Shown here: positions 1-64,000 of the stretch, piece after piece
Layout of the letters: the number at the start of each line of letters is the position of its first letter
How positions within the stretch are numbered: position 1 is the stretch's first letter
From: Podarcis filfolensis
Lineage: Eukaryota
Assembly (NCBI GenBank): GCA_964270895.1
Contig: OZ185447.1
Reading direction: 5' to 3' (one strand)
Length of the DNA: 64,000 nt
Notes under the pieces: model-generated
Told to the model about the DNA's origin: nothing
The model's input: the letters and a program-made list of their open reading frames with translations, nothing else
Databases searched by the model: none
Position numbers and translations under genes: made by a program

Positions 1-60
1 CCCAAACTAGTTAGAAGGGGAATGAGTGCTGATTCCCTGGTCTTTTATACTAATTCTACT

Positions 61-441
61 AGGTAAAAGGTAAAGGACCCCTGATGGTTAAGTCCAGTCA
101 AAGGTGACTATGGGGTGCACACTCAGCTCGCTTTTCATGCCAATGGCATCATCGTTTATCCACAGACATCTTTCTGGGTCATGTGGCCAGCATGACTTAA
201 CTGCTTCTGCTGCAACGGGACACTGTCACGAGTGCCAGAGCACATGAAAACACCATTTACCTTCCTGCTGCAGCAGTACAAATTTATCTACTTCCAGTGG
301 TATGCTCTTGCACTGCTAGGTTAGCAGAAACAGGGACAGAGCAACGGGAGCTCACCCTGTTATGCAGGTTTAAACCTCAGACCTTCCTATTGATATGCTC
401 AGGAGACTCAGTGGTCTAGACCACAGCACCACCCACGTGCC
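61..441 (-). mobile_element. Sauria SINE (older copy, shared by all three tandem units)
   Basis: Minus strand shows a tRNA-like head, the GGGTGAGCTCCC core, CATGCTGGCCACATGACC and an (ACCTTT)-type tail; same layout as the copy at 39873. Confidence 0.85.
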
Positions 442-1091
442 TAGCTGCTAAGTCTACTAGAGATTTCTCAAGGTTGGGAATCTGAAGGATAATTGGCAAA
501 TTAGAACTCACCTGATAGAAAGTACCAACCTGTTTCAGAATCCCCAGTTATTGAAACCTAAATTGTACCATGTCTGTGATAAGTTTAAGTAACTGAAGAA
601 AATCAAAGCTGTACACTAAACAACTTATTGAAAACCTGAGACATCTGATGAGTTCAGTGTGTGTATAGTTTGCTGTTTCTTTGAAGATTTCCAACTCCTG
701 TATTATTTCTGTTTATTATTCTTGTTGTGAATTAAATCCATTTTCTGTTTAAATTCCATACAGCAAGTCTCCGAGTATGAGGATTTTTAAAGAGGAAAAA
801 TACATTAAAAGTAGAAGTAAACTAATCATGCTGTTGAGGTTCCTGTACAGCAAACAGTATAAGAAATCTAATAATCAAAGAAGTTACAGATTTATGGTTA
901 AACCAAAGAATCACTCCAAAATTATTGCTGAGGTACAGGCAATATAGATTGCTAGGTTGGAATCAGGTTCATTTCTGCAATAACTCTGTTATGAGATAGA
1001 CCTTAACAATATACCTACAGACCCTTAATTACCAATGATATGTTCTGTGCTTCTTGGTTTTTCTTGTTGCCATACTCCATGGTTCATATTT

Positions 1092-2048
1092 TCAATTTGT
1101 TGTGTTCTGTACAGAGAACAACCGTGAAACTGTCTTCTTAAATGCTCCCTTCACTTCTTTATTTCTTAGGGTATATATTATGGGGTTCAAAAATGGACTG
1201 ACAACTGTGTACATGAGAGAAATCATTTGGTCACTCCGCGGAGTGTAGCTGGACTTGGGTATTAAGTAGGTGAAGAGGGCTGTCCCAAAAAATAGTGTCA
1301 CCACCATGAGGTGTGAAGAGCAAGTGGAGAAGGCTTTTCTCCTTCCCTTGGCAGAAGGAAGTTTGAGGATGGTTGAAATTATACGGATGTAGGAGAGGAT
1401 GATCAGTAGGAAAGGACTCATGATGAAAATAGTAGACACTGCCATGACAAGAATCTCATTTTTGGAGGTGTCTGTGCATGCCATTTTCACCACTGGTAGG
1501 ATATCGCAGAAGAAGTGCTGGATGTGTTTAGAACCACAGAAGGGTAAACTGAATATCCATGTTGTTTGAGCAATTTCTACTGAGATGCAAGTAATCCATG
1601 ATGCAGCTGCAAGCTGTGCACATACCCGGCGGTTCATGATTACTGTGTAGTGCAATGGATGGCATATGGCAACATAGCGGTCATATGCCATAGCTGCCAG
1701 GAGGCAACATTCTGTCAGCCCCAGGATGGTGAAGGCATACATCTGGGCTGCACATCTTGCTAGGGATATCCTTTTATGCTCTGTTAACAAATGTACCAGC
1801 ATCTGGGGCACCACACTAGTGGTGTAACACATTTCTAAGAATGATAGGTTTACCAAAAAGAAGTACATGGGAGTCTGAAGTGAAGGGTTGAGTTTTATGA
1901 GCAGAATAATGAGCGTGTTTCCCAGCAAGGTGATTATGTATGTCACCAGAAAAACAAAAAACAGCAAGATTTGCAGTTCAGCAAGATATGAAAACCCCTC
2001 CAGAATGAACTCATTCAGATTGGTCTGGTTCTCACCTAGTTTTTCCAT
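1092..2048 (-). CDS. Olfactory receptor, class II (family-10-like), type A copy 1, 318 aa
   Basis: Intact ORF with GN, PMYFFL, MAYDRYVAICHPLHY, HFFCD, KAFSTCSSHL and PFLNPIIYTLRN motifs. Confidence 0.96.
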   Translation of the reverse strand: MEKLGENQTNLNEFILEGFSYLAELQILLFFVFLVTYIITLLGNTLIILLIKLNPSLQTPMYFFLVNLSFLEMCYTTSVVPQMLVHLLTEHKRISLARCAAQMYAFTILGLTECCLLAAMAYDRYVAICHPLHYTVIMNRRVCAQLAAASWITCISVEIAQTTWIFSLPFCGSKHIQHFFCDILPVVKMACTDTSKNEILVMAVSTIFIMSPFLLIILSYIRIISTILKLPSAKGRRKAFSTCSSHLMVVTLFFGTALFTYLIPKSSYTPRSDQMISLMYTVVSPFLNPIIYTLRNKEVKGAFKKTVSRLFSVQNTTN

Positions 2049-2060
2049 AGAATGCTTATC

Positions 2061-2085
2061 CTGTATGGAAAAGGAAAAGACATAT
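2061..2085 (-). promoter_or_regulatory. Splice acceptor of the 5' UTR intron, 12 nt upstream of the OR ATG
   Basis: Minus strand reads TCTTTTCCTTTTCCATACAG|GATAAGCATTCTATG; the same CAG spacing is kept at all five type A/B genes. 5' UTR introns are typical of ORs. Confidence 0.7.
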
Positions 2086-3492
2086 ACAGATCATTAATCA
2101 AATTAGGTAATTATAGTAGAGCTAGCTGGAGCATCCAAAAGGCCCATCTAGTGCATAATCCTATTCTCACCATGGCAAAACAGAAGCCTACATGAAGCCC
2201 TCAAACAGGACAATAATGCAATATCTTTCTCCCCAATGAGGATTTCTTTCTGTGACTATGAAAGAAAGATGGCTAGCAGTCATTAGGATAATCTTACTGG
2301 AGGCAAAAAAGTTCCCAAATTTTCCCACATTCCTTCTCAGAGTTTGGAGTTCTAAATTAACTGGCTTTCTCCCTGGAAATAAAACCAATACATTCAAGAA
2401 TCCTCCCATGGTTCCTTTCAAATTTCTCAATCTTTCAATGAGCACAGTGTAGACACAATTTAGTTGCATTTTCAGCTTCCTCATATATCCCTTCTCTCTC
2501 CAAGTGCATCCACATTGCTAGTGTACAGGTGTACATGTTGAGAAAAAAGGATGCAGTAAAGAAGCTGTGTTATGTCCCCCCCCCCCCCCGTTGACCAAAA
2601 ACAGTGGTCAATGATGCAGCTCTTTAAATATTAACAAATCTATTGTTACATAATAGTTCATGGTCAACAATCCACCAATGCTACTGATGACTTATACGAA
2701 TTCCTAAAAAAGCATAAAAGAGTAAACTTGATCCAGTTGTACATGCATTTGGATTAAGGTTATCACCAGTTGTGTTTTATCACTGTACAGAGCTGCTTTA
2801 TATCTCAGCAAAGCACAACACTTTTAAGAATGCCATCACATGTTCAATACCATCACATTGTTATTATTGACGCTGCCAGAACTCATTCATGCAGATTATT
2901 TTTTAAGTCATAAAGTAATATATTTGCCCCTTGCATCAAAGCTTTTGAGGCTGGGATGGAGAAGTTGAGGTTTTCCAGCTGTTAGTGGACTATTTTCCAT
3001 GGACAATGGAACTCAGATTCCACTAAAACCTGGGGGTCACCCAAAGATCTCCCACCCATGTTTTACAGCATGCTTCAGTATAAGCTCATCTGATCTGTTT
3101 GGTGAAGCAGACTTCAAATTGCAACCTCCTATTAGCCATGAAATGGAAAGCACTCAGGTACAATGGGTTGTACTCTGCTCTTCCACTCACAGAAGAGATT
3201 CTACTTGTGCATTGGAACTTAGATTCTCCTGAAGCACCCCCACACACTCAAAACCTGCTCTAGGAGGTTCAGCGACCTTATGGAGCACACTAGGGGAAGG
3301 GGGGGCATGTGATCAGAAAATGAAACTGAAGTCCCATTGCTTGAATGCTATGAGCACTGTAACTTTTCTTCACTGTGATCTGTGGCTTTGTAGGTAGAGT
3401 AAGGTAAGACACTGAAAAACACACACTAGTTTGATTTGAATCGTTTATATTTCTTTATTTCTTCATTTCTTTCATGGCTTGAATTTTTTGGT

Positions 3493-3677
3493 NNNNNNNN
3501 NNNNNNNNNNNNNNNNNNNNNNNNNNNNNNNNNNNNNNNNNNNNNNNNNNNNNNNNNNNNNNNNNNNNNNNNNNNNNNNNNNNNNNNNNNNNNNNNNNNN
3601 NNNNNNNNNNNNNNNNNNNNNNNNNNNNNNNNNNNNNNNNNNNNNNNNNNNNNNNNNNNNNNNNNNNNNNNNNNNNN
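3493..3677. other. Assembly gap (N run) at the position orthologous to the (GATA)n repeat
   Basis: Flanks match 9241-9250 and ~9327 onward in unit 2. Confidence 0.95.
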
Positions 3678-5098
3678 AGAATATCTCACAGTTGAGATTC
3701 TCCTGACAGTATCTAGCTATAAAAGTGTCTCTCTTCATTACAGACACACATACCAGATTTAAAACACAGTCAATTGTGAGCAATAGTTCTTTGATTTAGA
3801 TGTAACAATCATACCTTACTCCCATAAAATCTTACTTTGCAAAAGAAGTAACTGCTGTTTCGTGCGTCAGAGCGGTGCACAATGATGCACCAAACAAAGA
3901 TATTTTCATATATGTGATCTCATTCTCAATGCAACTGAATTTTGAAGGAATACATTTGGGAATTTTCTGCTAACTAATCTGTGGGGGTTAGGATGGCTAA
4001 GAAAAAAAATGCATTTAATCTTGGGTGATGCAAGAAATTACAATTACTTCCAGAAACCTCACATTTTTATAGGGATTGAAAATACAGCTTTTTAATGCAA
4101 TCTAAATTTCACCCATCTAATTTCCTGTGGGTAAAAGGGGCTGGCCTCAAAACCTCTTTCAGGTTTTTTTCTACAACCAAGCAGTATATAAATTTTATCA
4201 AATAAATGAATGGATGGATAAAAAAGACTAGGTAGTCATGTTTGATTAGAATAACATGAATGGAGTGGGTCGAGCAGTGCATTGTATGCATACCAACAGC
4301 TGCATCCAGAACACTATAGAAGGACTTGAGTTATACACAGTCTTTCATCAGTCTAGATAATAATCTAAGGCAAATGAAGACCAGCTTTGAAGGGAGTGGA
4401 AGTTGCGGTTCAGCATGGCTGTAGTTAATCGGGGTGGACTCCCGGCTCCAGCCTGGCTGTGGGAGGAGCACTGGCTACTGGAGCTCAACCACAGTTGTAG
4501 CCACAAAATGACACTTGCTGAAACAAAGACAGTTTTCAGTGCCAAAAGCTCATCACTGAAGGAGGGCGTTGGTGGCTGCAGTGGCAGTAGGGCCCTGGGT
4601 GGTACCTAACGTTTGTGTGGGATATACTCCCCACAGGGCAGAATTTTAGTAAAATCTAAAACGTGGTCATACACACACTTTGTGTGTGTCAGAACTAGGT
4701 CTGTGAGTAAATGGATACATAAGATTTATTGAGAAAAGATGTCAACTGGATGACAGCAATACACCAGAAAAACCATTGTTACTGAGTGTGCTTCACACTC
4801 AGCTGTTGAATAATCATGTAAGACGCATGTAAAAAGCAGGTTCCTGTACAGCAAACAGTCTGCAAAAAGAAATAATCAAAGCACATGTGGATTTATAGTT
4901 AAAAGCAAGAATCCCTCCCAAATGATCACTGATATACAGACAGTCCAGGTTGCATTGGGTTGGGATCTGGTTGGCTTCCTGCAATAATGCAGCCACGAGC
5001 CGCATTTGAATGAAATATTGACATCTCCTTAATCAGCAGTTACGTCTTTGGTGTTTACTTTTCATCTTTTTTCTATGCTGTATTCTTCAGATATTCAG

Positions 5099-5905
5099 CT
5101 AGTTGGGTTTTGTGGGTTTTGTTTTATTATATGCTTTCTGCACTTCTTCATTTCTTAGGGTATATAGTATGGGATTTAAAGCTGGAGTGACAACTGTGTA
5201 CATAAGAGCACTCATTTGGTCACTCCGTGAAGTGTAACTGGACTTGGGCATTAAGTAGGTGAAGAGGCCTGACCCAAAGAATAATGTCACCACCGTGAGG
5301 TGTGAGGAGCGAGTGGAGAAGGTGTTCCGCCTTTGTTCAGCAGAAGGAAGCTTAAGGATGGTTGAAATTATACAGACGCAGGAGAAGGTAATCAGTAGGA
5401 ATGGACAAATGATGAAAGAAATGGTCACTGCCATGATTGCAATCTCATTTTATAGGTGCATACAATTTTCACCACTAGTAGGATATCACAAAAGAAGTGC
5501 TGGATGTGTTGAGAGCCACAGAAGGATAAGCTGAAGATCCATGCTGTCTGAGCAATTTGTACCCAGAAGGAAATAATCCACGCTGTGACTGCCAACTGTG
5601 TACATACTTGGTGATTCATGATTTCTGTGTAGTGCAATGGGTGGCATATGGCAACATAGTGATCATATGCCATGGCTGCCTGGAGGCAGCATTCTGTCAT
5701 CCCCAGGAAGTTAAAGGCATACATCTGAGCTGCACATCTAGCTTTCGGAATGCTTTTATGCTTTGTTTACAGATGTGCCAACATCTGGGGCACCACAATA
5801 GTGGTGTAACCAATTTCTAACCAAGAATGGTTTACCAGAAAGAAGTACATGGGAGTTTGAAGGGAATGGTTGAGTTTCACAATCAGAATTATGAGCATGT
5901 TCAGA
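5099..5905 (-). pseudogene. OR pseudogene (frameshifted, N-terminus missing; probably chimeric)
   Basis: Fragments NMLIILIVKLNHSLQTPMYFF, AAMAYDHYVAICHPLHY, QHFFCDI and TFSTRSSHL...PALNPILYTLRN lie in different frames. Confidence 0.92.
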
Positions 5906-5944
5906 ACTCTGTTGCCAAATGTTGTGTTGGTTGGATCATGTGCA

Positions 5945-6330
5945 GAGAAGATTTTTATTACTGATTCTCAAATGCCCCATTCACTTATTCTTTTCCTTAG
6001 GGTATATGTGATGGGGTTTAAAGCAGGAATCACTACAGTGTTCATAAAATAAATAATATTGTCACTCACCAGAGTGTAGCTGGATTGGGGCCTAATGGAG
6101 GCAAATAAGGCTTTCCGATAGAATAATTTCACTACCATGAAGTGTGAGGATCAGAATGAAATTTAAGGGTAGCCTAGATCATATGGATGTAGGAGACAAT
6201 GATCAGCAAGAATGGACAGCACCTTCATATTTGGAGGTGTCTATACATACCATTTTTTACTAGTGGAGGGATATCACAGAATAAGTGCTGCCCAAAATTG
6301 GTTCCTGGCATTGGGTTGGTCAACAGTAGT
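5945..6330 (-). pseudogene. Degenerate OR 3'-half fragment (type C)
   Basis: Minus strand gives QHLFCDI and FMNTVVIPALNPITYTLRKR. Confidence 0.8.
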
Positions 6331-6612
6331 ACCTCTTGAGTTGTGTGAAAACCATTCTGAAGGAGTATTTACAGACAGAGAAGGCAGTCTCTGAGCTGGA
6401 GTTAGATTGAAAGATAAAGGTTATTGACTTTAAAGTATACAGAACTGGAAAGCTGAATTTTAGTATAGGAGTAGTGGAGTTGTGAGGGAATGCTCTACTT
6501 AAACCTCAGTCAAGTAGGAAGAGGATGTATCTTCTAGTGAGAGAAGAATAATGTCAAACTAGTTAGAAGGGGAATGAGTGCTGATTCCCTGGTCTGATAT
6601 TCTACGTCAACT

Positions 6613-6994
6613 AGTTAAAAGGTAAAGGACCCCGGGATAGTTAAGTCCAGTCAAAGGTGACTATGGGCTGCACACACATCTCACATTTAAAGCCAAGGGT
6701 GTCATCGTTTATCCACAGACATCTTTCTAGGTCATGTGGCCAGCATGACTAAACCGCTTCTGCTGCAACAGGACACTGTCACGAGTGCCAGAGCACCTGG
6801 ACACACCATTTACCTTCCTGCTGCAGCGGTACAAATTTATCTACTTGCACTGGTATGCTTTCGCACTGCTATGTTAGCAGAAGCTAGGAAAGAGCAATGG
6901 GAGCTTACCCTGTTATGCAGGTTTAAATCTCAGACCTTCCGATTGACAAGCTCAGGAGGCTCCGTGGTTTAGAACACAGCACCACCCACGTGCC
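6613..6994 (-). mobile_element. Sauria SINE (duplicated copy of 61-441)
   Basis: Same sequence and flanks as 61-441. Confidence 0.85.
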
Positions 6995-7654
6995 TAGCCA
7001 CTAAGACTTCTAGAGATTTCTAAAGATTGGGAAGGATAACTGGCAGATTATCCTTCCCAAGTCTTTCAGAACTCACCTGACAGAAAGTACCAACCTGTTT
7101 CAGAATAACCAGTTATTGAAACCTAAACTGTACAATGTCTGTAATAAGTTCAAGTAACTGAAGAAAATCAAAGCTGTACGCTAACCAACTTATTGAAAAG
7201 CCTGTGACATCTGATGAGTTCAGTGTGTGTATAGTTTGCTGTTTCTTTGCAGATTTCCAACTCCCATATTATTTCTGTTTATTATTCTTGTTGTGAATTA
7301 AATCCTTTTCCTGTTCAAATTCCATACAATAAGTCTCCGAGTTTAATTTTTTTTAAAGAGGAAAAATACATTAACAGTAGAGTAAACTAATCATGCTGTA
7401 GAAGTTCCTGTATAGCAAACAGTATAAGAAATCTAATCATCAAAGAAGGTACAGATTTATCGTTAAACCAAAGAATCACTCCAAAATTATTGCTGAGGTA
7501 CAGGCAATATAGGTTGCTAGGTTGGAATCAGGTTCATTTCTGTACTAACTGTTATAAATTAGACCTTAACAAAATACTTACAGCCATTTAATCAAAAATG
7601 ATATGTCCTGTTTTTATTTATTTTTCTTGTTGCCATACTCCATGCTTCAAATTT

Positions 7655-8611
7655 TCAACTTGCTGGGTTCTGTACAGAGAACAACCGTGAAACTGTCTTC
7701 TTAAATGTTCCCTTCACTTCTTTATTTCTTAGGGTATATATTATGGGGTTCAAAAATGGACTGACAACTGTGTACATAAGAGAAATTATTTGGTCACTCC
7801 GTGGAGTGTAGCTGGACTTCGGCATTAAGTAGGTGAAGAGGCCTGACCCATAGAATAATGTCACCACCATGAGGTGTGAGGAGCAAGTGGAGAAGGCTTT
7901 TCTCCTTCCCTTAGCAGAAGGAAGTTTGAGGATGGTTGAAATTATACGGATGTAGGAGAGGATGATCAGCAGGAAAGGACTCATGATGAAAATAATAGAC
8001 ACTGCCATGACAAGAATCTCATTTTTGTAGGTGTCTGTGCATGCCGTTTTCATCACTGGTAGGATATCACAAAAGAAGTGCTGGATGTGTTTAGAACCAC
8101 AGAAGGGTAAGCTGAAGATCCATGCTGTCTGAGCAACTTGTACCAAGAAGCAAATAATCCACGCTGCGGCTGCCAACTGTGTACAGACTTGGTGATTCAT
8201 GATTTCGGTGTAGTGCAATGGGTGGCATATGGCAACATAGCTATCATATGCCATAGCTGCCAAGAGGCAACATTCTGTCAGCCCCAGCATGGCGAAGGCA
8301 TACATCTGGGCTGCACATCTTGCTAGGGATATCCTTTTATGCTCTGTTAACAAATGTACCAGCATCTGCGGCACCACACTAGTGGTGTAACACATTTCTA
8401 AGAATGATAGGTTTACCAAAAAGAAGTACATGGGAGTCTGAAGAGAAGGGTTGAGTTTTATGAGCAGAATAATGAGCGTGTTTCCCAGCAAGGTGATTAT
8501 GTATGTCACCAGAAAAACGAAAAACAGCAAGATTTGCAGTTCAGCAAGATATGAAAACCCCTCCAGAATGAACTCATTCAGATTGGTCTCGTTCTCACCT
8601 AGTTGTTCCAT
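7655..8611 (-). CDS. Olfactory receptor, type A copy 2, 318 aa (DRY changed to DSY)
   Basis: Intact ORF with OR motifs; MAYDSY in place of MAYDRY. Confidence 0.93.
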   Translation of the reverse strand: MEQLGENETNLNEFILEGFSYLAELQILLFFVFLVTYIITLLGNTLIILLIKLNPSLQTPMYFFLVNLSFLEMCYTTSVVPQMLVHLLTEHKRISLARCAAQMYAFAMLGLTECCLLAAMAYDSYVAICHPLHYTEIMNHQVCTQLAAAAWIICFLVQVAQTAWIFSLPFCGSKHIQHFFCDILPVMKTACTDTYKNEILVMAVSIIFIMSPFLLIILSYIRIISTILKLPSAKGRRKAFSTCSSHLMVVTLFYGSGLFTYLMPKSSYTPRSDQIISLMYTVVSPFLNPIIYTLRNKEVKGTFKKTVSRLFSVQNPAS

Positions 8612-9263
8612 AGAATGCTTAACCTGTATGGAAAAGGAAAAGATATATATAAATCATGTATTAAATCAGGTAATTATAGTAGAGCTAGCTGGAGCATCCA
8701 AAAGGCCAATCTAGTGCATAATCCTAATTTCACTGTGGCAAAACACAAGCCTACGGGAAGCCTTCAAACAGGACAATAATGCAATAGCTCTCTTCCCAAT
8801 AGGATTACTGTCTGTGACAATGGAAGTAAGATAAAGGGGGGAAGGGGGGCATGTGATCATAAAATGAAACTGCAACCTCCTATTAGCCATGAAATGGAAA
8901 GCACTCAGGTACAATGGGTTGTACTCAACACTGCTCTTCCTCTCACAGAAGAGACTCTACTTGTGCATTGGAACTTAGATTCTCCTGAAGCACCCACACA
9001 CACTCAAAAACTGCTCTAGGAGGTGCAGCGACCTTATGGAGCACACTGGGGGAAGGGGGGGGCTGTGATCAGAAAATGAAACTGAAGTCCCATTGCTTGA
9101 ATACTATGAGCACTGTACCTTTTCTTCACTGTGATCTGTGGCTTTGTAGGTAGAGTAAGGTAAAACACTGGAAAACACACACTAGTTTGATTTGAATCGT
9201 TTATATTCCTTTATTTCTTCATTGCTTTCATGGCTTGAATTTTCTTGGTTGTAAAATAAAAAT

Positions 9264-9330
9264 GAAGATAGATAGATGATAGAGATAGATGATAGATAGA
9301 TAGAGAGAGAGAGATTGATAGATGATAGAA
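9264..9330. repeat. (GATA)n/(GA)n microsatellite
   Basis: AAGATAGATAGATGATAGAGATAGATGATAGATAGATAGAGAGAGAG. Confidence 0.9.
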
Positions 9331-10761
9331 TATCTCACAGTTGAGATTCTCCTAACAGTATCTAGCTATAAAAGCATTACAGACAAACATACCAAAATTA
9401 AAACACAGTCAATTGTGAGCAAAAGTTCTTCGACTTAGATGTACAATCATACCTTACTCCCATAAAATCTTACTTTGCAAAAGAAGTAACTGCTGTTTCG
9501 TGCGTCAGAGCGGTGCACAATGATGCACCAAACAAAGATATTTTCATATATGTGATCTCATTCTTCATGCAACTGAATTTTGAAGGAATACATTTGGGAA
9601 TTTTCTGCTAACTAATCCATGGGAGTAAGTATGGCTAACAAAAAATATATACATTTAATCCTTGGGTGATGCAAGAAATTACAATTACTTCCAGAAACCT
9701 CACATTTTTATAGGAATTGAAAATACAGCTTTTCAATGCAATCCAAATTTCACCCATCTAATTTCCTGTGGGTAAAAGGGGCTGGACTCAAAACCTCTTT
9801 CAGGTTTTTTCTACAACCAAGCAGTATATAAATTTTATGAAATAAATGAATGGATGGATAAAAAAGACTAGGTAGTCATGTTTGATTAGAATAACATGAA
9901 TGGAGTGGGTCGTGCAGTGCATTGTATGCATACCAACAGCTGCATCCAGTACACTATACAAGGACTTGAGTTATACACAGTGCTTCATCAGTCTAGATAA
10001 TTATCTAAGGCAAATGAAGACCAACTTCGAAGAGAGTGGAAGTTGCGGTTCAGCATGGCTGTAGTTATTCGGGTGGTCCTCCTGGCTCCAGCCTGGCTTT
10101 GGGAGGAGCACTGGCTGTTGTGGGGCACACTGGCTGCTGGAGCTCACCCACAGTTGTAGCCACAAAATGACACCTGCTGAAGCAAAGACAGTCTTCAGTG
10201 CCAAAAGCTCATCACTGAAGGAGGGTGTTCGGGGCTGCAGTGGCAGTAGGGCCTTGAGTGGCACCTAATGTGTGTGGGGGAGATACTCTCCACTGCCTTC
10301 CCCACAGGGGAATATTTTAGTAAAAATCTAAAACGTGGTCATACACCTTGTGTGTGTCAGAATTAGGTCTTTGATTAAATGAATGCCTAAGATTTATTGA
10401 GAAAAGGTGTCAACTGGATGACAGCAGTAAACCGGAAAAACCATTGTTACTGAGAGTGCTTCACACTCAGCTGTTGAATAATCATGTAAGACACATGTAA
10501 AAAGCAGGTTCCTGTACAACAAACAGTCTACAAAAAGAAATAATCAAAGCACATGTGGATTTATAGTTAAAAGCAAGAATCCCTCCCAAATGACCACTGA
10601 TATACAGACAGTCCAGGTTGCATTGGGTTGGGATCTGGTTGGCTTCCTACAATAATGCAGCCACAAGCCGTATTTGAATCAAATATTTACATCCCCTTAA
10701 TAAGTAGAAACGTCTTTGGTGTTTACTTTTTTTTTCTTTCTGTACTCCATTCAACAGATAT

Positions 10762-11718
10762 TCAGCTAGTTGGGGTTTGCGGAGAGAAGACCCTTGCAAT
10801 TGTTTTCTTATATGCTTTCTGCACTTCTTTATTTCTTAGGGTATATATAATGGGATTTAAAACTGGAGTGACAACTGTGTACATAAGAGCACTCATTTGG
10901 TCACTCCGTGAAGTGTAGCTAGTCTTGGGCATTAAGTAGGTGAAGAGGCCTGACCCAAAGAATAATGTCACCACCGTGAGGTGTGAGGAGCAAGTGGAGA
11001 AGGCTTTCCGCCTTTGATCAGCAGAAGGAAGCTTAAGGATGGTTGAAATTATACGGATGTAGGAGAGGATGATCAGCAGGAAAGGACTCATGATGAAAAT
11101 AATAGACACTGCCATGACAGCAATCTCATTTTTGTAGGTATCTGTGCATGCCGTTTTCACCACTGGTAGGATATCACAAAAGAAGTGCTGGATGTGTTTA
11201 GAACCACAGAAGGGTAAGCTGAAGATCCATGCTGTTTGAGCAACTTGTACCAAGAAGCAAATAATCCATGCTGCGGCTGCCAACTTTGTACAGACTTGGT
11301 GATTCATGATTACTGTGTAGTGCAATGGGTGGCATATGGCAACATAGCGGTCATATGCCATAGCTGCCAGGAGGCAACATTCTGTGAGCCCCAGGATGGT
11401 AAAGGCATACATCTGGGCTGCACATCTAGCTTTGGAAATGCTTTTATGCTTTGTTAACAGATGTGCCAACATCTGGGGTACCACACTAGTGGTGTAACCT
11501 ATTTCTAAGAAAGATAGGTTTACCAAAAAGAAGTACATGGGAGTTTGAAGGGCATGGTTGAGTTTCACAAGCAGAATTATGAGAATGTTCCCAACTAAGG
11601 CAGTAATGTATATCACCAGAAAAAACAAAAACAACAAGAAGTGCCATTCAGCAAGGTATGAAAACCCTACCAGGATGAACTCATTTAGACTGGTCTGGTT
11701 CTCAGCTAGCTCTTCCAT
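10762..11718 (-). CDS. Olfactory receptor, type B copy, 318 aa
   Basis: Intact ORF; MAYDRYVAICHPLHY, KAFSTCSSHL, PVLNPIIYTLRN. Confidence 0.96.
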   Translation of the reverse strand: MEELAENQTSLNEFILVGFSYLAEWHFLLFLFFLVIYITALVGNILIILLVKLNHALQTPMYFFLVNLSFLEIGYTTSVVPQMLAHLLTKHKSISKARCAAQMYAFTILGLTECCLLAAMAYDRYVAICHPLHYTVIMNHQVCTKLAAAAWIICFLVQVAQTAWIFSLPFCGSKHIQHFFCDILPVVKTACTDTYKNEIAVMAVSIIFIMSPFLLIILSYIRIISTILKLPSADQRRKAFSTCSSHLTVVTLFFGSGLFTYLMPKTSYTSRSDQMSALMYTVVTPVLNPIIYTLRNKEVQKAYKKTIARVFSPQTPTS

Positions 11719-13394
11719 AGAATGGATATACTGTATGGAAGAGGAAAAGGCAGATCTAGATTATTAATTAAATCAGATTATTATACTATTGATACTAGTC
11801 TGGCTTGCATGTCACACCAGGCAAAAACATAATTTAGGATAAAGGAATTCTACATATCCATAGTTAGTCTGGAGAAAGTTAGGGCATTAGAGTGGATTCA
11901 AATCTCATGGCATGGCATGGCAGGAAAGTGATCAGAGAAGAACAAAGTAGATTAAATTTTCTTCCTGGAAGCCCCCATTCTCATATCTTGATGCTAAATT
12001 GTGGTTTGCTCAGCCGGGTATGCAGACCAAACCATTATCTTTCCCACTCACTCATTTTCAATCTTTCTCAGATTCTTATAAGTGAAGGAACGCACTGCAT
12101 TAAAACAACACAATTTTGTGATGTGATATCATGGTCAGTGCAAACACATCATGAATAATGGTGCTGCTGGAAATCAAAACTAATCAGTTCATAAGTCAGA
12201 TACAGTACGTTTCAAATTCTCAAATATATAGCATGCCCTAGTCCAATCATGTGAACTTTAACCCCAAATTAGAAACTGCCCTGAGATAACCCTGTCAGAG
12301 GAAAGGCAGTCTTGAAAACTGCTAAGTAAGAAAATATTTTGTAATTCAAAGCAAATCTGATTATGAGTTAATTTTCACTTTCTGTTTTTATATGGCTCTT
12401 AGTGAATTTATAGAATTATGAGGTGGTCCAATGACTTTTTATCCATTCTCTTATTTGTTTTCTTTAGCTTTTTCAAAACTAAAATCTCTCTAAGCAGTTA
12501 GAAAGCACAGATCCTGCCACACATATTCAAAATGAGGCCATTAATGTCACTGGAAACGACATAATGTGATTGTGTAACAACATCTCCAGGGGCTGCGTGG
12601 AATTGAGAGAGACAGAGAGGGGAGAGAGGTCTATCCCTGTTTGATTTTTTGCAGACTACACCTTCTTTTTCATTGGAAATCATGTGCAAGGAACCCTTTT
12701 AAAAACAAGCAGCTTGCTAAAAATTGTTTGGGTAACCTTGTATTACTGCATCCAATTTACTGAAGGTATTAATGACATTGCAAGCTAATCATAAATTTTG
12801 ATAGAGTCAGTCTGCCAAACAGTAATCAAGAACAGTGGGTAGATGCCAATTAATATGTTGCACTCTTTTCTTACTACAGCTTTCAAAGCATCACAACATT
12901 CTTAACTGTCTTAAAAGCATAATAAATAGGCATAGCCTGTGACAGTTCCAGTGTGAGTCAACATAATTGTCATCTCTTGGACTAATGTGTAGATTTAAAT
13001 TTGATTATTCATCAGCTCTCACACTTTCCAAATATCCCAACTGCAAGTCATCCACCTTGCAGGTAGAATAATTTAAAAAGAGAGGTCAAGTGGCACCCAC
13101 AAGCCTGCTTTGAATCATTTGCATTTTATTCATTAATTATGTCTCTTTCCCTTTCTTTTCCTCATTTGTTTATTTCCCTCACCTTTACTTTTCTTGGTTA
13201 TGATTCTAAATGAATCAAAATAAATATACATATGATCCCATTGATGGGAGTTTCCTAGGAAGTGGATCTAGTTGTCAACATTGCCATCCTTAATATACAC
13301 ACACCAGAATGGCTGCTTACTGTCCTGTCAGTGAGTGGCGGTTGCAGCCTGACGTGGCACCTCCTCTCTCCCCTAGACATGCAGCACCATTTTA

Positions 13395-13690
13395 GATTCA
13401 TGATTACTGTATAATGCAATGGATGATATATGGAAACATATCATATGCCATAGCTGCCAGGAGGCAGCATTCTGTCAGCCCCAGGAAGGTAAAGGCATAC
13501 ATCTGGGCTGCTTTGGAAAGGCTTTTATGCTTTGTTAACAGATGTGCCAACATCTGGGGCACCACAATAGTGGTGTAACCAATTTCTAACCAAGAATGGT
13601 TTACCCAAAAGAAGTACATGGGAGTTTGAAGGGAATGGTTGAGTTTCACAATCAGAATTATGAGAATGTTCCCAACTCTGTTGCCAAATG
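13395..13690 (-). pseudogene. Truncated OR pseudogene fragment (type D, TM1-TM3 only)
   Basis: KLNHSLQTPMYFFWVNHSW...TECCLLAAMAYD; ends abruptly at 13395-13398. Confidence 0.88.
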
Positions 13691-13724
13691 TTGTGTTGGT
13701 TGGATCATGTGCAGCGAAGATTTT

Positions 13725-14100
13725 TATAACTGATTCTCAAATGCCCCATTCACTTATTCTTTTCCTTAGGGTATATGTGATGGGGTTTAAAGCAGGAATC
13801 ACTACAGTGTTCATAAAATAAATAATATTGTCACTCACCAGAGTGTAGCTGGACAGGGGCCTAATGGAGGCAAATAAGGCTTTCCCATAGAATAATTTCA
13901 CTACCATGAAGTGTGAGGATCAGAATGAAATTTAAGGGTAGCCTAGATCATATGGATGTAGGAGACAATGATCAGCAAGAATGGACAGCAACTTCATATT
14001 TGGAGGTGTCTATACATGCCATTTTTACTAGTGGAGGGATATCACAGAATAAGTGCTGCCCAAAATTAGTTCCTGGCATTGGGTTGTTCGACAGTAGTAC
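13725..14100 (-). pseudogene. Degenerate OR 3'-half fragment (type C, copy of 5945-6330)
   Basis: Near-identical to 5945-6330. Confidence 0.8.
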
Positions 14101-14391
14101 CTCTTGAGTTGTGTGAAAACCACTCTGAAGGAATATTTACAGCCGGAGAAGGCAGTCTCTGAGCTGGGAGTTAGATTGAAAGATAAAGGTTATTGTCTTT
14201 AAGAGTATACAGAAACGCGAGAACTGGAAAGGCGAATTTTAGTGTAGGAGTAGTGGAGTTGTGGGGGAACGCTATACTTAAACCTCAGTCCAGTAGGAAG
14301 AGGATGTATCTTCTAGTGAGAGAACAATAATGTCAAACTAGTTAGAAGGGGAATGAGTGCTGATTCCCTGGTCTGATATTCTATGTCTACT

Positions 14392-14771
14392 AGGTAAAAG
14401 GTAAAGGACCCCTGGACAGTTAAGTCCAGTCAAAGGTGACGGGGGGGGGGGCTCATCTCACTTTTCAGACTGAGGGTGTAATCGTTTATCCACAGATAGC
14501 TTTCTAGGTCATGTGGCCAGCATGACTAAACCGCTTCTGCTGCAACAGGACACTGTCACAAGTGCCAGAGCACATGGAAACAAGATTTACCTTCCTGCTG
14601 CAGCGGTACCTATTTATCTATTTGCATTGGTATGATCTCGCACTGCTAGGTTAGCAGAAGCTAGGACAGAGCAATGGGAGCTCACCCTGTTATGCAGGTT
14701 TAAACCTCAGACCTTCCTATTGATATGCTCAGGAGGCTCCGTGGTCTAGACCACAGCACCACCCACGTGCC
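14392..14771 (-). mobile_element. Sauria SINE (duplicated copy of 61-441)
   Basis: Same sequence and flanks as 61-441. Confidence 0.85.
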
Positions 14772-15434
14772 TAGCCACTAAGACTTCTAGAGATTTCTAA
14801 AGGTTGGGAAGGATAATTGGCAGATTAACCTTCCCAACTCTTTCAGAACTCACCTGACAGAAAGTACCAACCTGTTTCAGAATCCCCAGTTATTGAAACC
14901 TAAACTGTACCATGTCTGTGATAAATTTAAGTAACTGAAGAAAATCAAAGCTGTACACTAACCAACTTATGGAAAAGCGTGTGACATCTGATGAGTTCAG
15001 TGTGTGTATAGTTAGCTGTTTCTTTGAAGATTTCCAACTCCTGTATTATTTCTGTTTATTATTCTTGTTGTGAATTAAATCATTTTCCTGTTCAAATTCC
15101 ATACAGTAAGTCTCTGAGTATGAGTTTTTTTAAATAGGAAAAATACAGTATTCAAGTAGAAGTAAACTAATTATGCTGTAGAGGTTCCTGTATAGCAAAC
15201 AGTATAAGAAAGCTAATCATCAAAGAAGGTACAGATTTATGGTTAAATCAAAGAATCACTCCAAAATTATTGCTGAGGTACAGGCAATATAGGTTGCTAG
15301 GTTGGAATCAGGTTCATTTCTGTACTAACTGTTATAAATTAGACCTTAACAAAATACTTACAGCCATTTAATCAAAAATGATATGTCCTGTTTTTATTTA
15401 TTTTTCTTGTTGCCATACTCCATGCTTCAGATGT

Positions 15435-16391
15435 TCAACTTGTTGGGTTCTGTACAGAGAGCAACCGTGAAACTGTCTTCTTAAATGCTCCCTTCACTTC
15501 TTTATTTCTTAGGGTATATATTATGGGGTTCAAAAATGGACTGACAACTGTGTACATAAGAGAAATTACTTGGTCGCTCCTCGGAGTGTAGCTGGACTTG
15601 GGTATTAAGTAGGTGAAGAGGGTTGTCCCAAAAAATAGTGTCACCACCATGAGGTGTGAGGAGCAAGTGGAGAAGGCTTTTCTCCTTCCCTTAGCAGAAG
15701 GAAGTTTGAGGATGGTTGAAATTATACAGATGTAGGAGAGGATGATCAGCAGGAAAGGACTCATGATGAAAATAATAGACACTGCCATGACAAGAATCTC
15801 ATTTTTGTAGGTATCTGTGCATGCCATTTTCATCACTGGTAGGAAATCACAAAAGAAGTGCTGGATGTGCTTAGAACCACAGAAGGGTAAGCTGAAGATC
15901 CATGCTGTCTGAGCAACTTGTACCAAGAAGCAAATAATCCACGCTGCGGCTGCCAACTGTGTACAGACTTGGTGATTCATGATTTCGGTGTAGTGCAATG
16001 GGTGGCCTATGGCAACATAGCGGTCATATGCCATAGCTGCCAAGAGGCAACATTCTGTCAGCCCCAGCATGGCGAAGGCATACATCTGGGCTGCACATCT
16101 TGCTAGGGATATGCTTTTATGCTCTGTTAACAGATGTACCAGCATCTGGGGCACCACACTAGTGGTGTAACACATTTCTAAGAAAGATAGGTTTACCAAA
16201 AAGAAGTACATGGGAGTCTGAAGAGAAGGGTTGAGTTTTATGAGCAGAATAATGAGCATGTTTCCCAGCAAGGTGATTATGTATGTCACCAGAAAAACGA
16301 AAAACAGCAAGATTTGCAGTTCAGCAAGATATGAAAACCCCTCCAGAATGAACTCATTCAGATTGGTCTCATTCTCACCTAGTTGTTCCAT
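15435..16391 (-). CDS. Olfactory receptor, type A copy 3, 318 aa
   Basis: Intact ORF with OR motifs; VAIGHPLHY (conserved Cys changed to Gly). Confidence 0.93.
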   Translation of the reverse strand: MEQLGENETNLNEFILEGFSYLAELQILLFFVFLVTYIITLLGNMLIILLIKLNPSLQTPMYFFLVNLSFLEMCYTTSVVPQMLVHLLTEHKSISLARCAAQMYAFAMLGLTECCLLAAMAYDRYVAIGHPLHYTEIMNHQVCTQLAAAAWIICFLVQVAQTAWIFSLPFCGSKHIQHFFCDFLPVMKMACTDTYKNEILVMAVSIIFIMSPFLLIILSYICIISTILKLPSAKGRRKAFSTCSSHLMVVTLFFGTTLFTYLIPKSSYTPRSDQVISLMYTVVSPFLNPIIYTLRNKEVKGAFKKTVSRLLSVQNPTS

Positions 16392-17518
16392 AGAATGGAT
16401 ATCCTGTGTGGAAAAGGAAATGACAAATACAGATAATTAATTAAATGTGGTAATCATAGTAGAGGCACCTGGAGCATCCAAAAGACCCATCTAGTGCATA
16501 ATCCTAATTTCACTGTGGCAAAACACAAGCCTACAGGAAGCCTTCAAACAGGACAATAATGCAATAGCTCTCTTCCCAATAGGATTACTGTCTGTGACAA
16601 TGGAAGTAAGATAAAGCCATTATGACTAGCAGCCATTGAAACTTTCTCGAGTGTAATTAGGATAATCTTACTGGAGGCAAAAAAGTTCCCAAATTTTCCT
16701 TAACTCCTTCTCAGAGTTTGGAATTCTAAATTAACTGGTTTTCTCCCTGGAAATAAAACCAATACATTCAAGAATTCTCCCATAGTTACCTTCATATTTC
16801 TCAATCTTTCAATGAGCACTGTGTAGACACAATTTTGTTCCATTTTCAGCTTCCTCATATATCCCCGCTCTCTCCAAGTGCATGCACATTGCTAGTGTAC
16901 AGATGTACATGTTGAGAAAAAAGTGCAAGAAAGAAGCAGTGTTATGCTTTTTTGCTGCTGACCAAAAACTGTCGTCTATGATGCAGCTCTTTAAATATTA
17001 ACAAATCTATCATTACATAGTTCTTCATGGTCAATAATCCACCATGCTTCTGATGACTTGTATGAATTCCTTTAAAAAGCATAAAAGAGTAAACTTGATC
17101 CAGTTGTACATGCATTTGGATTACGGTTATAACAAGTTGTGTTTTATCACTGTACAGAGCCACATTATATCTCAGCAAAGCACAACACTTTTAAAAAAGC
17201 TGTCACATGTTTAATACCATCACATTGCTATTATTGATGCTGCCAGAACTCACTCATGCAGATTATTTTTAAAGTAACAAACTAATTTCTTTCCCCCTTG
17301 CATCAAAGCTTTTAAGGCTAGGATGAAGAACCTTTGGTTTTCCAACTATCACTGGACTATTTTTCATTTCAGTCAGGGACAATGGAACTCAGATTCCACT
17401 AAAACCTGGGGGCCACCCACAGAGCTTCCACCCATGTTTTACAGCGTGCTTCACTATCAGCTCATCTGAACTGTTTGGTGAAGCAGACTTTAAATTGCAA
17501 TCGTCTATTAGCCATGAA

Positions 17519-17747
17519 CCTGCCAACCTAGCATTTCGAAAGCACGTCAAAGTGCAAGTAGATAAATAGGTACCGCTCCGGCGGGAAAGTAAAAGGTATT
17601 TCGATGTGCTGCTCTGGTTCGCCAGAAGCGGCTTAGTCATGCTGGCCATATGACCCAGAAGCTGTACGGCAGCTCCCTCGGCCAATAAAGTGAGATGAGA
17701 GCCACAACCCCAGAGTCGGTCATGACTGGACCTAATGGTCAGGGGTC
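17519..17747 (+). mobile_element. 5'-truncated Sauria SINE with 14-bp TSD
   Basis: CTATTAGCCATGAA at 17505-17518 and 17748-17761; empty sites at ~3129 and ~8879. Confidence 0.92.
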
Positions 17748-18142
17748 CTATTAGCCATGAAATGGAAAGCACTCAGCTACAATGGGTTGTACTCAACACT
17801 GCTGTTCCACTCACAGAAGAGACTCCACTTGTGCATGGGAACTTAGATTCTCCTGAAGATTCTCCTTAAGGTTCAGTGACCTTATGGAGCACACTGGGGG
17901 AAGGGGGGGGGGACATGTGATCAGAAAATGAAACTGAAGTCCCATTGCTTGAATTCTATGAGCACTGTAACTTTTCTTCACTGTGATCTGTGGCTATGTA
18001 AGTAGAGTAAGGTAAAAAACTGAAAAACACACACTAGTTTGATTTGAATTGTTTATATTCCTTTATTTCTTCGTTTCTTTCATGGCTTGAATTTTCTTGG
18101 TTGTAAAATAAAAATGAAGATAGATATATGATAGAGATAGAT

Positions 18143-18402
18143 NNNNNNNNNNNNNNNNNNNNNNNNNNNNNNNNNNNNNNNNNNNNNNNNNNNNNNNNNN
18201 NNNNNNNNNNNNNNNNNNNNNNNNNNNNNNNNNNNNNNNNNNNNNNNNNNNNNNNNNNNNNNNNNNNNNNNNNNNNNNNNNNNNNNNNNNNNNNNNNNNN
18301 NNNNNNNNNNNNNNNNNNNNNNNNNNNNNNNNNNNNNNNNNNNNNNNNNNNNNNNNNNNNNNNNNNNNNNNNNNNNNNNNNNNNNNNNNNNNNNNNNNNN
18401 NN
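18143..18402. other. Assembly gap (N run) inside the (GATA)n repeat
   Basis: Preceded by AAGATAGATATATGATAGAGATAGAT; the right flank matches unit 2. Confidence 0.95.
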
Positions 18403-19791
18403 AGATTCTCCTAACAGTATCTAGCTATAAAAGCATTACAGACAAACATACCAGAATTAAAACACAGTCAGTTGTGATCAAAAGTTATTTGACTTAGATG
18501 TAACAATCATACCTTGCTACCATAAAATCTTACTTTGCAAAAGAAGTAACTGCTGTTTCGTGAGTCAGAGCGGTGCACCATGATGCACCAAACAAAGATA
18601 TTTTCATATATGTGATCTCATTCTTGATGCAACTCAATTTTGAAGGAATACGTTTGGGAATTTTCTGCTAACTAATCCATGGGGGTAAGAATGGCTAACA
18701 AAAAAATATATGCATTTAATCCTTGGGTGATGCAAGAAATTACCATTACTTCCAGAAACCTCACATTTTTATAGGAATTGAAAATACTGCTTTTCAATGC
18801 AATCTAAATTTCACCCATCTAATTTCCTGTGGATTCAAACTTCTTTCAGGTTTTTTCTACAACCAAGCAGTTATATAAATTTTATGAAATTAATGAATGG
18901 ATGGATAAAAAAGACTAGGTAGTCATGTTTGATTAGAATAACATGAATGGAGTGGGCCGTGCAGTGCATTGTATGCATACCAACAGCTGCATCCAGTACA
19001 CTATACAAGGACTTGAGTTATACACAGTTCTTCATCAGTTTAGATAATAATCTAAGGCAAATAAAGACCAACTTCGAAGGGAGTGGAAGTTGTGGTTCAA
19101 CATGGCTGTAGTTATTTGGGGTGGCCTCCCGGCTCCAGCCTGGAAGGAACACTGGCTGTTGTGGGGCGCACTGGCTGCTGGAGCTCACCCACAGTTGTAG
19201 CCACAAAATGACACTTGCTGAAACAAAGACAGTTTTCAGTGCCAAAAGCTCATCACTGAAGGAGGGTGTTCGGGGCTGCAGTGGCACCTAACGTGTGTGG
19301 GAGATACTCTTCACCACCTTCCCCACAGGGGAGAATTTAAGTAAAATCTAAAACGTGGTCATACACACACTTTGTGTGTGTCAGAATTGGGTCTGTGAGT
19401 AAATGGATACCTAATATTTATTGAGAAAAGATGTCAACTGTATGACAGCAATAAACCAGAAAACCATTGTTACTGAGTGTGCTTCACACTTAGTTCTTCA
19501 ATAACCATGTAAGACACATGTAAAAAGCAGGTTCCTGTACAGCAAACAGTCTACAAAAAGAAATAATCAATAATCAAAGCACATGTAGATTTATAGTTAA
19601 AGCAAGAATCCCTACCAAATGATCACTGATATACAGACAGTCCAGGTTGCATTGGGTTGGGATCTGGTTGGCTTCCTGCAATAATGCAGCCACGAGCCAT
19701 ATTTGAATGAAATATTTACATCCGCTTAATCAGTAGTTATGTCTTCGGTGTTTCCTTTTTTCCTTTTTTCTATACTCCATTATTCAGACAT

Positions 19792-20748
19792 TCAGCTAGT
19801 TGGGTTTTGCGGAGAGAAGACCCTTGCAATTGTTTTCTTATATGCTTTCTGCACTTCTTTATTTCTTAGGGTATATATAATGGGATTTAAAACTGGAGTG
19901 ACAACTGTGTACATAAGAGCACTCATTTGGTCACTCCGTGAAGTGTAGCTAGTCTTGGGCATTAAGTAGGTGAAGAGGCCTGACCCAAAAAATAATGTCA
20001 CCACCGTGACGTGTGAGGAGCAAGTGGAGAAGGCTTTCCGCCTTTGATCAGCAGAAGGAAGCTTAAGGATGGTTGAAATTATACGGACGTAGGAGAGGAT
20101 AATCAGTAGGAATGGACTCATGATAAAAGTGATGGTCACTGCCATGACAGCAATCTCATTTTTGTAGGTATCTGTGCATGCCGTTTTCACCACTGGTAGG
20201 ATATCACAAAAGAAGTGCTGGATGTGTTTAGAACCACAGAAGGGTAAGCTGAAGATCCATGCTGTTTGAGCAACTTGTACCAAGAAGCAAATAATCCACG
20301 CTGCGGCTGCCAACTTTGTACAGACTTGGTGATTCATGATTACTGTGTAGTGCAATGGGTGGCATATGGCAACATAGCGGTCATATGCCATAGCTGCCAG
20401 GAGGCAACATTCTGTCAGCCCCAGGATGGTAAAGGCATACATCTGGGCTGCACATCTAGCTTTGGAAATGCTTTTATGCTTTGTTAACAGATGTGCCAAC
20501 ATCTGGGGCACCACACTAGTGGTGTAACCTATTTCTAAGAAAGATAGATTTACCAAAAAGAAGTACATGGGAGTTTGAAGGGCATGGTTGAGTTTCACAA
20601 GCAGAATTATGAGCATGTTTCCAACTAAGGCAGTAATGTACATCAGCAGAAAAAACAAAAACAGCAAGATTTGCCATTCAGCAAGGTATGAAAACCCTAC
20701 CAGGATGAACTCATTTAGACTGGTCTGGTTCTCAGCTAGCTCTTCCAT
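19792..20748 (-). CDS. Olfactory receptor, type B copy, 318 aa
   Basis: Intact ORF, close paralog of 10762-11718. Confidence 0.96.
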   Translation of the reverse strand: MEELAENQTSLNEFILVGFSYLAEWQILLFLFFLLMYITALVGNMLIILLVKLNHALQTPMYFFLVNLSFLEIGYTTSVVPQMLAHLLTKHKSISKARCAAQMYAFTILGLTECCLLAAMAYDRYVAICHPLHYTVIMNHQVCTKLAAAAWIICFLVQVAQTAWIFSLPFCGSKHIQHFFCDILPVVKTACTDTYKNEIAVMAVTITFIMSPFLLIILSYVRIISTILKLPSADQRRKAFSTCSSHVTVVTLFFGSGLFTYLMPKTSYTSRSDQMSALMYTVVTPVLNPIIYTLRNKEVQKAYKKTIARVFSPQNPTS

Positions 20749-23700
20749 AGAATGGATATCCTGTATGGAAGAGGAAAAGGCAGATCTAGATTATTAATTA
20801 AATCAGATAATTACACTATTCATACTGGTCTGGCTTGCATGTCACATCAGGCAAAAACATAATTTAGGATACAGGAATTCTACAAATCCATAGTTAGTCT
20901 GGAGAAAGTTAGGGCATTAGAGTGGATTCAAATCTCATGGCATGGCATGGCAGCAAAGTGATCAGAGAAGAACAAAGTAGATTAAATTTTCTTCCTGGAA
21001 GCCCCCATTCTCATATGTTGATGCTAAATTATGGTTTGCTTAGCCTGGCATGCAGACCAAACCATTATCTTTCCCACTCCCTCATTTTCAATCTTGCTCA
21101 GAACTGTTTTATTAATGAATGTAATTACCCCATAAACCTCATACACAAATGCCTTTGAACTTGGATTAAGAATTGTCTAAGTTATCACATGCTTGAATTC
21201 AAAACAGATTTTGCAAAATCCTTAGGAATTTAAGAAGTGCCTGCTGAATCAGCCAAAAGAGCCATGTGGTTCATCATTCTGTTCTTACAGTGGCTTTCTA
21301 TAAGACCCCAAAGAGGGTGTGAATACAATAGCACTCATAAATGGGCATTGTTCCCAAATTTTCCTAATTTATTCTCAGACTTTGGGATATAGTAAAATGA
21401 ATGGATTCAGAATTCTCTCTTGGGTCCTTTTATATTTTACAATTTTCTACTTTCTAGCACTACGTGTGCATAGTTTTGTTTCACTTTCAGCTTTCTCATA
21501 TATTCCCACCTCACAATCTTCCACATGTTGATAATGTACAGCTGTACATATTGTGAAAAAGTGCAGAAAAAGAACTTTCCTGGGTAGATTTTTTGGTGAA
21601 GCAAAAATAGTGGTTTGGCTTACAGTTCATTAAATACTAGCAAATTTATAATTGCATAAGTTTTTGTGGTCTACAGTGCATAGTTGAATGTGTTGACTTG
21701 TATGCATTGCTAAAACAGTGTAAAGAAGTAAACTTGATCCAATTGTACATGCAGTTGGATAAAGATTCTTATAAGTGAAGGAACTCACTGCACTCACACT
21801 TTCCAAATATCCCAACTGCAAGTCATCCACCTTGCAGGTAGAATAATTTAAAAAGAGAGAGGTCAAGTGGCACCCACAAGCCTGCTTTGAATCATTTGCA
21901 TTTTATTCATTAATTATGTCTCTTTCCCTTTCTTTTCCTCATTTGTTTATTTCCCTCACCTTTACTTTTCTTGATTATGATTCTAAATGAATCAAAATAA
22001 ATATACATATGATCCCATTGTTGGGAGTTTGCTAGGAATTGGATCTAGTTGTCAACATTGCTGTCCTTAATACACACACACCAGAATGGCTGCTTACTGT
22101 CCTGTCAGTGAGTGGCGGTTGCAGCCTGACGTGGCACCTCCTCTCTCCCCTAGACATGCAGCACCATTTTAGATTGTTTCCCAATCCCCTCCGGCCACTG
22201 TGGAGGCTCACGGGTTTCCACTTGTCCCTCAAATAAGGCAATCCATGGCAGCCCTGGGGTGGCATGGCCATCTACTTATCCCGGCCAACCACTCAGCACA
22301 GCATCCCGTCGGCTGGGAACATCCTTAATACACATACACACACCTCAACACCAGAATTAAAACACAGGCAAGCATATTCATGTTTCATCAGAATTTATGA
22401 CCTTTGATTTAGATTTAACAATCATACCCCCCACACCCTTAAAAACTTACTTTGCAGAATGAATGTTTGCTCTTTCTTGCTCCAAAGAAGTGAAAAATGG
22501 AGTTCCAAACATAGGTATTTTCATAGATGTGCTCTCACCCTCAATACAGCTCAGGATTGAAGAAAAGTGTTGGGAATACCCTGCCAATGAATTCATGGAA
22601 GCAACAAAATTCTATGTATTTAATCCACTAAAAAGAAGTGGTGTTATCTCTAAAGTTGCAAGGAACATCAAATTATTTACAAAAATCCTATGTTTCCAAA
22701 GCCATTTAAGATACAATTTTCCAATGGCTTTTTATATATTTAGCATTTCTAAATTCTTTTTGTATACTGCTTTTAGTCCCCCCCCTTTTATAATCAGACC
22801 ATGTGTATGATTTTTATGAAATAAATAATTTATCTTTGTGTGACTATTCAACAGACACATGTTCAGAGGAAGCATAAGAGTGGTAGCAAGTCCTGCTTCC
22901 GACCTACACATTTGCTAGAACATCAGCATGTTTTCTACCAGGTGTGCAGCATTAGCTTTGCTAAACTGGAGAATTGCTCCACCACCCACCCTAATATTTG
23001 CACTTTTTATATGGATGTTTGAAGTGAAATCACTAGGCACAACCCGATGCTCACATCTAGGTGGAATTTTGATGTATTCACTGTATTTATGCCATCCAAT
23101 GCTGGAGGGAACCTAATTCCACAGGGAAAGTGTTGGGAACCTTCTTCTGATAAAATCCATCAGGGATAGAATGATAATAAAACAGTGTTGTAGGGAAATT
23201 CAGGTCAAAAGACCTCTAGAGAGTTCAAAAAGTGCTACATGCAGAAATATATTTTCCCTTTTGGTATGGAGATGAAACAGTCAATATCATCACAAACTCA
23301 TTCATTAATGCTTGGTAGGGAAGAATCTGGAAATTATGCTTGGTCTATTAGAATACAATGAATAGGCATTTGCTAAAGCTACCCTTTTAGGTAAATTCCC
23401 ATCAGTATTTCTAGTGCAGGTAGACAAGCTTTCAACTCCCACAGTTCTCTTATGAGGCCTCTCTCCCACAGCCTTCCTCTCTATTCCCAAAAATGGGAAT
23501 GGAGAACCTGACCATTGGCATTGCTGCCTTTGGTAAAGCGTGTTCTCATTAAAGGAGAGCACGTGTTGCAGATGGGGCCAGGCAAAGCACCCTGTGGTTG
23601 CCAGGCAGGATAGATTGAAGGGGCCTGGCTTGGATTGGTGGTTGGTGTTGCTGGGGTAAATTTGATGTTGCCAATTTGGGGGTGGGAACAGAGGTTATTT

Positions 23701-24622
23701 AAACAAGGTTCACAGCAAACTGCTTTCTCTTTCACTGTGGGCACCGGATCAGTACGGAGCATATTCAGCTTGTATAATCTTCCCTCATTTTCTCTCCCCC
23801 CCTCCATTCTATAGTTATTATTCTTTCTTTTAATTTGTTCCTTGTCCTATATTAGCATAATTTAGTTGTCTTGGTTTATTCCGCATCCCCGGCTGCCTCT
23901 TAGAGGAGGGGTTGGGGGGCACACAGGCTTAGGGCCTGTGGGGCTGGCGCCTGGCCTTGAACCCCGGGGGGCTTACGGCCCAGTTCTCAGCCAAAGCTGA
24001 AGGGGCCCCGGGCCAGGAACCTTGCACGGCTGGCAGCAGAGTGCTCCCCTCGGCAGAGGCTTAAGCGCTACCCCGTAGGGCTGAGCGTTTCCTGGGCTGC
24101 TTGCGCTGCATGGGGAGCTGCGCTTCGCGGGGTTTGCACAGGCCGCTTTGGGGCTTTTGCTGGTCGTGGCCTGGCTGCAATTTTCCCAGCGACTTTGGGT
24201 GCTGGGGACCGCCCCGCTGCCTTGTTGGCTCTGTGTGAGCCTTTCTCCTCCTTCCCACCCCCCACACTATCCCCGGCTGCTGGAGGCAGCCAGGGAGGCT
24301 GTACCAAGCGGCGGGGGACTCACCGGCGTTCCTGGGGCCTCTGGGGTCGTCCTCCGCATGGCGGTTGCCAGCGGCGGGCTCAGGCACGCTCCGGTGCATG
24401 GCGCCCATCCAGGCCTTGCCGCGTTAAGTGAGAGGCGCTCCGGGAGCGCCTTGGCACAGCCGTTCAGCGCTTCTGCACTTTCGGCAACAATATTGGCCCT
24501 GGGAGCCTCTTCTCCCTTTTTTGTTTCTCCAACAGGGCTTCAGGGCACCTGGTGGGAGCAGTTGGTGGGCCCGCCATTTTAGGTAGTCGGGCGGGAGCAC
24601 CATTTTGCTTCCTTACAGTCAG

Positions 24623-24771
24623 AGTGGCAGCCTCTAGTGGCCATCCGGCATAAGTGCAGGGTTTTTTCAACCCTGAATTTAAGTGGTGGCCTCTAGTGGC
24701 CGTTCTGATAAGTGCAGGATAACTCTAACATTGAGTGGTGGCCTCTAGTGGCTGCTTCGGGTAAGTGCAGG
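24623..24771 (+). repeat. Three imperfect direct repeats (AGTGG.GCCTCTAGTGGC...TAAGTGCAGG) in the element leader
   Basis: Copies at 24623-24660, 24682-24718 and 24734-24771; the third ends in the consensus donor CGG|GTAAGT. Confidence 0.85.
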
Positions 24772-25005
24772 GTATTTCCATCTGCACGTTTTGCCACCCA
24801 GGGGTGGCTTGTAATTTTGCAGCTTTCTATATCGGTTGCTAAATTATATTGAGTTGTTCTATTTGCTGCCATTTGATGTATGATTGCATTGTTGCTTATC
24901 TTATTTGATTTAATCAATTTAATTTAATTTAATTTAATTATTTGTTAGCCACATATTCATTTCTTATTTTAATTTTATAAATTTGTCTTTTCTACTGGCA
25001 GCAGG

Positions 25006-26470
25006 ATGGCTCCAAAGAAAAAGGTGCCAAGGATGCCTGGACCCGTGTCCTCGGCAAAGTGGCCTATAAAAGGCCCGTCCCAGGCTTTGCGTTCCCCCGA
25101 GCCTAGCCAGTCGCTGACACACCTCCAATCCATGGTCACTAGTTTAGCTGGTGACCCTGTGGCACTGGCGCGAGTTGAGGCCGAGATGGATGGCCTGATG
25201 CAATGCTGCTCAACTCCGTCAACTTCTTATGCGAGGCTGGCTCCTCCAGTGCATGCATCTTCTCCGGTGTCGCCATCTAGTGAAGATGAGAGAGGAATAT
25301 CATCAGTCGGGGGTTTCTTACCTAACACGCAACTGGCCCAGTCCCTGGTCTTACCTGTGTCCCAGGCTGCCACGCCAAGGGGTCAGGGTCGCACCAGGGG
25401 TGTGGCCAGGAGAAGGGCATCTACCCGTGGCTAGGTGGCGCGGGGTTCATCTGCGCAGTCTTCTGCAGCTGAAAGGTCGGTTCCGGGTCATTCACAGGTT
25501 GTCTCTTTTCAGTCAGTTCCAGGTGCTGTGCAGCAAGGCGATATGTCAGAGTCTTCAGTTGAGGACAGCCTTCCTCCACCTCCAAAGACCTCTTTCGCCA
25601 GGCACCGCCGCCACAAAAGGAGCTCCAGGAGGCTCGCCAAGAGGAGACGGCAGGACACCTCATCCTCCTCTACAGGAACTTCATCCCAAAGTTCCAGTAG
25701 TGATGAGGAAGCTTCTCTTAAACTTTATTGGGGCTTCGGGGAGACCTTGGGGCTCCCGAAGTGGGTTTGGGAGCGAAGGGCAAACTCTCACAGGGCGAAG
25801 TACGGGGCGGTGCAAGATTGTCGGAAAGGGGTTCTGGTGCCTAATGTAAAGGTATCTACCAATTCGGCTAGAGATCTTATACCTGGTGCCCACTTGGCTA
25901 CCAAATTGAGGTCCAGGATTTTGAATGGCCGTTATGTTGATATATTTAGCCTTGCCCCTCCGCTAGATGGTCAGGAGCTACAGGAAAAGGGCTTTGCCGC
26001 CTCTAAAAAATGGACGGTCTTAGCTAAAGTGGATAGGACATTTGAACGCTGGTTGGATAGCTTCCAGGTCTTTGCCGGAGTGGTGTCAGCAGCTTATCCT
26101 AGGAGATCTCTGCACTTATGGGTGTATTTGTCTATAGTCCGTTCGGCCTTTACAATGGCCGGGAAACTGCTGCGATATCTTATGATGAGAATTTTAGACA
26201 CAGGGCTGCCAAGATCCCTACAGCCCGCTGGGATCGGAAGGACTTGGATGTGTGGACCACTTATGTGGCTCCACGTATTGACAAAAAGGCTCCAGAACCA
26301 CAGAAACCTAAGGCTGTCCCAGCAAAGGCGGGTCGCAAGCTGTTTTGCTGAGACTTCAACAAGGGTATCTGCCAGCGTCAATCCTGCAGATACCCACATG
26401 TGTGTGAGAGGTGTTCTGGGAACCATCCGGCATCCGCTTGTGGGGGGGGCCGGCGGCCCTTTCGGAAAGG
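25006..26470 (+). pseudogene. gag-like ORF1 of element 1 (stops/frameshift), with C-terminal zinc-finger-like Cys/His motif
   Basis: Pieces 25006-25434, 25435-~26160 and 26118-26351 (SYDENFRHRAA...W); C*DFNKGICQRQSCRYPHMCERCSGNHPASAC with TGA in place of Trp. Confidence 0.8.
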
Positions 26471-28498
26471 GGGGCCTCTCAGCAGCCCTCAAAAGCCGCT
26501 CCCCAGGCCCCAGCCGCTGGAGCAGGAAAGTAGTATCCTATCCTCCTTAGCCTATACCCCGGTACGGCTACAGCCATTACTTTCATTATTACAGTCATAC
26601 CTTGACTGGGACATGGCGTCTTATTTGCGTGGTGGTTTTTCTTTAGGCTTCAGAATTCTGGTGGTCTCAATCCCGGTAGCTAGGAACCCTGCAAGCCAGA
26701 AGTCCGTTAAGGACATGCCAGAGGTGGCACGTAAGAAAATCGGGAAAGAACTGGCTTTACGTCGTATGGCCGGCCCTTTTGCCGTTTCCCCCTTTCCCAA
26801 TTTGCACATTTCACCTTTAGGTATAGTTCCTAAGAAAGCACCAGTGGAATTCCGCCTAATTCATAACCTTTCACACCCTAGGGGCACATCAGTAAATGAT
26901 GTTATTCCCCCAGAGCTTTGTTTGGTGAAGTATGCTTCTCTTGATCATGCGATCAAGATGATACAGAAATTTGGGCCAGGTGCCCTACTGGCCAAATGCG
27001 ACATTGAATCTGCATTTCAGCTGCTTCCAATTCACCCCGACGACTTTTGGTTGCTAGGTTTCCAGTTTGATGGGGGATTTTACTTTGATAAGGCCATGCC
27101 CATGGGCTGCTCGGTAGCCTGTGCCGCCTTTGAGTGTTTTAGTTCATTTCTGGATTGGGCCTTGCGCAAAAGAACTGGTTTGGGTGGAGTCACGCATTAT
27201 TTGGATGATTTTTTATTGGCCTCAGCTAGCGATACGGGGAACTGTGTTGTGTTATTGCAGGCCTTTGCTTCCTTAACGCAAGAACCGGGCGGGCCGTTGG
27301 TGGCGGAGAAGACTGAGGGTCCTTCTATGCAGCTGACTTACTTGGGTATCTTGTTGGATACTGTGGCCCAAACTTCCAGCTTGCCGGCAGATAAGATATG
27401 TTAAAAGGGGTCATTGAAGAACTGCTTCCCTTGAAGAAGGTTACCTTGTGACAGCTGCAGTCGTTGCTAGGTGACAGGATTTATGAGCTGACAAGTTAGC
27501 TAAGATAAAGCTCCGGGCACGTCGCCACCTTTGTATAAGATTTATTGCTCATCTTCAAAGCATTTTTTACAAGAGTTCAAATACATACATCCTCCTTCTA
27601 CGACTGAGATGAATCTTCTGGCTCCTCCCTCTGACGTCTCCAGCAGACCCATCTCTTGAGTCCACGCCTCCTCTTTCCTCCGCTCTGTGAGTGGCTAGGT
27701 CCTGGCATCGGCTCCCCCCTCCCAGCCTCTTCGTCTGACGTGGAAGTAAAGCTGCTGATTGCCTGCTTGGGCTCTCTATACTTGTCTCCCTCTACCTTCC
27801 GTTCTCTGATAGCCTCCCATTCCCTGACACTAGGTCACCTGAATTTTGCTTGCAGGGTGGTCACCCCGGGGCGACCATTCTGCTCTTGCTTGGCCAGACA
27901 CATGTCAGGCTTGAGGGCCCCACAGCATAGGGTGCGCCTTTCTTGTCAGGTGCGGGCTGACCTTCGTATTTGGTTGGAATTCCTGGAGGAATTCAACGGG
28001 GTGTCTCTGTGGCAGGACACTTTGAACCTCCACAATGATTTTCAGGTGCACTCCGATGCTGCAGGGTCTTTGGCGTTTGGCCTGTTTTGGGACGGTAGGT
28101 GCTGTGCTGAGCACTGGCCTCCAGCTTGGCGTGGGGAAGCTATAACTCGGGACCTAACTTTTATTGAGTTTTTTCCCATTGTAGTGGCCGTGCATTTGTG
28201 GGTCGAGCATTTCAGGGACCGTCAAGTCTGTTTTTGGTCCGATAACCAGGCGGTGGTGAACGTGCTAGCCAAGCAGTCTTCACAATCTCCTAGGGTATCA
28301 GCCCTGTTACGGGCTTTTGTTTTACATTGCTTGCATTTTAACATTGTATTTTCTGCTCGTTTTGTCCCTGGCATATCTAACGAGATTGCTGATGCTCTGT
28401 CCCGTTTTCAGATGGAGCGATTCAGGTCCCTGGCGCCAGTGGCTCGAGACCGTCTGGAATTTTTCCCGGATCATCTCTGGAACCTTGGCAGCACTTAG
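26400..28498 (+). pseudogene. Reverse transcriptase / RNase H of element 1, interrupted
   Basis: PKKAPVEFRLIHNLS, LAKCDIESAF, MPMGC, HYLDDF, LGILLDT; RNase H SDAAG, FIEFFPI, WSDNQAVV, ADALSR. Frameshift near 27400, a stop, and a solo-LTR insertion. Confidence 0.93.
27472..27829 (-). mobile_element. Solo LTR (358 bp) nested in the Ngaro RT-RH linker
   Basis: TG...CA termini (TGACAGGA / TCCCTGACA), perfect 5-bp TSD CTAGG (27467-27471, 27830-27834), AATAAA on the minus strand; removing it restores QSLLGHLNFAC. Confidence 0.88.
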
Positions 28499-29385
28499 TT
28501 TTACAGGGAGAAGCTGCATCTATTGCCCCCTCCACTCTGAGGTCTTATAAAAAGGCCTGGACTGACTTTTTACACTTTACCAGGCAGTCGGTTGTAGGGG
28601 AAGTTAGTACCCCCCATTCTACTGCTCAGGTGCTCCAGTATTTGGCGCATCTATTTCAGATGCGTCGGGCGGCCAGGAAGCTGAGAATTCATACAGCGGC
28701 GATTTCTTTCTTTAGCAGGGCGTTTTTTAACAAGGATCCATGTGGGAAGTTTGTTGTGCGGAAGGCACTTGAGGGCTGGGGGCGACTTTGTCCTTCCAGG
28801 CCAACTTCCAGGTGGCCCATCACATTTGATTTGCTGACAAAGATGCGCAGTAAATTGAGGAGCATCTGTTGGTCTAGGTTTGAGGCTTGGCTATTTTCCG
28901 CAGCCTTTTCATTAGCCTTTTTGGGGGCCCTGAGAGTGGGGGAGGTGGTCCTTGAGCCTAAGCGGGATGGAGGTTCAAGTGGTTTGTTGTTGCAGGACGT
29001 GAGTCTGTCTCCGTTAGAATTGCAAGTCAATGTCAGGAATTCAAAAACTGATCAACTAGGTAGGGGAGCGGTTATTTGGCTCCCGGCAACTGGGGAGGGG
29101 GGCCCTTGCCCGGTTAAGGATCTCAAGAAATATTTGGCCTTGCAACCTACAGGTGAGGGCCCTTTGTTTATTCATGAGAACGGGCATCCATTGGCGCATC
29201 ATCAGTTCACCAAGGTATTGCGCAAAGTTATTGCAGCATGTGGCCATGTGGCTTCTGAATTTGCTCCTCATTCCTTCCAGATTGGGGCTGCAACAACAGC
29301 TTCCCATTGGGGTTTATCGGTGGAAAGGATTAAAGACCTGGGCCAGTGGAAGTCGGACGTGTTTAGAGGTTATGTGCGGATATGA
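28412..29385 (+). pseudogene. Tyrosine recombinase of element 1 (frame open, catalytic HxxR changed to HSFQ)
   Basis: APSTLRSYKKAW, GALRVGE, SKTDQ, CPV, HSFQIGAAT, GQWKS, RGYVR. Confidence 0.92.
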
Positions 29386-29425
29386 CATTGATTTCGTGTA
29401 CTTACGTTTCTTGTTTTAACCCTAG

Positions 29426-30000
29426 GTCTAGCCACTATTCGCATCTGGATAGTGGGGCACAGTACTGTGCATTGGGCTGCTGACAGAGCTCGTCAGTCCG
29501 GATTGGGAGATGGCCTTGGCCTTCCGCAGCACGTACAGGTGTCCTGGATCTCCAGAATGGGGATGCTGTGGAAGGAATTCTTACCACTTATGCAGAGGCG
29601 TATTCTCCTGGATGGCCTTCCTACGGCGATCGTGGTGCAGCTCAGGGAAAATGATATGGTTTCCTCTTCTTGTTATGTTTTGTGTGCTGCTATCTTACAA
29701 GATTTGAGGGAATTGGCGGCCATGGTGCCGGCAACTAAAATAATTTGGTCACAGTTGCTGCAACGCCGCATCTGGCGGGGTAGTCCTTGCCCAGCTGCCA
29801 CCAAGCAAGTTAGGAAGCAAATTAATTCTGCAGTGAGCAAGTTGGTGGTTGGTTTGGGTGGGTTTGTGATTCCTCACCCTTTTATTACTTTCAAAGCCGC
29901 TGAATTCTATAGGATGGATGGGGTTCATCTTTCCTCATCTGGGAATGACGTTTGGTTGAATTCAGTGGTGGCTAAGTTGAGGGTGTGGTTGAGTTTGTGA
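29426..30000 (+). CDS. SGNH/GDSL hydrolase-like ORF of element 1 (no ATG start; begins at a splice acceptor)
   Basis: Block I IWIVGHS, block II GM, block III QLREND, block V DGVHL. Confidence 0.82.
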
Positions 30001-30029
30001 GTGGTTGGCGGCGAGCGTAAGGGCTCGAG

Positions 30030-30470
30030 TGGCGGTTAGGCATTGGTTTAAATTGGTTGGTGGAGGGGGTATGGATTGGCTGTGCCTGCCCCTCCAATGC
30101 TGCTGCTGCACGGGAATTCCGTTAAAGGAATCCAGGGGCTTACCATCCTTTCGTCCAAACCCCTGGAATCAGGTTTGGGCCGCGTAAGCCCCTGGGAGCA
30201 TGCGGGGAGAAGCTGAGGGTCTGTGCCACAGCTCCAGTTATCCCTGATCTTGTTCCTCCACACTGGCTTTCGCTGGAATCTGGGAGTCAGTGCTGTCCCC
30301 TAGGCGGGGGCGGGGGCAGATAGTCATAACCAATGCCTAAGCAACCACTCACAATTTGTATGTTTAATAAAGTTGTAGCCAAAATTATGCCAAAAACCTT
30401 AAACAAAAATTTATGAGTGATGTGTGAGTTATTGGGGTAGGGGTGTTTTGGGGGACCTCAGTACGCAAAA
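30030..30470 (+). repeat. B repeat of element 1, with 13-bp inverted repeat and poly(A) signal
   Basis: TTAGGCATTGGTT 30036-30048 / AACCAATGCCTAA 30328-30340; AATAAAGTTGTAGCC near 30366. Confidence 0.85.
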
Positions 30471-30829
30471 CAAAACAGAGCAGAGTTTTCATCATCACAG
30501 AGTAAGCATTAATCAAATGAGAACATTATGGTTCTCAGGTGTGCAATGATGCAACCACACACTGTCATGGTGCACATCATGGTGCATACCTCAACAACAG
30601 GTCTGGAGACAAAACTCATTTCTAGTAAGAATACGGGGGGGGGGGTCAGTAGCTAGAGTCAAGTGCAAAGACACAATCTGGAATGTGAAATCTGTGGGCA
30701 TTTAAGCATTTTCTGGTCTTATAGAATATTTGTGTGTGCGTTTGTATATATGTATGTATGTGTGCGTGTGTGTGTGTGTATCACCCCACCTTTCTTTATG
30801 CCTCAGCTCAATGTAGCATATATGTTTCC

Positions 30830-30950
30830 TTATTTTATCCTCACAACCATATGTGAGGGAGTTTAGATTAAAGAGCAGTGATTGTCCCATAGTCACCCAG
30901 TGAGCTTCATGGCTGAACAAGGACTTGATCCGGAGTATCTTCAGTTCTGT
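30830..30950 (+). mobile_element. MIR/CORE-SINE-like fragment
   Basis: TCCTCACAAC...GTGAGG and GTCACCCAGTGAGCTTCATGGCTGA resemble the CORE domain. Confidence 0.45.
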
Positions 30951-31976
30951 TTTGACTAATACATTACTGAAAGGATCTGTGAAACAGGAATGGAATACAA
31001 ATTTGATTTGGTTCACATTTTAATTTGAATCTACATAATCCACACTTCCTGAAACAATATTTTAAACAAAATGCTGCTATCCTTTGAAATCTCCTTAAAC
31101 TTCTCTGAATTTTGCCATGCAGTTCTCCAATAAATAACCTATACACAAATGTGTATTCTAGGGGAATGTATACCTAGAAATGCATTTTTTAAGTATAGCT
31201 AGAAATGCATTTTTATTGAAAATAATGCAGAAATTGCATTCTGTTGGGGAAGACTGCTTGTAAAAATGTGTATATTAAGGTATATCCTTTATTTTGTGTT
31301 TTATTAAAGTTTTTTTATCCCACCATTCTGGTACAAAAGGCACTTTGCATTTGAAGTCACAATGCCATTTTAAAAACACCTAGCAATATAAAAAGGAAGC
31401 AGCAATTGAAACAAAAAATAGAATCATTATGTGCTACATATAAAATAAAATCTGTAGGAATGAAATGGTATTTTAATAAACAATGAAAAGCCGTGAAGGG
31501 GTGGGGGGCATATCATGTTTCATAATATATCTGCAGCCATTAAGGTTTCCTCTCCTGGTTCCATTCAAGTGTGCTTTTACTGTAAGCTGAAAATTCTCTT
31601 TCTCAACTCTGTTCATTTGAATGATTCCATACCTGTACTCAGAGCAATTTCAGTATAGAATGTTAGGGATACAAATTAAAGAAGAACACTGCAAGTCATT
31701 AACAGACAAAGAGAAGTTTGACATGAAATACATTGCAGATATGATATCAGGTGTAGGACAGTAGAGCATGGCTTGGCTAAAATGTCCCAAAGAGTCACAA
31801 AATCTTTTATGTTTGGATTTCATTGAAAAGCTCCATGCTATCCTGGAAGCCTTTAAGTCTTCACACCACCAGTTAAGACAAATGGACATAATTCAATTCA
31901 ATTTCTCTGGACAATCTTAATTTCCAAGAGTAAATGCTTTCTCTTCCCCACCAATGTCTTAACTGCCAATTGCTAC

Positions 31977-32012
31977 GTTCCGTAGGCTATAGTTGATAGT
32001 GTTGAGAGCTGG
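31977..32012 (-). pseudogene. Highly decayed OR relic (TM7 motif only)
   Basis: PALNTINYSLRN, similar at DNA level to PTLNPIIYSLRN of the neighbouring OR. Confidence 0.45.
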
Positions 32013-32477
32013 TGCATTTTGTGAAGTTTGCATATCAGAAATATGGCAAGCAGTTGGTGAAAGATGCTCATGGGAGTAGGGATGGTAGTCTCCTGGCCAC
32101 AGATCCTCTTTTCCAAATGGTGCCAATATCCCTCCCAAGACTGGGGATCCAAGATTAGAGTCATCCATGAAATGTCTAAACGAACTCATAGTAATGAAGG
32201 TTTCCATGTTAAGTCAATCCTTAGCATTGTGGTATTAGTTATTTAAAATACAGAATTACCATCTCTTTTATTCACCTTTCTGTTAACTTTGGAACAAAAG
32301 TGCCTGAAACATATTGGTTCCCAAAGTCATAATGATGGAAGTTAACCAGAGGAATATTTTGAAGAATTCACCTTTGAATGACTTCAGTTCTAAAAAAATT
32401 ACCAAAATTTGCCTGAAGTGGGATTTTAAGGTACATCTAAGGTTGTGCTCAAGAAATTATCAGTGAAGACAAAATAT

Positions 32478-32575
32478 CTATCATCCATCTATCATCTATC
32501 GTCTACCGTCTGTCGTCTGTCGTCTATCATCTATCATCTATCAATCATCTATCTAATCTAATCTATTTATCTACT
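32478..32575. repeat. (TATC)/(TGTC)n compound microsatellite
   Basis: TATCTATCATCCATCTATCATCTATCGTCTACCGTCTGTCGTCTGTCG... Confidence 0.85.
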
Positions 32576-32897
32576 TTGGATCATGCATACTACTATACTG
32601 AAATGATCACATACAAGTTAGTTGATCAAGGTTCCATATTTATTTGCAACTTTCACGACTGGCAGTTACAAAACAATGCACCATTATTATTTTTTTGGAA
32701 ACTAAGGTTAGAGGACATCACATGCCTATCGGGAATATTTAGCATCATATGGTAAAACAGAAATCACATGTCTCTCAGCTCATCACACACCGTGTAACGT
32801 TTTATTTTAAAGAAAGTTCAGTTGTCTTGATACACCATTTATTAACAGTGTGTCTCAGTTAATCTCAGTTCTTGTTAAAGGTCCTAACTTTATAATG

Positions 32898-33833
32898 TTA
32901 TCTAATTAATAACTTACTTATTGCTCTTTTCACTTCTTTGTTCCGTAGGCTATAAATAATAGGGTTAAGCGTTGGAGTTATGATATTGTAGAGAACCCCA
33001 ACAAGCTGGTCCTTTTCCAGTGAGTAGCTGGAGGTAGGTCGAAAATATGTGAATATCCCAGAGCAGTAGAACAGAATCACAACCGTGACATGAGATACGC
33101 ATGTGGAAATGGCCTTGTGACGATGTCCTTTTTGCCGATTGTTGAAAACAGCATGAAGAATCAACGAGTAGGAGATCAGAGTAAAGAAAAAAGGGCTAAA
33201 ACCTACAAATACACCCACTGTGAAAAGTGCCACTTCATTAATTGATGTGTCAGAGCATGAAATACTCAGCAATGGAGGAATGTCACAGTAAAAATGACTG
33301 ATCACATTAGATCTGCAGAAAGACAGGCGGAATGTGAGTGCTGTATGGAGAGTAGCATTGAAGAAGCCACAAGCCCAGGATACTGCAGTCAGCTGGAGAC
33401 AGGTCCATTTAGTCATGAATCTTGCATAGACCAATGGGTGACATATAGCAAAGTACCGATCCAAAGCCATAGAGGCAAGAAGAAATCCCTCAGCACCCGC
33501 CAATGAGATAAGAAAATACATTTGTGCTGCACAATCCAGTAAGGAAATGTGTGGAGATTGGACCCAAAGATCTATGAGCATTTTAGGGAGAGTCACGGAG
33601 ATGTAACAGATATCTAGGAAGGAGAGATTGCCAAGAAAGAAATACATAGGTGTGTGGAGGGACTGATTTAATAGACACACAGTGATGATGACTGAGTTGC
33701 CCAAGAAGCACATAATATACATTGTGAGGAAGAGGATGGTGAGCAAGGACTTCCCTCTTTTAATAGTTACAAATCCCAGAAGTACAAATTCTGTTATTGA
33801 TGTTTGGTTGTTAAAGAAGGATGATGTGCCCAT
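32898..33833 (-). CDS. Olfactory receptor, class II, 311 aa
   Basis: LHTPMYFFL, MALDRYFAICHPL, HFYCDIPP, KAISTCVSH, PTLNPIIYSLRN. Confidence 0.94.
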   Translation of the reverse strand: MGTSSFFNNQTSITEFVLLGFVTIKRGKSLLTILFLTMYIMCFLGNSVIITVCLLNQSLHTPMYFFLGNLSFLDICYISVTLPKMLIDLWVQSPHISLLDCAAQMYFLISLAGAEGFLLASMALDRYFAICHPLVYARFMTKWTCLQLTAVSWACGFFNATLHTALTFRLSFCRSNVISHFYCDIPPLLSISCSDTSINEVALFTVGVFVGFSPFFFTLISYSLILHAVFNNRQKGHRHKAISTCVSHVTVVILFYCSGIFTYFRPTSSYSLEKDQLVGVLYNIITPTLNPIIYSLRNKEVKRAISKLLIR

Positions 33834-36185
33834 GGTGTCTTATCTGAATATTACAGTTAGGAGAGTGCTATTTTAGAAAATTCAGTACTATTCAGCATTA
33901 TCAGTGAAAGCTTTCCAGGCATAATGCAACTATATAGACTGTATCACCTTCATGGCTTTCCGTATGCAACAAATTCCACTGTGTGGTTGTACCTGAAAAG
34001 CAAATTGTTACACTCACTGTCCATGAGCAAATATCACACGTATGAAGGTTAACAGGATTTGCTACCCCCTCCCCTTATATACTTAGGTCAGTTTGATCTT
34101 TTTAGGACCCAAACTCCTGCCCTCAGTTTCATATACCAACCATCATCAGTTCTTCTTTACATTTGTTAAGCTCAGTCTTAATGACCTTGCAGCTGAGCTT
34201 TCCATGCAACTTCTGGTTGCTGCCAAAACTGTGTTAACCACATATTGGAAAGCTCCTACATTACCACCCGTTGGAGGATGGCTTTTTAAATAATTAAATA
34301 AATAAATGCATAAATGTTGGGATAGATAAGCTGATGTTGTAGATAAAATTGCATTATTACCTGAGGAAAAAATAAACCAGTTCCTCCAGTTTCAGGATGT
34401 GTGTTTTCGTATGGGAGAATCAAACCATTTTATAACACACTAGAATTTACACTAAAAATTTGTCCCATTACATATAATTTGTTTGTGTAAATATGATAAT
34501 AGAGTAGGAAAATATTGACCAGTCCAGCCCATAGCATGGCTTCCTGGCAGGAAGTGTGCATTCTGTGATATGCAGACCACAGGCACCGTCTCAAGTGAAG
34601 ATCTCGGGAGTTTCAAAAGAATTTATATTTTGATGCCTCTGACCACATCATGGACACTTCCACAAAGAAAAAATAGCAAGAGGTTTAATGAGAGGGCACA
34701 CTATTTGTGTGCTCTTAGAAATAACATGTAACAACTATCCCTATCATTCCTCCCTATGCAACATACTTCTTTCATTTTCTATTAATACGAAGCACAAACA
34801 CTCAGTTCTTGTTCTTGCATACTCCAAAGAGCAAATGGTTCCCTTAGATTCAGAGGATGTCAAACATACCCAACTTACACAAAAACGCTCTCTGGCCACC
34901 AAAGAAGTACTATTTCTTATTTTAAAGCAGCACACTGTGATGTAGCAAAGAAGCATGTTTTTATTTATATTCTTGTTTAAGGGAAGCTCATGGGAATACC
35001 CCACTAATGAATCCATGGAGGTTTAGAACTATGGCAAAATATGTTGTAAGTCTGTGGATGAAAGCAAACTACACAAGCTTTGAGAAATGACAGCAAATCC
35101 TAACTACTTTCAAAAGTGTTGCCACCACTTTTAACCATTTGAAACAGAAGTCAGGTTGCCTTTCATTGCAGGCCAAGCTGATATTGTAATGCACATTCTA
35201 CTGTACTAATACATTCCCGAAAATCAGGGATATTCATTCCACCCTTTTCCAGTTAACAGCCTAGAAATACTGTACATGTAGCTACTTGATAAGCTGGTCA
35301 TATCTATGTTTTGCAAGGTGAGAAAGAGAAATTTACTATACTTATTAATATACTATACTATATTGATGCAGCTGGGAATGGCAAAATGATTATCATCTCT
35401 TGGCAGGACGAAGTGGTTGTCTCATTTACCAATGTACCAATCAGGTTTCTTCCTCCAAGTCATGGACAGAGGAGCAGGGATATATGTGCTTCCTGTGTCC
35501 CACACCCCTGTGCCATAAACCCGGAATGATCAGGGTTCCTGTTCAGACATGACATGTTTTGCCACTAAAGGAGCAATCATATGGCATGTTCCACCAAGAT
35601 GAGCAGCTTAGGATGCAGTGGATCTCTGACTTAGCTGGGCTAAGTAGGCACTTCATCTCCAACCTTGGCTCAGCTGATGCTATGCCAGTGTAACTGGCTT
35701 TCTGCAACTCAGCCAGGGCTCTGCTGAAGCTGTCTGAGTCAAGGCTAGTGCAAGTCTAAAAAAGTGGCATTAGGAGGCGTGTGGAAGAGGCAGGACAAGA
35801 AAGGGTGGGTGGACTTAGGCTGGATTCTAAACCCATTCAGCTCAATTATATGACTTGGAAACCTGGCATAAAGCACAATTTTAAAGGCTTGTTTTCCCTC
35901 TGCCAGGCTTACGCAGAGCAGCAACCACCCTGCTGAATTTGGTGTAACTTTAAACCAGCTTAACTTTTATACTGGCTTGCTTCACTCCACCTTCTTGTGC
36001 ATAGGATTGCCCCTGTGGTTGAGGGTAGAGTTAGAGTGTTAGTGGAGTGAAGCTAGCTGTCTCTGTGTGTAAAGATTGTGTGGAGACAAATGTCTGAGCA
36101 GGATTTAAATGGCCATATGCATGTTGCAATAAATTACCACTTGGAAAGTGGTTGCCTGTTCAAACTTATAATATTTGCCTGTTCA

Positions 36186-36370
36186 AATAATAATAATAAT
36201 AATAATAATAATTATTATTATTATTATTATTACTTATACCCCACCCATCTGGCCAGGTCTCCCCAGCCACTCTTGGCAGCTCCCAATAGAATATTAAAAA
36301 CATGATAAAACATCAAACATTGAAAACTTCCCTAAACAGGGCTACCTTCAGATGTCTTCTAAAAGTCATG
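36186..36370 (-). mobile_element. LINE 3' tail (L2/CR1-type) ending in (AAT)n
   Basis: (AAT)n(TAT)n followed by CCCCACCCATCTGGC...CAGCCACTCT...ACTTCCCTAAACAG; same tail family as 61628-61765. Confidence 0.5.
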
Positions 36371-36859
36371 GTGAATAGCTTTACAGTGAAGGATTTACAT
36401 TCATCTTTATCTTTTCTTTTGCTCAATAACCTTGGCTGAGAGTCTCTACACCAATAATTTATTGAGTTTTTAAAAGCAATGCAGTTCATGTATATAATGA
36501 ATGCTGATATCTTAATCTTCATTGCTTAGAAATCCAGACAGATTCATTTCTTGGTAAATGTACATATCACAAAGCATTAAAAGATGAGCATGTATTAAAA
36601 GATACACATGCAGCTTACTTCTGAGTATACATACATGGAAGTGCTCTGCAAGTTTAGTTAGTAGTTCTGATATTGTAAATTGCTCTGAGTTGATTTTGCA
36701 AAAAAGTGACCATAAGCTTAAATGATGATGATTGCTACTAAATGTGGCCATACAGTATCTAAGTAGGCATTATAAGTGGTGCATTATACAATTTATACAT
36801 TGTTCACTGTATGTTCCTCTGTTAAAGCTCAGCTCAGTTTTTTCCAGAAGAGTAACTTA

Positions 36860-37801
36860 TCAATTCAGTCCTTCCTGTTTTCTACAGAGAACTTTTTTAA
36901 GGGCCTCTTTCACCTCCTTGTTCCTGAGGCTATATATGATGGGATTCAAGAGTGGAGTGACCAGGCAGTAGAAGACAGCTACCAACTGGTCCATATTGAA
37001 GGAGAGGTTTCGGGTGGGCCTGACATAAATGAACATCATTGTTCCATAATAGATACCAACCACTGTCAAATGGGAAGCAAAGGTGGAGAAGGCCTTTTTC
37101 CGTCCATCGGAAGAACGAATGCCCAGAACAGTGATCAAGATGGCGGCATAAGAAGCCACAGTTATTGTGAATGACCCAACAAGGAGAAAGGAGCAGATGA
37201 AGAAACTCAGCATCTCGTTGAGCTGGGTCCTGTTGCAAACCAGCCTCAGCAATGGCAAAATGTCACAGAAGAAATGGTCCACTATATTGCTCCCACAATA
37301 GTTGAGCTGAGATATGAGAATTGTTGGGATCAATGGCAGAACCAAGCCTGTGACCCAAGACCAAGTAGCAAGCTGATGATAGACAACACTATTCATAATG
37401 GTGTTGTATCTTAAAGGAGAACGTACAGCCACATATCTATCATATGCCATGGCAGCCAAAAGGAGGCACTCAATGCCACCAAGAGCATGGAAAAAATATA
37501 TTTGGGTAAGGCAGTTCTTGAAGGATACAACATTCTTTTTTCTAATGAGATCAACCAATATTGTTGGGGCTGTGACTGAGGTAAAACAGATCTCCAGCAA
37601 GGAAAAATTGCCCAGGAAGAAGTACATGGGGGTGTTAAGAGAATTTTCATACCTGGTGATGAATACTATAACCATGTTTCCTATCACTGTTAGTGTGTAC
37701 ATAATTAGTACTAGTGTAAATATTGGAAATCTGCTTTTTTCCAGGTTGGGAAATCCTGTGATAAGAAATTCACTCACTGTTGTATGGTTTGAGAGATTCA
37801 T
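36860..37801 (-). CDS. Olfactory receptor, class II (family 6/11-like), 313 aa; two conserved Cys lost
   Basis: PMYFFL, MAYDRYVAVRSPLRY, HFFCD, KAFSTFASHL, PLLNPIIYSLRN. Confidence 0.88.
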   Translation of the reverse strand: MNLSNHTTVSEFLITGFPNLEKSRFPIFTLVLIMYTLTVIGNMVIVFITRYENSLNTPMYFFLGNFSLLEICFTSVTAPTILVDLIRKKNVVSFKNCLTQIYFFHALGGIECLLLAAMAYDRYVAVRSPLRYNTIMNSVVYHQLATWSWVTGLVLPLIPTILISQLNYCGSNIVDHFFCDILPLLRLVCNRTQLNEMLSFFICSFLLVGSFTITVASYAAILITVLGIRSSDGRKKAFSTFASHLTVVGIYYGTMMFIYVRPTRNLSFNMDQLVAVFYCLVTPLLNPIIYSLRNKEVKEALKKVLCRKQEGLN

Positions 37802-39872
37802 ATTATGATTGGTTGTTCTTTTGTGGAAACCAAAAAAGAACAGTTGTTTGCCCTAAAGTGAAAGCATTCTGTGTACTTCTTATGATATATCAGTTGAAGA
37901 GGCTTAACCTAGAAAAGGCTTCAGATGAATTTTTTCAAGGACAGGACGTCAGTCAAAGCGAAGAAATCTATGACTGAAAGAAAGAAAAGAATTCTATGAT
38001 CACTAACCTTCACAGCAGTCAAAGTAAATAACATTGCCAGTGTGCTTAAGAAATGTTGTAGTCTTGAGTGGTGGAAGGGGGGAAAGGAGTTTCTTTGCAT
38101 TTATATCTATTGATAATATAAGGTCATTATTTGGAGAGTGGACTTGGGGACTTGGAAATGCCACTAAACTTACAGCGTGCATTACACTGCTCATGTAGAG
38201 TAATGCATGCTATCACTGTACCTCTTCTATTGATTCCAGTGGAACTTGTTAATTGCACACAATTGCTGCCTAGTGCTGTTACTCTATGAATGCTTGGTTA
38301 AGAGGAAATCATACTAAATTGAGCACCACACTCCAGATGAGCCATCCAGACCATGAGGATTTGTCATATGTGGGATATGAACCTATGCTTCCAATCAGAG
38401 ACCAGAAAAGATAAAAGATAAAACAGTAAAATCAAGGGGGGAAAACACAGCCACACTTAAAAACATACAAATGTTAAAATACTAAAACAGATTAAAATTA
38501 CCTCAGCTTTCTAAATACCTGGGCAGGCTCGTCTAAAGAATAATGGTTTTTGCAAGTGCTAAAAAATGTGTGTGTTTGCATTTAAAGTGTGAGCCAATAT
38601 TTAGACAGCTCACCTATAAATTTAAGCCAACCTGACCTGATTTCTGCCTGAAGAATAATCCAGTGGTTTCACACATACCCCACACTTCTCAGCTGAATGT
38701 TTCTCCCAGTATTAAGAATAACAAATACAATCCTTCTGGAGTTCTACATTCCTCTCAACTCTCAACATTCCTCCTCATAACAGTTTATGTGCTATTACAT
38801 ATATAATCTCCAATTTTTCTTTGAAAAATTTACTAAGTTTAAGAAAGAACAAAAAAGCATTTCTTTATCACATATCCTGGCAATGTGACATTTTTGTCAG
38901 TAGAATTAAAATCAATAAATTATATACACATTGAACTACTTCATTAAAGAAAAACCCTGAAAAGAAAAGTACATATTTTAAAACGTTTTGTTCATTTTCA
39001 TTCTGCAATGTGGCTATACTCACAAATGATGCAGATCATGCATTTGAAAATAGTTGGTCCCATCATGACTGCCATGAGGACTGGCCAGGTGTTGGGACAA
39101 GATGATGTGAAAAGAAGACCTAAAGATAAATTACATTATCTTTTCATGGGGAGATTTGCATGTGTACTTTATACATTGAACCTATTTCATCAGCATACCT
39201 GTATTCAAACTCATGGGGACCTGATCTCCAAGGGATCAAACCCTAGAGCTTAAAGTTAGACAGCCTTATCAGTGAGACTCTGCAAACTGTGCTGATGAAA
39301 GTGGTGGAAAATATTTCACCATCTTTAATTGATCTGAGAAACCCCCCAGCAGCTAAATGAGAATGTTGGAGTGCGAGTAATGAGAAGAGGACAGACCACT
39401 ATTTAATAGGAGTTGATTCAAGCTACGTGTTAGGATGTGTTCCTTAATGTTAGGAAGTGCTATAGCCTATTAACAATGCACTGCAGAACATCATGAACTG
39501 CCACAATCATGTGTATGATATAAAATACAAGAAAAGTGAAACTCATTTGTATGCATATACACTCATTTTTAACCCCCCCTTCTAAATGCCGTGGGAAAGG
39601 TTATGCAAATAAGGTGCATGTACATACAAAGGTGGACAAACTTCAGAATATTTCTCTCTTCCCCAGAGTTTAGCCTACTAATGAACTAATCCCAGAGTAG
39701 AGCCTCTGTGGAACGCAAATTCCACAGAGAATTGAGATACATAATGAAACCTGTTATATTTACCATAGCCCTTTTTGCCTCATAGAATGAGATTCGGTAA
39801 TTCTTTGCAACAATCCTCTGAAAAATCATCTTCAATTATCCATATTCATTAAGCAAGAACTATCCTTAGACT

Positions 39873-40244
39873 GGTGGGACACAGGTGACGCTGTGGGTAA
39901 AACCTCAGCGCCTAGGACTTGCCGATCGTATGGTCGGCGGTTCGAATCCCCACGGTGGGGTGAGCTCCCGTCGTTCGGTCCCAGCTCCTGCCCACCTAGC
40001 AGTTCGAAAGCACTCTTAAGGGCAAGTAGATAAATAGGTACCGCTTTATAGTGGGAAGGTAAACGGCGTTTCCGTGTGCTGCGCTGGTGCCGGCTCGCCA
40101 GAGCAGCTTCATCACGCTGGCCACATGACCCGGAAGTGTCTCCGGACAGCGCTAGACCCCAGCCTCTTAAGTGAGATGGGCGCACAACCCTAGAGTCGGA
40201 CACGACTGGCCCATATGGGCAGGGGTACCTTTACCTTTACATTT
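39873..40244 (+). mobile_element. Full-length Sauria SINE with 7-bp TSD
   Basis: tRNA-like head (GGTTCGAATCCC), body and ACCTTTACCTTT tail; TTAGACT at 39866-39872 and 40245-40251. Confidence 0.92.
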
Positions 40245-40317
40245 TTAGACTACAGAGATATCTGATTGCCTTCCAGAAATGATCAACACTTTGTTGCCTC
40301 TTTAACAATACTTTCCA

Positions 40318-40386
40318 TTCGAACCGCCGACCTTCTGATCAGCAAGTCCTAGGCTCTGTGGTTTAACCCACAGCGCTACCCGCATC
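40318..40386 (-). mobile_element. Sauria SINE 5' fragment
   Basis: Reverse complement of the SINE head (GCGCTGTGGGTTAAACCACAGAGCCTAGG...GGCGGTTCGAA). Confidence 0.8.
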
Positions 40387-41686
40387 TTCCTTTAAATGCT
40401 TTGATTCAATTCATTGAAGTCCTTGTGTCAAAGATGGATGGTCAACTATGTAGTTGATGTAACACATGAAAAAGTGCCATAGTACTGATTAATGTTTTCA
40501 TGCAGATCTATTTCTGTGATTTCTCACCACCAGCTCTTTTTATCTACTTACATAGGTGTAAACCCAACTGAACTTAATGTGACTTACTTCTGAGCATGCA
40601 TGTATAGGATCACACCATAAGACAGAAAATATTGCACATGTGGAGTCTGTCTGCAGGGAGGTGGACAAATTGCAGTGCCTACTAATTAACTAGTCCCAGA
40701 GTAGGTCCTCTGTGTAATAAAACTTCCAGAGAGAATTGAGGTGCATGATGAAAAATGTTATATTTACTATGTCCTTTTTTCATTTAGTGGAGATAGTTCT
40801 TCATGACTTTCTCTTAAACATCATCTCCAATTATCTATATTCATAAAGGAAGAACTGCTCTGAGTCTCCTGAGCTATCTGACTGCCTTCCAGATATGATC
40901 AGCATAGTCTCATCTCCTTAGCAGCACCTTCCACTTCAGCTCTTAAGAAAGGAAACAGTGAGGTTTCAGTCTTCTTCAAATTTAAAAAAGGTAAGTTGCA
41001 AATTAATAAAGTAGCTCCTAAAATGCTGCTACTGTAGTTGTGTCCCTGAATCATTGGCCATGACGTCTAAGTGGAATTTGTAACTTCCAAAGGGAACTTG
41101 AACAGTAGAGCTAAATTGAAAAAAATCAGAAATGGTCATTTAATGAGCATGGGTAATTAATCCATGGGAATATCCTAACACCTATTGAAATAAACGGAAA
41201 ACCCTGAACATAATAAGCATTGAACCAAATGGAAAGTATACATTAGGATACTGTAATAAACAAATCTGTGAGACATAAAACCTTGTGCTCAAATCCTGTC
41301 TCAATCTTGAACATACTGCAAAGTTTTTGGGAAGCAGTTACCATTCAGGTTCACCTCCCATCTGAAATTTCAGAGTACTTACAACATCGTGAATTCCACC
41401 TTGAAGAAGCAGGCAACAAAACTTTGTAAACAGTAAAGCATCAGCAATTATATATATATTTCCACATTTTTAACTATACCCAGTGACTGTTAGCATCACT
41501 TTCTCTGTCTCCCTTTTTCTCTTCTCTTCAGATAACATCATAGAAACGTGCTTAGATGCACATCAGGTGTGTTTAGCATCAAAAATTCTCTAACTTTTTT
41601 CACAATGATCATTATTCTATGTCAGATGATTATTTGATATATGTATCTTTTTGTTTCCTGCTTCATAGATCCACAAGTACATCAGC

Positions 41687-42664
41687 ATGTTGATTGGCAA
41701 TCAAACTGCAGTAACCCATTTTATCATCTTGGGCTTCCCAAGTCTGAAGAATCTTCAGCTTCTCCTCTTCTTTGTGGGGTTGGTTGTCTACATCTTGACC
41801 TTGTGTGGACACCTCATCATTATCACCATAGTACGTATTGACCAACATCTCCAAACACCCATGTACTTTTTCCTCAGCAATTTCTCCTTCCTGGAGATAT
41901 GGTACACCTCCAACATTGTTCCAAAGATGCTAGAAGTATTCCTAGATAAGAACAAATCCATTACATATTCAGGCTGCATTACTCAACTCTACTTTCTTAT
42001 TACACTTGGTACTGCAGAATGTTTCATTCTGGCTATCATGGCATTTGATCGCTATTTAGCCATATGCAATCCTCTTCGATATCCTACACTCATGAATGAC
42101 AAAGTTTGCCTTAAGCTAGCTGTAAGCTCTTGGATTGGTGCCTTCATAGTTAACATCCCTCCATTAGTTGCGCTTTGCAGGCTGCCATTTTGTGGCCCAA
42201 ATGAGATCAATCACTTCTTTTGTGATGCACCACCTTTACTGAAACTCTCTTGCACAAGCCCACATGAAGCAGAACTGTCCAATTTCATAGTGGCCACAAG
42301 CGTCATTGTTAGCTCCTTCCTCCTCATTCTGATATCGTACATCCTCATCCTCATCGCTGTTCTGAAAATCCCTTCATCGACAGGCCGCCAAAAAGCCTTC
42401 TCAACTTGCGGTTCCCATTTACTTGTAGTGACCATTTTCTATGGCACTCTAATGTTCATGTATGTCCGCCCAACATCAAATTTCTCTATTGATTCAGTGA
42501 ATTTCAACAAAATTGTGTCCATGTTCTATACTGTGGTTACTCCCATGCTTAACCCAATTATATACTGCCTGAGAAACAAAGAGGTCAAAGATGCTCTCCG
42601 GAAAGCAATCAGTGGGAAGCGTGTGCTCCAAACAAGTAGGATTTTTAGTGGCATAGTTAAGTAG
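41687..42664 (+). CDS. Olfactory receptor, class II (family 6/11-like), 325 aa
   Basis: PMYFFL, MAFDRYLAICNPLRY, HFFCD, KAFSTCGSHL, PMLNPIIYCLRN; acceptor-like TTCATAG at 41662-41668. Confidence 0.96.
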   Translation: MLIGNQTAVTHFIILGFPSLKNLQLLLFFVGLVVYILTLCGHLIIITIVRIDQHLQTPMYFFLSNFSFLEIWYTSNIVPKMLEVFLDKNKSITYSGCITQLYFLITLGTAECFILAIMAFDRYLAICNPLRYPTLMNDKVCLKLAVSSWIGAFIVNIPPLVALCRLPFCGPNEINHFFCDAPPLLKLSCTSPHEAELSNFIVATSVIVSSFLLILISYILILIAVLKIPSSTGRQKAFSTCGSHLLVVTIFYGTLMFMYVRPTSNFSIDSVNFNKIVSMFYTVVTPMLNPIIYCLRNKEVKDALRKAISGKRVLQTSRIFSGIVK

Positions 42665-45600
42665 ATGATAATAGTATACATACCTCAATTGAGTGAGCAC
42701 AATTAATTACCTTGTATAACTGTATCCTTACAAATTCAGTAGTTATTTCCCTCTCATGTTTAAGAACATCTATGATATTGCATCCAAATTTTATCCACGT
42801 CTTCTGAAAAACTTTTTTTAAAGACTGAACTTTCTGTACACATCACATTCCATAGGAGTTGCATTGAAAATGCACTAAATGTATTTTACAACATTGTGTG
42901 TTTTTGTGTTGTTGTTTTTACTGATCCTCCACCACTGCAACTCAGGCAGAAATTGCATCCAAATGGCACCCTTTTGTCATTTAAAGCAAACAAGTAGACA
43001 GGGCATCACCTCCAGTGATTCCTCCTTTTGGAAGTATTAGAAACATTGGCATCCAAGCACTGGCTAAGGCTGGTGATAACTAAGCACTTTTGGAGTGACA
43101 GGTAAGTTCAGGGAAGGAAGAAGGCTGGCAACAAGCACATCAGTAGCAACATGTGCTCCTTTGTTTTGCTACTGAGCAAAGACAGTTGGCTGGTTGTGGC
43201 CAAAAATGTCTGATTGCAGGCAGGGAGGCAGGGTTCCTCAGCAAGACAGTGTTTAAAGCAGTGCAGATAGCTAAACATTTCATCTATATGCAACTCTCAC
43301 ACATGGCAATGAGACGAGGAGTGAGTGTGAGAATACATGGAGGAACTGGGATGCTATAAGTAGAGTGAAGGTCAATGGAACAAATGTGGAGTATGAAGAA
43401 GTGGGTTGTGATGGACAAGGGCATGCAGTGTAAGGAAAGTCTTGATGGGCCAGGTTTCTTTAAAGTTTACAAGGGCAGTTTGCAAAGGGATGTTATGCCC
43501 CTGCCTGGTGGTTTTGTGGGTAATTTGCTGTATTCTTTGTTATAGACATAGAGAAAGAGGTAAGACTAGTACTGCTGTATGTAGCCACATGCTGGGAACA
43601 TTTGAATGGGTTTAAAACAATGTAAATATACAAAATAGTGCTTAATGCATAGTATTGTGGACAAAGACCCAAATCTCCAAGCCGTATGAGATTCTAGGGG
43701 TTCCAGGCACTCACCCAGGGTCCTTATTTCCTTTGGAATGGAGACAGTGGAGACTGCGGTGGTTTATTTACACCTATATACAACCTGAGCCTATGATGGG
43801 GGGGGGGGCTCACAGCATTAACATCCCATGAGGTTCTTGATTCTCCCATAGCCACAGCCTTGGATTCCAACAGAAATCAGGTATAGCTTTGCCTCCCAGC
43901 TAACCAGCCTGCCAGTGTCCACTTTCTAGCTCACAAAACTCCACTCTAGGGGCTCAAGACTACAGCCTGCCCCACCCCCGCCCCCCATAAAAAATTCATA
44001 ACAGTGTATAAAATGATTTCTGTTTTTAAGAATACTCCCTGCCTCAGAGCACCAGTCTTTTAGGCAAAAGGTATGATTTTGCATCCTTCTCATTACAGAT
44101 TTCAGAACTTTTTTCTCTTGCTGTTGTTGACTGTATGTACACTTTGGAAGAAGAAGAAAATGGAGCATGGTTTTTGTGTTTGTGATACAAATGCATTTTG
44201 TTTTTTAAAAAATCTGGGTTTTTTTAAGCAAACATTGGAAATGCATATATTTAGATACAACCAGTTTATATGGACCAAACACTGAAGACCATTAAAACCA
44301 ATATGGTCCTACATTTATATGCTGTAGTAGTTTTCTCACAAGACTTTCTATGGGCAAGCAATATGGTATTAACTTATTGAATTTTTTTTTTGGAAAATTA
44401 ACACTTTAGCATTTATCAAAGACAAAAACATAAATTTTGTTCAATGTCTAAATCCTCACCTGAGAGGCAGACATATTGCTTGCAGTCTGTAAAAACACTA
44501 ATCTTTGGCTGTGACATTCTAAAAACCCATTCAAGTAAACTCAATGCTTTTATTTGTGAAATCAGTGAAGGACTCTTAAGACAGTGATGCGGCCCTCCTA
44601 ATTTCTTAGCAGACATCACTGGGAGTGAAAGAACCTAACATAGATCCTACTGCTCAGTATGTTGTTATTGATTTACTTGGCCTGATTTGAAGCTTTAGAT
44701 TTATAACTGGAAAATACACAACTGGCTGAACTCATCTCTTTATTCCCCTTGGGAAATGTGACCCCCTGAAATGTTTCTTCAACATGTTTGTTTCCACACC
44801 ATGTTCCTTTGATCCTTTATTGTCTTAATGACCCATTAGCCCAGGCTATCACCTCATGGGAAATTTAGATTTTAACACATGCTGATTCCAGAGGACAGAA
44901 GTATCTAGTACAGAACTTAATACGCGTGTATCTGACACTTAGTTCTAATGCATGAAGCCTTAATTAAATTCTAGCACTAGCTTGATCCAGAGATTATATT
45001 GGTCTTGCACCCACAAACTCGTAACAATACACAGTGCAAGAGAAGAAGCATCATGAAATTAGATGAAAGATACCATGGTGGAGGATTAGCAAGCTGAGTA
45101 GAAAACAGACTGAAGAGGATGTGTTGCTGAAGAAAAAAGAGTCAATTGATGGAAGCAACATTGTCAGAGAAAAGAGGCTTAGAGAAACAGGCATTGATGA
45201 GTCTGTGTTGAGGAAAGGCATAGAATGAAGGTAGCCAAGTTGTGGACTTTGGTATGTTGTTGAACTGCAACTCTCATCAGCCCAGACCATGTTATCTAGG
45301 GGTTATAAGCATAGGAGTTCAAGAAAATCTGCAGGACTCCATGTTGGCATACATAATAAAGAACAACGGCTGCTTATTAGAAGAGCTGGCATGGGAATGA
45401 GGTGGGGAGTAAATCTGAATATGACATATTGATGAATATTGAACTAATCTCTGAATTTTGCGGTTTACAACTGTAATGACATAAAACATCCTTTCACTAT
45501 AATGTTTAATTATCTTACCCAAATACAATGAAATATATCAAGCTAGTGTCATGTTCATACTAATAAACTATAGCTGCAGTCCTATACTTACTTGTCTGAG

Positions 45601-45670
45601 AGTAAGCCGCCATTTAACTAATGGGACTTGCTTCTGAAACAAACTGAATAGTATTGTAGTGTTAAAACGT

Positions 45671-46591
45671 TTACTTTTTCCCAAATATTCTCCCAAGAGC
45701 TCTCTTCACTTCCTTATTTTTCAAGCTATAGATAATTGGGTTCAACATGGGGGTCAAAATGCTATACTGAATAGAGAACAGCTCATCAATTGTCATGGAA
45801 GACATGCTGCTGGGTTTCATGTACTGGGACATTCCTGTCATATACAATAAGCCAACCACAATGAAGTGGGAACTGCAGGTAGAGAAGGCTTTGCTCCTTC
45901 CCTCTGGGGAGTGGATATTCAGGATGGTGGAGATGATTTGGAAATAGGAGACAAAGGTTGGCAGGAAGGAACCAAGTCCAAAAATCACAACAGAAGATAG
46001 AAGAATCATATTATTGAGGAAGGTATCAGAACAGGAGATTTTCAAAAGAGGTGGCAGCTCACAGCTGAAGTGGCTGATTTTGTGAATGCCACAGAACTGC
46101 AAACTTAATGTGGGCACTGTGTTTATTATTGCAAAAAGGAAGCCCATTATCCATGCCCCCATCACCAGGTAAGCACATAATGTTTTGTTCATGATCGCTA
46201 TATAGTGAAGTGGGTGACACACAGCAGTGTATCTATCATAAGCCATTGCTGAAAGAATAAAAACCTCTGTAACACTCAACAGGAGGCTGAAAAACATTTG
46301 TGTAAGACAACCAGTGAAGGAAATTGTCTTTTTCTTCATTAGCAAGTTCATTAACATCTTAGGGACAATGTCAGTTGAATAACAGATATCAACGAAGGAC
46401 AAGTGAGACAGAAAATAATACATGGGTGTATAAAGGGAAGGTTCCTTCCTTATCACCAGAATGATGGTGACATTTCCTGACAGTGTTAATAGGTAAATGG
46501 TTGAAAACACCAAGAAGAAGAAGATATTCAGTTGGGGATTACTGGAAAGTCCCAAGAAAATAAACTCTGAACTTTCAGTTTGGTTTTCCAT
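45671..46591 (-). CDS. Olfactory receptor, class II, 306 aa
   Basis: PMYYFL, MAYDRYTAVCHPLHY, HFSCE, KAFSTCSSH, PMLNPIIYSLKN. Confidence 0.95.
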   Translation of the reverse strand: MENQTESSEFIFLGLSSNPQLNIFFFLVFSTIYLLTLSGNVTIILVIRKEPSLYTPMYYFLSHLSFVDICYSTDIVPKMLMNLLMKKKTISFTGCLTQMFFSLLLSVTEVFILSAMAYDRYTAVCHPLHYIAIMNKTLCAYLVMGAWIMGFLFAIINTVPTLSLQFCGIHKISHFSCELPPLLKISCSDTFLNNMILLSSVVIFGLGSFLPTFVSYFQIISTILNIHSPEGRSKAFSTCSSHFIVVGLLYMTGMSQYMKPSSMSSMTIDELFSIQYSILTPMLNPIIYSLKNKEVKRALGRIFGKK

Positions 46592-47074
46592 TTTTGTTTA
46601 GGAACCTATAAAACAAACAAAAAAAATTGAAAGGAACAATTCAGCCCATTGTTAGCCTCCTTGATCATGCAACTCTGTAAAAGTCTACTCAAAATTAATT
46701 TCAGTTCAGTTCACTGTGGCTGGTAAGTGTGTATGAAGTTGCAATCTTAATATATAAATTCTCTCATTGTACCCGATGTTCAGCAATCATACTTGAGATG
46801 TTTCACCCTGAGAGATATTGATGCGAGGATCAATATTAGCATGGACCGAAAGCATGATGAAATATTGAATTCATGTGTAAATTAAAGGGTCAGTGTGACT
46901 TAATAATATAAGATACAAACTGATGAAATATATCAGTCTATATTTTAGAACACATACTCACACATTTTGCACTATTTCTTTTGAAACACGGTCAAAAGTT
47001 TAGTTATTATTCTTTTTTAAAAAACAAACATTTACTTAAATTTGAAACAAATCTATAGCTATAATCATCTATAT

Positions 47075-47209
47075 CAGGCTTCCTCAGCCTCGGCTCTCCA
47101 GATGTTTTGAGACTACAGTGCCCATCATCCCTGACCACTGGTCCTGCTAGCTAGGGATCATGGGAGTTGTAGGCCAAAACATCTGGAAGGCTGAGGTTGA
47201 GGATGTCTG
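47075..47209. mobile_element. hAT-type MITE (135 bp, palindromic)
   Basis: CAG...CTG ends, long imperfect TIRs, perfect 8-bp TSD ATCTATAT (47067-47074, 47210-47217). Confidence 0.85.
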
Positions 47210-47593
47210 ATCTATATCTATCTCAATCATTGCTATGTTGGGATTTGAAGGATTTCAATGTAATTCTGCAGTTCAAGTACAGAGCACAGAGAAAGGGTTT
47301 GATGCACACACAGAGTTTTGTGTCCTCAAAAAGCTCCTTCCCCATTACAAGCTTCAGGAAAATTTCTGCATGTTATTCCGTGACCCAGAGAAAAGAAAGG
47401 GATGGGCACAAAGTTCTTTCACACATACTTTTGGGTCATGGAGGGGGAACACACTCCTGCCTCTGCCACTAGTCATATGAGTGAGGACCATTAGGATTCC
47501 TCTCGTCCAAGACAGATATCAAGGAATGGAAAACAAAGCACATAATGACTTCTGTCACCTGGCAGAATGCTGTTGCGGGGGACTGGGGGCGGA

Positions 47594-47786
47594 GGGCATG
47601 TGCAGTTTAATGGTAGATCATTTGCTTTGCATGCAGAAGGTCCCAAACTCGCCCCCTGGTATTTCAAGATACAACTGGGATAGACCCCTGCCAAAAATTC
47701 TGGAGACCTATTGGCAGTCAGTGTAGAAATACCAAAACAGATGGACCACCTGTTTGACTCAATATAAGGCTGCTTTTTGTGTTCCT
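47594..47786 (+). mobile_element. tRNA-derived SINE (Squam3-like), decayed
   Basis: tRNA-like head TGGTAGA..CATTTGCTTTGCATGCAGAAGGTCCC and tail GATGGACC...GACTC..TATAAGGC; family name is from recall. Confidence 0.6.
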
Positions 47787-47894
47787 TTGTACGTACTTTG
47801 CTCTTTGGTTTTATATTCATTTTTGTATCCTTACTTGTTGCTTGTAAGCTTCCTTTGACTAATTTGTTGGAAACACAAGGTATAAATATTCAAA

Positions 47895-47921
47895 ACAAAC
47901 AAACAAACAAACAAACAAACA
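47895..47921. repeat. (AAAC)n microsatellite
   Basis: AAACAAACAAACAAACAAACAAAC. Confidence 0.9.
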
Positions 47922-49350
47922 GGAAAACATCAGTCTTAAATGATACATAAAAGTTGAGCTGCCCTACAAAAGAGATAAAAATAAAACTATGTTTTAGAAA
48001 TAAGACGTTTATGAGGAGTATGAGTTATACTATTGCAGTGGCTTTCAAGCTGTGTTCTGGGGAAATGTGGAGTTCCTTGAAAGCCTGTTGTGGTCCCTAA
48101 ATGAAAAGGTTAATATAATCAAGTTTCTGAAACATAGGTTGGCCAGCACAGTGACTTTCACCATTAACATGTTCAGCCAGTACCCTATGTGAATAAAGCG
48201 TGTGCCCTGAAATACCTCCAAAATCGTCTGTAATGTTCAAGGCAAATGCACTGACATTCTGCAGCAGAACTATCAATATGGAAACAATTAGACATTATCT
48301 ATTAGATTCAATGCTTCTTGTAAATGAAGAGGAAAACTAAAGCAGTTCAAAAATGGGTCAGTGTGGTCAGATGGTGTGCATAAATATGCACATTTCTGAA
48401 AGACAGATGAACTTACCAGATATGTCACAAGAAACAGAGCAAAATAAGATTTGTCCTGGAAGGAATGTAAAGCAGAGTGAGCAGAGAACAGAAGGCCTCC
48501 ACTCATGTGCCCTTTTGATAAAATAAAACAGATCCTCAATTCTTCCAAGCACAAATCTGTTGGCTAAATGTACTGTAAGCATATAATTATCCATTTTATA
48601 TGAAGGATACATTAATTCCCAAACCAAACAAATATTTATTCTGGTGGGATGACTATTCCCACCTTGGAGCTCTTTGCAAATAATTACCACTATCAGAACT
48701 ACTTTTTGTTTCCCATGTTTTTAACAATGGGAAATGACCTAATGCAAATACTTGTAAGACACTGTCATACGAGGTGCATTCCCATGTCAGCCCAACATCA
48801 CCTTTCTTCACCTTGAATCACAGTCATTTTATTGGTCAGCAATTTATTTGGAAAGCTGAGACATGTTCTAGCCTAGAATTAGGCAGAGTACTCAGGCACA
48901 GATAAAATTGCTAGTACCAGTGTACAAAGCTCAGGACAAATTTATCTAAATAATTGCGCCACCCTGTATATACCCAGCTGATCAGTGTGCTCTGCAGGAA
49001 GGAGCCTCCTGTAGATACATACCATCAGCAAATCCAGTCCATATGAAATAGAAATTGGGCTTTCAGTGCTGTGGCACCCAGACTTTGCATCTTCCACCTG
49101 TTATATATTAGGCAAGTTCCATCTTCATTGCATTTTTGGCACCTGTTGAAGACCTTCATCTTCCAACAGACCATTCAAATGGATTTTTAAAATCCCAGAC
49201 TATCTGTATTGACGCAAAAAAATCATATGCATATATTATACATTTTTATTGTTGAATTTACTCAATATGATTCATGAAAACTGATTCATAAAATTAAATA
49301 TGTCAACTCAAAACAATATGCCACTGATTATCTGTGGATGAGTGATCTCA

Positions 49351-50118
49351 TTTGCGCACCCCCAGGAATAATAAAAACATATTGACACAGAATTTTAGTT
49401 TAAAGGTTAATGGGCATAATTTAGGCCACAACTTTATTGATTACAGAAATGTTAGTGGTACTGGCTTAGGCATTAGCAATAACTATATCTGACTCCTGCC
49501 CGCCTTGCAGGAAATCTAGAAGGGTAAACCACCAAAAGAGGGAGCTCCATCGATGGCGACTAACTGAAACTCACCCCAGGGTTCTTGCTGGGTCCTGGCA
49601 TGGCCCTAGCCCCCAATCAGACTTTGGACGAAACCCAACCCACAGATTCCTTTACTGGAATACCCTTGTACCTGGAGGGGCAGGTGATGGCTGCACCTCC
49701 CCTCCCCCACATCTCACTAAGCCAATGCCTAACCACCAAACCTTACAAAGTTGTAACGATTGCTAAGAGGTAGGCGAAAACCAAATGGCCAGTGCCAATC
49801 TGCCAAATGGAAAAAAGTCCTACCCGGCCCCTGTTCCAAAACAGAAGATCAACCAAAGTCCAGAGCAAGACCAAAGCAGACATCTAAAACATTGGGGGGG
49901 TGGGCAGGTGTTCGGCGGCGTGAAGCCAGGTAAAGCCCCAGCAATGCACCACCACCTTTTAAAGGCCCCCACTCTCCGATTGGCCAATAAGCCATGGCAT
50001 GATCGTGGGGCCACCGCGTGGCTCAGGCTCATCCCCCACCCCCTCCATGAATGGAGGGAGCACCTTGGGCCCATGCACAATGCAGCCCCTCAATTAGGAG
50101 GATCCGATTTCCTGTTTT
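49351..50118 (-). mobile_element. Solo A-B unit of a Ngaro-type element
   Basis: B with TTAGGCATT(A/G)GC inverted repeat, AATAAAGTTGTGGCC and GCAAA end; A with TTTTCGCCTACCTC motif; no ORFs. The A start is approximate. Confidence 0.8.
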
Positions 50119-50329
50119 AGATCACACATCCCTCTCTAACTAGGCATGCAAGAAACAGGATTACATTTAAATGACACTTTTCAAGCAGGAAACACACACA
50201 AATGCACACACAGCTACACTCAGAAATACACTCAAGGAAGGTGCAAAGAAGGGTAATTCAGGGACTACCTTCAGTGTGAGTTTCATAATCACTTCAAGCT
50301 ATTTTAGAGCTATTTGTTTTTGGGTGGCT

Positions 50330-51262
50330 TTAGACTTTATTTATGAGAAAAGTTTTCTTCAAAGCTTCTTTCACATCCTTGTTCCTCAGGGTATATATCA
50401 TTGGATTCAGCAAGGGTGTGATTACAGAGTAGAAAACAGCTACTATTTTGTTGGCATTAGATTTGTATTTTACTGCTGGACGGACATACATGAAAATGAG
50501 TGTCGCAAAATAGATGGTGACTACAGAGAGGTGGGAGGCACAGGTGGAAAATGTCTTCCTCCGGGCAGCAGCAGAAGACATTTTCAGTATAGTGATTACG
50601 ATTTGCACATAAGAACCTAGAGTGAACAAAAGAGTGGCCATTACAATAACACTGCTGAAGCCGTAGCCAATGACCTGAATAGAATAAGTGTCAGTACACG
50701 AAAGGCGAAATATCTGCCCAGCATCGCAGAAGAAGTGGTTGATTTTGTTGGGGCTGCAGAAGGAAATTTTAGCTAACATGAAGGAAGGGAATGTAGGGCA
50801 TATGAATCCCACAACCCAGCATATCACAGCCACATTTCTGCAAGTGCTAGGGTTCATGATGGCGGAGTATCGTAGAGGGTTGCAGATTGCAAGGTACCTG
50901 TCGTAAGCCATGGCTGTCAGAATAAACAGCTCAATTGCAGCAAAGGCAAAGAAGAAATAATATTGAGTGATACATCCTGGAATGGAAATTGTCCTCTTCT
51001 GAGCCAGTAAATTCTCCAACATCTTTGGCACTGTGACAGTGGTGTACCAGACTTCAACCATCGAGAGATTGCAGATGAAGAAATACATGGGGGTCTGTAG
51101 GCGTGAGTCCACAACCACAATGAGTATAATCAGCAAGTTCCCCATGAGAGATAAGATGTAGATGATTAAGAAGAGCACAAACAACACCATCTCAAGCTTG
51201 GGGATGCTAGTGAAATGAAGAAAGACAAATTCTGTAACCACAGTTCGATTTTCTTTCTCCAT
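50330..51262 (-). CDS. Olfactory receptor, class II (family-6-like), 310 aa
   Basis: PMYFFI, MAYDRYLAICNPLRY, HFFCD, TFSTCASHL, PLLNPMIYTLRN. Confidence 0.96.
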   Translation of the reverse strand: MEKENRTVVTEFVFLHFTSIPKLEMVLFVLFLIIYILSLMGNLLIILIVVVDSRLQTPMYFFICNLSMVEVWYTTVTVPKMLENLLAQKRTISIPGCITQYYFFFAFAAIELFILTAMAYDRYLAICNPLRYSAIMNPSTCRNVAVICWVVGFICPTFPSFMLAKISFCSPNKINHFFCDAGQIFRLSCTDTYSIQVIGYGFSSVIVMATLLFTLGSYVQIVITILKMSSAAARRKTFSTCASHLSVVTIYFATLIFMYVRPAVKYKSNANKIVAVFYSVITPLLNPMIYTLRNKDVKEALKKTFLINKV

Positions 51263-52116
51263 TATATCAGAAAGCTACAGGGATATAAGCAATAAAAAGA
51301 AATGGAAATCATGATTTTTAAAAAACAACAACGATAAAGAACAGTGTCTAAATTCTTTGTTATTCAAAAAAACAAATTAATAAATTCTTTATTCATCCTC
51401 TCAGCATTTTACCTATAAAAAAATAATTTGGCTCAGTGTAATATAATTCCCCTCCCCTCTTCCCCCCTCCCCCTCTGTATTTCTTCCATTCATTTTAAAA
51501 GAAAAAGAAAAAAGAAACCTTGGATCAATGAAAAACATTTGATGCTGTTTCTAGGTGCACCACAGTACTGACTGATGAATTTCAAAAGTAAAATTTGCAG
51601 TGATAAATATTATCATCAATGACTTTTTGGAAAGAATTGGTCCAATTCAAAGGCTGATTTGAATGGACCTTGCTCTGTTCCAACAAAGTAATTATACTGT
51701 GCTGCTCTTCAGCTTTATTTGAGGTACACACAATGTCAACATTCCTCTGTGTCTGGGTAACTGCATGTATTTCCTGTATACACTGGCATACTTTTTGCAA
51801 CAGCCTTGGCTATCTTTTGTCCTCTAGATATTGTTGGACTCCATGCAGCACTACCAATAGTGGAACTTGTGGTCTACCAATATCTGAAAAGCCAAACGTT
51901 TAGCTGCCTCTACGTTAGAGGTTATTTTTTTTAAAAAAATCCATTTACCCCCAAACCTCTTTTTTCCTGCCTTTTACAAACAGAAAACTTTTAGCTTGTA
52001 TTTTCTAATCCATAATTTTATTGTTTTTTAAATGATTCATGCATAGGCTGCTGCTCAAAATTTGAAGGATACATTCTAGAAGTGAGGTAAGAATTTGATC
52101 TTCCTAACCAGAACAC

Positions 52117-52904
52117 AAAGCCACTCCTGACCTAAGGAGGGGGGGGGTTGCAGGATCACGCCCCCGTCCATGCTCTTGCAGGGCTGGCGTCAGCCCCACG
52201 GGACTCCGGGATTCCCCAGCCTCTTGAATATTCATCGCCCCCAGCGCCAGCCAATCGGCTGGCGGCAGGGGTGGGGTTTCTAGGTGCACTTAAGGTCAGG
52301 GTAGCCTTGGCTCGCCCCTTTCTTTCTCTTCAGCAGCAGCGGTTTCCCACCCACCCGCCCTTTAGGTTCGCTTGCGGACTTTGCTATGGGCTTCGGCTGG
52401 TCACCGCAAGGGGCCTGGTAGGAGTTTTTCCATTTGCCTAATTGGCTGTATTTTAGAAGCCACTTGGTTTTTTCGCCTACCTCGTAGCAAAACGTCACAA
52501 CTCCCTGGTTTTGGCAGTTAGGCATTGGCAGGGGTATTGTTATGCAAATGAAGTCGGGGGGGAGGAATGCCATCACCTCCCCCAAATCCTGAAGGGTAGT
52601 TCGTTAAAGGACTCCGGGGGGCGTCGCCTCGTCCGGAACCTACGGAGGCTAGGGCCTAAAGCACGCTCCCGAGCGGTAACCCCTTGGGGAGCGCCTAGGG
52701 ATGTGCATCTCGGGGGCTCCCCCTGTTGGTGCTTAACCCTTCCCAGTTAGACCGGATAGTCTGTTAGGGCCAATGCCTAAAAGCCAATACCACTCTTACC
52801 TGTAATCAATAAAGTTGTGGCCATTTTCGCCCATTAACTTAAAATTCCGTGTCCGTTGTCTTTATTTACTCCATCAGTGGGAGGGGGCGGGTATTGCCAT
52901 GCAA
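52117..52904 (+). mobile_element. Solo A-B unit of a Ngaro-type element (788 bp)
   Basis: Starts AAAGCCACT like A2 of element 2; collinear with the 789-bp A2+B2; ends GCCATGCAA. Confidence 0.88.
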
Positions 52905-54639
52905 CAGCAACAGGAGATACTTGATTCTATTATGTCCCATGCTGGCTAAACTGTATAATGATGTCACTATCCATAAAAACAAAAAAGCACTGGCTGCATT
53001 AGGGGTTGGCTGCCTCAAAATGAACATGTAGCTAAGTTTGTCAGTGACGTGATAAAACTTAACTTGTGTCATTCCAGATAAACAGGGTGTCACAAGTTTT
53101 CTACCAGGCAAAGGTTATTCACAAAGTTCATACTTTATTCTACACCCATCACATAGTTCTACAACAATTGTGTAGAATATATAATCTACCTAATTCAATA
53201 GGGCTAGTTCTCTATTCCTTGCTTGAAACATTTTTGGTGGTGTCCTAATCTCTCATCTGGCTGAGTAGCAAAACTTGAACAAATTCTGTATACATGTGGT
53301 GGGCTAGTCTGACCCCCACCCACCCATTACTGTGGATGCTGATGATTATTATGTCTGAGCAAAATACAGCTACTGCACAGATGTGCAAGCTGTTAAATCT
53401 CAGGGATGGGAAACTGTGACTCCCCAGGTGTCATTATTCTCCCATTCCCATCAACCACAGTAACCATGGCTAATAGTCAGGGATGGTGAACATTGTAGTT
53501 ATATTTAGGATTCTCCTGCTACTAGTAGTAACAACAGCAACAACAACATTTAGAATAGTCATCTTGGAGCAGACTTATCAGCTTATCTGATCCAGAAGAT
53601 CCTGAAAATTCCATTTTCAACTGTGGTCAACTAATGTCTCCAGGAACATGAAAGCTGGGCATTAAAGAAATAAGCCTCCCCTGATGTTTCTCCCTGAAAT
53701 CTAGTAGCCAGAGACAAAGTGCCTTTGCACATGAGTATTCCATTTAGCTATCAAGGCTATGAAGCCGTTGATAGAACCTATTTCCTGTAAGAATATAAAC
53801 ACATTTATTGTAATAAGTGTTTTTATAAAGAAACTCACCAGGGAAGTTTCCTGAAGGAGCACTTGCTACACAGAGGGATACTTTCGTCTTTATTGGAAGA
53901 AATGCATCTTAAATGGTCTATAGTAAAAGATAAAGATAATGAAGAAGAAACAACCCCTTTCGCTTTCAGTCCAGTCTAGCCCAAGTTTCACCCAGTATTA
54001 CTGAAATGGTGATTTGTTGTAGCAATTGCACGTAACCCAGCTTACTTAAAAAGCCAGTGGCGCATAATGTGCTGGCTATGCATCTTTGCAACTGAACAAT
54101 AGAAATGTCCCAGGCCTGTTAATATTGGTTCATGTTGAGCTCTAGGGAATTCTGCCCTTATGATATTTTTCATGTTATAGTTGCACTTAAGTCTCCCTGG
54201 AATACAGAGACTATTCAGTAAATGCAATTAAGCCCATTTACTTTTAGTCTGTTTTAATTGTGAAAGTTTACTAACATGGAATAGTTTTCGCTTTATTCTA
54301 GGCTGGACAGGCATAGTTTGTGAGTGCAGTTCATTTGCCTTTACTGGCAAGTGGTTGACATCACTCATGGATGTGGCTGTTAGCACTGCTACACAATATC
54401 TGCAGTCCTGGGAAAGCAGGGGAAGCAATAGGCTGTTGAACCACTGTATATGGATGGGGGGGGTATTTTCAGCTTGATGGCTTACAATATGGATGGGGAC
54501 ATATATATTTTTCACCTTGAAGGATACATTCTGTCATGGGCAGCCTACCAGGGCTATTATAACACTGATGGCAAGGGCCAGGAACAAACAAAGGTGGAGT
54601 AACCAGCACAACTATCTTTGCACAGTAGCATATATTCAT

Positions 54640-55483
54640 AAAACGGGGGGCGCCCTTTCTATGGACGCATGCAGCCCTTGGATCTGGAGTGGCTCCATCA
54701 GCATAGGCTTGGCTTCGTCTTCCCTCAGGTGGGATACCTGGAGGTCTCCGCCTATCTCAGTCAGTTGTCCAATCCCGCCTGGGGGAAGCGTTGCCAAGGA
54801 GACCAGGTCAGGTAGGGGAGGGACTACCTGTCCACACAATAGAGGGAGGATCTTACTTGGGAATCCTCACTTGGCTCCAGAGCTTCTCCCACCCTACCCA
54901 CCCTCAGTTAATGTCTTATTTTGCAGGTTAACTTTTCTTCACAGGTTTTGCAGGTTAACTTTTCTTCACAGGTATGCAGGCGCTGCTACGTTAAGGTCGC
55001 TGTTAAAGGGCCGGAAAGGAATTCCCCTGCATTGGCAGGTTTGCCTTTCCCGTATCAAAACGTCACAACTTTGGCGGTATCAGGCCTTGGGCGGAATCCT
55101 TTTGTCCATCTTCCTCTTTGCAGCGGCGATACCAGGGTTCCCCGTTAAAGGGGTTTCTGAAGGGAGGCTTTGACCGTACGCCAAAAGGTCGTCATTGCTC
55201 TCCCCTGCAGCGGCGGCATAACAGGGGCGGCTATCTCTGCTTGAACATATGTTCTCCAGAGCCAGCCCACCCCCCCCCCACATTGGATAACCCTGATGCT
55301 CCCTAGGTCCCCAGCTGGGGACTGGGGAGGGAGAACGCCCAATGCCTGAGCCAAGGTCTACCCACATTTGAAATTTAATAAGGTTGTGGCCAATTTAATC
55401 CCATAACACGTTGTCTTTAGTCGTTATTCCACATGACTGGGGGGGTGCTCGCGATCTGGGGGACTCCGCCTGTCCACGCAAAA
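54640..55483 (+). mobile_element. Solo A-B unit of a more divergent Ngaro-type subfamily
   Basis: AAAACGTCACAACT junction motif, TCAGGC.TTGGGCG / CGCCCAATGCCTGA inverted repeat, CGTTAAAGG, AATAAGGTTGTGGCC, end CCACGCAAAA. Left boundary uncertain. Confidence 0.72.
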
Positions 55484-57041
55484 GTCTGAGCTCTCTACCT
55501 AAACTCTCAAACATTTCTCCCTCTTCCATCCAGGCAAGCAAGAGGTATAATCAGAATTCAATGATCGGCAAGCCACTTGTTCTCTGTTATTTGGCATGTG
55601 AGAAGTGGCTGTGCAAATGTGCTTCGGCCATTTTCCTCCCTTCCTTAAATGAACAAACTATTCAGCTCTAAGCAGAGTTGCTCTCCAAAGGGACCATGGG
55701 AGCTGAGGGCACATTCCTGATCTCTGTACTACATCTTCCTTTGGCGGGGGGGGGGGGGGGGGCGGGATTCGCAAACCTCATGGCTCTGACTTCAAATTGA
55801 GCCACAATACGATTTTATAGTATCAGGAGAAAAGTTGTTTGATAACTTTCAGAAGAGCATATGGCAGGGTATGACATCATCCAGTTTATTCCCCTGCCTT
55901 CCAATATATCACACCAAGACTTACATATGGTTCTTCTGAACCAAATAATACATCATAGCCTGGGGAGATACAAGGTAATATTCCCCCCAACAGGTCAATT
56001 TAAATGAAGAAGATAAATATAGATGAGTTTTCCCCACACACACTTTGCCTCCTATTAATATTTTATAATGAACATTCTGAGTGGGCGGAAGTTTATTTCA
56101 GCTTGAGCTGTGATCTTAGGTATAGTGATAGTGGATGCACTTGTGGATTAAATGCTTGGTAAGTGACAACTCATTTCTGGTCTTTGCAGATGGATTTAGT
56201 GGTAGGGATATAAAATGTTATAGCATAGTGAAAGAATTATAACCTGTTGTATCATTGGTACAGGGTGGCAGGAGAGGGTCCCTAAGCATTTACCACCTGA
56301 TCTGACTAACCACATAATGGAAGTTTAGCTAACTGAAAAGTTGAATTAGCTTTCTAGGCTGCTTCATAATAGATAATTGAAAACAATAAAATTAGGATGC
56401 AGTTTGAGCAGAGATCTCAAAAAAATATCTAGAAACTAATTCCTTCAAAACTGCAATTAGTTATTATCAAAACCATTTTTTCTTTCCTTTGATGTTCCTC
56501 AGATATCTTGCCCAAGCAGATACAGTAGCCCTAATTTTTCCTCTGAAATTCTGCCTTGGGTGAGATCTTGTCAGTTTGCTTCCCAATACTCATTAAATTT
56601 TCTCAATGTATGGAGTGTCTTCAGCAGACATGGTCACCTCAAAACATATATTTTAAGTGGCATATGGCACCCATGGAGAGTGTGAATAAATATGCTGATT
56701 TCCCCACATCATTTTTACCCGAGGTAGAACTGTTAGCAATCTTAGTGTGGAGGGCATTCATTTCCTCAGCCTTCCCTAAGTATTTTGCCTTTTCAGAAAC
56801 TGCCATAATCACTCTACAACAGTCGTTGAAGTTAAGCTTTGTAGCAAATCTATTACTATTGCTTTTTATAAAGAAAACTTTATAGTCTTGTTACTTAAGA
56901 TATCAGTTGTGAGATTACATTCAAGCATAACCCCAGTCCAGATAAATCATAATTGTTTATCTCTTGAGATGTTCATGTTTGTTTCTTTATTAAATAACCT
57001 TTGGTCATTTTTTTAGATGTGCATCCTTCAGATAACTTTCA

Positions 57042-57965
57042 ATGGGAAACCAAACCACTGAATACTATTTTTTTCTCCTTGGCCTCTCCAACAACCTTCA
57101 GCTCCAGATCTTCTTATTTTTCCTTTTCTTGTTGATTTATCTGCTAACTCTGTTGGCGAATGTAATAATCATGCTGCTTGTGAGGACCAGTCCACCTCTT
57201 CAGAGTCCTATGTACTTCTTCTTGAGTTACCTCTCTTTCCTTGATGTGTGTTATTCAACTGTCACTGTCCCAAAGATGTTGGAGATCATCATTGCCAAGC
57301 AGAAGACCATCTCTGTTGGTGGATGCTTCACTCAGGCATTCTTTATTTTGTTTTCGGCTACTGCTGAAGTTTTTATCCTCTCATCAATGGCTTATGACAG
57401 ATACTGTGCTATATGTAAACCACTGCATTATGTGGAAATCATGAATGTGGCATTCTGCCAAAAGCTAGTGGCCAGTGCATGGATGATTAGTTTTGTTTAT
57501 GCACTTGCAAACACATTGCCACTGTTAAGGCTACAGTTCTGTGGCTCAAATATCATAAATCATTTCAGTTGTGAGCTCCCTTCCATCCTTTCTCTCTCCT
57601 GCAATGATACTTTCTTCAATAAAATGCTGTTCTTCATTTCTGGGAGCACAGTTGGGCTTGTATCCCTGTTCCTCACTGTGCTGTCTTACATTCATATCAT
57701 CTCCACCATACTGAGGATAAATTCATCTGAAGGGAGACGTAAAGCTTTCTCTACCTGCAGCTCCCACCTCACTGTAGTCAGTCTCTTCTATGGAACAGGT
57801 TACTTCCGATATCTGAGGCCAAGCGCAGCTTCGTCAGTACTTTTGGATGTAATACTGTCCATAGAATACAGCATTCTTACCCCTTTGTTAAACCCCATCA
57901 TCTACAGCTTGCAGAACAAGGAGGTGAAAGCAGTGCTTAGGAGGATATTGAGACTGAAATCTTGA
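57042..57965 (+). CDS. Olfactory receptor, class II, 307 aa
   Basis: PMYFFL, MAYDRYCAICKPLHY, HFSCE, KAFSTCSSHL, PLLNPIIYSLQN. Confidence 0.95.
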   Translation: MGNQTTEYYFFLLGLSNNLQLQIFLFFLFLLIYLLTLLANVIIMLLVRTSPPLQSPMYFFLSYLSFLDVCYSTVTVPKMLEIIIAKQKTISVGGCFTQAFFILFSATAEVFILSSMAYDRYCAICKPLHYVEIMNVAFCQKLVASAWMISFVYALANTLPLLRLQFCGSNIINHFSCELPSILSLSCNDTFFNKMLFFISGSTVGLVSLFLTVLSYIHIISTILRINSSEGRRKAFSTCSSHLTVVSLFYGTGYFRYLRPSAASSVLLDVILSIEYSILTPLLNPIIYSLQNKEVKAVLRRILRLKS

Positions 57966-59088
57966 TATTCATTCCCAATTCAAATCAACAGAACAGTGTG
58001 AATGAGAAGATCGTGTCCCATTGGTTGTATGACCACAATCTTTTATTTCATAAACCAGTTGATTAACATCCCCTTCCATTACACGCCACAAACATTGCAA
58101 ATTTTAGATGCACACATGCCCAATTCTCTTTAGCTTTTCTCCATGCATCTGTAAAGCAAATAAGCAATCTCATGGAAAAGGTCCACAAGGTTTGTATTCC
58201 AGCAGGTAAAGTGGAGCCCATCAACCAGATTCAGTTTAGTAGAGTTTCCTCATTGGTCTGGCTGATTGGGATTGCAAATATGTCAATGGTAATTACGCAT
58301 TGCCCAGTACATGTTAGTCCACACTACATGATTGATTGGTTATATTCAGATTTACTCAGTTGTGGGAATCTATGACACAATTTTCTTTTAATCTGTAAGC
58401 CTGCCAACTCATTCACTTGCCACAGTCAGAAGAGCCTATCTTTGGCACTCCAGCAGTAACATCATTGCTCCTGCTCTGAAAAAAAGTTATGGAACTTCAT
58501 ACCCTAGTGTACCCTTCTACTACATATGCCTTTTTGGCACTAAAATGCATGGGGAAATACACAAACAACTACACAAACAACATTCCAACCAAATTCTTAG
58601 CGGCCCTATAATCAAAATTTAAATCACCTGACTCTAAGGAAACAATGAGGCATTTCAGATTGGCAAATTAGGCCAAATATTTGCAAAACTTTACTGGGTA
58701 TGGTTTAGTGAGCAGTAGTTTCTCAAAATACACACAAGAGCTACTTTTATTTTTATTTTTTTCTTAAAATATTTTCTAACTGCTTGGAGCAGCTAGAAAG
58801 CACAGTGCTTGCAACATTCATTGAAATGGCATCTAAAACTGACCTGGAAGTGGTTGTACATTATGGTGGGTAATCCTTTCTTTGTGCCCACTAAGGAAGC
58901 CCCTCTAAATCTGCAAGGGATATTATTGTTCATAATTTCCACTGACACAAAATGCCATGTTCCTTTTGTTTCTTTTGCTGTAGGTAATAAAATACTTGAT
59001 GCCACAATTCCTACACAATTTTGCTTTCGCTGACTCTGCTAATATGCGTTATATCATGCACATGTCTCTTGGATGTGTGCTGATGCTT

Positions 59089-59494
59089 TTTGCGTGGCGA
59101 GTTCCCGCCCCCCACCAGGATAAATAAAGACACAAGACACCATAATTTAAGGTTAATTGGGCGAATTAGGCCACAACTTTATTGAATTTCAGGAATGAGA
59201 GGCATTGGCTTAGGCATTGGTCCTAACGACTATCCGGCTCCAGCCCATTTGCTGGAGACACGGGGAAGGGTTAACCTTATATCGGGGGAGTCTCCTGCCA
59301 AGGCACGTCGACTAGGAGCTCCCCCGGGTCACCGCTCTGGGGCGTGCCTTTGGCCCTCACCTCCATAGGCTTCGGACAGGGCCACGCCCCCCGGAGTCCT
59401 TTAACGGACCACCCTTCGGTCGCTGGGGGGAGGTGATGGCGTTCCTCCCCCCCCACACATCCTCTTAACCCCTTCTTACCAATGCCTACCGCCA
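59089..59494 (-). repeat. B2 split direct repeat (406 bp)
   Basis: Direct copy of 59878-60283 at offset 789; no difference seen by eye. Confidence 0.95.
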
Positions 59495-59877
59495 ATGCCG
59501 AGAAGTTGTGACGAGTTGCTACGAGGTAGGCGAAAAACCAAAAGGCCAGAAATCGCCAATTGGGAAAAATTCCTACCATGCCCCTTGCGGCGACAGACCG
59601 AAGTCCATAGCAAAGTCAAATACCTACCTAAGCCTAGTTAAAGGGAGGGAGGGTGGGAAAACGTGGGGGCGAGCCGGCGAAAAGAGGGTGAGCCCCCTCC
59701 GTGCCGGCCCTAAATAGGGCAGGCCATGCCCCCCCCAGCCAGCCAGCTGATTGGCTGGCTGGGGGGGGCAGACCCGACCAGGATTCCCCTGCTCTCGCGG
59801 GGGCTGCGACCAGCCCCCGCTCATGTGGGGTGGGCGTGAAGCCCGCAACCCCACCTCCTGGGCAGGCCGGAAGTGGC
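59495..59877 (-). repeat. A2 repeat (383 bp) with CCAAT and TATTTA
   Basis: Lies between B1 and B2; homologous to the A half of the solo units. Confidence 0.85.
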
Positions 59878-60283
59878 TTTGCGTGGCGAGTTCCCGCCCC
59901 CCACCAGGATAAATAAAGACACAAGACACCATAATTTAAGGTTAATTGGGCGAATTAGGCCACAACTTTATTGAATTTCAGGAATGAGAGGCATTGGCTT
60001 AGGCATTGGTCCTAACGACTATCCGGCTCCAGCCCATTTGCTGGAGACACGGGGAAGGGTTAACCTTATATCGGGGGAGTCTCCTGCCAAGGCACGTCGA
60101 CTAGGAGCTCCCCCGGGTCACCGCTCTGGGGCGTGCCTTTGGCCCTCACCTCCATAGGCTTCGGACAGGGCCACGCCCCCCGGAGTCCTTTAACGGACCA
60201 CCCTTCGGTCGCTGGGGGGAGGTGATGGCGTTCCTCCCCCCCCACACATCCTCTTAACCCCTTCTTACCAATGCCTACCGCCA
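59878..60283 (-). repeat. B1 split direct repeat (406 bp)
   Basis: Directly after the SGNH stop; copy of 59089-59494. Confidence 0.95.
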
Positions 60284-60311
60284 CACGAGCAATCGCTCGC
60301 CGCCAATACTC

Positions 60312-60905
60312 TCATGCCTGAAACCAATCCCCTACCCCCTTTGCTATATCAGTCAGCCGCATGTCATTTCCCGCATCTGAACGATGCACGCCATCAAGCC
60401 AAATATCATTTCCCGCATCCGAAAGATGCACGCCATCAAGCCGGTAGAGGGCCTCACAGTTGCCCGGGTGGTCAATGACCCACCCACCCAGGGCTGCCAC
60501 TCTACGCACCACCGCCTGATCCAAGGCTTTCCTAGCCCTATTTGTGGCTATCGGGCACCTGCTCTCTCTCCAAACCCGGCTTTCCATCAACAAGGCCCCA
60601 AGAATGGTGATGTTTGGATAAGAGGCCTTAAGTTCCTCAAAGTCACTAAAGATATGCCACATCAAGTCGACTACCTTTCTGTAAGCTAAATCCTTTTCGC
60701 CAAAGTGGATAACTAAAGCATCTGGGGGGCCCTCCGCTGCCGCTCTAGCCCTAATCGCGGGCAACATTTCGGCCCAGCGCATTCCCCTCCGATAGCTCCA
60801 AGATATATTGATGTAGTTAAGGTGCGGCCCGAGACCGGAATTGATGGCGCGGGCCCTGGCCCAATGCACAATGCTGTGCCCGATTATCCAGATGTGCGCC
60901 CTCAT
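60312..60905 (-). CDS. SGNH/GDSL hydrolase-like ORF of element 2, 197 aa
   Basis: IWIIGHS, RGMRW, HFGEKD, DGVHL (block V duplicated). Confidence 0.82.
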   Translation of the reverse strand: MRAHIWIIGHSIVHWARARAINSGLGPHLNYINISWSYRRGMRWAEMLPAIRARAAAEGPPDALVIHFGEKDLAYRKVVDLMWHIFSDFEELKASYPNITILGALLMESRVWRESRCPIATNRARKALDQAVVRRVAALGGWVIDHPGNCEALYRLDGVHLSDAGNDIWLDGVHRSDAGNDMRLTDIAKGVGDWFQA

Positions 60906-61043
60906 AGCTCCTGCACCCTAGGTCCCCGTTAACAGCTTGGTTTCTATCCCAGTGGACGGTGCAGGGCCTATACTCCAAATATGCACAACGTCACCTGAAA
61001 GCAAAAGAAGGTAACAAAGCCAGGTCAGGTATACTGTGAACAG

Positions 61044-62110
61044 TCACAAGGTCTTACGTATATATCCCTTAAATGCATCAGACTTCCACTGCCCCCAAGT
61101 CCTTTATCCTTTCAGCTGCGAGTCCCAAATGCAGTGCTGTGGTGGCGGCCCCAATCCTAAAGGAGATAGCCGTGAATTCAGCTGAGGATAAACCGCAGGC
61201 AGCAATCTCCCTTCGCATAACGCGCGTGGACTGATGCTGCGCAAGGCGGGAGCCAACCAAATGCATAAGGTTGTTCTCACGTACATGAAATGTTAGTGTC
61301 CTTTACTGCTGATCGGTTTTGGAACATTGGACATGCAGGACTAAATTGGATCTGAACAAGGTCAGGTCTCTCAAACTAACCCTGAGCAGCGGATTCTGGT
61401 TGGCCCTTACAAACCACTTCGCCAATGCACATAGTGCCAAAGGCAATGGAGTATGCAGCTGAAAATAACTGGGCCTTGTCCTCGGACCAACAGATACTTC
61501 TCATTTTATTTATTTTTATTTTTTATTATTTTAATTTTATTTAATTATTTATTTTGGAATTGGCATAGAATGTCATAAGGGCCTTCTACCATCACTTTTA
61601 GGAGGCTGCAGCCTGTGCCAGCCCTACAATAATACAATAATAATAATAATTTATTATTTGTACCCCGCCCATCTGGCTGTGTTTCCCCCAGCCACTCTGG
61701 GCGGCTTCCATAGAAACCAAAAATAACCTAAAATATCACACATTAAAAAACTTCCCTGAACAGCAGCCCTACAGTGCCCCTCACACTAAGAAGTCCACAC
61801 CAGGGTCTATGGATTAAACAACCTTACGGGAAAAAGGGAGATTGCCGCCTACTGGATGTTTAAGAGTCTTTGCTGCACGACCCAGCACCCTCCAATGTAC
61901 CAAGTATTGCAGAGCTTCAGCCTTGGTAGGAGGTGTGTCAAGCCTAGGATTTTCTAATTTGCCTCGAGGTGTGTCAAGCCTAGCATTTATTCATTCATTT
62001 ATTATTTATTTATTATTTATTTATTTATTTGTAAGATCTAAGCGTGGACGGGGCTCCTGAAGCTAATACTCCCTTCAGGACATCAGGTTCCCAAGGCTCC
62101 AAAGGTGCTC
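61044..62110 (-). pseudogene. Tyrosine recombinase of element 2, split by a foreign insert
   Basis: APSTLRSYK (62031-62060), SICWS..QLFSAAYSIA (~61497), ISFRIGAAT, FKGYIRK. Confidence 0.85.
61628..61765 (-). mobile_element. LINE 3' tail (L2/CR1-type) within element 2
   Basis: (AAT)n then TGTACCCCGCCCATCTGGC...CAGCCACTCTGGGCGGCT; homologous to 36186-36370. Confidence 0.5.
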
Positions 62111-63420
62111 CCGGAATGGCTGTGGCAATTTGCTGCGCCTGGGCATCCGTGATGTCATTGTTAACCCTAGAGGTAAATTTGGTAGAGAAATAGATGTTTA
62201 ATTCTAAGCACAAAAGGACAAAGGTCCGGGGCAGATCTGCCACTCTAGGAGAGTGCGATAATTGCTTTGACAGGACACTGACAATCGTTTGATTGTCGGC
62301 CCAGAAGCACACCTGGTGATTCCTGAACTCTTCAGCCCGCAAATGCCACTGTACTTTTCCATGAACTTTAACCCAACCTTCAGGTCCGACTTGACCACTT
62401 TAGAGAGGCGCATTCAGTGTTGCGGGGCGCGCAGTCCCGCTGACAGCTTAGCCAATCGCCCCCCCCCAAAAAAAAGGGGCGGCCAGGGGACACTACCCGG
62501 CATGCAAAGTTGAGGTGACCGAAGCGTGAATTTACCCTGGCCAAGGGTGACCTTCATGAGGGGAAGAAGTTGCAGAATTAATTTTTTTAAGTACTGCTAG
62601 CCTCTCCCTAGGTAGGCGGGATGTCTGTGCGATTGTGTCCAATTCAATATCCAAAATAGGTTATGATCAAAACTGGACCCTCTGTTTTGTCTGCCACCAA
62701 AGGTACCCCAAGCTCCTCAGCCAGGGAGGTGAAAGCCTCTAAAGGAGAAGCGCAATCAGGGCTATTACTAATGATGGAGGGGGAAGAGTTATCGAGGTAA
62801 TGGGTCACCCCTTCCGAACCAGTTCTAAAGCGAAGAGCCCAGTCCGAAATTGCACTAAATGACTCAAAGGCTGCACAAGCTACTGAGCACCCTATCGGCA
62901 TAGATTTGTCTATGGAATAAACCCCCTCAAATCTAAAACCTAGCCATAGAAATTCCTCAGGGTGAATTGGCAGGAGACGGAAAGTCGACTCAATGTCGCA
63001 CTTAGCCAAGAGCGCGCCCCTGCTGAACCTGCACATACGCTTTATAGCCTGATCAAAGGAGGCATATTTCACAGAACAAGGCTTCTGTGGTATTGCATCA
63101 TCGACTGAGCCACCTCTAGGGTAGGGTAGGTTCATAGGATACTCTCCTGGAGTCTATGGGGGGACAATGCCTAAAGGTGAAATGAGTAAACCCGCTATAG
63201 GTGGCTCCCTGAAGGGGCCGGCCACCCTCCTGGCCAGAAATTTCATTAATTTCTGGTGTTTCCCAAAATGATTCTTTGACTTTGGGGGGGGGATTTCCCT
63301 GAGTTAGGGGGTAATGAAACGAGGATCCTGAAGCCATAAGAGAAACTCTTTCCCCAGGGTACTTTGCTGCCTCTATTTTAGAGTATTTATTGAGAGGGGT
63401 TCTAAGAGGTGAGAGCTTAA
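62100..63420 (-). pseudogene. RT / RNase H remnants of element 2
   Basis: VKYASFDQAI, LAKCDIESTFRLLPIHP, MPIGC, HYLDN; FWADNQTIV. Confidence 0.88.
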
Positions 63421-63439
63421 CAGAAGAGAACCTCACAGT

Positions 63440-64000
63440 CAAGGGGCAAATTCATACCAGTTTGTGACTGTTCTTCTTGGCGGGTCTGTGAGCTTTTAAG
63501 ACCCCTGGTGGAAATGCCCCCTGCTGCCCGGAAAGGGCTGTTTACCTTTAAAACATGAAGACGCTGGGTGGTTACCTATGCACTTCACACATTCATGCGC
63601 ATACTTACAATTTGGCCCCTGGCACACACCCGTGTTGTACTCCCAGCAAACCTCATGGTGAGGGACTTGCTTAGCTTCACATTTTCCAACTTTCCTTTTT
63701 CCACATAGGGACACATGTGCTCCATCCTGTAATTCTGGTCGCTCGGAACCCAGCAGGTGGTGGGCAGCAGGAAGCTTTTCTGAATCGTCCTCGGCATCAG
63801 AAGGCTTACTTCTTTTGCTCTTCTTGGCCGAATGCTTCTTCTTAGACTTCTTTCTCCCTTGCCCATCATTGGAGACTGGTGCTGTTCTGCAGCCGCTGGC
63901 ACTTCCTGTTGCCCCTGCGTCTCATCATCCGATGATGTTTTGGAGCCTTCCGCAGTAAAGGCTGAGGTTGTGAATCCTGTAGAATAGGAGCCCCCTTCCG
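63440..64000 (-). pseudogene. gag C-terminal remnant of element 2 with Cys/His finger
   Basis: CWEYNTGVCQGPNCKYAHECVKCIGNHPASSC, homologous to the motif in element 1. Confidence 0.8.

Follow-up and report, generated by a model that had tools for sequence, protein, structure and literature searches.

A hydrolase has been described in amphibian Ngaro elements, where it figures as a fourth ORF with no proven function; within the accessible portion of that paper, the strings "splic" and "intron" never occur (PMC9210276). The Xenopus elements DIRS-53_XT and DIRS-54_XT, as far as they are set out there, share with the lizard elements considered here both the order ORF1, RT/RH, YR, SGNH and the A1...B1 A2 B2 repeat arrangement, the difference being that in the lizard elements SGNH is probably not a separate fourth ORF but exon 2 of a fusion with ORF1 (PMC9210276).

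The layout predicted for this lizard fusion, with an N-terminal helical element, an Arg-rich motif and a C-terminal SGNH domain in that order, resembles that of the ORF1 protein (ORF1p) of the zebrafish element ZfL2-1, an active esterase that binds negatively charged liposomes and for which a coiled coil has been shown (PMC3905857, accessible text). ZfL2-1 is a LINE that carries its esterase in one continuous ORF1, whereas the lizard fusion would be assembled from two exons ~3.4 kb apart in a tyrosine recombinase (YR) element, and would coexist with a full-length ORF1 bearing a CCCH finger. The coiled coil and lipid binding are those of ZfL2-1; the lizard protein has predicted helices and a putative lipid-active domain. 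The convergence in layout suggests that coupling a membrane- or lipid-acting domain to the RNP is a need shared by unrelated retroelements. In the bdelloid Vesta retrotransposons, a GDSL-esterase ORF3 occupies the env position, and its authors doubt an env-like role on the grounds that transmembrane and coiled-coil parts are absent; unlike the lizard elements, these are LTR/integrase elements, and the available sections of the paper make no mention of a gag fusion (PMC5408684).

The likeness of the lizard elements to retroviral env lies in an acceptor placed just behind the last pol-side ORF and in a predicted intron that removes the replication enzymes. Retroviral env is expressed from a splice acceptor behind pol, with the donor in the leader or the first gag codons, and has its own start as well as a signal peptide and a transmembrane anchor; in avian sarcoma-leukosis viruses, env retains just a few codons of gag. 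In contrast, the lizard donor sits not in the leader but 209-252 codons inside ORF1, and the predicted fusions lack a signal peptide, a transmembrane anchor and a fusion-protein fold. Splicing in Copia yields Gag without Pol. Alternative splicing within gag gives a second mRNA in Ty1/Copia elements, according to the part of the source available (PMC5580714), whereas the lizard splice would swap the C-terminal half of ORF1 for an enzyme domain.

Subgenomic splicing is common in retroelements, but the exchange of a Gag-like C-terminal half for an esterase in the DIRS order is absent from the searchable literature. No published report of an ORF1-SGNH splice was found in the main text of openly searchable papers on Ngaro/DIRS splicing or hydrolases. 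Such a splice is absent from the accessible text of PMC7192593, PMC6681497, PMC9341512, PMC6338049, PMC4495291 and PMC5408684, and in that of PMC3783388 the terms hydrolase, SGNH, splic, intron and esterase never occur. The splice would explain how the long-noted extra enzyme of Ngaro is produced: it would give the expression of a start-less fourth ORF, a matter that the accessible papers do not take up, a defined donor, acceptor and product, and would name the real protein to assay.

The two elements and their SGNH exon

The window, by which we mean the whole 64,000-nt stretch of DNA analysed, holds two Ngaro-type elements: element 1 on the plus strand (23531-30469) and element 2 on the minus strand, running from beyond 64000 to 59089. 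Both sit among about a dozen seven-helix frames of 308-333 aa (window 1092-57965), which we take, from their motifs, to be an olfactory-receptor gene cluster, with a tandem expansion of these frames at 1-21 kb. Element 1 has frames for ORF1, RT/RNase H, YR and SGNH (ORF list and Pfam), and Pfam detects RVT_1, RVT_3, Phage_int_SAM_4 and Phage_integrase in the region of the predicted intron. Both elements are assigned to Ngaro (DIRS order) by split direct repeats of the A1...B1 A2 B2 type, ORF order and hydrolase ORF. The ORF1, RT/RNase H and YR frames overlap, as in Ngaro, and the hydrolase ORF follows YR, as in some members of the group. Handles of the form L### denote related genomic loci of the same genome, and P#### denotes database proteins; the database relatives come from lacertid lizards and reach 93-97% identity with copies in the present genome, on which ground the host is taken to be a lacertid. 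The repeats are intact in L063, a close relative of element 1, in which A1 equals A2 (217 nt) and B1 equals B2 (434 nt), both at 100% identity. The coordinates given for the two elements in the original prediction all proved correct on recheck (Table 1).

Table 1. Features of the two elements, in window coordinates
Feature	Coordinates	Strand	Remarks
Element 1, 5' split direct repeat A1	23531..23769	+	87% to A1/A2 of related copy L063
Element 1, possible intron in the 5' UTR (GTAAGT from 24761; acceptor-like AG, last base 25001)	24761..25001	+	Not conserved across families
Element 1, ORF1 N-half, the coding part of predicted exon 1	25006..25675	+	tblastn of P0001-P0007, P0010; AlphaFold model
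Conserved phase-1 donor position	25676..25681	+	GA in element 1 (25676-25677), GT in relatives
Predicted intron	25676..29425	+	3750 nt in element 1, including 363-nt insertion 27470-27832
Candidate second phase-1 acceptor, YR frame start, inside RNase H DALSRFQ codons	28394..28411	+
Element 1, YR frame	28412..29385	+	324 codons from candidate acceptor; YR stop TGA 29383-29385
Element 1, SGNH acceptor: branch-like CTTAC (29401), pyrimidine tract, TAG	29401..29425	+
Element 1, SGNH hydrolase exon	29426..30000	+	Catalytic Ser codon at 29461; D-G-V-H kept; Arg in place of the block III Gly
Element 1, repeat B1 (AATAAA at 30366)	30030..30469	+	Element end; A2, B2 absent
Element 2, ORF1 deletion junction, starting exactly at donor	63779..63780	-	Comparison with relatives
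Element 2, SGNH acceptor: CTGAC (61028-61024), pyrimidine tract, CAG	60995..61028	-
Element 2, frameshifted remnant of first SGNH start, in-frame TAG (60920)	60911..60994	-	Best match L148
Element 2, second SGNH exon, own ATG 60905	60312..60910	-	Pfam PF13472 and comparison with relatives
Element 2, 3' repeats B1 (60283-59878) and B2 (59494-59089), A2 between	59089..60283	-	B1 equals B2, 100% over 406 nt

Some minor features of the window belong here. The 363-nt insertion in the RT/RNase H frame of element 1 is missing from other copies. The 5' UTR of element 1 (24620-24790) contains 3-4 imperfect tandem copies of a ~50-nt unit, the last of which holds the GTAAGT donor-like site, and the array is present in L063 too. 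Solo fragments of Ngaro A/B terminal repeats lie at 49359-49839 and 52340-52913 (68-78% to L063 and element 2).

Structure prediction places an SGNH fold in the ORF product. In the model of P0001, the domain has pLDDT >90 over most of residues 231-413, and it matches GDSL hydrolases with a Foldseek E of 7e-08 and 4ppy_A with Z 19.8 and an rmsd of 2.8 over 182 aligned residues. The ZfL2-1 esterase is absent among the structure matches listed for this model. At the level of sequence profiles, a Pfam search does not detect the SGNH domain of element 1 and finds that of element 2 as PF13472 at E 1.9e-05, below the curated cut-off; a PDB sequence search of the domain returned nothing relevant. The residues S235, G268, N298, D387 and H390 are invariant in 12/12 aligned proteins, and the GEND motif occurs in 75/89 genomic contexts, its Ser being part of the search pattern. 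By a dN/dS with a median of 0.16 and a highest value of 0.32 (79 colinear pairs from 26 intact representatives), the SGNH exon is judged to be under purifying selection.

The SGNH acceptor and the donor within ORF1

The acceptor was surveyed at 150 loci of this genome, from which 12 without a block-I motif with enough flank were dropped. The others collapse to 89 distinct contexts, which single linkage at 85% identity groups into 29 clusters. The block-I Trp codon of SGNH is preceded by an AG at a distance of exactly 20 nt in 81/89 contexts and in 27/29 cluster representatives, counts that are not independent trials, here or for the donor, as family representatives share ancestry. Of the two representatives that lack this Trp-20 AG, one has a duplicated start and the other is offset by a single base. 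Over upstream offsets 21-44 only two AGs occur across all 29 representatives, and a branch-like motif is found 15-45 nt upstream of the acceptor in 28/29, as against 6, 2 and 1 representatives in the three windows used as controls. The tract averages 13.8 pyrimidines per 17 nt, the base preceding the AG is C or T in every one of the 29 representatives, and the first two exon bases vary (GT, GA, AT, AG, AA). Between YR stop and AG lie 31-84 nt, with every phase represented among the 19 clusters in which this spacing is readable; the spacing from AG to Trp is constant. Judged by these sequence signals, the Trp-20 AG is a conserved phase-1 3' splice site, its position and phase being shared across the Ngaro families surveyed.

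In element 1 the acceptor AG (29424-29425) is the first AG past the YR stop and ends 40 nt after it. In element 2 it ends at 60995, so that the exon starts at 60994; a decayed first SGNH start follows, whose Trp this acceptor precedes by 17 nt. Both enter the SGNH frame in the same phase, as had been claimed, and that phase is phase 1. The distances of 26 and 89 nt to the frame, on which that claim drew, are right as figures but do not carry the meaning attached to them: the 26 nt run to a Val codon that plays no particular part, and the 89 nt of element 2, like its in-frame TAG, exist because a rearrangement has joined two SGNH starts. This TAG does precede the ATG; it is a product of the rearrangement rather than a native feature. 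The decayed first start, some 27 codons long and most similar to L148, runs into a second SGNH start from a different family, whose AG (60911) has no pyrimidine tract in element 2, the tract being kept in relatives L033-L035. A rearrangement resembling that of element 2 is seen in a subfamily of five loci (L022, L079, L080, L101, L102) with a duplicated SGNH start, laid out as acceptor, ~40 codons and then a second start without a Trp-20 AG. Element 2 belongs with L136, L137 and L138 to a subfamily in which SGNH is 92-99% identical between copies and the B repeats are 100% identical; this subfamily is young and defective, and seems to have spread without intact enzymes.

On the donor side, the N-terminal half of ORF1 comprises two helices, a disordered stretch, an Arg/Lys patch and poly-Ser. 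Around the join, genomic ORF1 copies read basic patch, poly-Ser or an acidic run, and Gly-Thr, with the donor G/GTAC in phase 1. This protein pattern anchors the donor in 40/69 long loci, the other 29 being truncated, deleted or interrupted copies that were not counted. The anchor Gly codon is GGT in 39/40 copies, as compared with 253/790 for other ORF1 Gly codons, and the sole exception is element 1 of the window. Raw Gly codon counts are less telling than a four-fold-column control, which retains the shared ancestry of the families and was preferred for that reason; a binomial P value on the raw counts was discarded because it takes related families for independent ones. In a codon alignment of 22 family representatives, just one of the 19 four-fold ORF1 columns with an invariant residue also has an invariant third base, and it is that of the donor Gly; in the RT-RNase H control the figure is 0/107.

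Against the U1 consensus, no better match was found among the GTs from the start of ORF1 to the acceptor in 25 of the 30 clusters scored. Most donors make 7/9 U1 matches, with C at +4 and frequently a base other than G at +5, for which reason the donor is graded moderate; families without an exonic A at -2 have G at +5. The donor and SGNH acceptor phases match, both being phase 1. Because the codon split at the join begins with G, it can never be a stop, whatever bases the acceptor supplies. The predicted intron, 3375-3452 nt long in intact copies, holds the C-terminal half of ORF1 with its CCCH finger, RT, RNase H and YR.

Neither copy in the window is able to make the ORF1(N)-SGNH fusion. 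Element 1 has GA at the donor position and an in-frame TAG in exon 1 (25432-25434), and therefore cannot do so. In element 2, a stretch of ORF1 that measures 498-524 nt and reads GT...AG in the five closest relatives is missing, starting exactly at the donor. Such a deletion was found in 2/43 loci with a traceable exon-1 end, namely element 2 and its sister copy L138, and so counts as one event, with CAG microhomology; a third locus flagged was an alignment slip and was set aside. It is possible that this deletion is a fossil of splice use, a spliced RNA copied back into DNA, but deletion at the CAG microhomology also explains the junction. Because the candidate AGs at the start of RT are family-specific, the AG at this junction is best read as cryptic.

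The predicted fusion and competing explanations

Database gene models bear on how donor and acceptor are used. In 14 models from four lacertid species, which are themselves predictions, ORF1 is joined to SGNH at the donor/acceptor point, and searches for longer relatives returned such predicted joins in 8/10, 2/2 and 6/11 matches; full-length ORF1 is annotated too (5/11 matches). In these models SGNH is preceded by the first ~220 residues of ORF1, and tblastn maps them to window 25006-25656 and 29425-29997. The join residue stands at Trp-7 in 13/14 fusion proteins, and in P0011 it is Glu, exactly as the G/AG of L098, a relative with 93-97% identity, would give. Over the 32 residues that precede the join there are 11-15 Lys/Arg (P0001-P0007, P0010-P0012, P0014), and the SGNH domain has a net positive charge of +6 to +11. 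The AlphaFold monomer model of P0001 shows two helices (32-46 and 50-67, pLDDT 59-79) and a long disordered part that ends in the basic patch, followed by the confident SGNH domain. Among 101, 98 and 101 scored candidates for the queries P0001, P0011 and P0167, there was no intronless ORF1(N)-SGNH copy; the long open frames of L131 and L132 were rejected as such, since in these damaged copies YR continues into SGNH. Two sets of contig sequences contained no joint between 25675 and 29426, a result that does not bear on splicing. Protein models of non-lacertid relatives differ in their N-terminal parts: ahead of the join, three gecko models carry a basic patch and a run of Ser, which most others lack.

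That ORF1 is spliced to SGNH at all is, on the conserved donor and acceptor, very probable. Since the donor lies well inside ORF1, the likely product is a fusion of the N-terminal half of ORF1 to the hydrolase, and we favor, with a probability of about 0.86, the reading in which a predicted ORF1(N-half)-esterase fusion of 410-430 aa is made beside full-length ORF1. Unspliced RNA would then supply the ORF1 protein and the element genome, while spliced RNA, freed of the ORF1 C-terminal half, RT, RNase H and YR, would encode the ORF1(N)-SGNH fusion. The shared N-terminal half, with its helical pair and Arg/Lys patch, might co-assemble with full-length ORF1 and bind RNA, such that splicing would tag the esterase for the RNP, where membrane lipids might be bound or cleaved in the manner of the ZfL2-1 LINE esterase. 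This last part, in which the N-half carries the esterase into the RNP and the esterase acts on membrane lipids, draws on analogy and is held tentatively, with somewhat more doubt than belief.

The original prediction had compared the SGNH ORF to env, and one half of that comparison holds up: a spliced subgenomic mRNA from behind pol/YR is likely, given the conserved acceptor. The stand-alone product does not, in view of a donor inside ORF1 and the lack of a conserved leader donor, of an own start in most families and of a transmembrane segment. In its full form the env-like scheme would run from a leader donor upstream of ORF1 to the SGNH acceptor and yield an esterase translated from its own start codon, and we consider it improbable. 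A GTAAGT donor does lie 245-277 nt before the ORF1 ATG in element 1 and L061, but leader donors occur in only 5/19 elements, at scattered places, and a conserved leader donor was rejected; acceptor-like sites precede the ORF1 ATG in 8/19. An in-frame ATG just past the acceptor and before the Trp is present in 33/89 contexts, mostly in the element 2 family, where it could open a side route; these make up 4/29 clusters, however, and in the other 25 the ATG is absent. The first Met falls behind the catalytic Ser in 20/26 representatives without an acceptor-to-Trp ATG, and element 1, whose SGNH frame had correctly been said to have no ATG start, follows suit, with its first in-frame ATG at 29557, downstream of the Ser codon at 29461. 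A hydropathy scan of four fusions revealed no signal or transmembrane segment in any of them (highest 19-residue value 1.1-1.3, N-terminal 0.3-1.0). An exon with its own ATG would need no constant phase, and the env-like scheme leaves the invariant GT in the middle of ORF1 unexplained.

Less probable again is that the splice signals are real and serve another role, for example one in which removal of the pol region from the RNA tunes the ORF1:RT ratio or makes a decoy RNA, with the fusion as a by-product or a route for exon capture by the host. Host capture does appear to occur in gene models: three ZNF638-like host models from Podarcis muralis and Zootoca vivipara (P0008, P0009 and P0018) close with an SGNH exon of Ngaro type, the join being once more at the Trp-7 Gly, and host genes may pick up this exon because it brings a strong acceptor and a poly(A) signal. 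Against a mere by-product stand the purifying selection on the exon, the catalytic residues kept across families, and the single phase kept by donor and acceptor. Across the join P0008 and P0018 share 73% identity, and in each of them the catalytic His has given way to Asn. The gecko ZNF318-like model P0030 likewise ends in a Ngaro-type SGNH domain. Five large proteins (P0013, from the gecko Sphaerodactylus townsendi, P0017, P0022, P0027 and P0029) contain 2-6 SGNH-like repeats, with the catalytic Ser motif missing in some, and are possibly domesticated.

Least probable of all is that SGNH is reached with no splicing, from YR by read-through, frameshift or re-initiation or from an internal promoter with a non-ATG start, for although the SGNH ORF begins 50-100 nt behind the YR stop, a programmed frameshift is assumed for the Ngaro YR ORF (PMC13003380, accessible text) and two copies (L131, L132) have YR and SGNH in one open frame, those two are single damaged copies, the YR-to-SGNH spacing falls in all three phases, and the spacer bears every mark of a 3' splice site.

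Expression of YR and RT

If the ORF1(N-half) exon is indeed spliced to SGNH, the same exon may have a second partner. The YR frame opens 18-30 nt upstream of a CAG within the RNase H motif DALSRFQ, at which YR would be entered in phase 1. The Gln codon of this motif is CAG in 46/46 copies, compared with 60% elsewhere in RT-RNase H, and is one of only two invariant two-fold columns among 91, the other being the Phe after YLDD in RT, which is TTT in 16/16 representatives. The Ser of DALSRFQ is TCY in all 46 copies, and its Arg codon is AGR in none. In 27 intact YR frames the first Met has no fixed place (positions 16-144, with one frame having no Met at all), and a slippery heptamer was found in the YR overlap of none of the 46 copies. 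On the other side of the ledger, dual coding could impose part of the codon constraint, a branch motif is clear in some families only, another AG lies close upstream in 12/46 copies, and there was no ORF1(N)-YR gene model among 11 matches. On balance, we put the splicing of the ORF1 exon to YR at about even odds.

Programmed frameshifting has been assumed for the Ngaro YR ORF (Poulter and Butler 2015, quoted in the accessible part of PMC13003380), and shared-tag splicing would, if true, replace that assumption. A wider scheme, in which a single ORF1 donor serves separate YR and SGNH acceptors, and the ORF1, YR and SGNH proteins share a helical, Arg-rich N-terminal half by which they co-assemble on element RNA, is one to which we give slightly less than an even chance. 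Were it to hold, the shared tag would give DIRS-order elements a splicing map like that of complex retroviruses, and splicing would rebuild the same tag-plus-esterase protein for which some LINEs have a single undivided frame.

For RT, a conserved phase-1 acceptor was not found at the start of the frame, where the candidate AGs vary from family to family. In most copies, the RT frame opens 49-148 codons upstream of the first RT motif. The ORF1 stop (window 26531-26533) precedes the first RT motif, [ST]P[IV]xL, by exactly 8 codons in the +1 frame in 20/22 representatives (L064-L147; 17 by pattern and 3 by eye, the other 2 being frameshifted copies). The RT frame itself opens at very different upstream places and has no fixed Met, despite this constant register, which hints at a possible +1 shift at the ORF1 stop codon.

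What the first reader, a model, noticed from the sequence alone, without database searches (positions are those of the whole stretch)
59211..59488. Covarying ~260-nt multi-helix structure in the B repeat of all five Ngaro copies
Seen: each B repeat is closed by a stem whose sequence changes together on both arms. Element 1 TTAGGCATTGGTT/AACCAATGCCTAA (30036/30328); 52k TTAGGCATTGGC/GCCAATGCCTAA (52518/52769); element 2 TAGGCATTGGT/ACCAATGCCTA (59211/59478); 49k 11 of 12 pairs (49466/49721); 55k TCAGGC.TTGGGCG/CGCCCAATGCCTGA (55080/55336). The enclosed length stays at about 240-280 nt. A second long-range helix also covaries: GAAGGGT/ACCCTTC (element 2 and 52k), AAGGGTA/TACCCTT (49k), CAGGGTT/AACCCTG (55k); it is only partial in element 1. 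Local hairpins keep their position but not their sequence (e.g. CTCCAGC/GCTGGAG vs TCCTGC/GCAGGA). Short motifs CGTTAAAGG and GATAGT are conserved, and the whole domain sits just 5' of the AATAAA. Inference: a functional RNA or ssDNA structure, such as a self-priming or template-jump element (these elements lack a tRNA primer site), an export element for unspliced RNA, or a ribozyme. I know of no description of it.
Basis: partly seen in the sequence, partly recalled or inferred. Interest (0 to 1): 0.85.

Follow-up and report, generated by a model that had tools for sequence, protein, structure and literature searches.

The report
Conserved folded RNA domain in Ngaro retrotransposons
The B terminal repeat of these Ngaro jumping genes carries a roughly 250-base folded domain, kept from frogs to lizards although its sequence has changed, that sits beside the poly(A) signal and gives a first handle on how this poorly understood class of elements processes or copies its RNA.

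Summary
All five B copies in the window have the closing stem at the stated coordinates, enclosing 240-280 nt.

The same stem at the same position occurs in 11 further Ngaro elements fetched from other species. These come from Podarcis, Lacerta, Zootoca, a gecko, Anolis, a snake and Xenopus. Their arm sequences are partly or wholly different.

- **Inner helices:** they covary. On the P4+P5 subdomain 88% of cells pair against 75% when shuffled (0 of 500 shuffles as high).
- **Strand:** G·U wobbles are concentrated on the sense strand, so the fold most likely acts in the RNA.
- **Context-specific outer helices, found here:**
  - Upstream of B1, the last ~40 nt of the hydrolase ORF, including its stop codon, pair with the ~40 nt before AAUAAA.
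  - Upstream of B2, the end of a unique spacer I call X (GUCACAACUU) pairs with AAGUUGUGGC directly after AAUAAA.
- **Databases and literature:** no Rfam family matches, and no description was found in the searchable literature.

It is a new structured cis-element of a retrotransposon. My favoured function is control of poly(A)-site choice between the two identical B copies. This is inferred, not shown. A protein-recognition or priming platform is the main rival.

The parts
59089..59494 (-). B2 repeat of element 2 (406 nt). The folded domain is at about 59211-59488, and AATAAA (sense) at 59178-59183.
   Evidence: Identical to 59878-60283. Sequence.
59478..59488 (-). Closing helix P1, 5' arm in the transcript (TAGGCATTGGT), element 2 B2
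59211..59221 (-). Closing helix P1, 3' arm (ACCAATGCCTA), element 2 B2
59503..59512 (-). End of spacer X (GTCACAACTT): 5' arm of the outer helix P(-1)
   Evidence: 10 pairs; RNAalifold; P=0.002
59170..59179 (-). AAGTTGTGGC, overlapping the last bases of AATAAA: 3' arm of P(-1)
59878..60283 (-). B1 repeat of element 2, an identical copy of the domain
60302..60328 (-). Last codons and TGA stop of the SGNH-hydrolase ORF: 5' strand of the B1-specific outer helix P0ext. It pairs with 59985-60012, just before AATAAA.
30036..30340 (+). Element 1 B domain. P1 arms at 30036-30048 and 30328-30340. P0ext at 29990-30007 with 30342-30358. AATAAA at 30366-30371.
52518..52780 (+). 52k solo A-X-B unit: P1-closed domain. 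X end at 52494-52502 pairs with 52813-52821. AATAAA at 52808-52813.
49466..49732 (-). 49k solo unit: P1-closed domain, one G·U in P1 and two U·G in P(-1)
55080..55349 (+). 55k copy: P1-closed domain (TCAGGCCTTGGGCG / CGCCCAATGCCTGA)
59335..59420 (-). Inner subdomain P4 (hairpin with GUUAAA loop) plus P5 (long hairpin)
   Evidence: Covariance model R2 97 bits. Pair counts.

Best explanation
**What it is.** The B repeat encodes a cis-acting folded domain of the element's own sense transcript.
- A branched core of about 190-290 nt is closed by an 11-20 bp helix, P1. In lacertids the core holds hairpins P2 and P7 and a P3-enclosed set P4-P6.
- Around P1 lie further long-range helices. Their 3' strands belong to B. 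Their 5' strands come from whatever lies upstream of that B copy.

**The two contexts.**
- *B1:* the end of the hydrolase ORF, stop codon included, pairs with the ~40 nt before AAUAAA and with its first bases (P0ext).
- *B2:* the end of the unique spacer X pairs with the last bases of AAUAAA and the next 8 nt (P(-1)).

**Proposed function.** The poly(A) signal therefore sits at the foot of a long helical stalk, and the two otherwise identical B copies fold differently. I propose that this difference governs 3'-end formation. The signal in B1 would be read through so that the full-length RNA keeps B1-A2-X-B2. The signal in B2 would be used. The conserved loops of the core would serve as a binding platform for element or host proteins.

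**Shown and inferred.**
- Shown: the helices, their covariation, their conservation from Xenopus to lizards, and the sense-strand wobble bias.
- Inferred: that the RNA is the active form, and the poly(A) function.
For: **P1 across lineages.** P1 is present in 16 of 16 independent copies, with lineage-specific arms:
- GGCATTGG/CCAATGCC in most lacertids.
- GGCACTGG/CCAGTGCC in L008, a double change relative to its close relative L007.
- GGCATTGAGTG/CACTCAATGCC in L003.
- GCATGGGCCCTGGATC/GATCCAGGACCCATGC in Anolis.
- GGGGCGGAAA/TTTCCGCCCC in the snake.
- CCTTGTCAGTCTGCC/GGCAGACTGGCAAGG in Xenopus.

Cognate arms give longer perfect helices than non-cognate arms for the diverged lineages: 14 against at most 8 for L008, and 10 against at most 8 for the snake.

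**Covariation.**
- RNAalifold finds 14 of 43 pairs (B1 context) and 14 of 38 pairs (B2 context) with compensatory changes.
- A covariance model built from 8 copies finds the copies that were left out: element 1, L007, L008, the 55k copy and the gecko.
- On that alignment 88.3% of cells pair against 75.2% when shuffled (0 of 500). The covariation score is 0.319 against 0.138. With partners slid it is at most 0.111.

**P(-1).**
- 9-13 bp in all 11 B2-context copies outside the snake, each with P at most 0.01.
- Compensatory changes: CUU/AAG to CUC/GAG in Anolis, and AAC/GUU to AGC/GCU in Xenopus.

**P0ext.** The duplex is stronger than shuffles in 9 of 13 copies, z from -2.8 to -4.3. Its 5' strand contains the ORF stop codon.

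**Strand.**
- Single mismatches inside long-range helices: 11 G·U against 1 A·C.
- G·U among long-range pairs: 108 of 905 on the sense strand, 44 of 824 on the antisense strand.
- A U·G pair is kept in 13 of 15 copies that have letters at that pair (17 distinct rows, 2 with gaps) inside P5.

**Accessibility.** The 40 nt before AAUAAA are predicted less accessible in B1 (0.12-0.24) than in B2 (0.33-0.47) in 7 squamate elements.
Against: - There are no transcript data. The start site, the cleavage site and the use of B1 versus B2 are unknown.
- P(-1) would also mask part of the B2 signal, which does not fit a simple 'block B1, free B2' scheme.
- Folding the whole 3' region gives two near-equivalent topologies. 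One is local. In the other, nested one, the X end pairs with the B1 flank and the ORF end pairs with B2.
- P0ext was not significant in element 1, L007 and L008 with my windows. It is absent in Xenopus, where AAUAAA lies about 110 nt further downstream.
- The sense strand is G- and T-rich, which alone raises the G·U count.
- Whole-domain folding z-scores are similar on both strands.
- The alignment used was fitted to the model.
- All copies come from one tetrapod Ngaro lineage with the hydrolase ORF. Fish, invertebrate and fungal Ngaro elements were not examined.
Confidence: 0.45

Rival explanations
1. The domain is a recognition, packaging or priming platform. The element's Gag-like protein or reverse transcriptase would bind the folded 3' domain to select the RNA and to start first-strand synthesis near the 3' end. 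The 3' UTR structures bound by the R2 and stringent LINE reverse transcriptases work this way.
For: - The domain lies at the 3' end of the presumed genomic RNA.
- Single-stranded motifs are conserved on covarying stems, such as the GUUAAA loop of P4 and GAUAGU.
- No primer is known for tyrosine-recombinase retrotransposons, and a 3' hairpin has been proposed as the primer for DIRS-1 (PMC7192593).
- No tRNA-type site was found.
Against: - It does not explain why the outer helices differ between B1 and B2, or why they overlap AAUAAA.
- The loop motifs are not recognisable in Anolis, the snake or Xenopus.
- The U·G wobble kept in P(-1) argues against one arm being copied from the other during priming.
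Confidence: 0.25
2. The domain is a nuclear export element for unspliced or partly spliced element RNA, analogous to the retroviral CTE, RRE or RexRE.
For: - The size, the long closing stem, the branched core and the position in the 3' untranslated terminal repeat resemble the RRE and RexRE.
- Another first-stage note (s1-279426) suggests that the hydrolase ORF is expressed from a spliced RNA. That would create a need to export unspliced RNA.
Against: - Splicing was not verified here.
- No Rex- or Rev-like ORF is evident.
- There is no match to any Rfam export element.
- The poly(A)-proximal, context-specific helices are not explained.
Confidence: 0.12
3. The fold acts in single-stranded cDNA. 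It could be a snap-back primer for second-strand synthesis. It could also be a folded substrate for the tyrosine recombinase, as with integron attC sites or the CTX phage attP hairpin.
For: - DIRS-1 intermediates are linear single-stranded cDNA (PMC7192593).
- Perfect inverted repeats fold on either strand.
- The arms carry repeated 9-nt motifs (GGCATTGGC) that look like protein-binding sites.
Against: - First-strand cDNA is antisense, and there the conserved wobbles become C·A mismatches.
- The element ends (the B|A junction) lie about 130 nt from the stem.
- The repeated motif is lost in the snake, Xenopus and Anolis while the pairing stays.
Confidence: 0.08
4. The arms are double-stranded DNA protein sites that only happen to be inverted. 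They could be CCAAT boxes for NF-Y in a promoter, with AATAAA as a TATA-like box about 45-60 bp downstream, or recombinase sites.
For: In most lacertid copies both arms contain CCAAT/ATTGG. A second CCAAT follows the 3' arm at promoter-like spacing from AATAAA.
Against: - CCAAT is destroyed in both arms together while pairing is kept: L008 has CCAGT, L003 has TCAAT, and the snake and Xenopus have unrelated sequences.
- Nested helices involve coding sequence.
- G·U wobbles and inner-helix covariation have no meaning in duplex DNA.
Confidence: 0.04
5. The domain is a self-cleaving ribozyme. Alternatively the stem is a chance palindrome or a nested miniature inverted-repeat transposon (MITE).
For: None beyond the existence of a compact fold with terminal inverted repeats.
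Against: - No ribozyme family matched even at E up to 10.
- The TTA...TAA next to the arms is part of the palindrome, not a direct target duplication.
- The stem sits at the same place in lineages whose arm sequences are unrelated.
- The shuffle tests exclude chance.
Confidence: 0.03

Closest known systems
HTLV-1 / BLV Rex-responsive element (about 255 nt, in the 3' LTR)
   Same: - A branched RNA domain of about 250 nt closed by a long stem.
- It lies inside a terminal repeat next to the poly(A) signal.
- The fold itself affects 3'-end formation by setting the geometry around AAUAAA.

This comparison is from general knowledge and was not tested here.
   Different: - RexRE lies between AAUAAA and the cleavage site. 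The Ngaro domain lies upstream of AAUAAA.
- No Rex-like protein is evident.
- There is no sequence or covariance-model similarity.
- The Ngaro outer helices use different 5' partners at the two repeat copies.
HIV-1 poly(A) hairpin in R
   Same: The poly(A) hexamer is partly base-paired. The element must ignore one copy of an identical signal and use the other.
   Different: - The HIV hairpin is a local stem-loop of about 45 nt, identical at both ends. Site choice there relies on U3 enhancers and the splice donor.
- Here the occluding strands are long-range and differ between the two copies.
3' UTR structures of non-LTR retrotransposons (R2, stringent-type LINEs)
   Same: A conserved fold at the 3' end of the element RNA, with covariation and little sequence conservation, that could be read by the element's reverse transcriptase.
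   Different: - Those elements prime on nicked target DNA and have no terminal repeats.
- Protein binding is not shown for Ngaro.
DIRS-1 internal complementary region and proposed 3' hairpin primer
   Same: Same order of elements (tyrosine-recombinase retrotransposons). Internal complementarities are thought to serve replication (PMC7192593).
   Different: - The ICR is complementary to the element's termini and acts at the cDNA level.
- The proposed DIRS-1 hairpin is about 14 nt.
- The Ngaro domain is a branched fold of about 250 nt inside B, with sense-strand wobbles.

Membership tests
Any Rfam 15 family (including RRE, ribozymes, HBV epsilon, miRNA precursors) | Score at or above the family's gathering threshold against its covariance model | tested here: not met
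   - Zero hits at gathering threshold in the window and in six related loci.
- With E up to 10 on the B regions, only generic hairpin or miRNA-like hits far below threshold.
Ngaro retrotransposon (host element) | Reverse transcriptase and tyrosine recombinase ORFs with split direct repeats A1-ORFs-B1-A2-B2 | tested here: met
   - RVT_1 hit, and a weak Phage_integrase hit below Pfam's cut-off.
- B1/B2 and A1/A2 repeats mapped in seven related elements.
- Relatives are annotated as XerD-like integrases in lizards.
- One difference from the textbook scheme: a unique spacer X of 77-189 nt lies between A2 and B2.
Structured cis-acting RNA element (generic) | Base pairs kept through compensatory substitutions, above shuffled and shifted controls | tested here: met
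   Lineage-specific arms.
Self-cleaving ribozyme | Match to a known catalytic core, or demonstrated cleavage | tested here: not met
   No ribozyme family matched at E up to 10. Cleavage cannot be tested with these tools.
tRNA primer-binding site or tRNA-like structure | A tRNA gene-like fold, or 12-18 nt complementary to a tRNA 3' end next to a repeat | tested here: inconclusive
   - ARAGORN finds nothing in the window.
- B begins with a conserved TGGCGG, but the following bases differ among lineages, so no single tRNA would fit.
- No host tRNA set was available for comparison.
Nested MITE / terminal-inverted-repeat DNA transposon | Terminal inverted repeats flanked by a direct target-site duplication, with copies outside the host element | tested here: not met
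   - The flanking TTA...TAA is inverted, not direct.
- nhmmer finds the unit only inside Ngaro B repeats.
NF-Y CCAAT-box promoter module | An intact CCAAT pentamer, required at the site | tested here: not met
   The pentamer is lost in L008, L003, the snake, Xenopus and Anolis, while the complementarity is kept.
Folded single-strand recombination site (integron attC, CTX attP type) | A hairpin recognised and cut by the tyrosine recombinase on one DNA strand | not testable with these tools
   Indirect only: the wobble bias favours the sense strand, whereas first-strand cDNA is antisense.

The most novel reading that the evidence does not exclude
The B domain and its two alternative outer helices form a switch that tells two identical terminal-repeat copies apart by their upstream neighbours.
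- The ORF end and the X end each exist once. Their targets around AAUAAA exist twice.
- The signal in B2 would stay open.

This would be a new solution to the terminal-repeat polyadenylation problem. It would also be the first defined cis-acting RNA signal in the replication cycle of tyrosine-recombinase retrotransposons.
Probability: 0.3. Interest if true: 0.75.

Novelty: new member of a known kind. Interest (0 to 1): 0.62.

Why it matters
How tyrosine-recombinase retrotransposons (DIRS, Ngaro, PAT, VIPER) make and process their genomic RNA, prime reverse transcription and rebuild their repeats is largely unknown. The accepted models rest on repeat geometry alone.

A folded domain with clear covariation, conserved from amphibian to squamate elements and physically tied to the poly(A) signal, gives concrete targets for mutation. 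These are P1, P0ext, P(-1) and the loop motifs.

It also shows that the repeat scheme of these tetrapod elements is A1-I-B1-A2-X-B2, with a conserved unique spacer. The replication models need to take that spacer into account.

For annotation, the domain is a usable signature for finding Ngaro B repeats and solo units whose sequence has drifted.

Tried and rejected
- **Pattern scans.** CCAATGCCTAAGC...AATAAAGTTGT gave no hits in the metagenome or viral collections. More copies had to come from protein look-ups.
- **Sequence profile.** The nhmmer profile of lacertid B copies does not reach Anolis, the snake or Xenopus. Their B repeats were located by self-comparison instead.
- **Duplex energies with wide windows.** They are dominated by non-specific G/C pairing and do not separate cognate from non-cognate arms. 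I replaced them with longest-helix and narrow-window tests.
- **First covariance model.** The model built from the automatic consensus had only 10 poorly placed pairs. I replaced it with a model using a hand-derived structure.
- **Whole-domain folding z-scores.** They do not tell the strands apart.
- **A typed 450-column structure for the pair counter.** Avoided because of the check on long typed text.
- **Original Ngaro paper.** Goodwin and Poulter 2004 is not held, so I cannot exclude that it mentions these inverted repeats.
- **Considered and rejected:** tRNA primer site, MITE, CCAAT promoter module and ribozyme. Reasons are in the membership table.

Full report
**Setting.**
- The window is a vertebrate gene cluster with about 15 ORFs of 306-325 aa that look like a receptor-gene array. 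It carries GC-rich insertions.
- Element 1 (about 24000-30400, plus strand) has an RVT_1 domain and a weak integrase-family hit. Its last ORF, and the matching ORF of element 2, belong to the SGNH/GDSL hydrolase type found in relatives.
- Element 2 lies on the minus strand from 59089 to beyond the window end. Its 406-nt B repeat occurs twice, at 59089-59494 and 59878-60283.
- The 52k and 55k copies are on the plus strand and the 49k copy on the minus strand.
- The closest recombinase relatives are annotated in Podarcis, Lacerta, Zootoca and a gecko. The genome is therefore probably a squamate. This is an inference.

**Check of the observation.**
Each appears in the minimum-energy fold of its copy on either strand.
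- The second long-range helix, the position-conserved hairpins, the CGTTAAAGG and GATAGT motifs and the AATAAA downstream are all present.
- Five copies are too few for statistics, so I collected more.

**More copies.**
- Protein searches with the hydrolase, recombinase and reverse-transcriptase ORFs, followed by contig look-ups, gave Ngaro loci from seven further species. These are Podarcis muralis (five loci), Lacerta agilis, Zootoca vivipara, the gecko Eublepharis, Anolis sagrei, the snake Erythrolamprus and Xenopus tropicalis.
- A sequence profile found the B repeats in the lacertids and the gecko. In Anolis, the snake and Xenopus, B has diverged beyond profile detection, and I located it as the direct repeat downstream of the ORFs.

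**The closing helix is universal and its sequence is not.**
- All 16 independent copies have a helix that closes 190-290 nt, starting a few bases after a conserved TGGCRG at the start of B.
- Most lacertids share TTAGGCATTGG/CCAATGCCTAA.
- L008 has GGCACTGG/CCAGTGCC, two matching substitutions relative to its close relative L007.
- L003 has GGCATTGAGTG/CACTCAATGCC.
- Anolis has GCATGGGCCCTGGATC/GATCCAGGACCCATGC.
- The snake has GGGGCGGAAA/TTTCCGCCCC.
- Xenopus has CCTTGTCAGTCTGCC/GGCAGACTGGCAAGG, with one U·G.
- The longest perfect run between the start of B and the stretch 150-345 nt downstream exceeds shuffles at P of at most 0.01 in 14 of 16 copies. The 55k copy and the gecko fail this test only because their helices are interrupted.
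- For the diverged lineages the cognate 3' arm is the best partner in the cross-comparison.

**The interior.**
- RNAalifold on MAFFT alignments recovers P1, the P4 hairpin with its GUUAAA loop, and the base of the P5 hairpin. It finds 14 of 43 pairs (B1 context) and 14 of 38 pairs (B2 context) with compensatory changes.
- I built a covariance model of P4+P5 from eight similar copies, using a structure read from the folds. It finds, full length, all the copies that were left out: element 1 at 38 bits, L007 and L008 at 31-34 bits, the 55k copy at 24 bits and the gecko at 21 bits. It does not find Anolis, the snake or Xenopus.
- On the resulting alignment:
  - 88.3% of cells pair against 75.2% when shuffled (0 of 500);
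  - 13 pairs have changes on both sides (3 of 500);
  - the covariation score is 0.319 against 0.138;
  - with partners slid by 1-3 columns, pairing falls to 28-58% and the score to at most 0.111.
- The alignment is fitted to the model, which favours the structure. The slide control and the independent RNAalifold result point the same way.

**New outer helices.** Folding each B with its natural upstream flank shows further long-range helices.
- *Upstream of B1.* The last ~40 nt of the hydrolase ORF pair with the ~40 nt between the P1 3' arm and AAUAAA, and with the first bases of the hexamer.
  - Example from L001: ATTGGTTACAGGT/ACCTGTAATCAAT plus GAGGGTATTGGC/GCCAATACCGCTC.
  - The stop codon lies inside this 5' strand.
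  - Third-codon positions change together with the non-coding strand: TTA, TTG and TTT in the ORF against TAA, CAA and AAA in B.
  - The gecko, Anolis and the element 1 group have their own versions.
  - The duplex is stronger than shuffles in 9 of 13 copies. It is not significant in the element 1 group with my windows, and it is absent in Xenopus.
  - A small hairpin with a variable sequence sits between this strand and P1 in every species. In Xenopus and the snake that hairpin holds the stop codon.
- *Upstream of B2.* The sequence just before B2, GUCACAACUU, pairs with AAGUUGUGGC, which overlaps the end of AAUAAA.
  - The helix is 9-13 bp in all 11 B2-context copies outside the snake, each with P of at most 0.01.
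  - Anolis (CUC/GAG) and Xenopus (AGC/GCU) carry compensatory changes.
  - The snake has a different helix in the equivalent place.

**Architecture.** Self-comparison shows that the repeat shared with the 5' end (A, 184-271 nt) covers only the first part of the interval between B1 and B2. A unique spacer, which I call X (77-189 nt), follows it.
- The elements are therefore A1-I-B1-A2-X-B2. The solo units in the window are A-X-B.
- X begins with a conserved C-rich run (CCCACCCNCCCTCCC) and ends with the P(-1) arm.

**Which strand folds.**
- Single mismatches flanked by Watson-Crick pairs in long-range helices: 11 G·U against 1 A·C.
- G·U pairs make up 108 of 905 long-range pairs in sense folds and 44 of 824 in antisense folds.
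- The U·G in P(-1) is the same in every species except the snake. A U·G inside P5 is kept in 13 of the 15 copies that have letters at that pair.
- The sense strand is G/T-rich, which accounts for part of this bias, and whole-domain z-scores are similar on both strands.
- I read the evidence as favouring sense RNA without excluding a role in DNA.

**Function.** The data show a fold that puts the poly(A) signal at the foot of a helical stalk and that differs between B1 and B2 only in the outer layer.
- The element must read through the signal in B1 to keep A2-X-B2 in its RNA, and must stop at B2. Control of poly(A)-site choice is therefore my preferred reading.
- In its favour: the 40 nt before AAUAAA are predicted to be much less accessible in B1 than in B2 in seven squamate elements.
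- Against it: P(-1) would also cover part of the B2 hexamer, and the complete 3' region has two near-equivalent folds.
  - In the nested fold the X end clamps the B1 flank and the ORF end reaches B2.
  - A kinetic version would fit the data. This is speculation.
- Main rivals: a binding platform for the element's proteins or for priming, and an export element.
- Priming in which one P(-1) arm templates the other is unlikely, because the wobble would then be erased.
- Ribozyme, tRNA site, MITE and CCAAT-box readings were tested and not supported.

**Novelty.**
- No Rfam family matches.
- Full-text searches on Ngaro and DIRS, and four papers read for hairpins, secondary structure or inverted repeats, gave no description.
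- The nearest statement in the literature is a 14-nt hairpin at the DIRS-1 RNA 3' end, proposed as a primer.
- The original Ngaro paper could not be read.
- I class the finding as a new structured cis-element in a retroelement terminal repeat: a known kind of thing, a new family. It has an unusual two-context design.

Noticed in passing
window 59495-59877 (minus strand); L003 12178-12351; L017 13967-14140: The interval between B1 and B2 is not all 'A2'. Only its first 184-271 nt repeat the 5' A1. A unique spacer X of 77-189 nt follows. It is present from Xenopus to lizards, so the scheme is A1-I-B1-A2-X-B2.
   Followed up: partly
window 59643-57 (plus strand, GGGAGGGAGGGTGGG); window 52347-52361 (CCCACCCACCCGCCC); X start in L003-L005, L007, L008, L016, L017: X begins with a conserved C-rich run. 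Its complement is four G3 tracts with 1-nt loops, a strong G-quadruplex motif on the first-strand cDNA side. Its position just after A2 recalls a primer or strand-transfer site.
   Followed up: no
window 59727-59770: A near-perfect palindromic hairpin in A contains a consensus CCAAT box (AGCCAATCAG on the element's sense strand). It gives weak miRNA-like and HBV-epsilon-like Rfam hits far below threshold. It is a candidate promoter element.
   Followed up: no
L009 1-5927 (Logan contig ERR14657340): This assembled contig starts exactly at AATAAAGTTGTGGCC and ends inside the small hairpin just before B1. It therefore reads B-tail, A, ORFs and lacks only the folded domain. Possible causes are an assembly break at the GC-rich fold, a repeat-collapsed path, or a B-A-I junction from a circular or tandem form.
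   Followed up: partly
window 30380-30450: Element 1 ends after a single B, with no A2-X-B2. This fits recombination between B1 and B2, or truncation.
   Followed up: no
L003, L004, L007, L008, L005, L016, L017 element ends: B ends in ...ACGCAA(A) and A begins with AA(A). The two ends share 2-3 A residues at the B|A junction. No target-site duplication is seen, as expected for tyrosine-recombinase integration.
   Followed up: partly
window 1092-57965: About 15 intact ORFs of 306-325 aa on both strands form a tandem gene cluster. From size and spacing it is probably a chemosensory receptor family. This was not checked.
   Followed up: no
L015 13766-19000 and 5000-6900: In the Anolis sagrei locus the Ngaro element is flanked by long tandem arrays with a period of about 90 nt. 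The B repeat tail recurs at 15622-15832.
   Followed up: no
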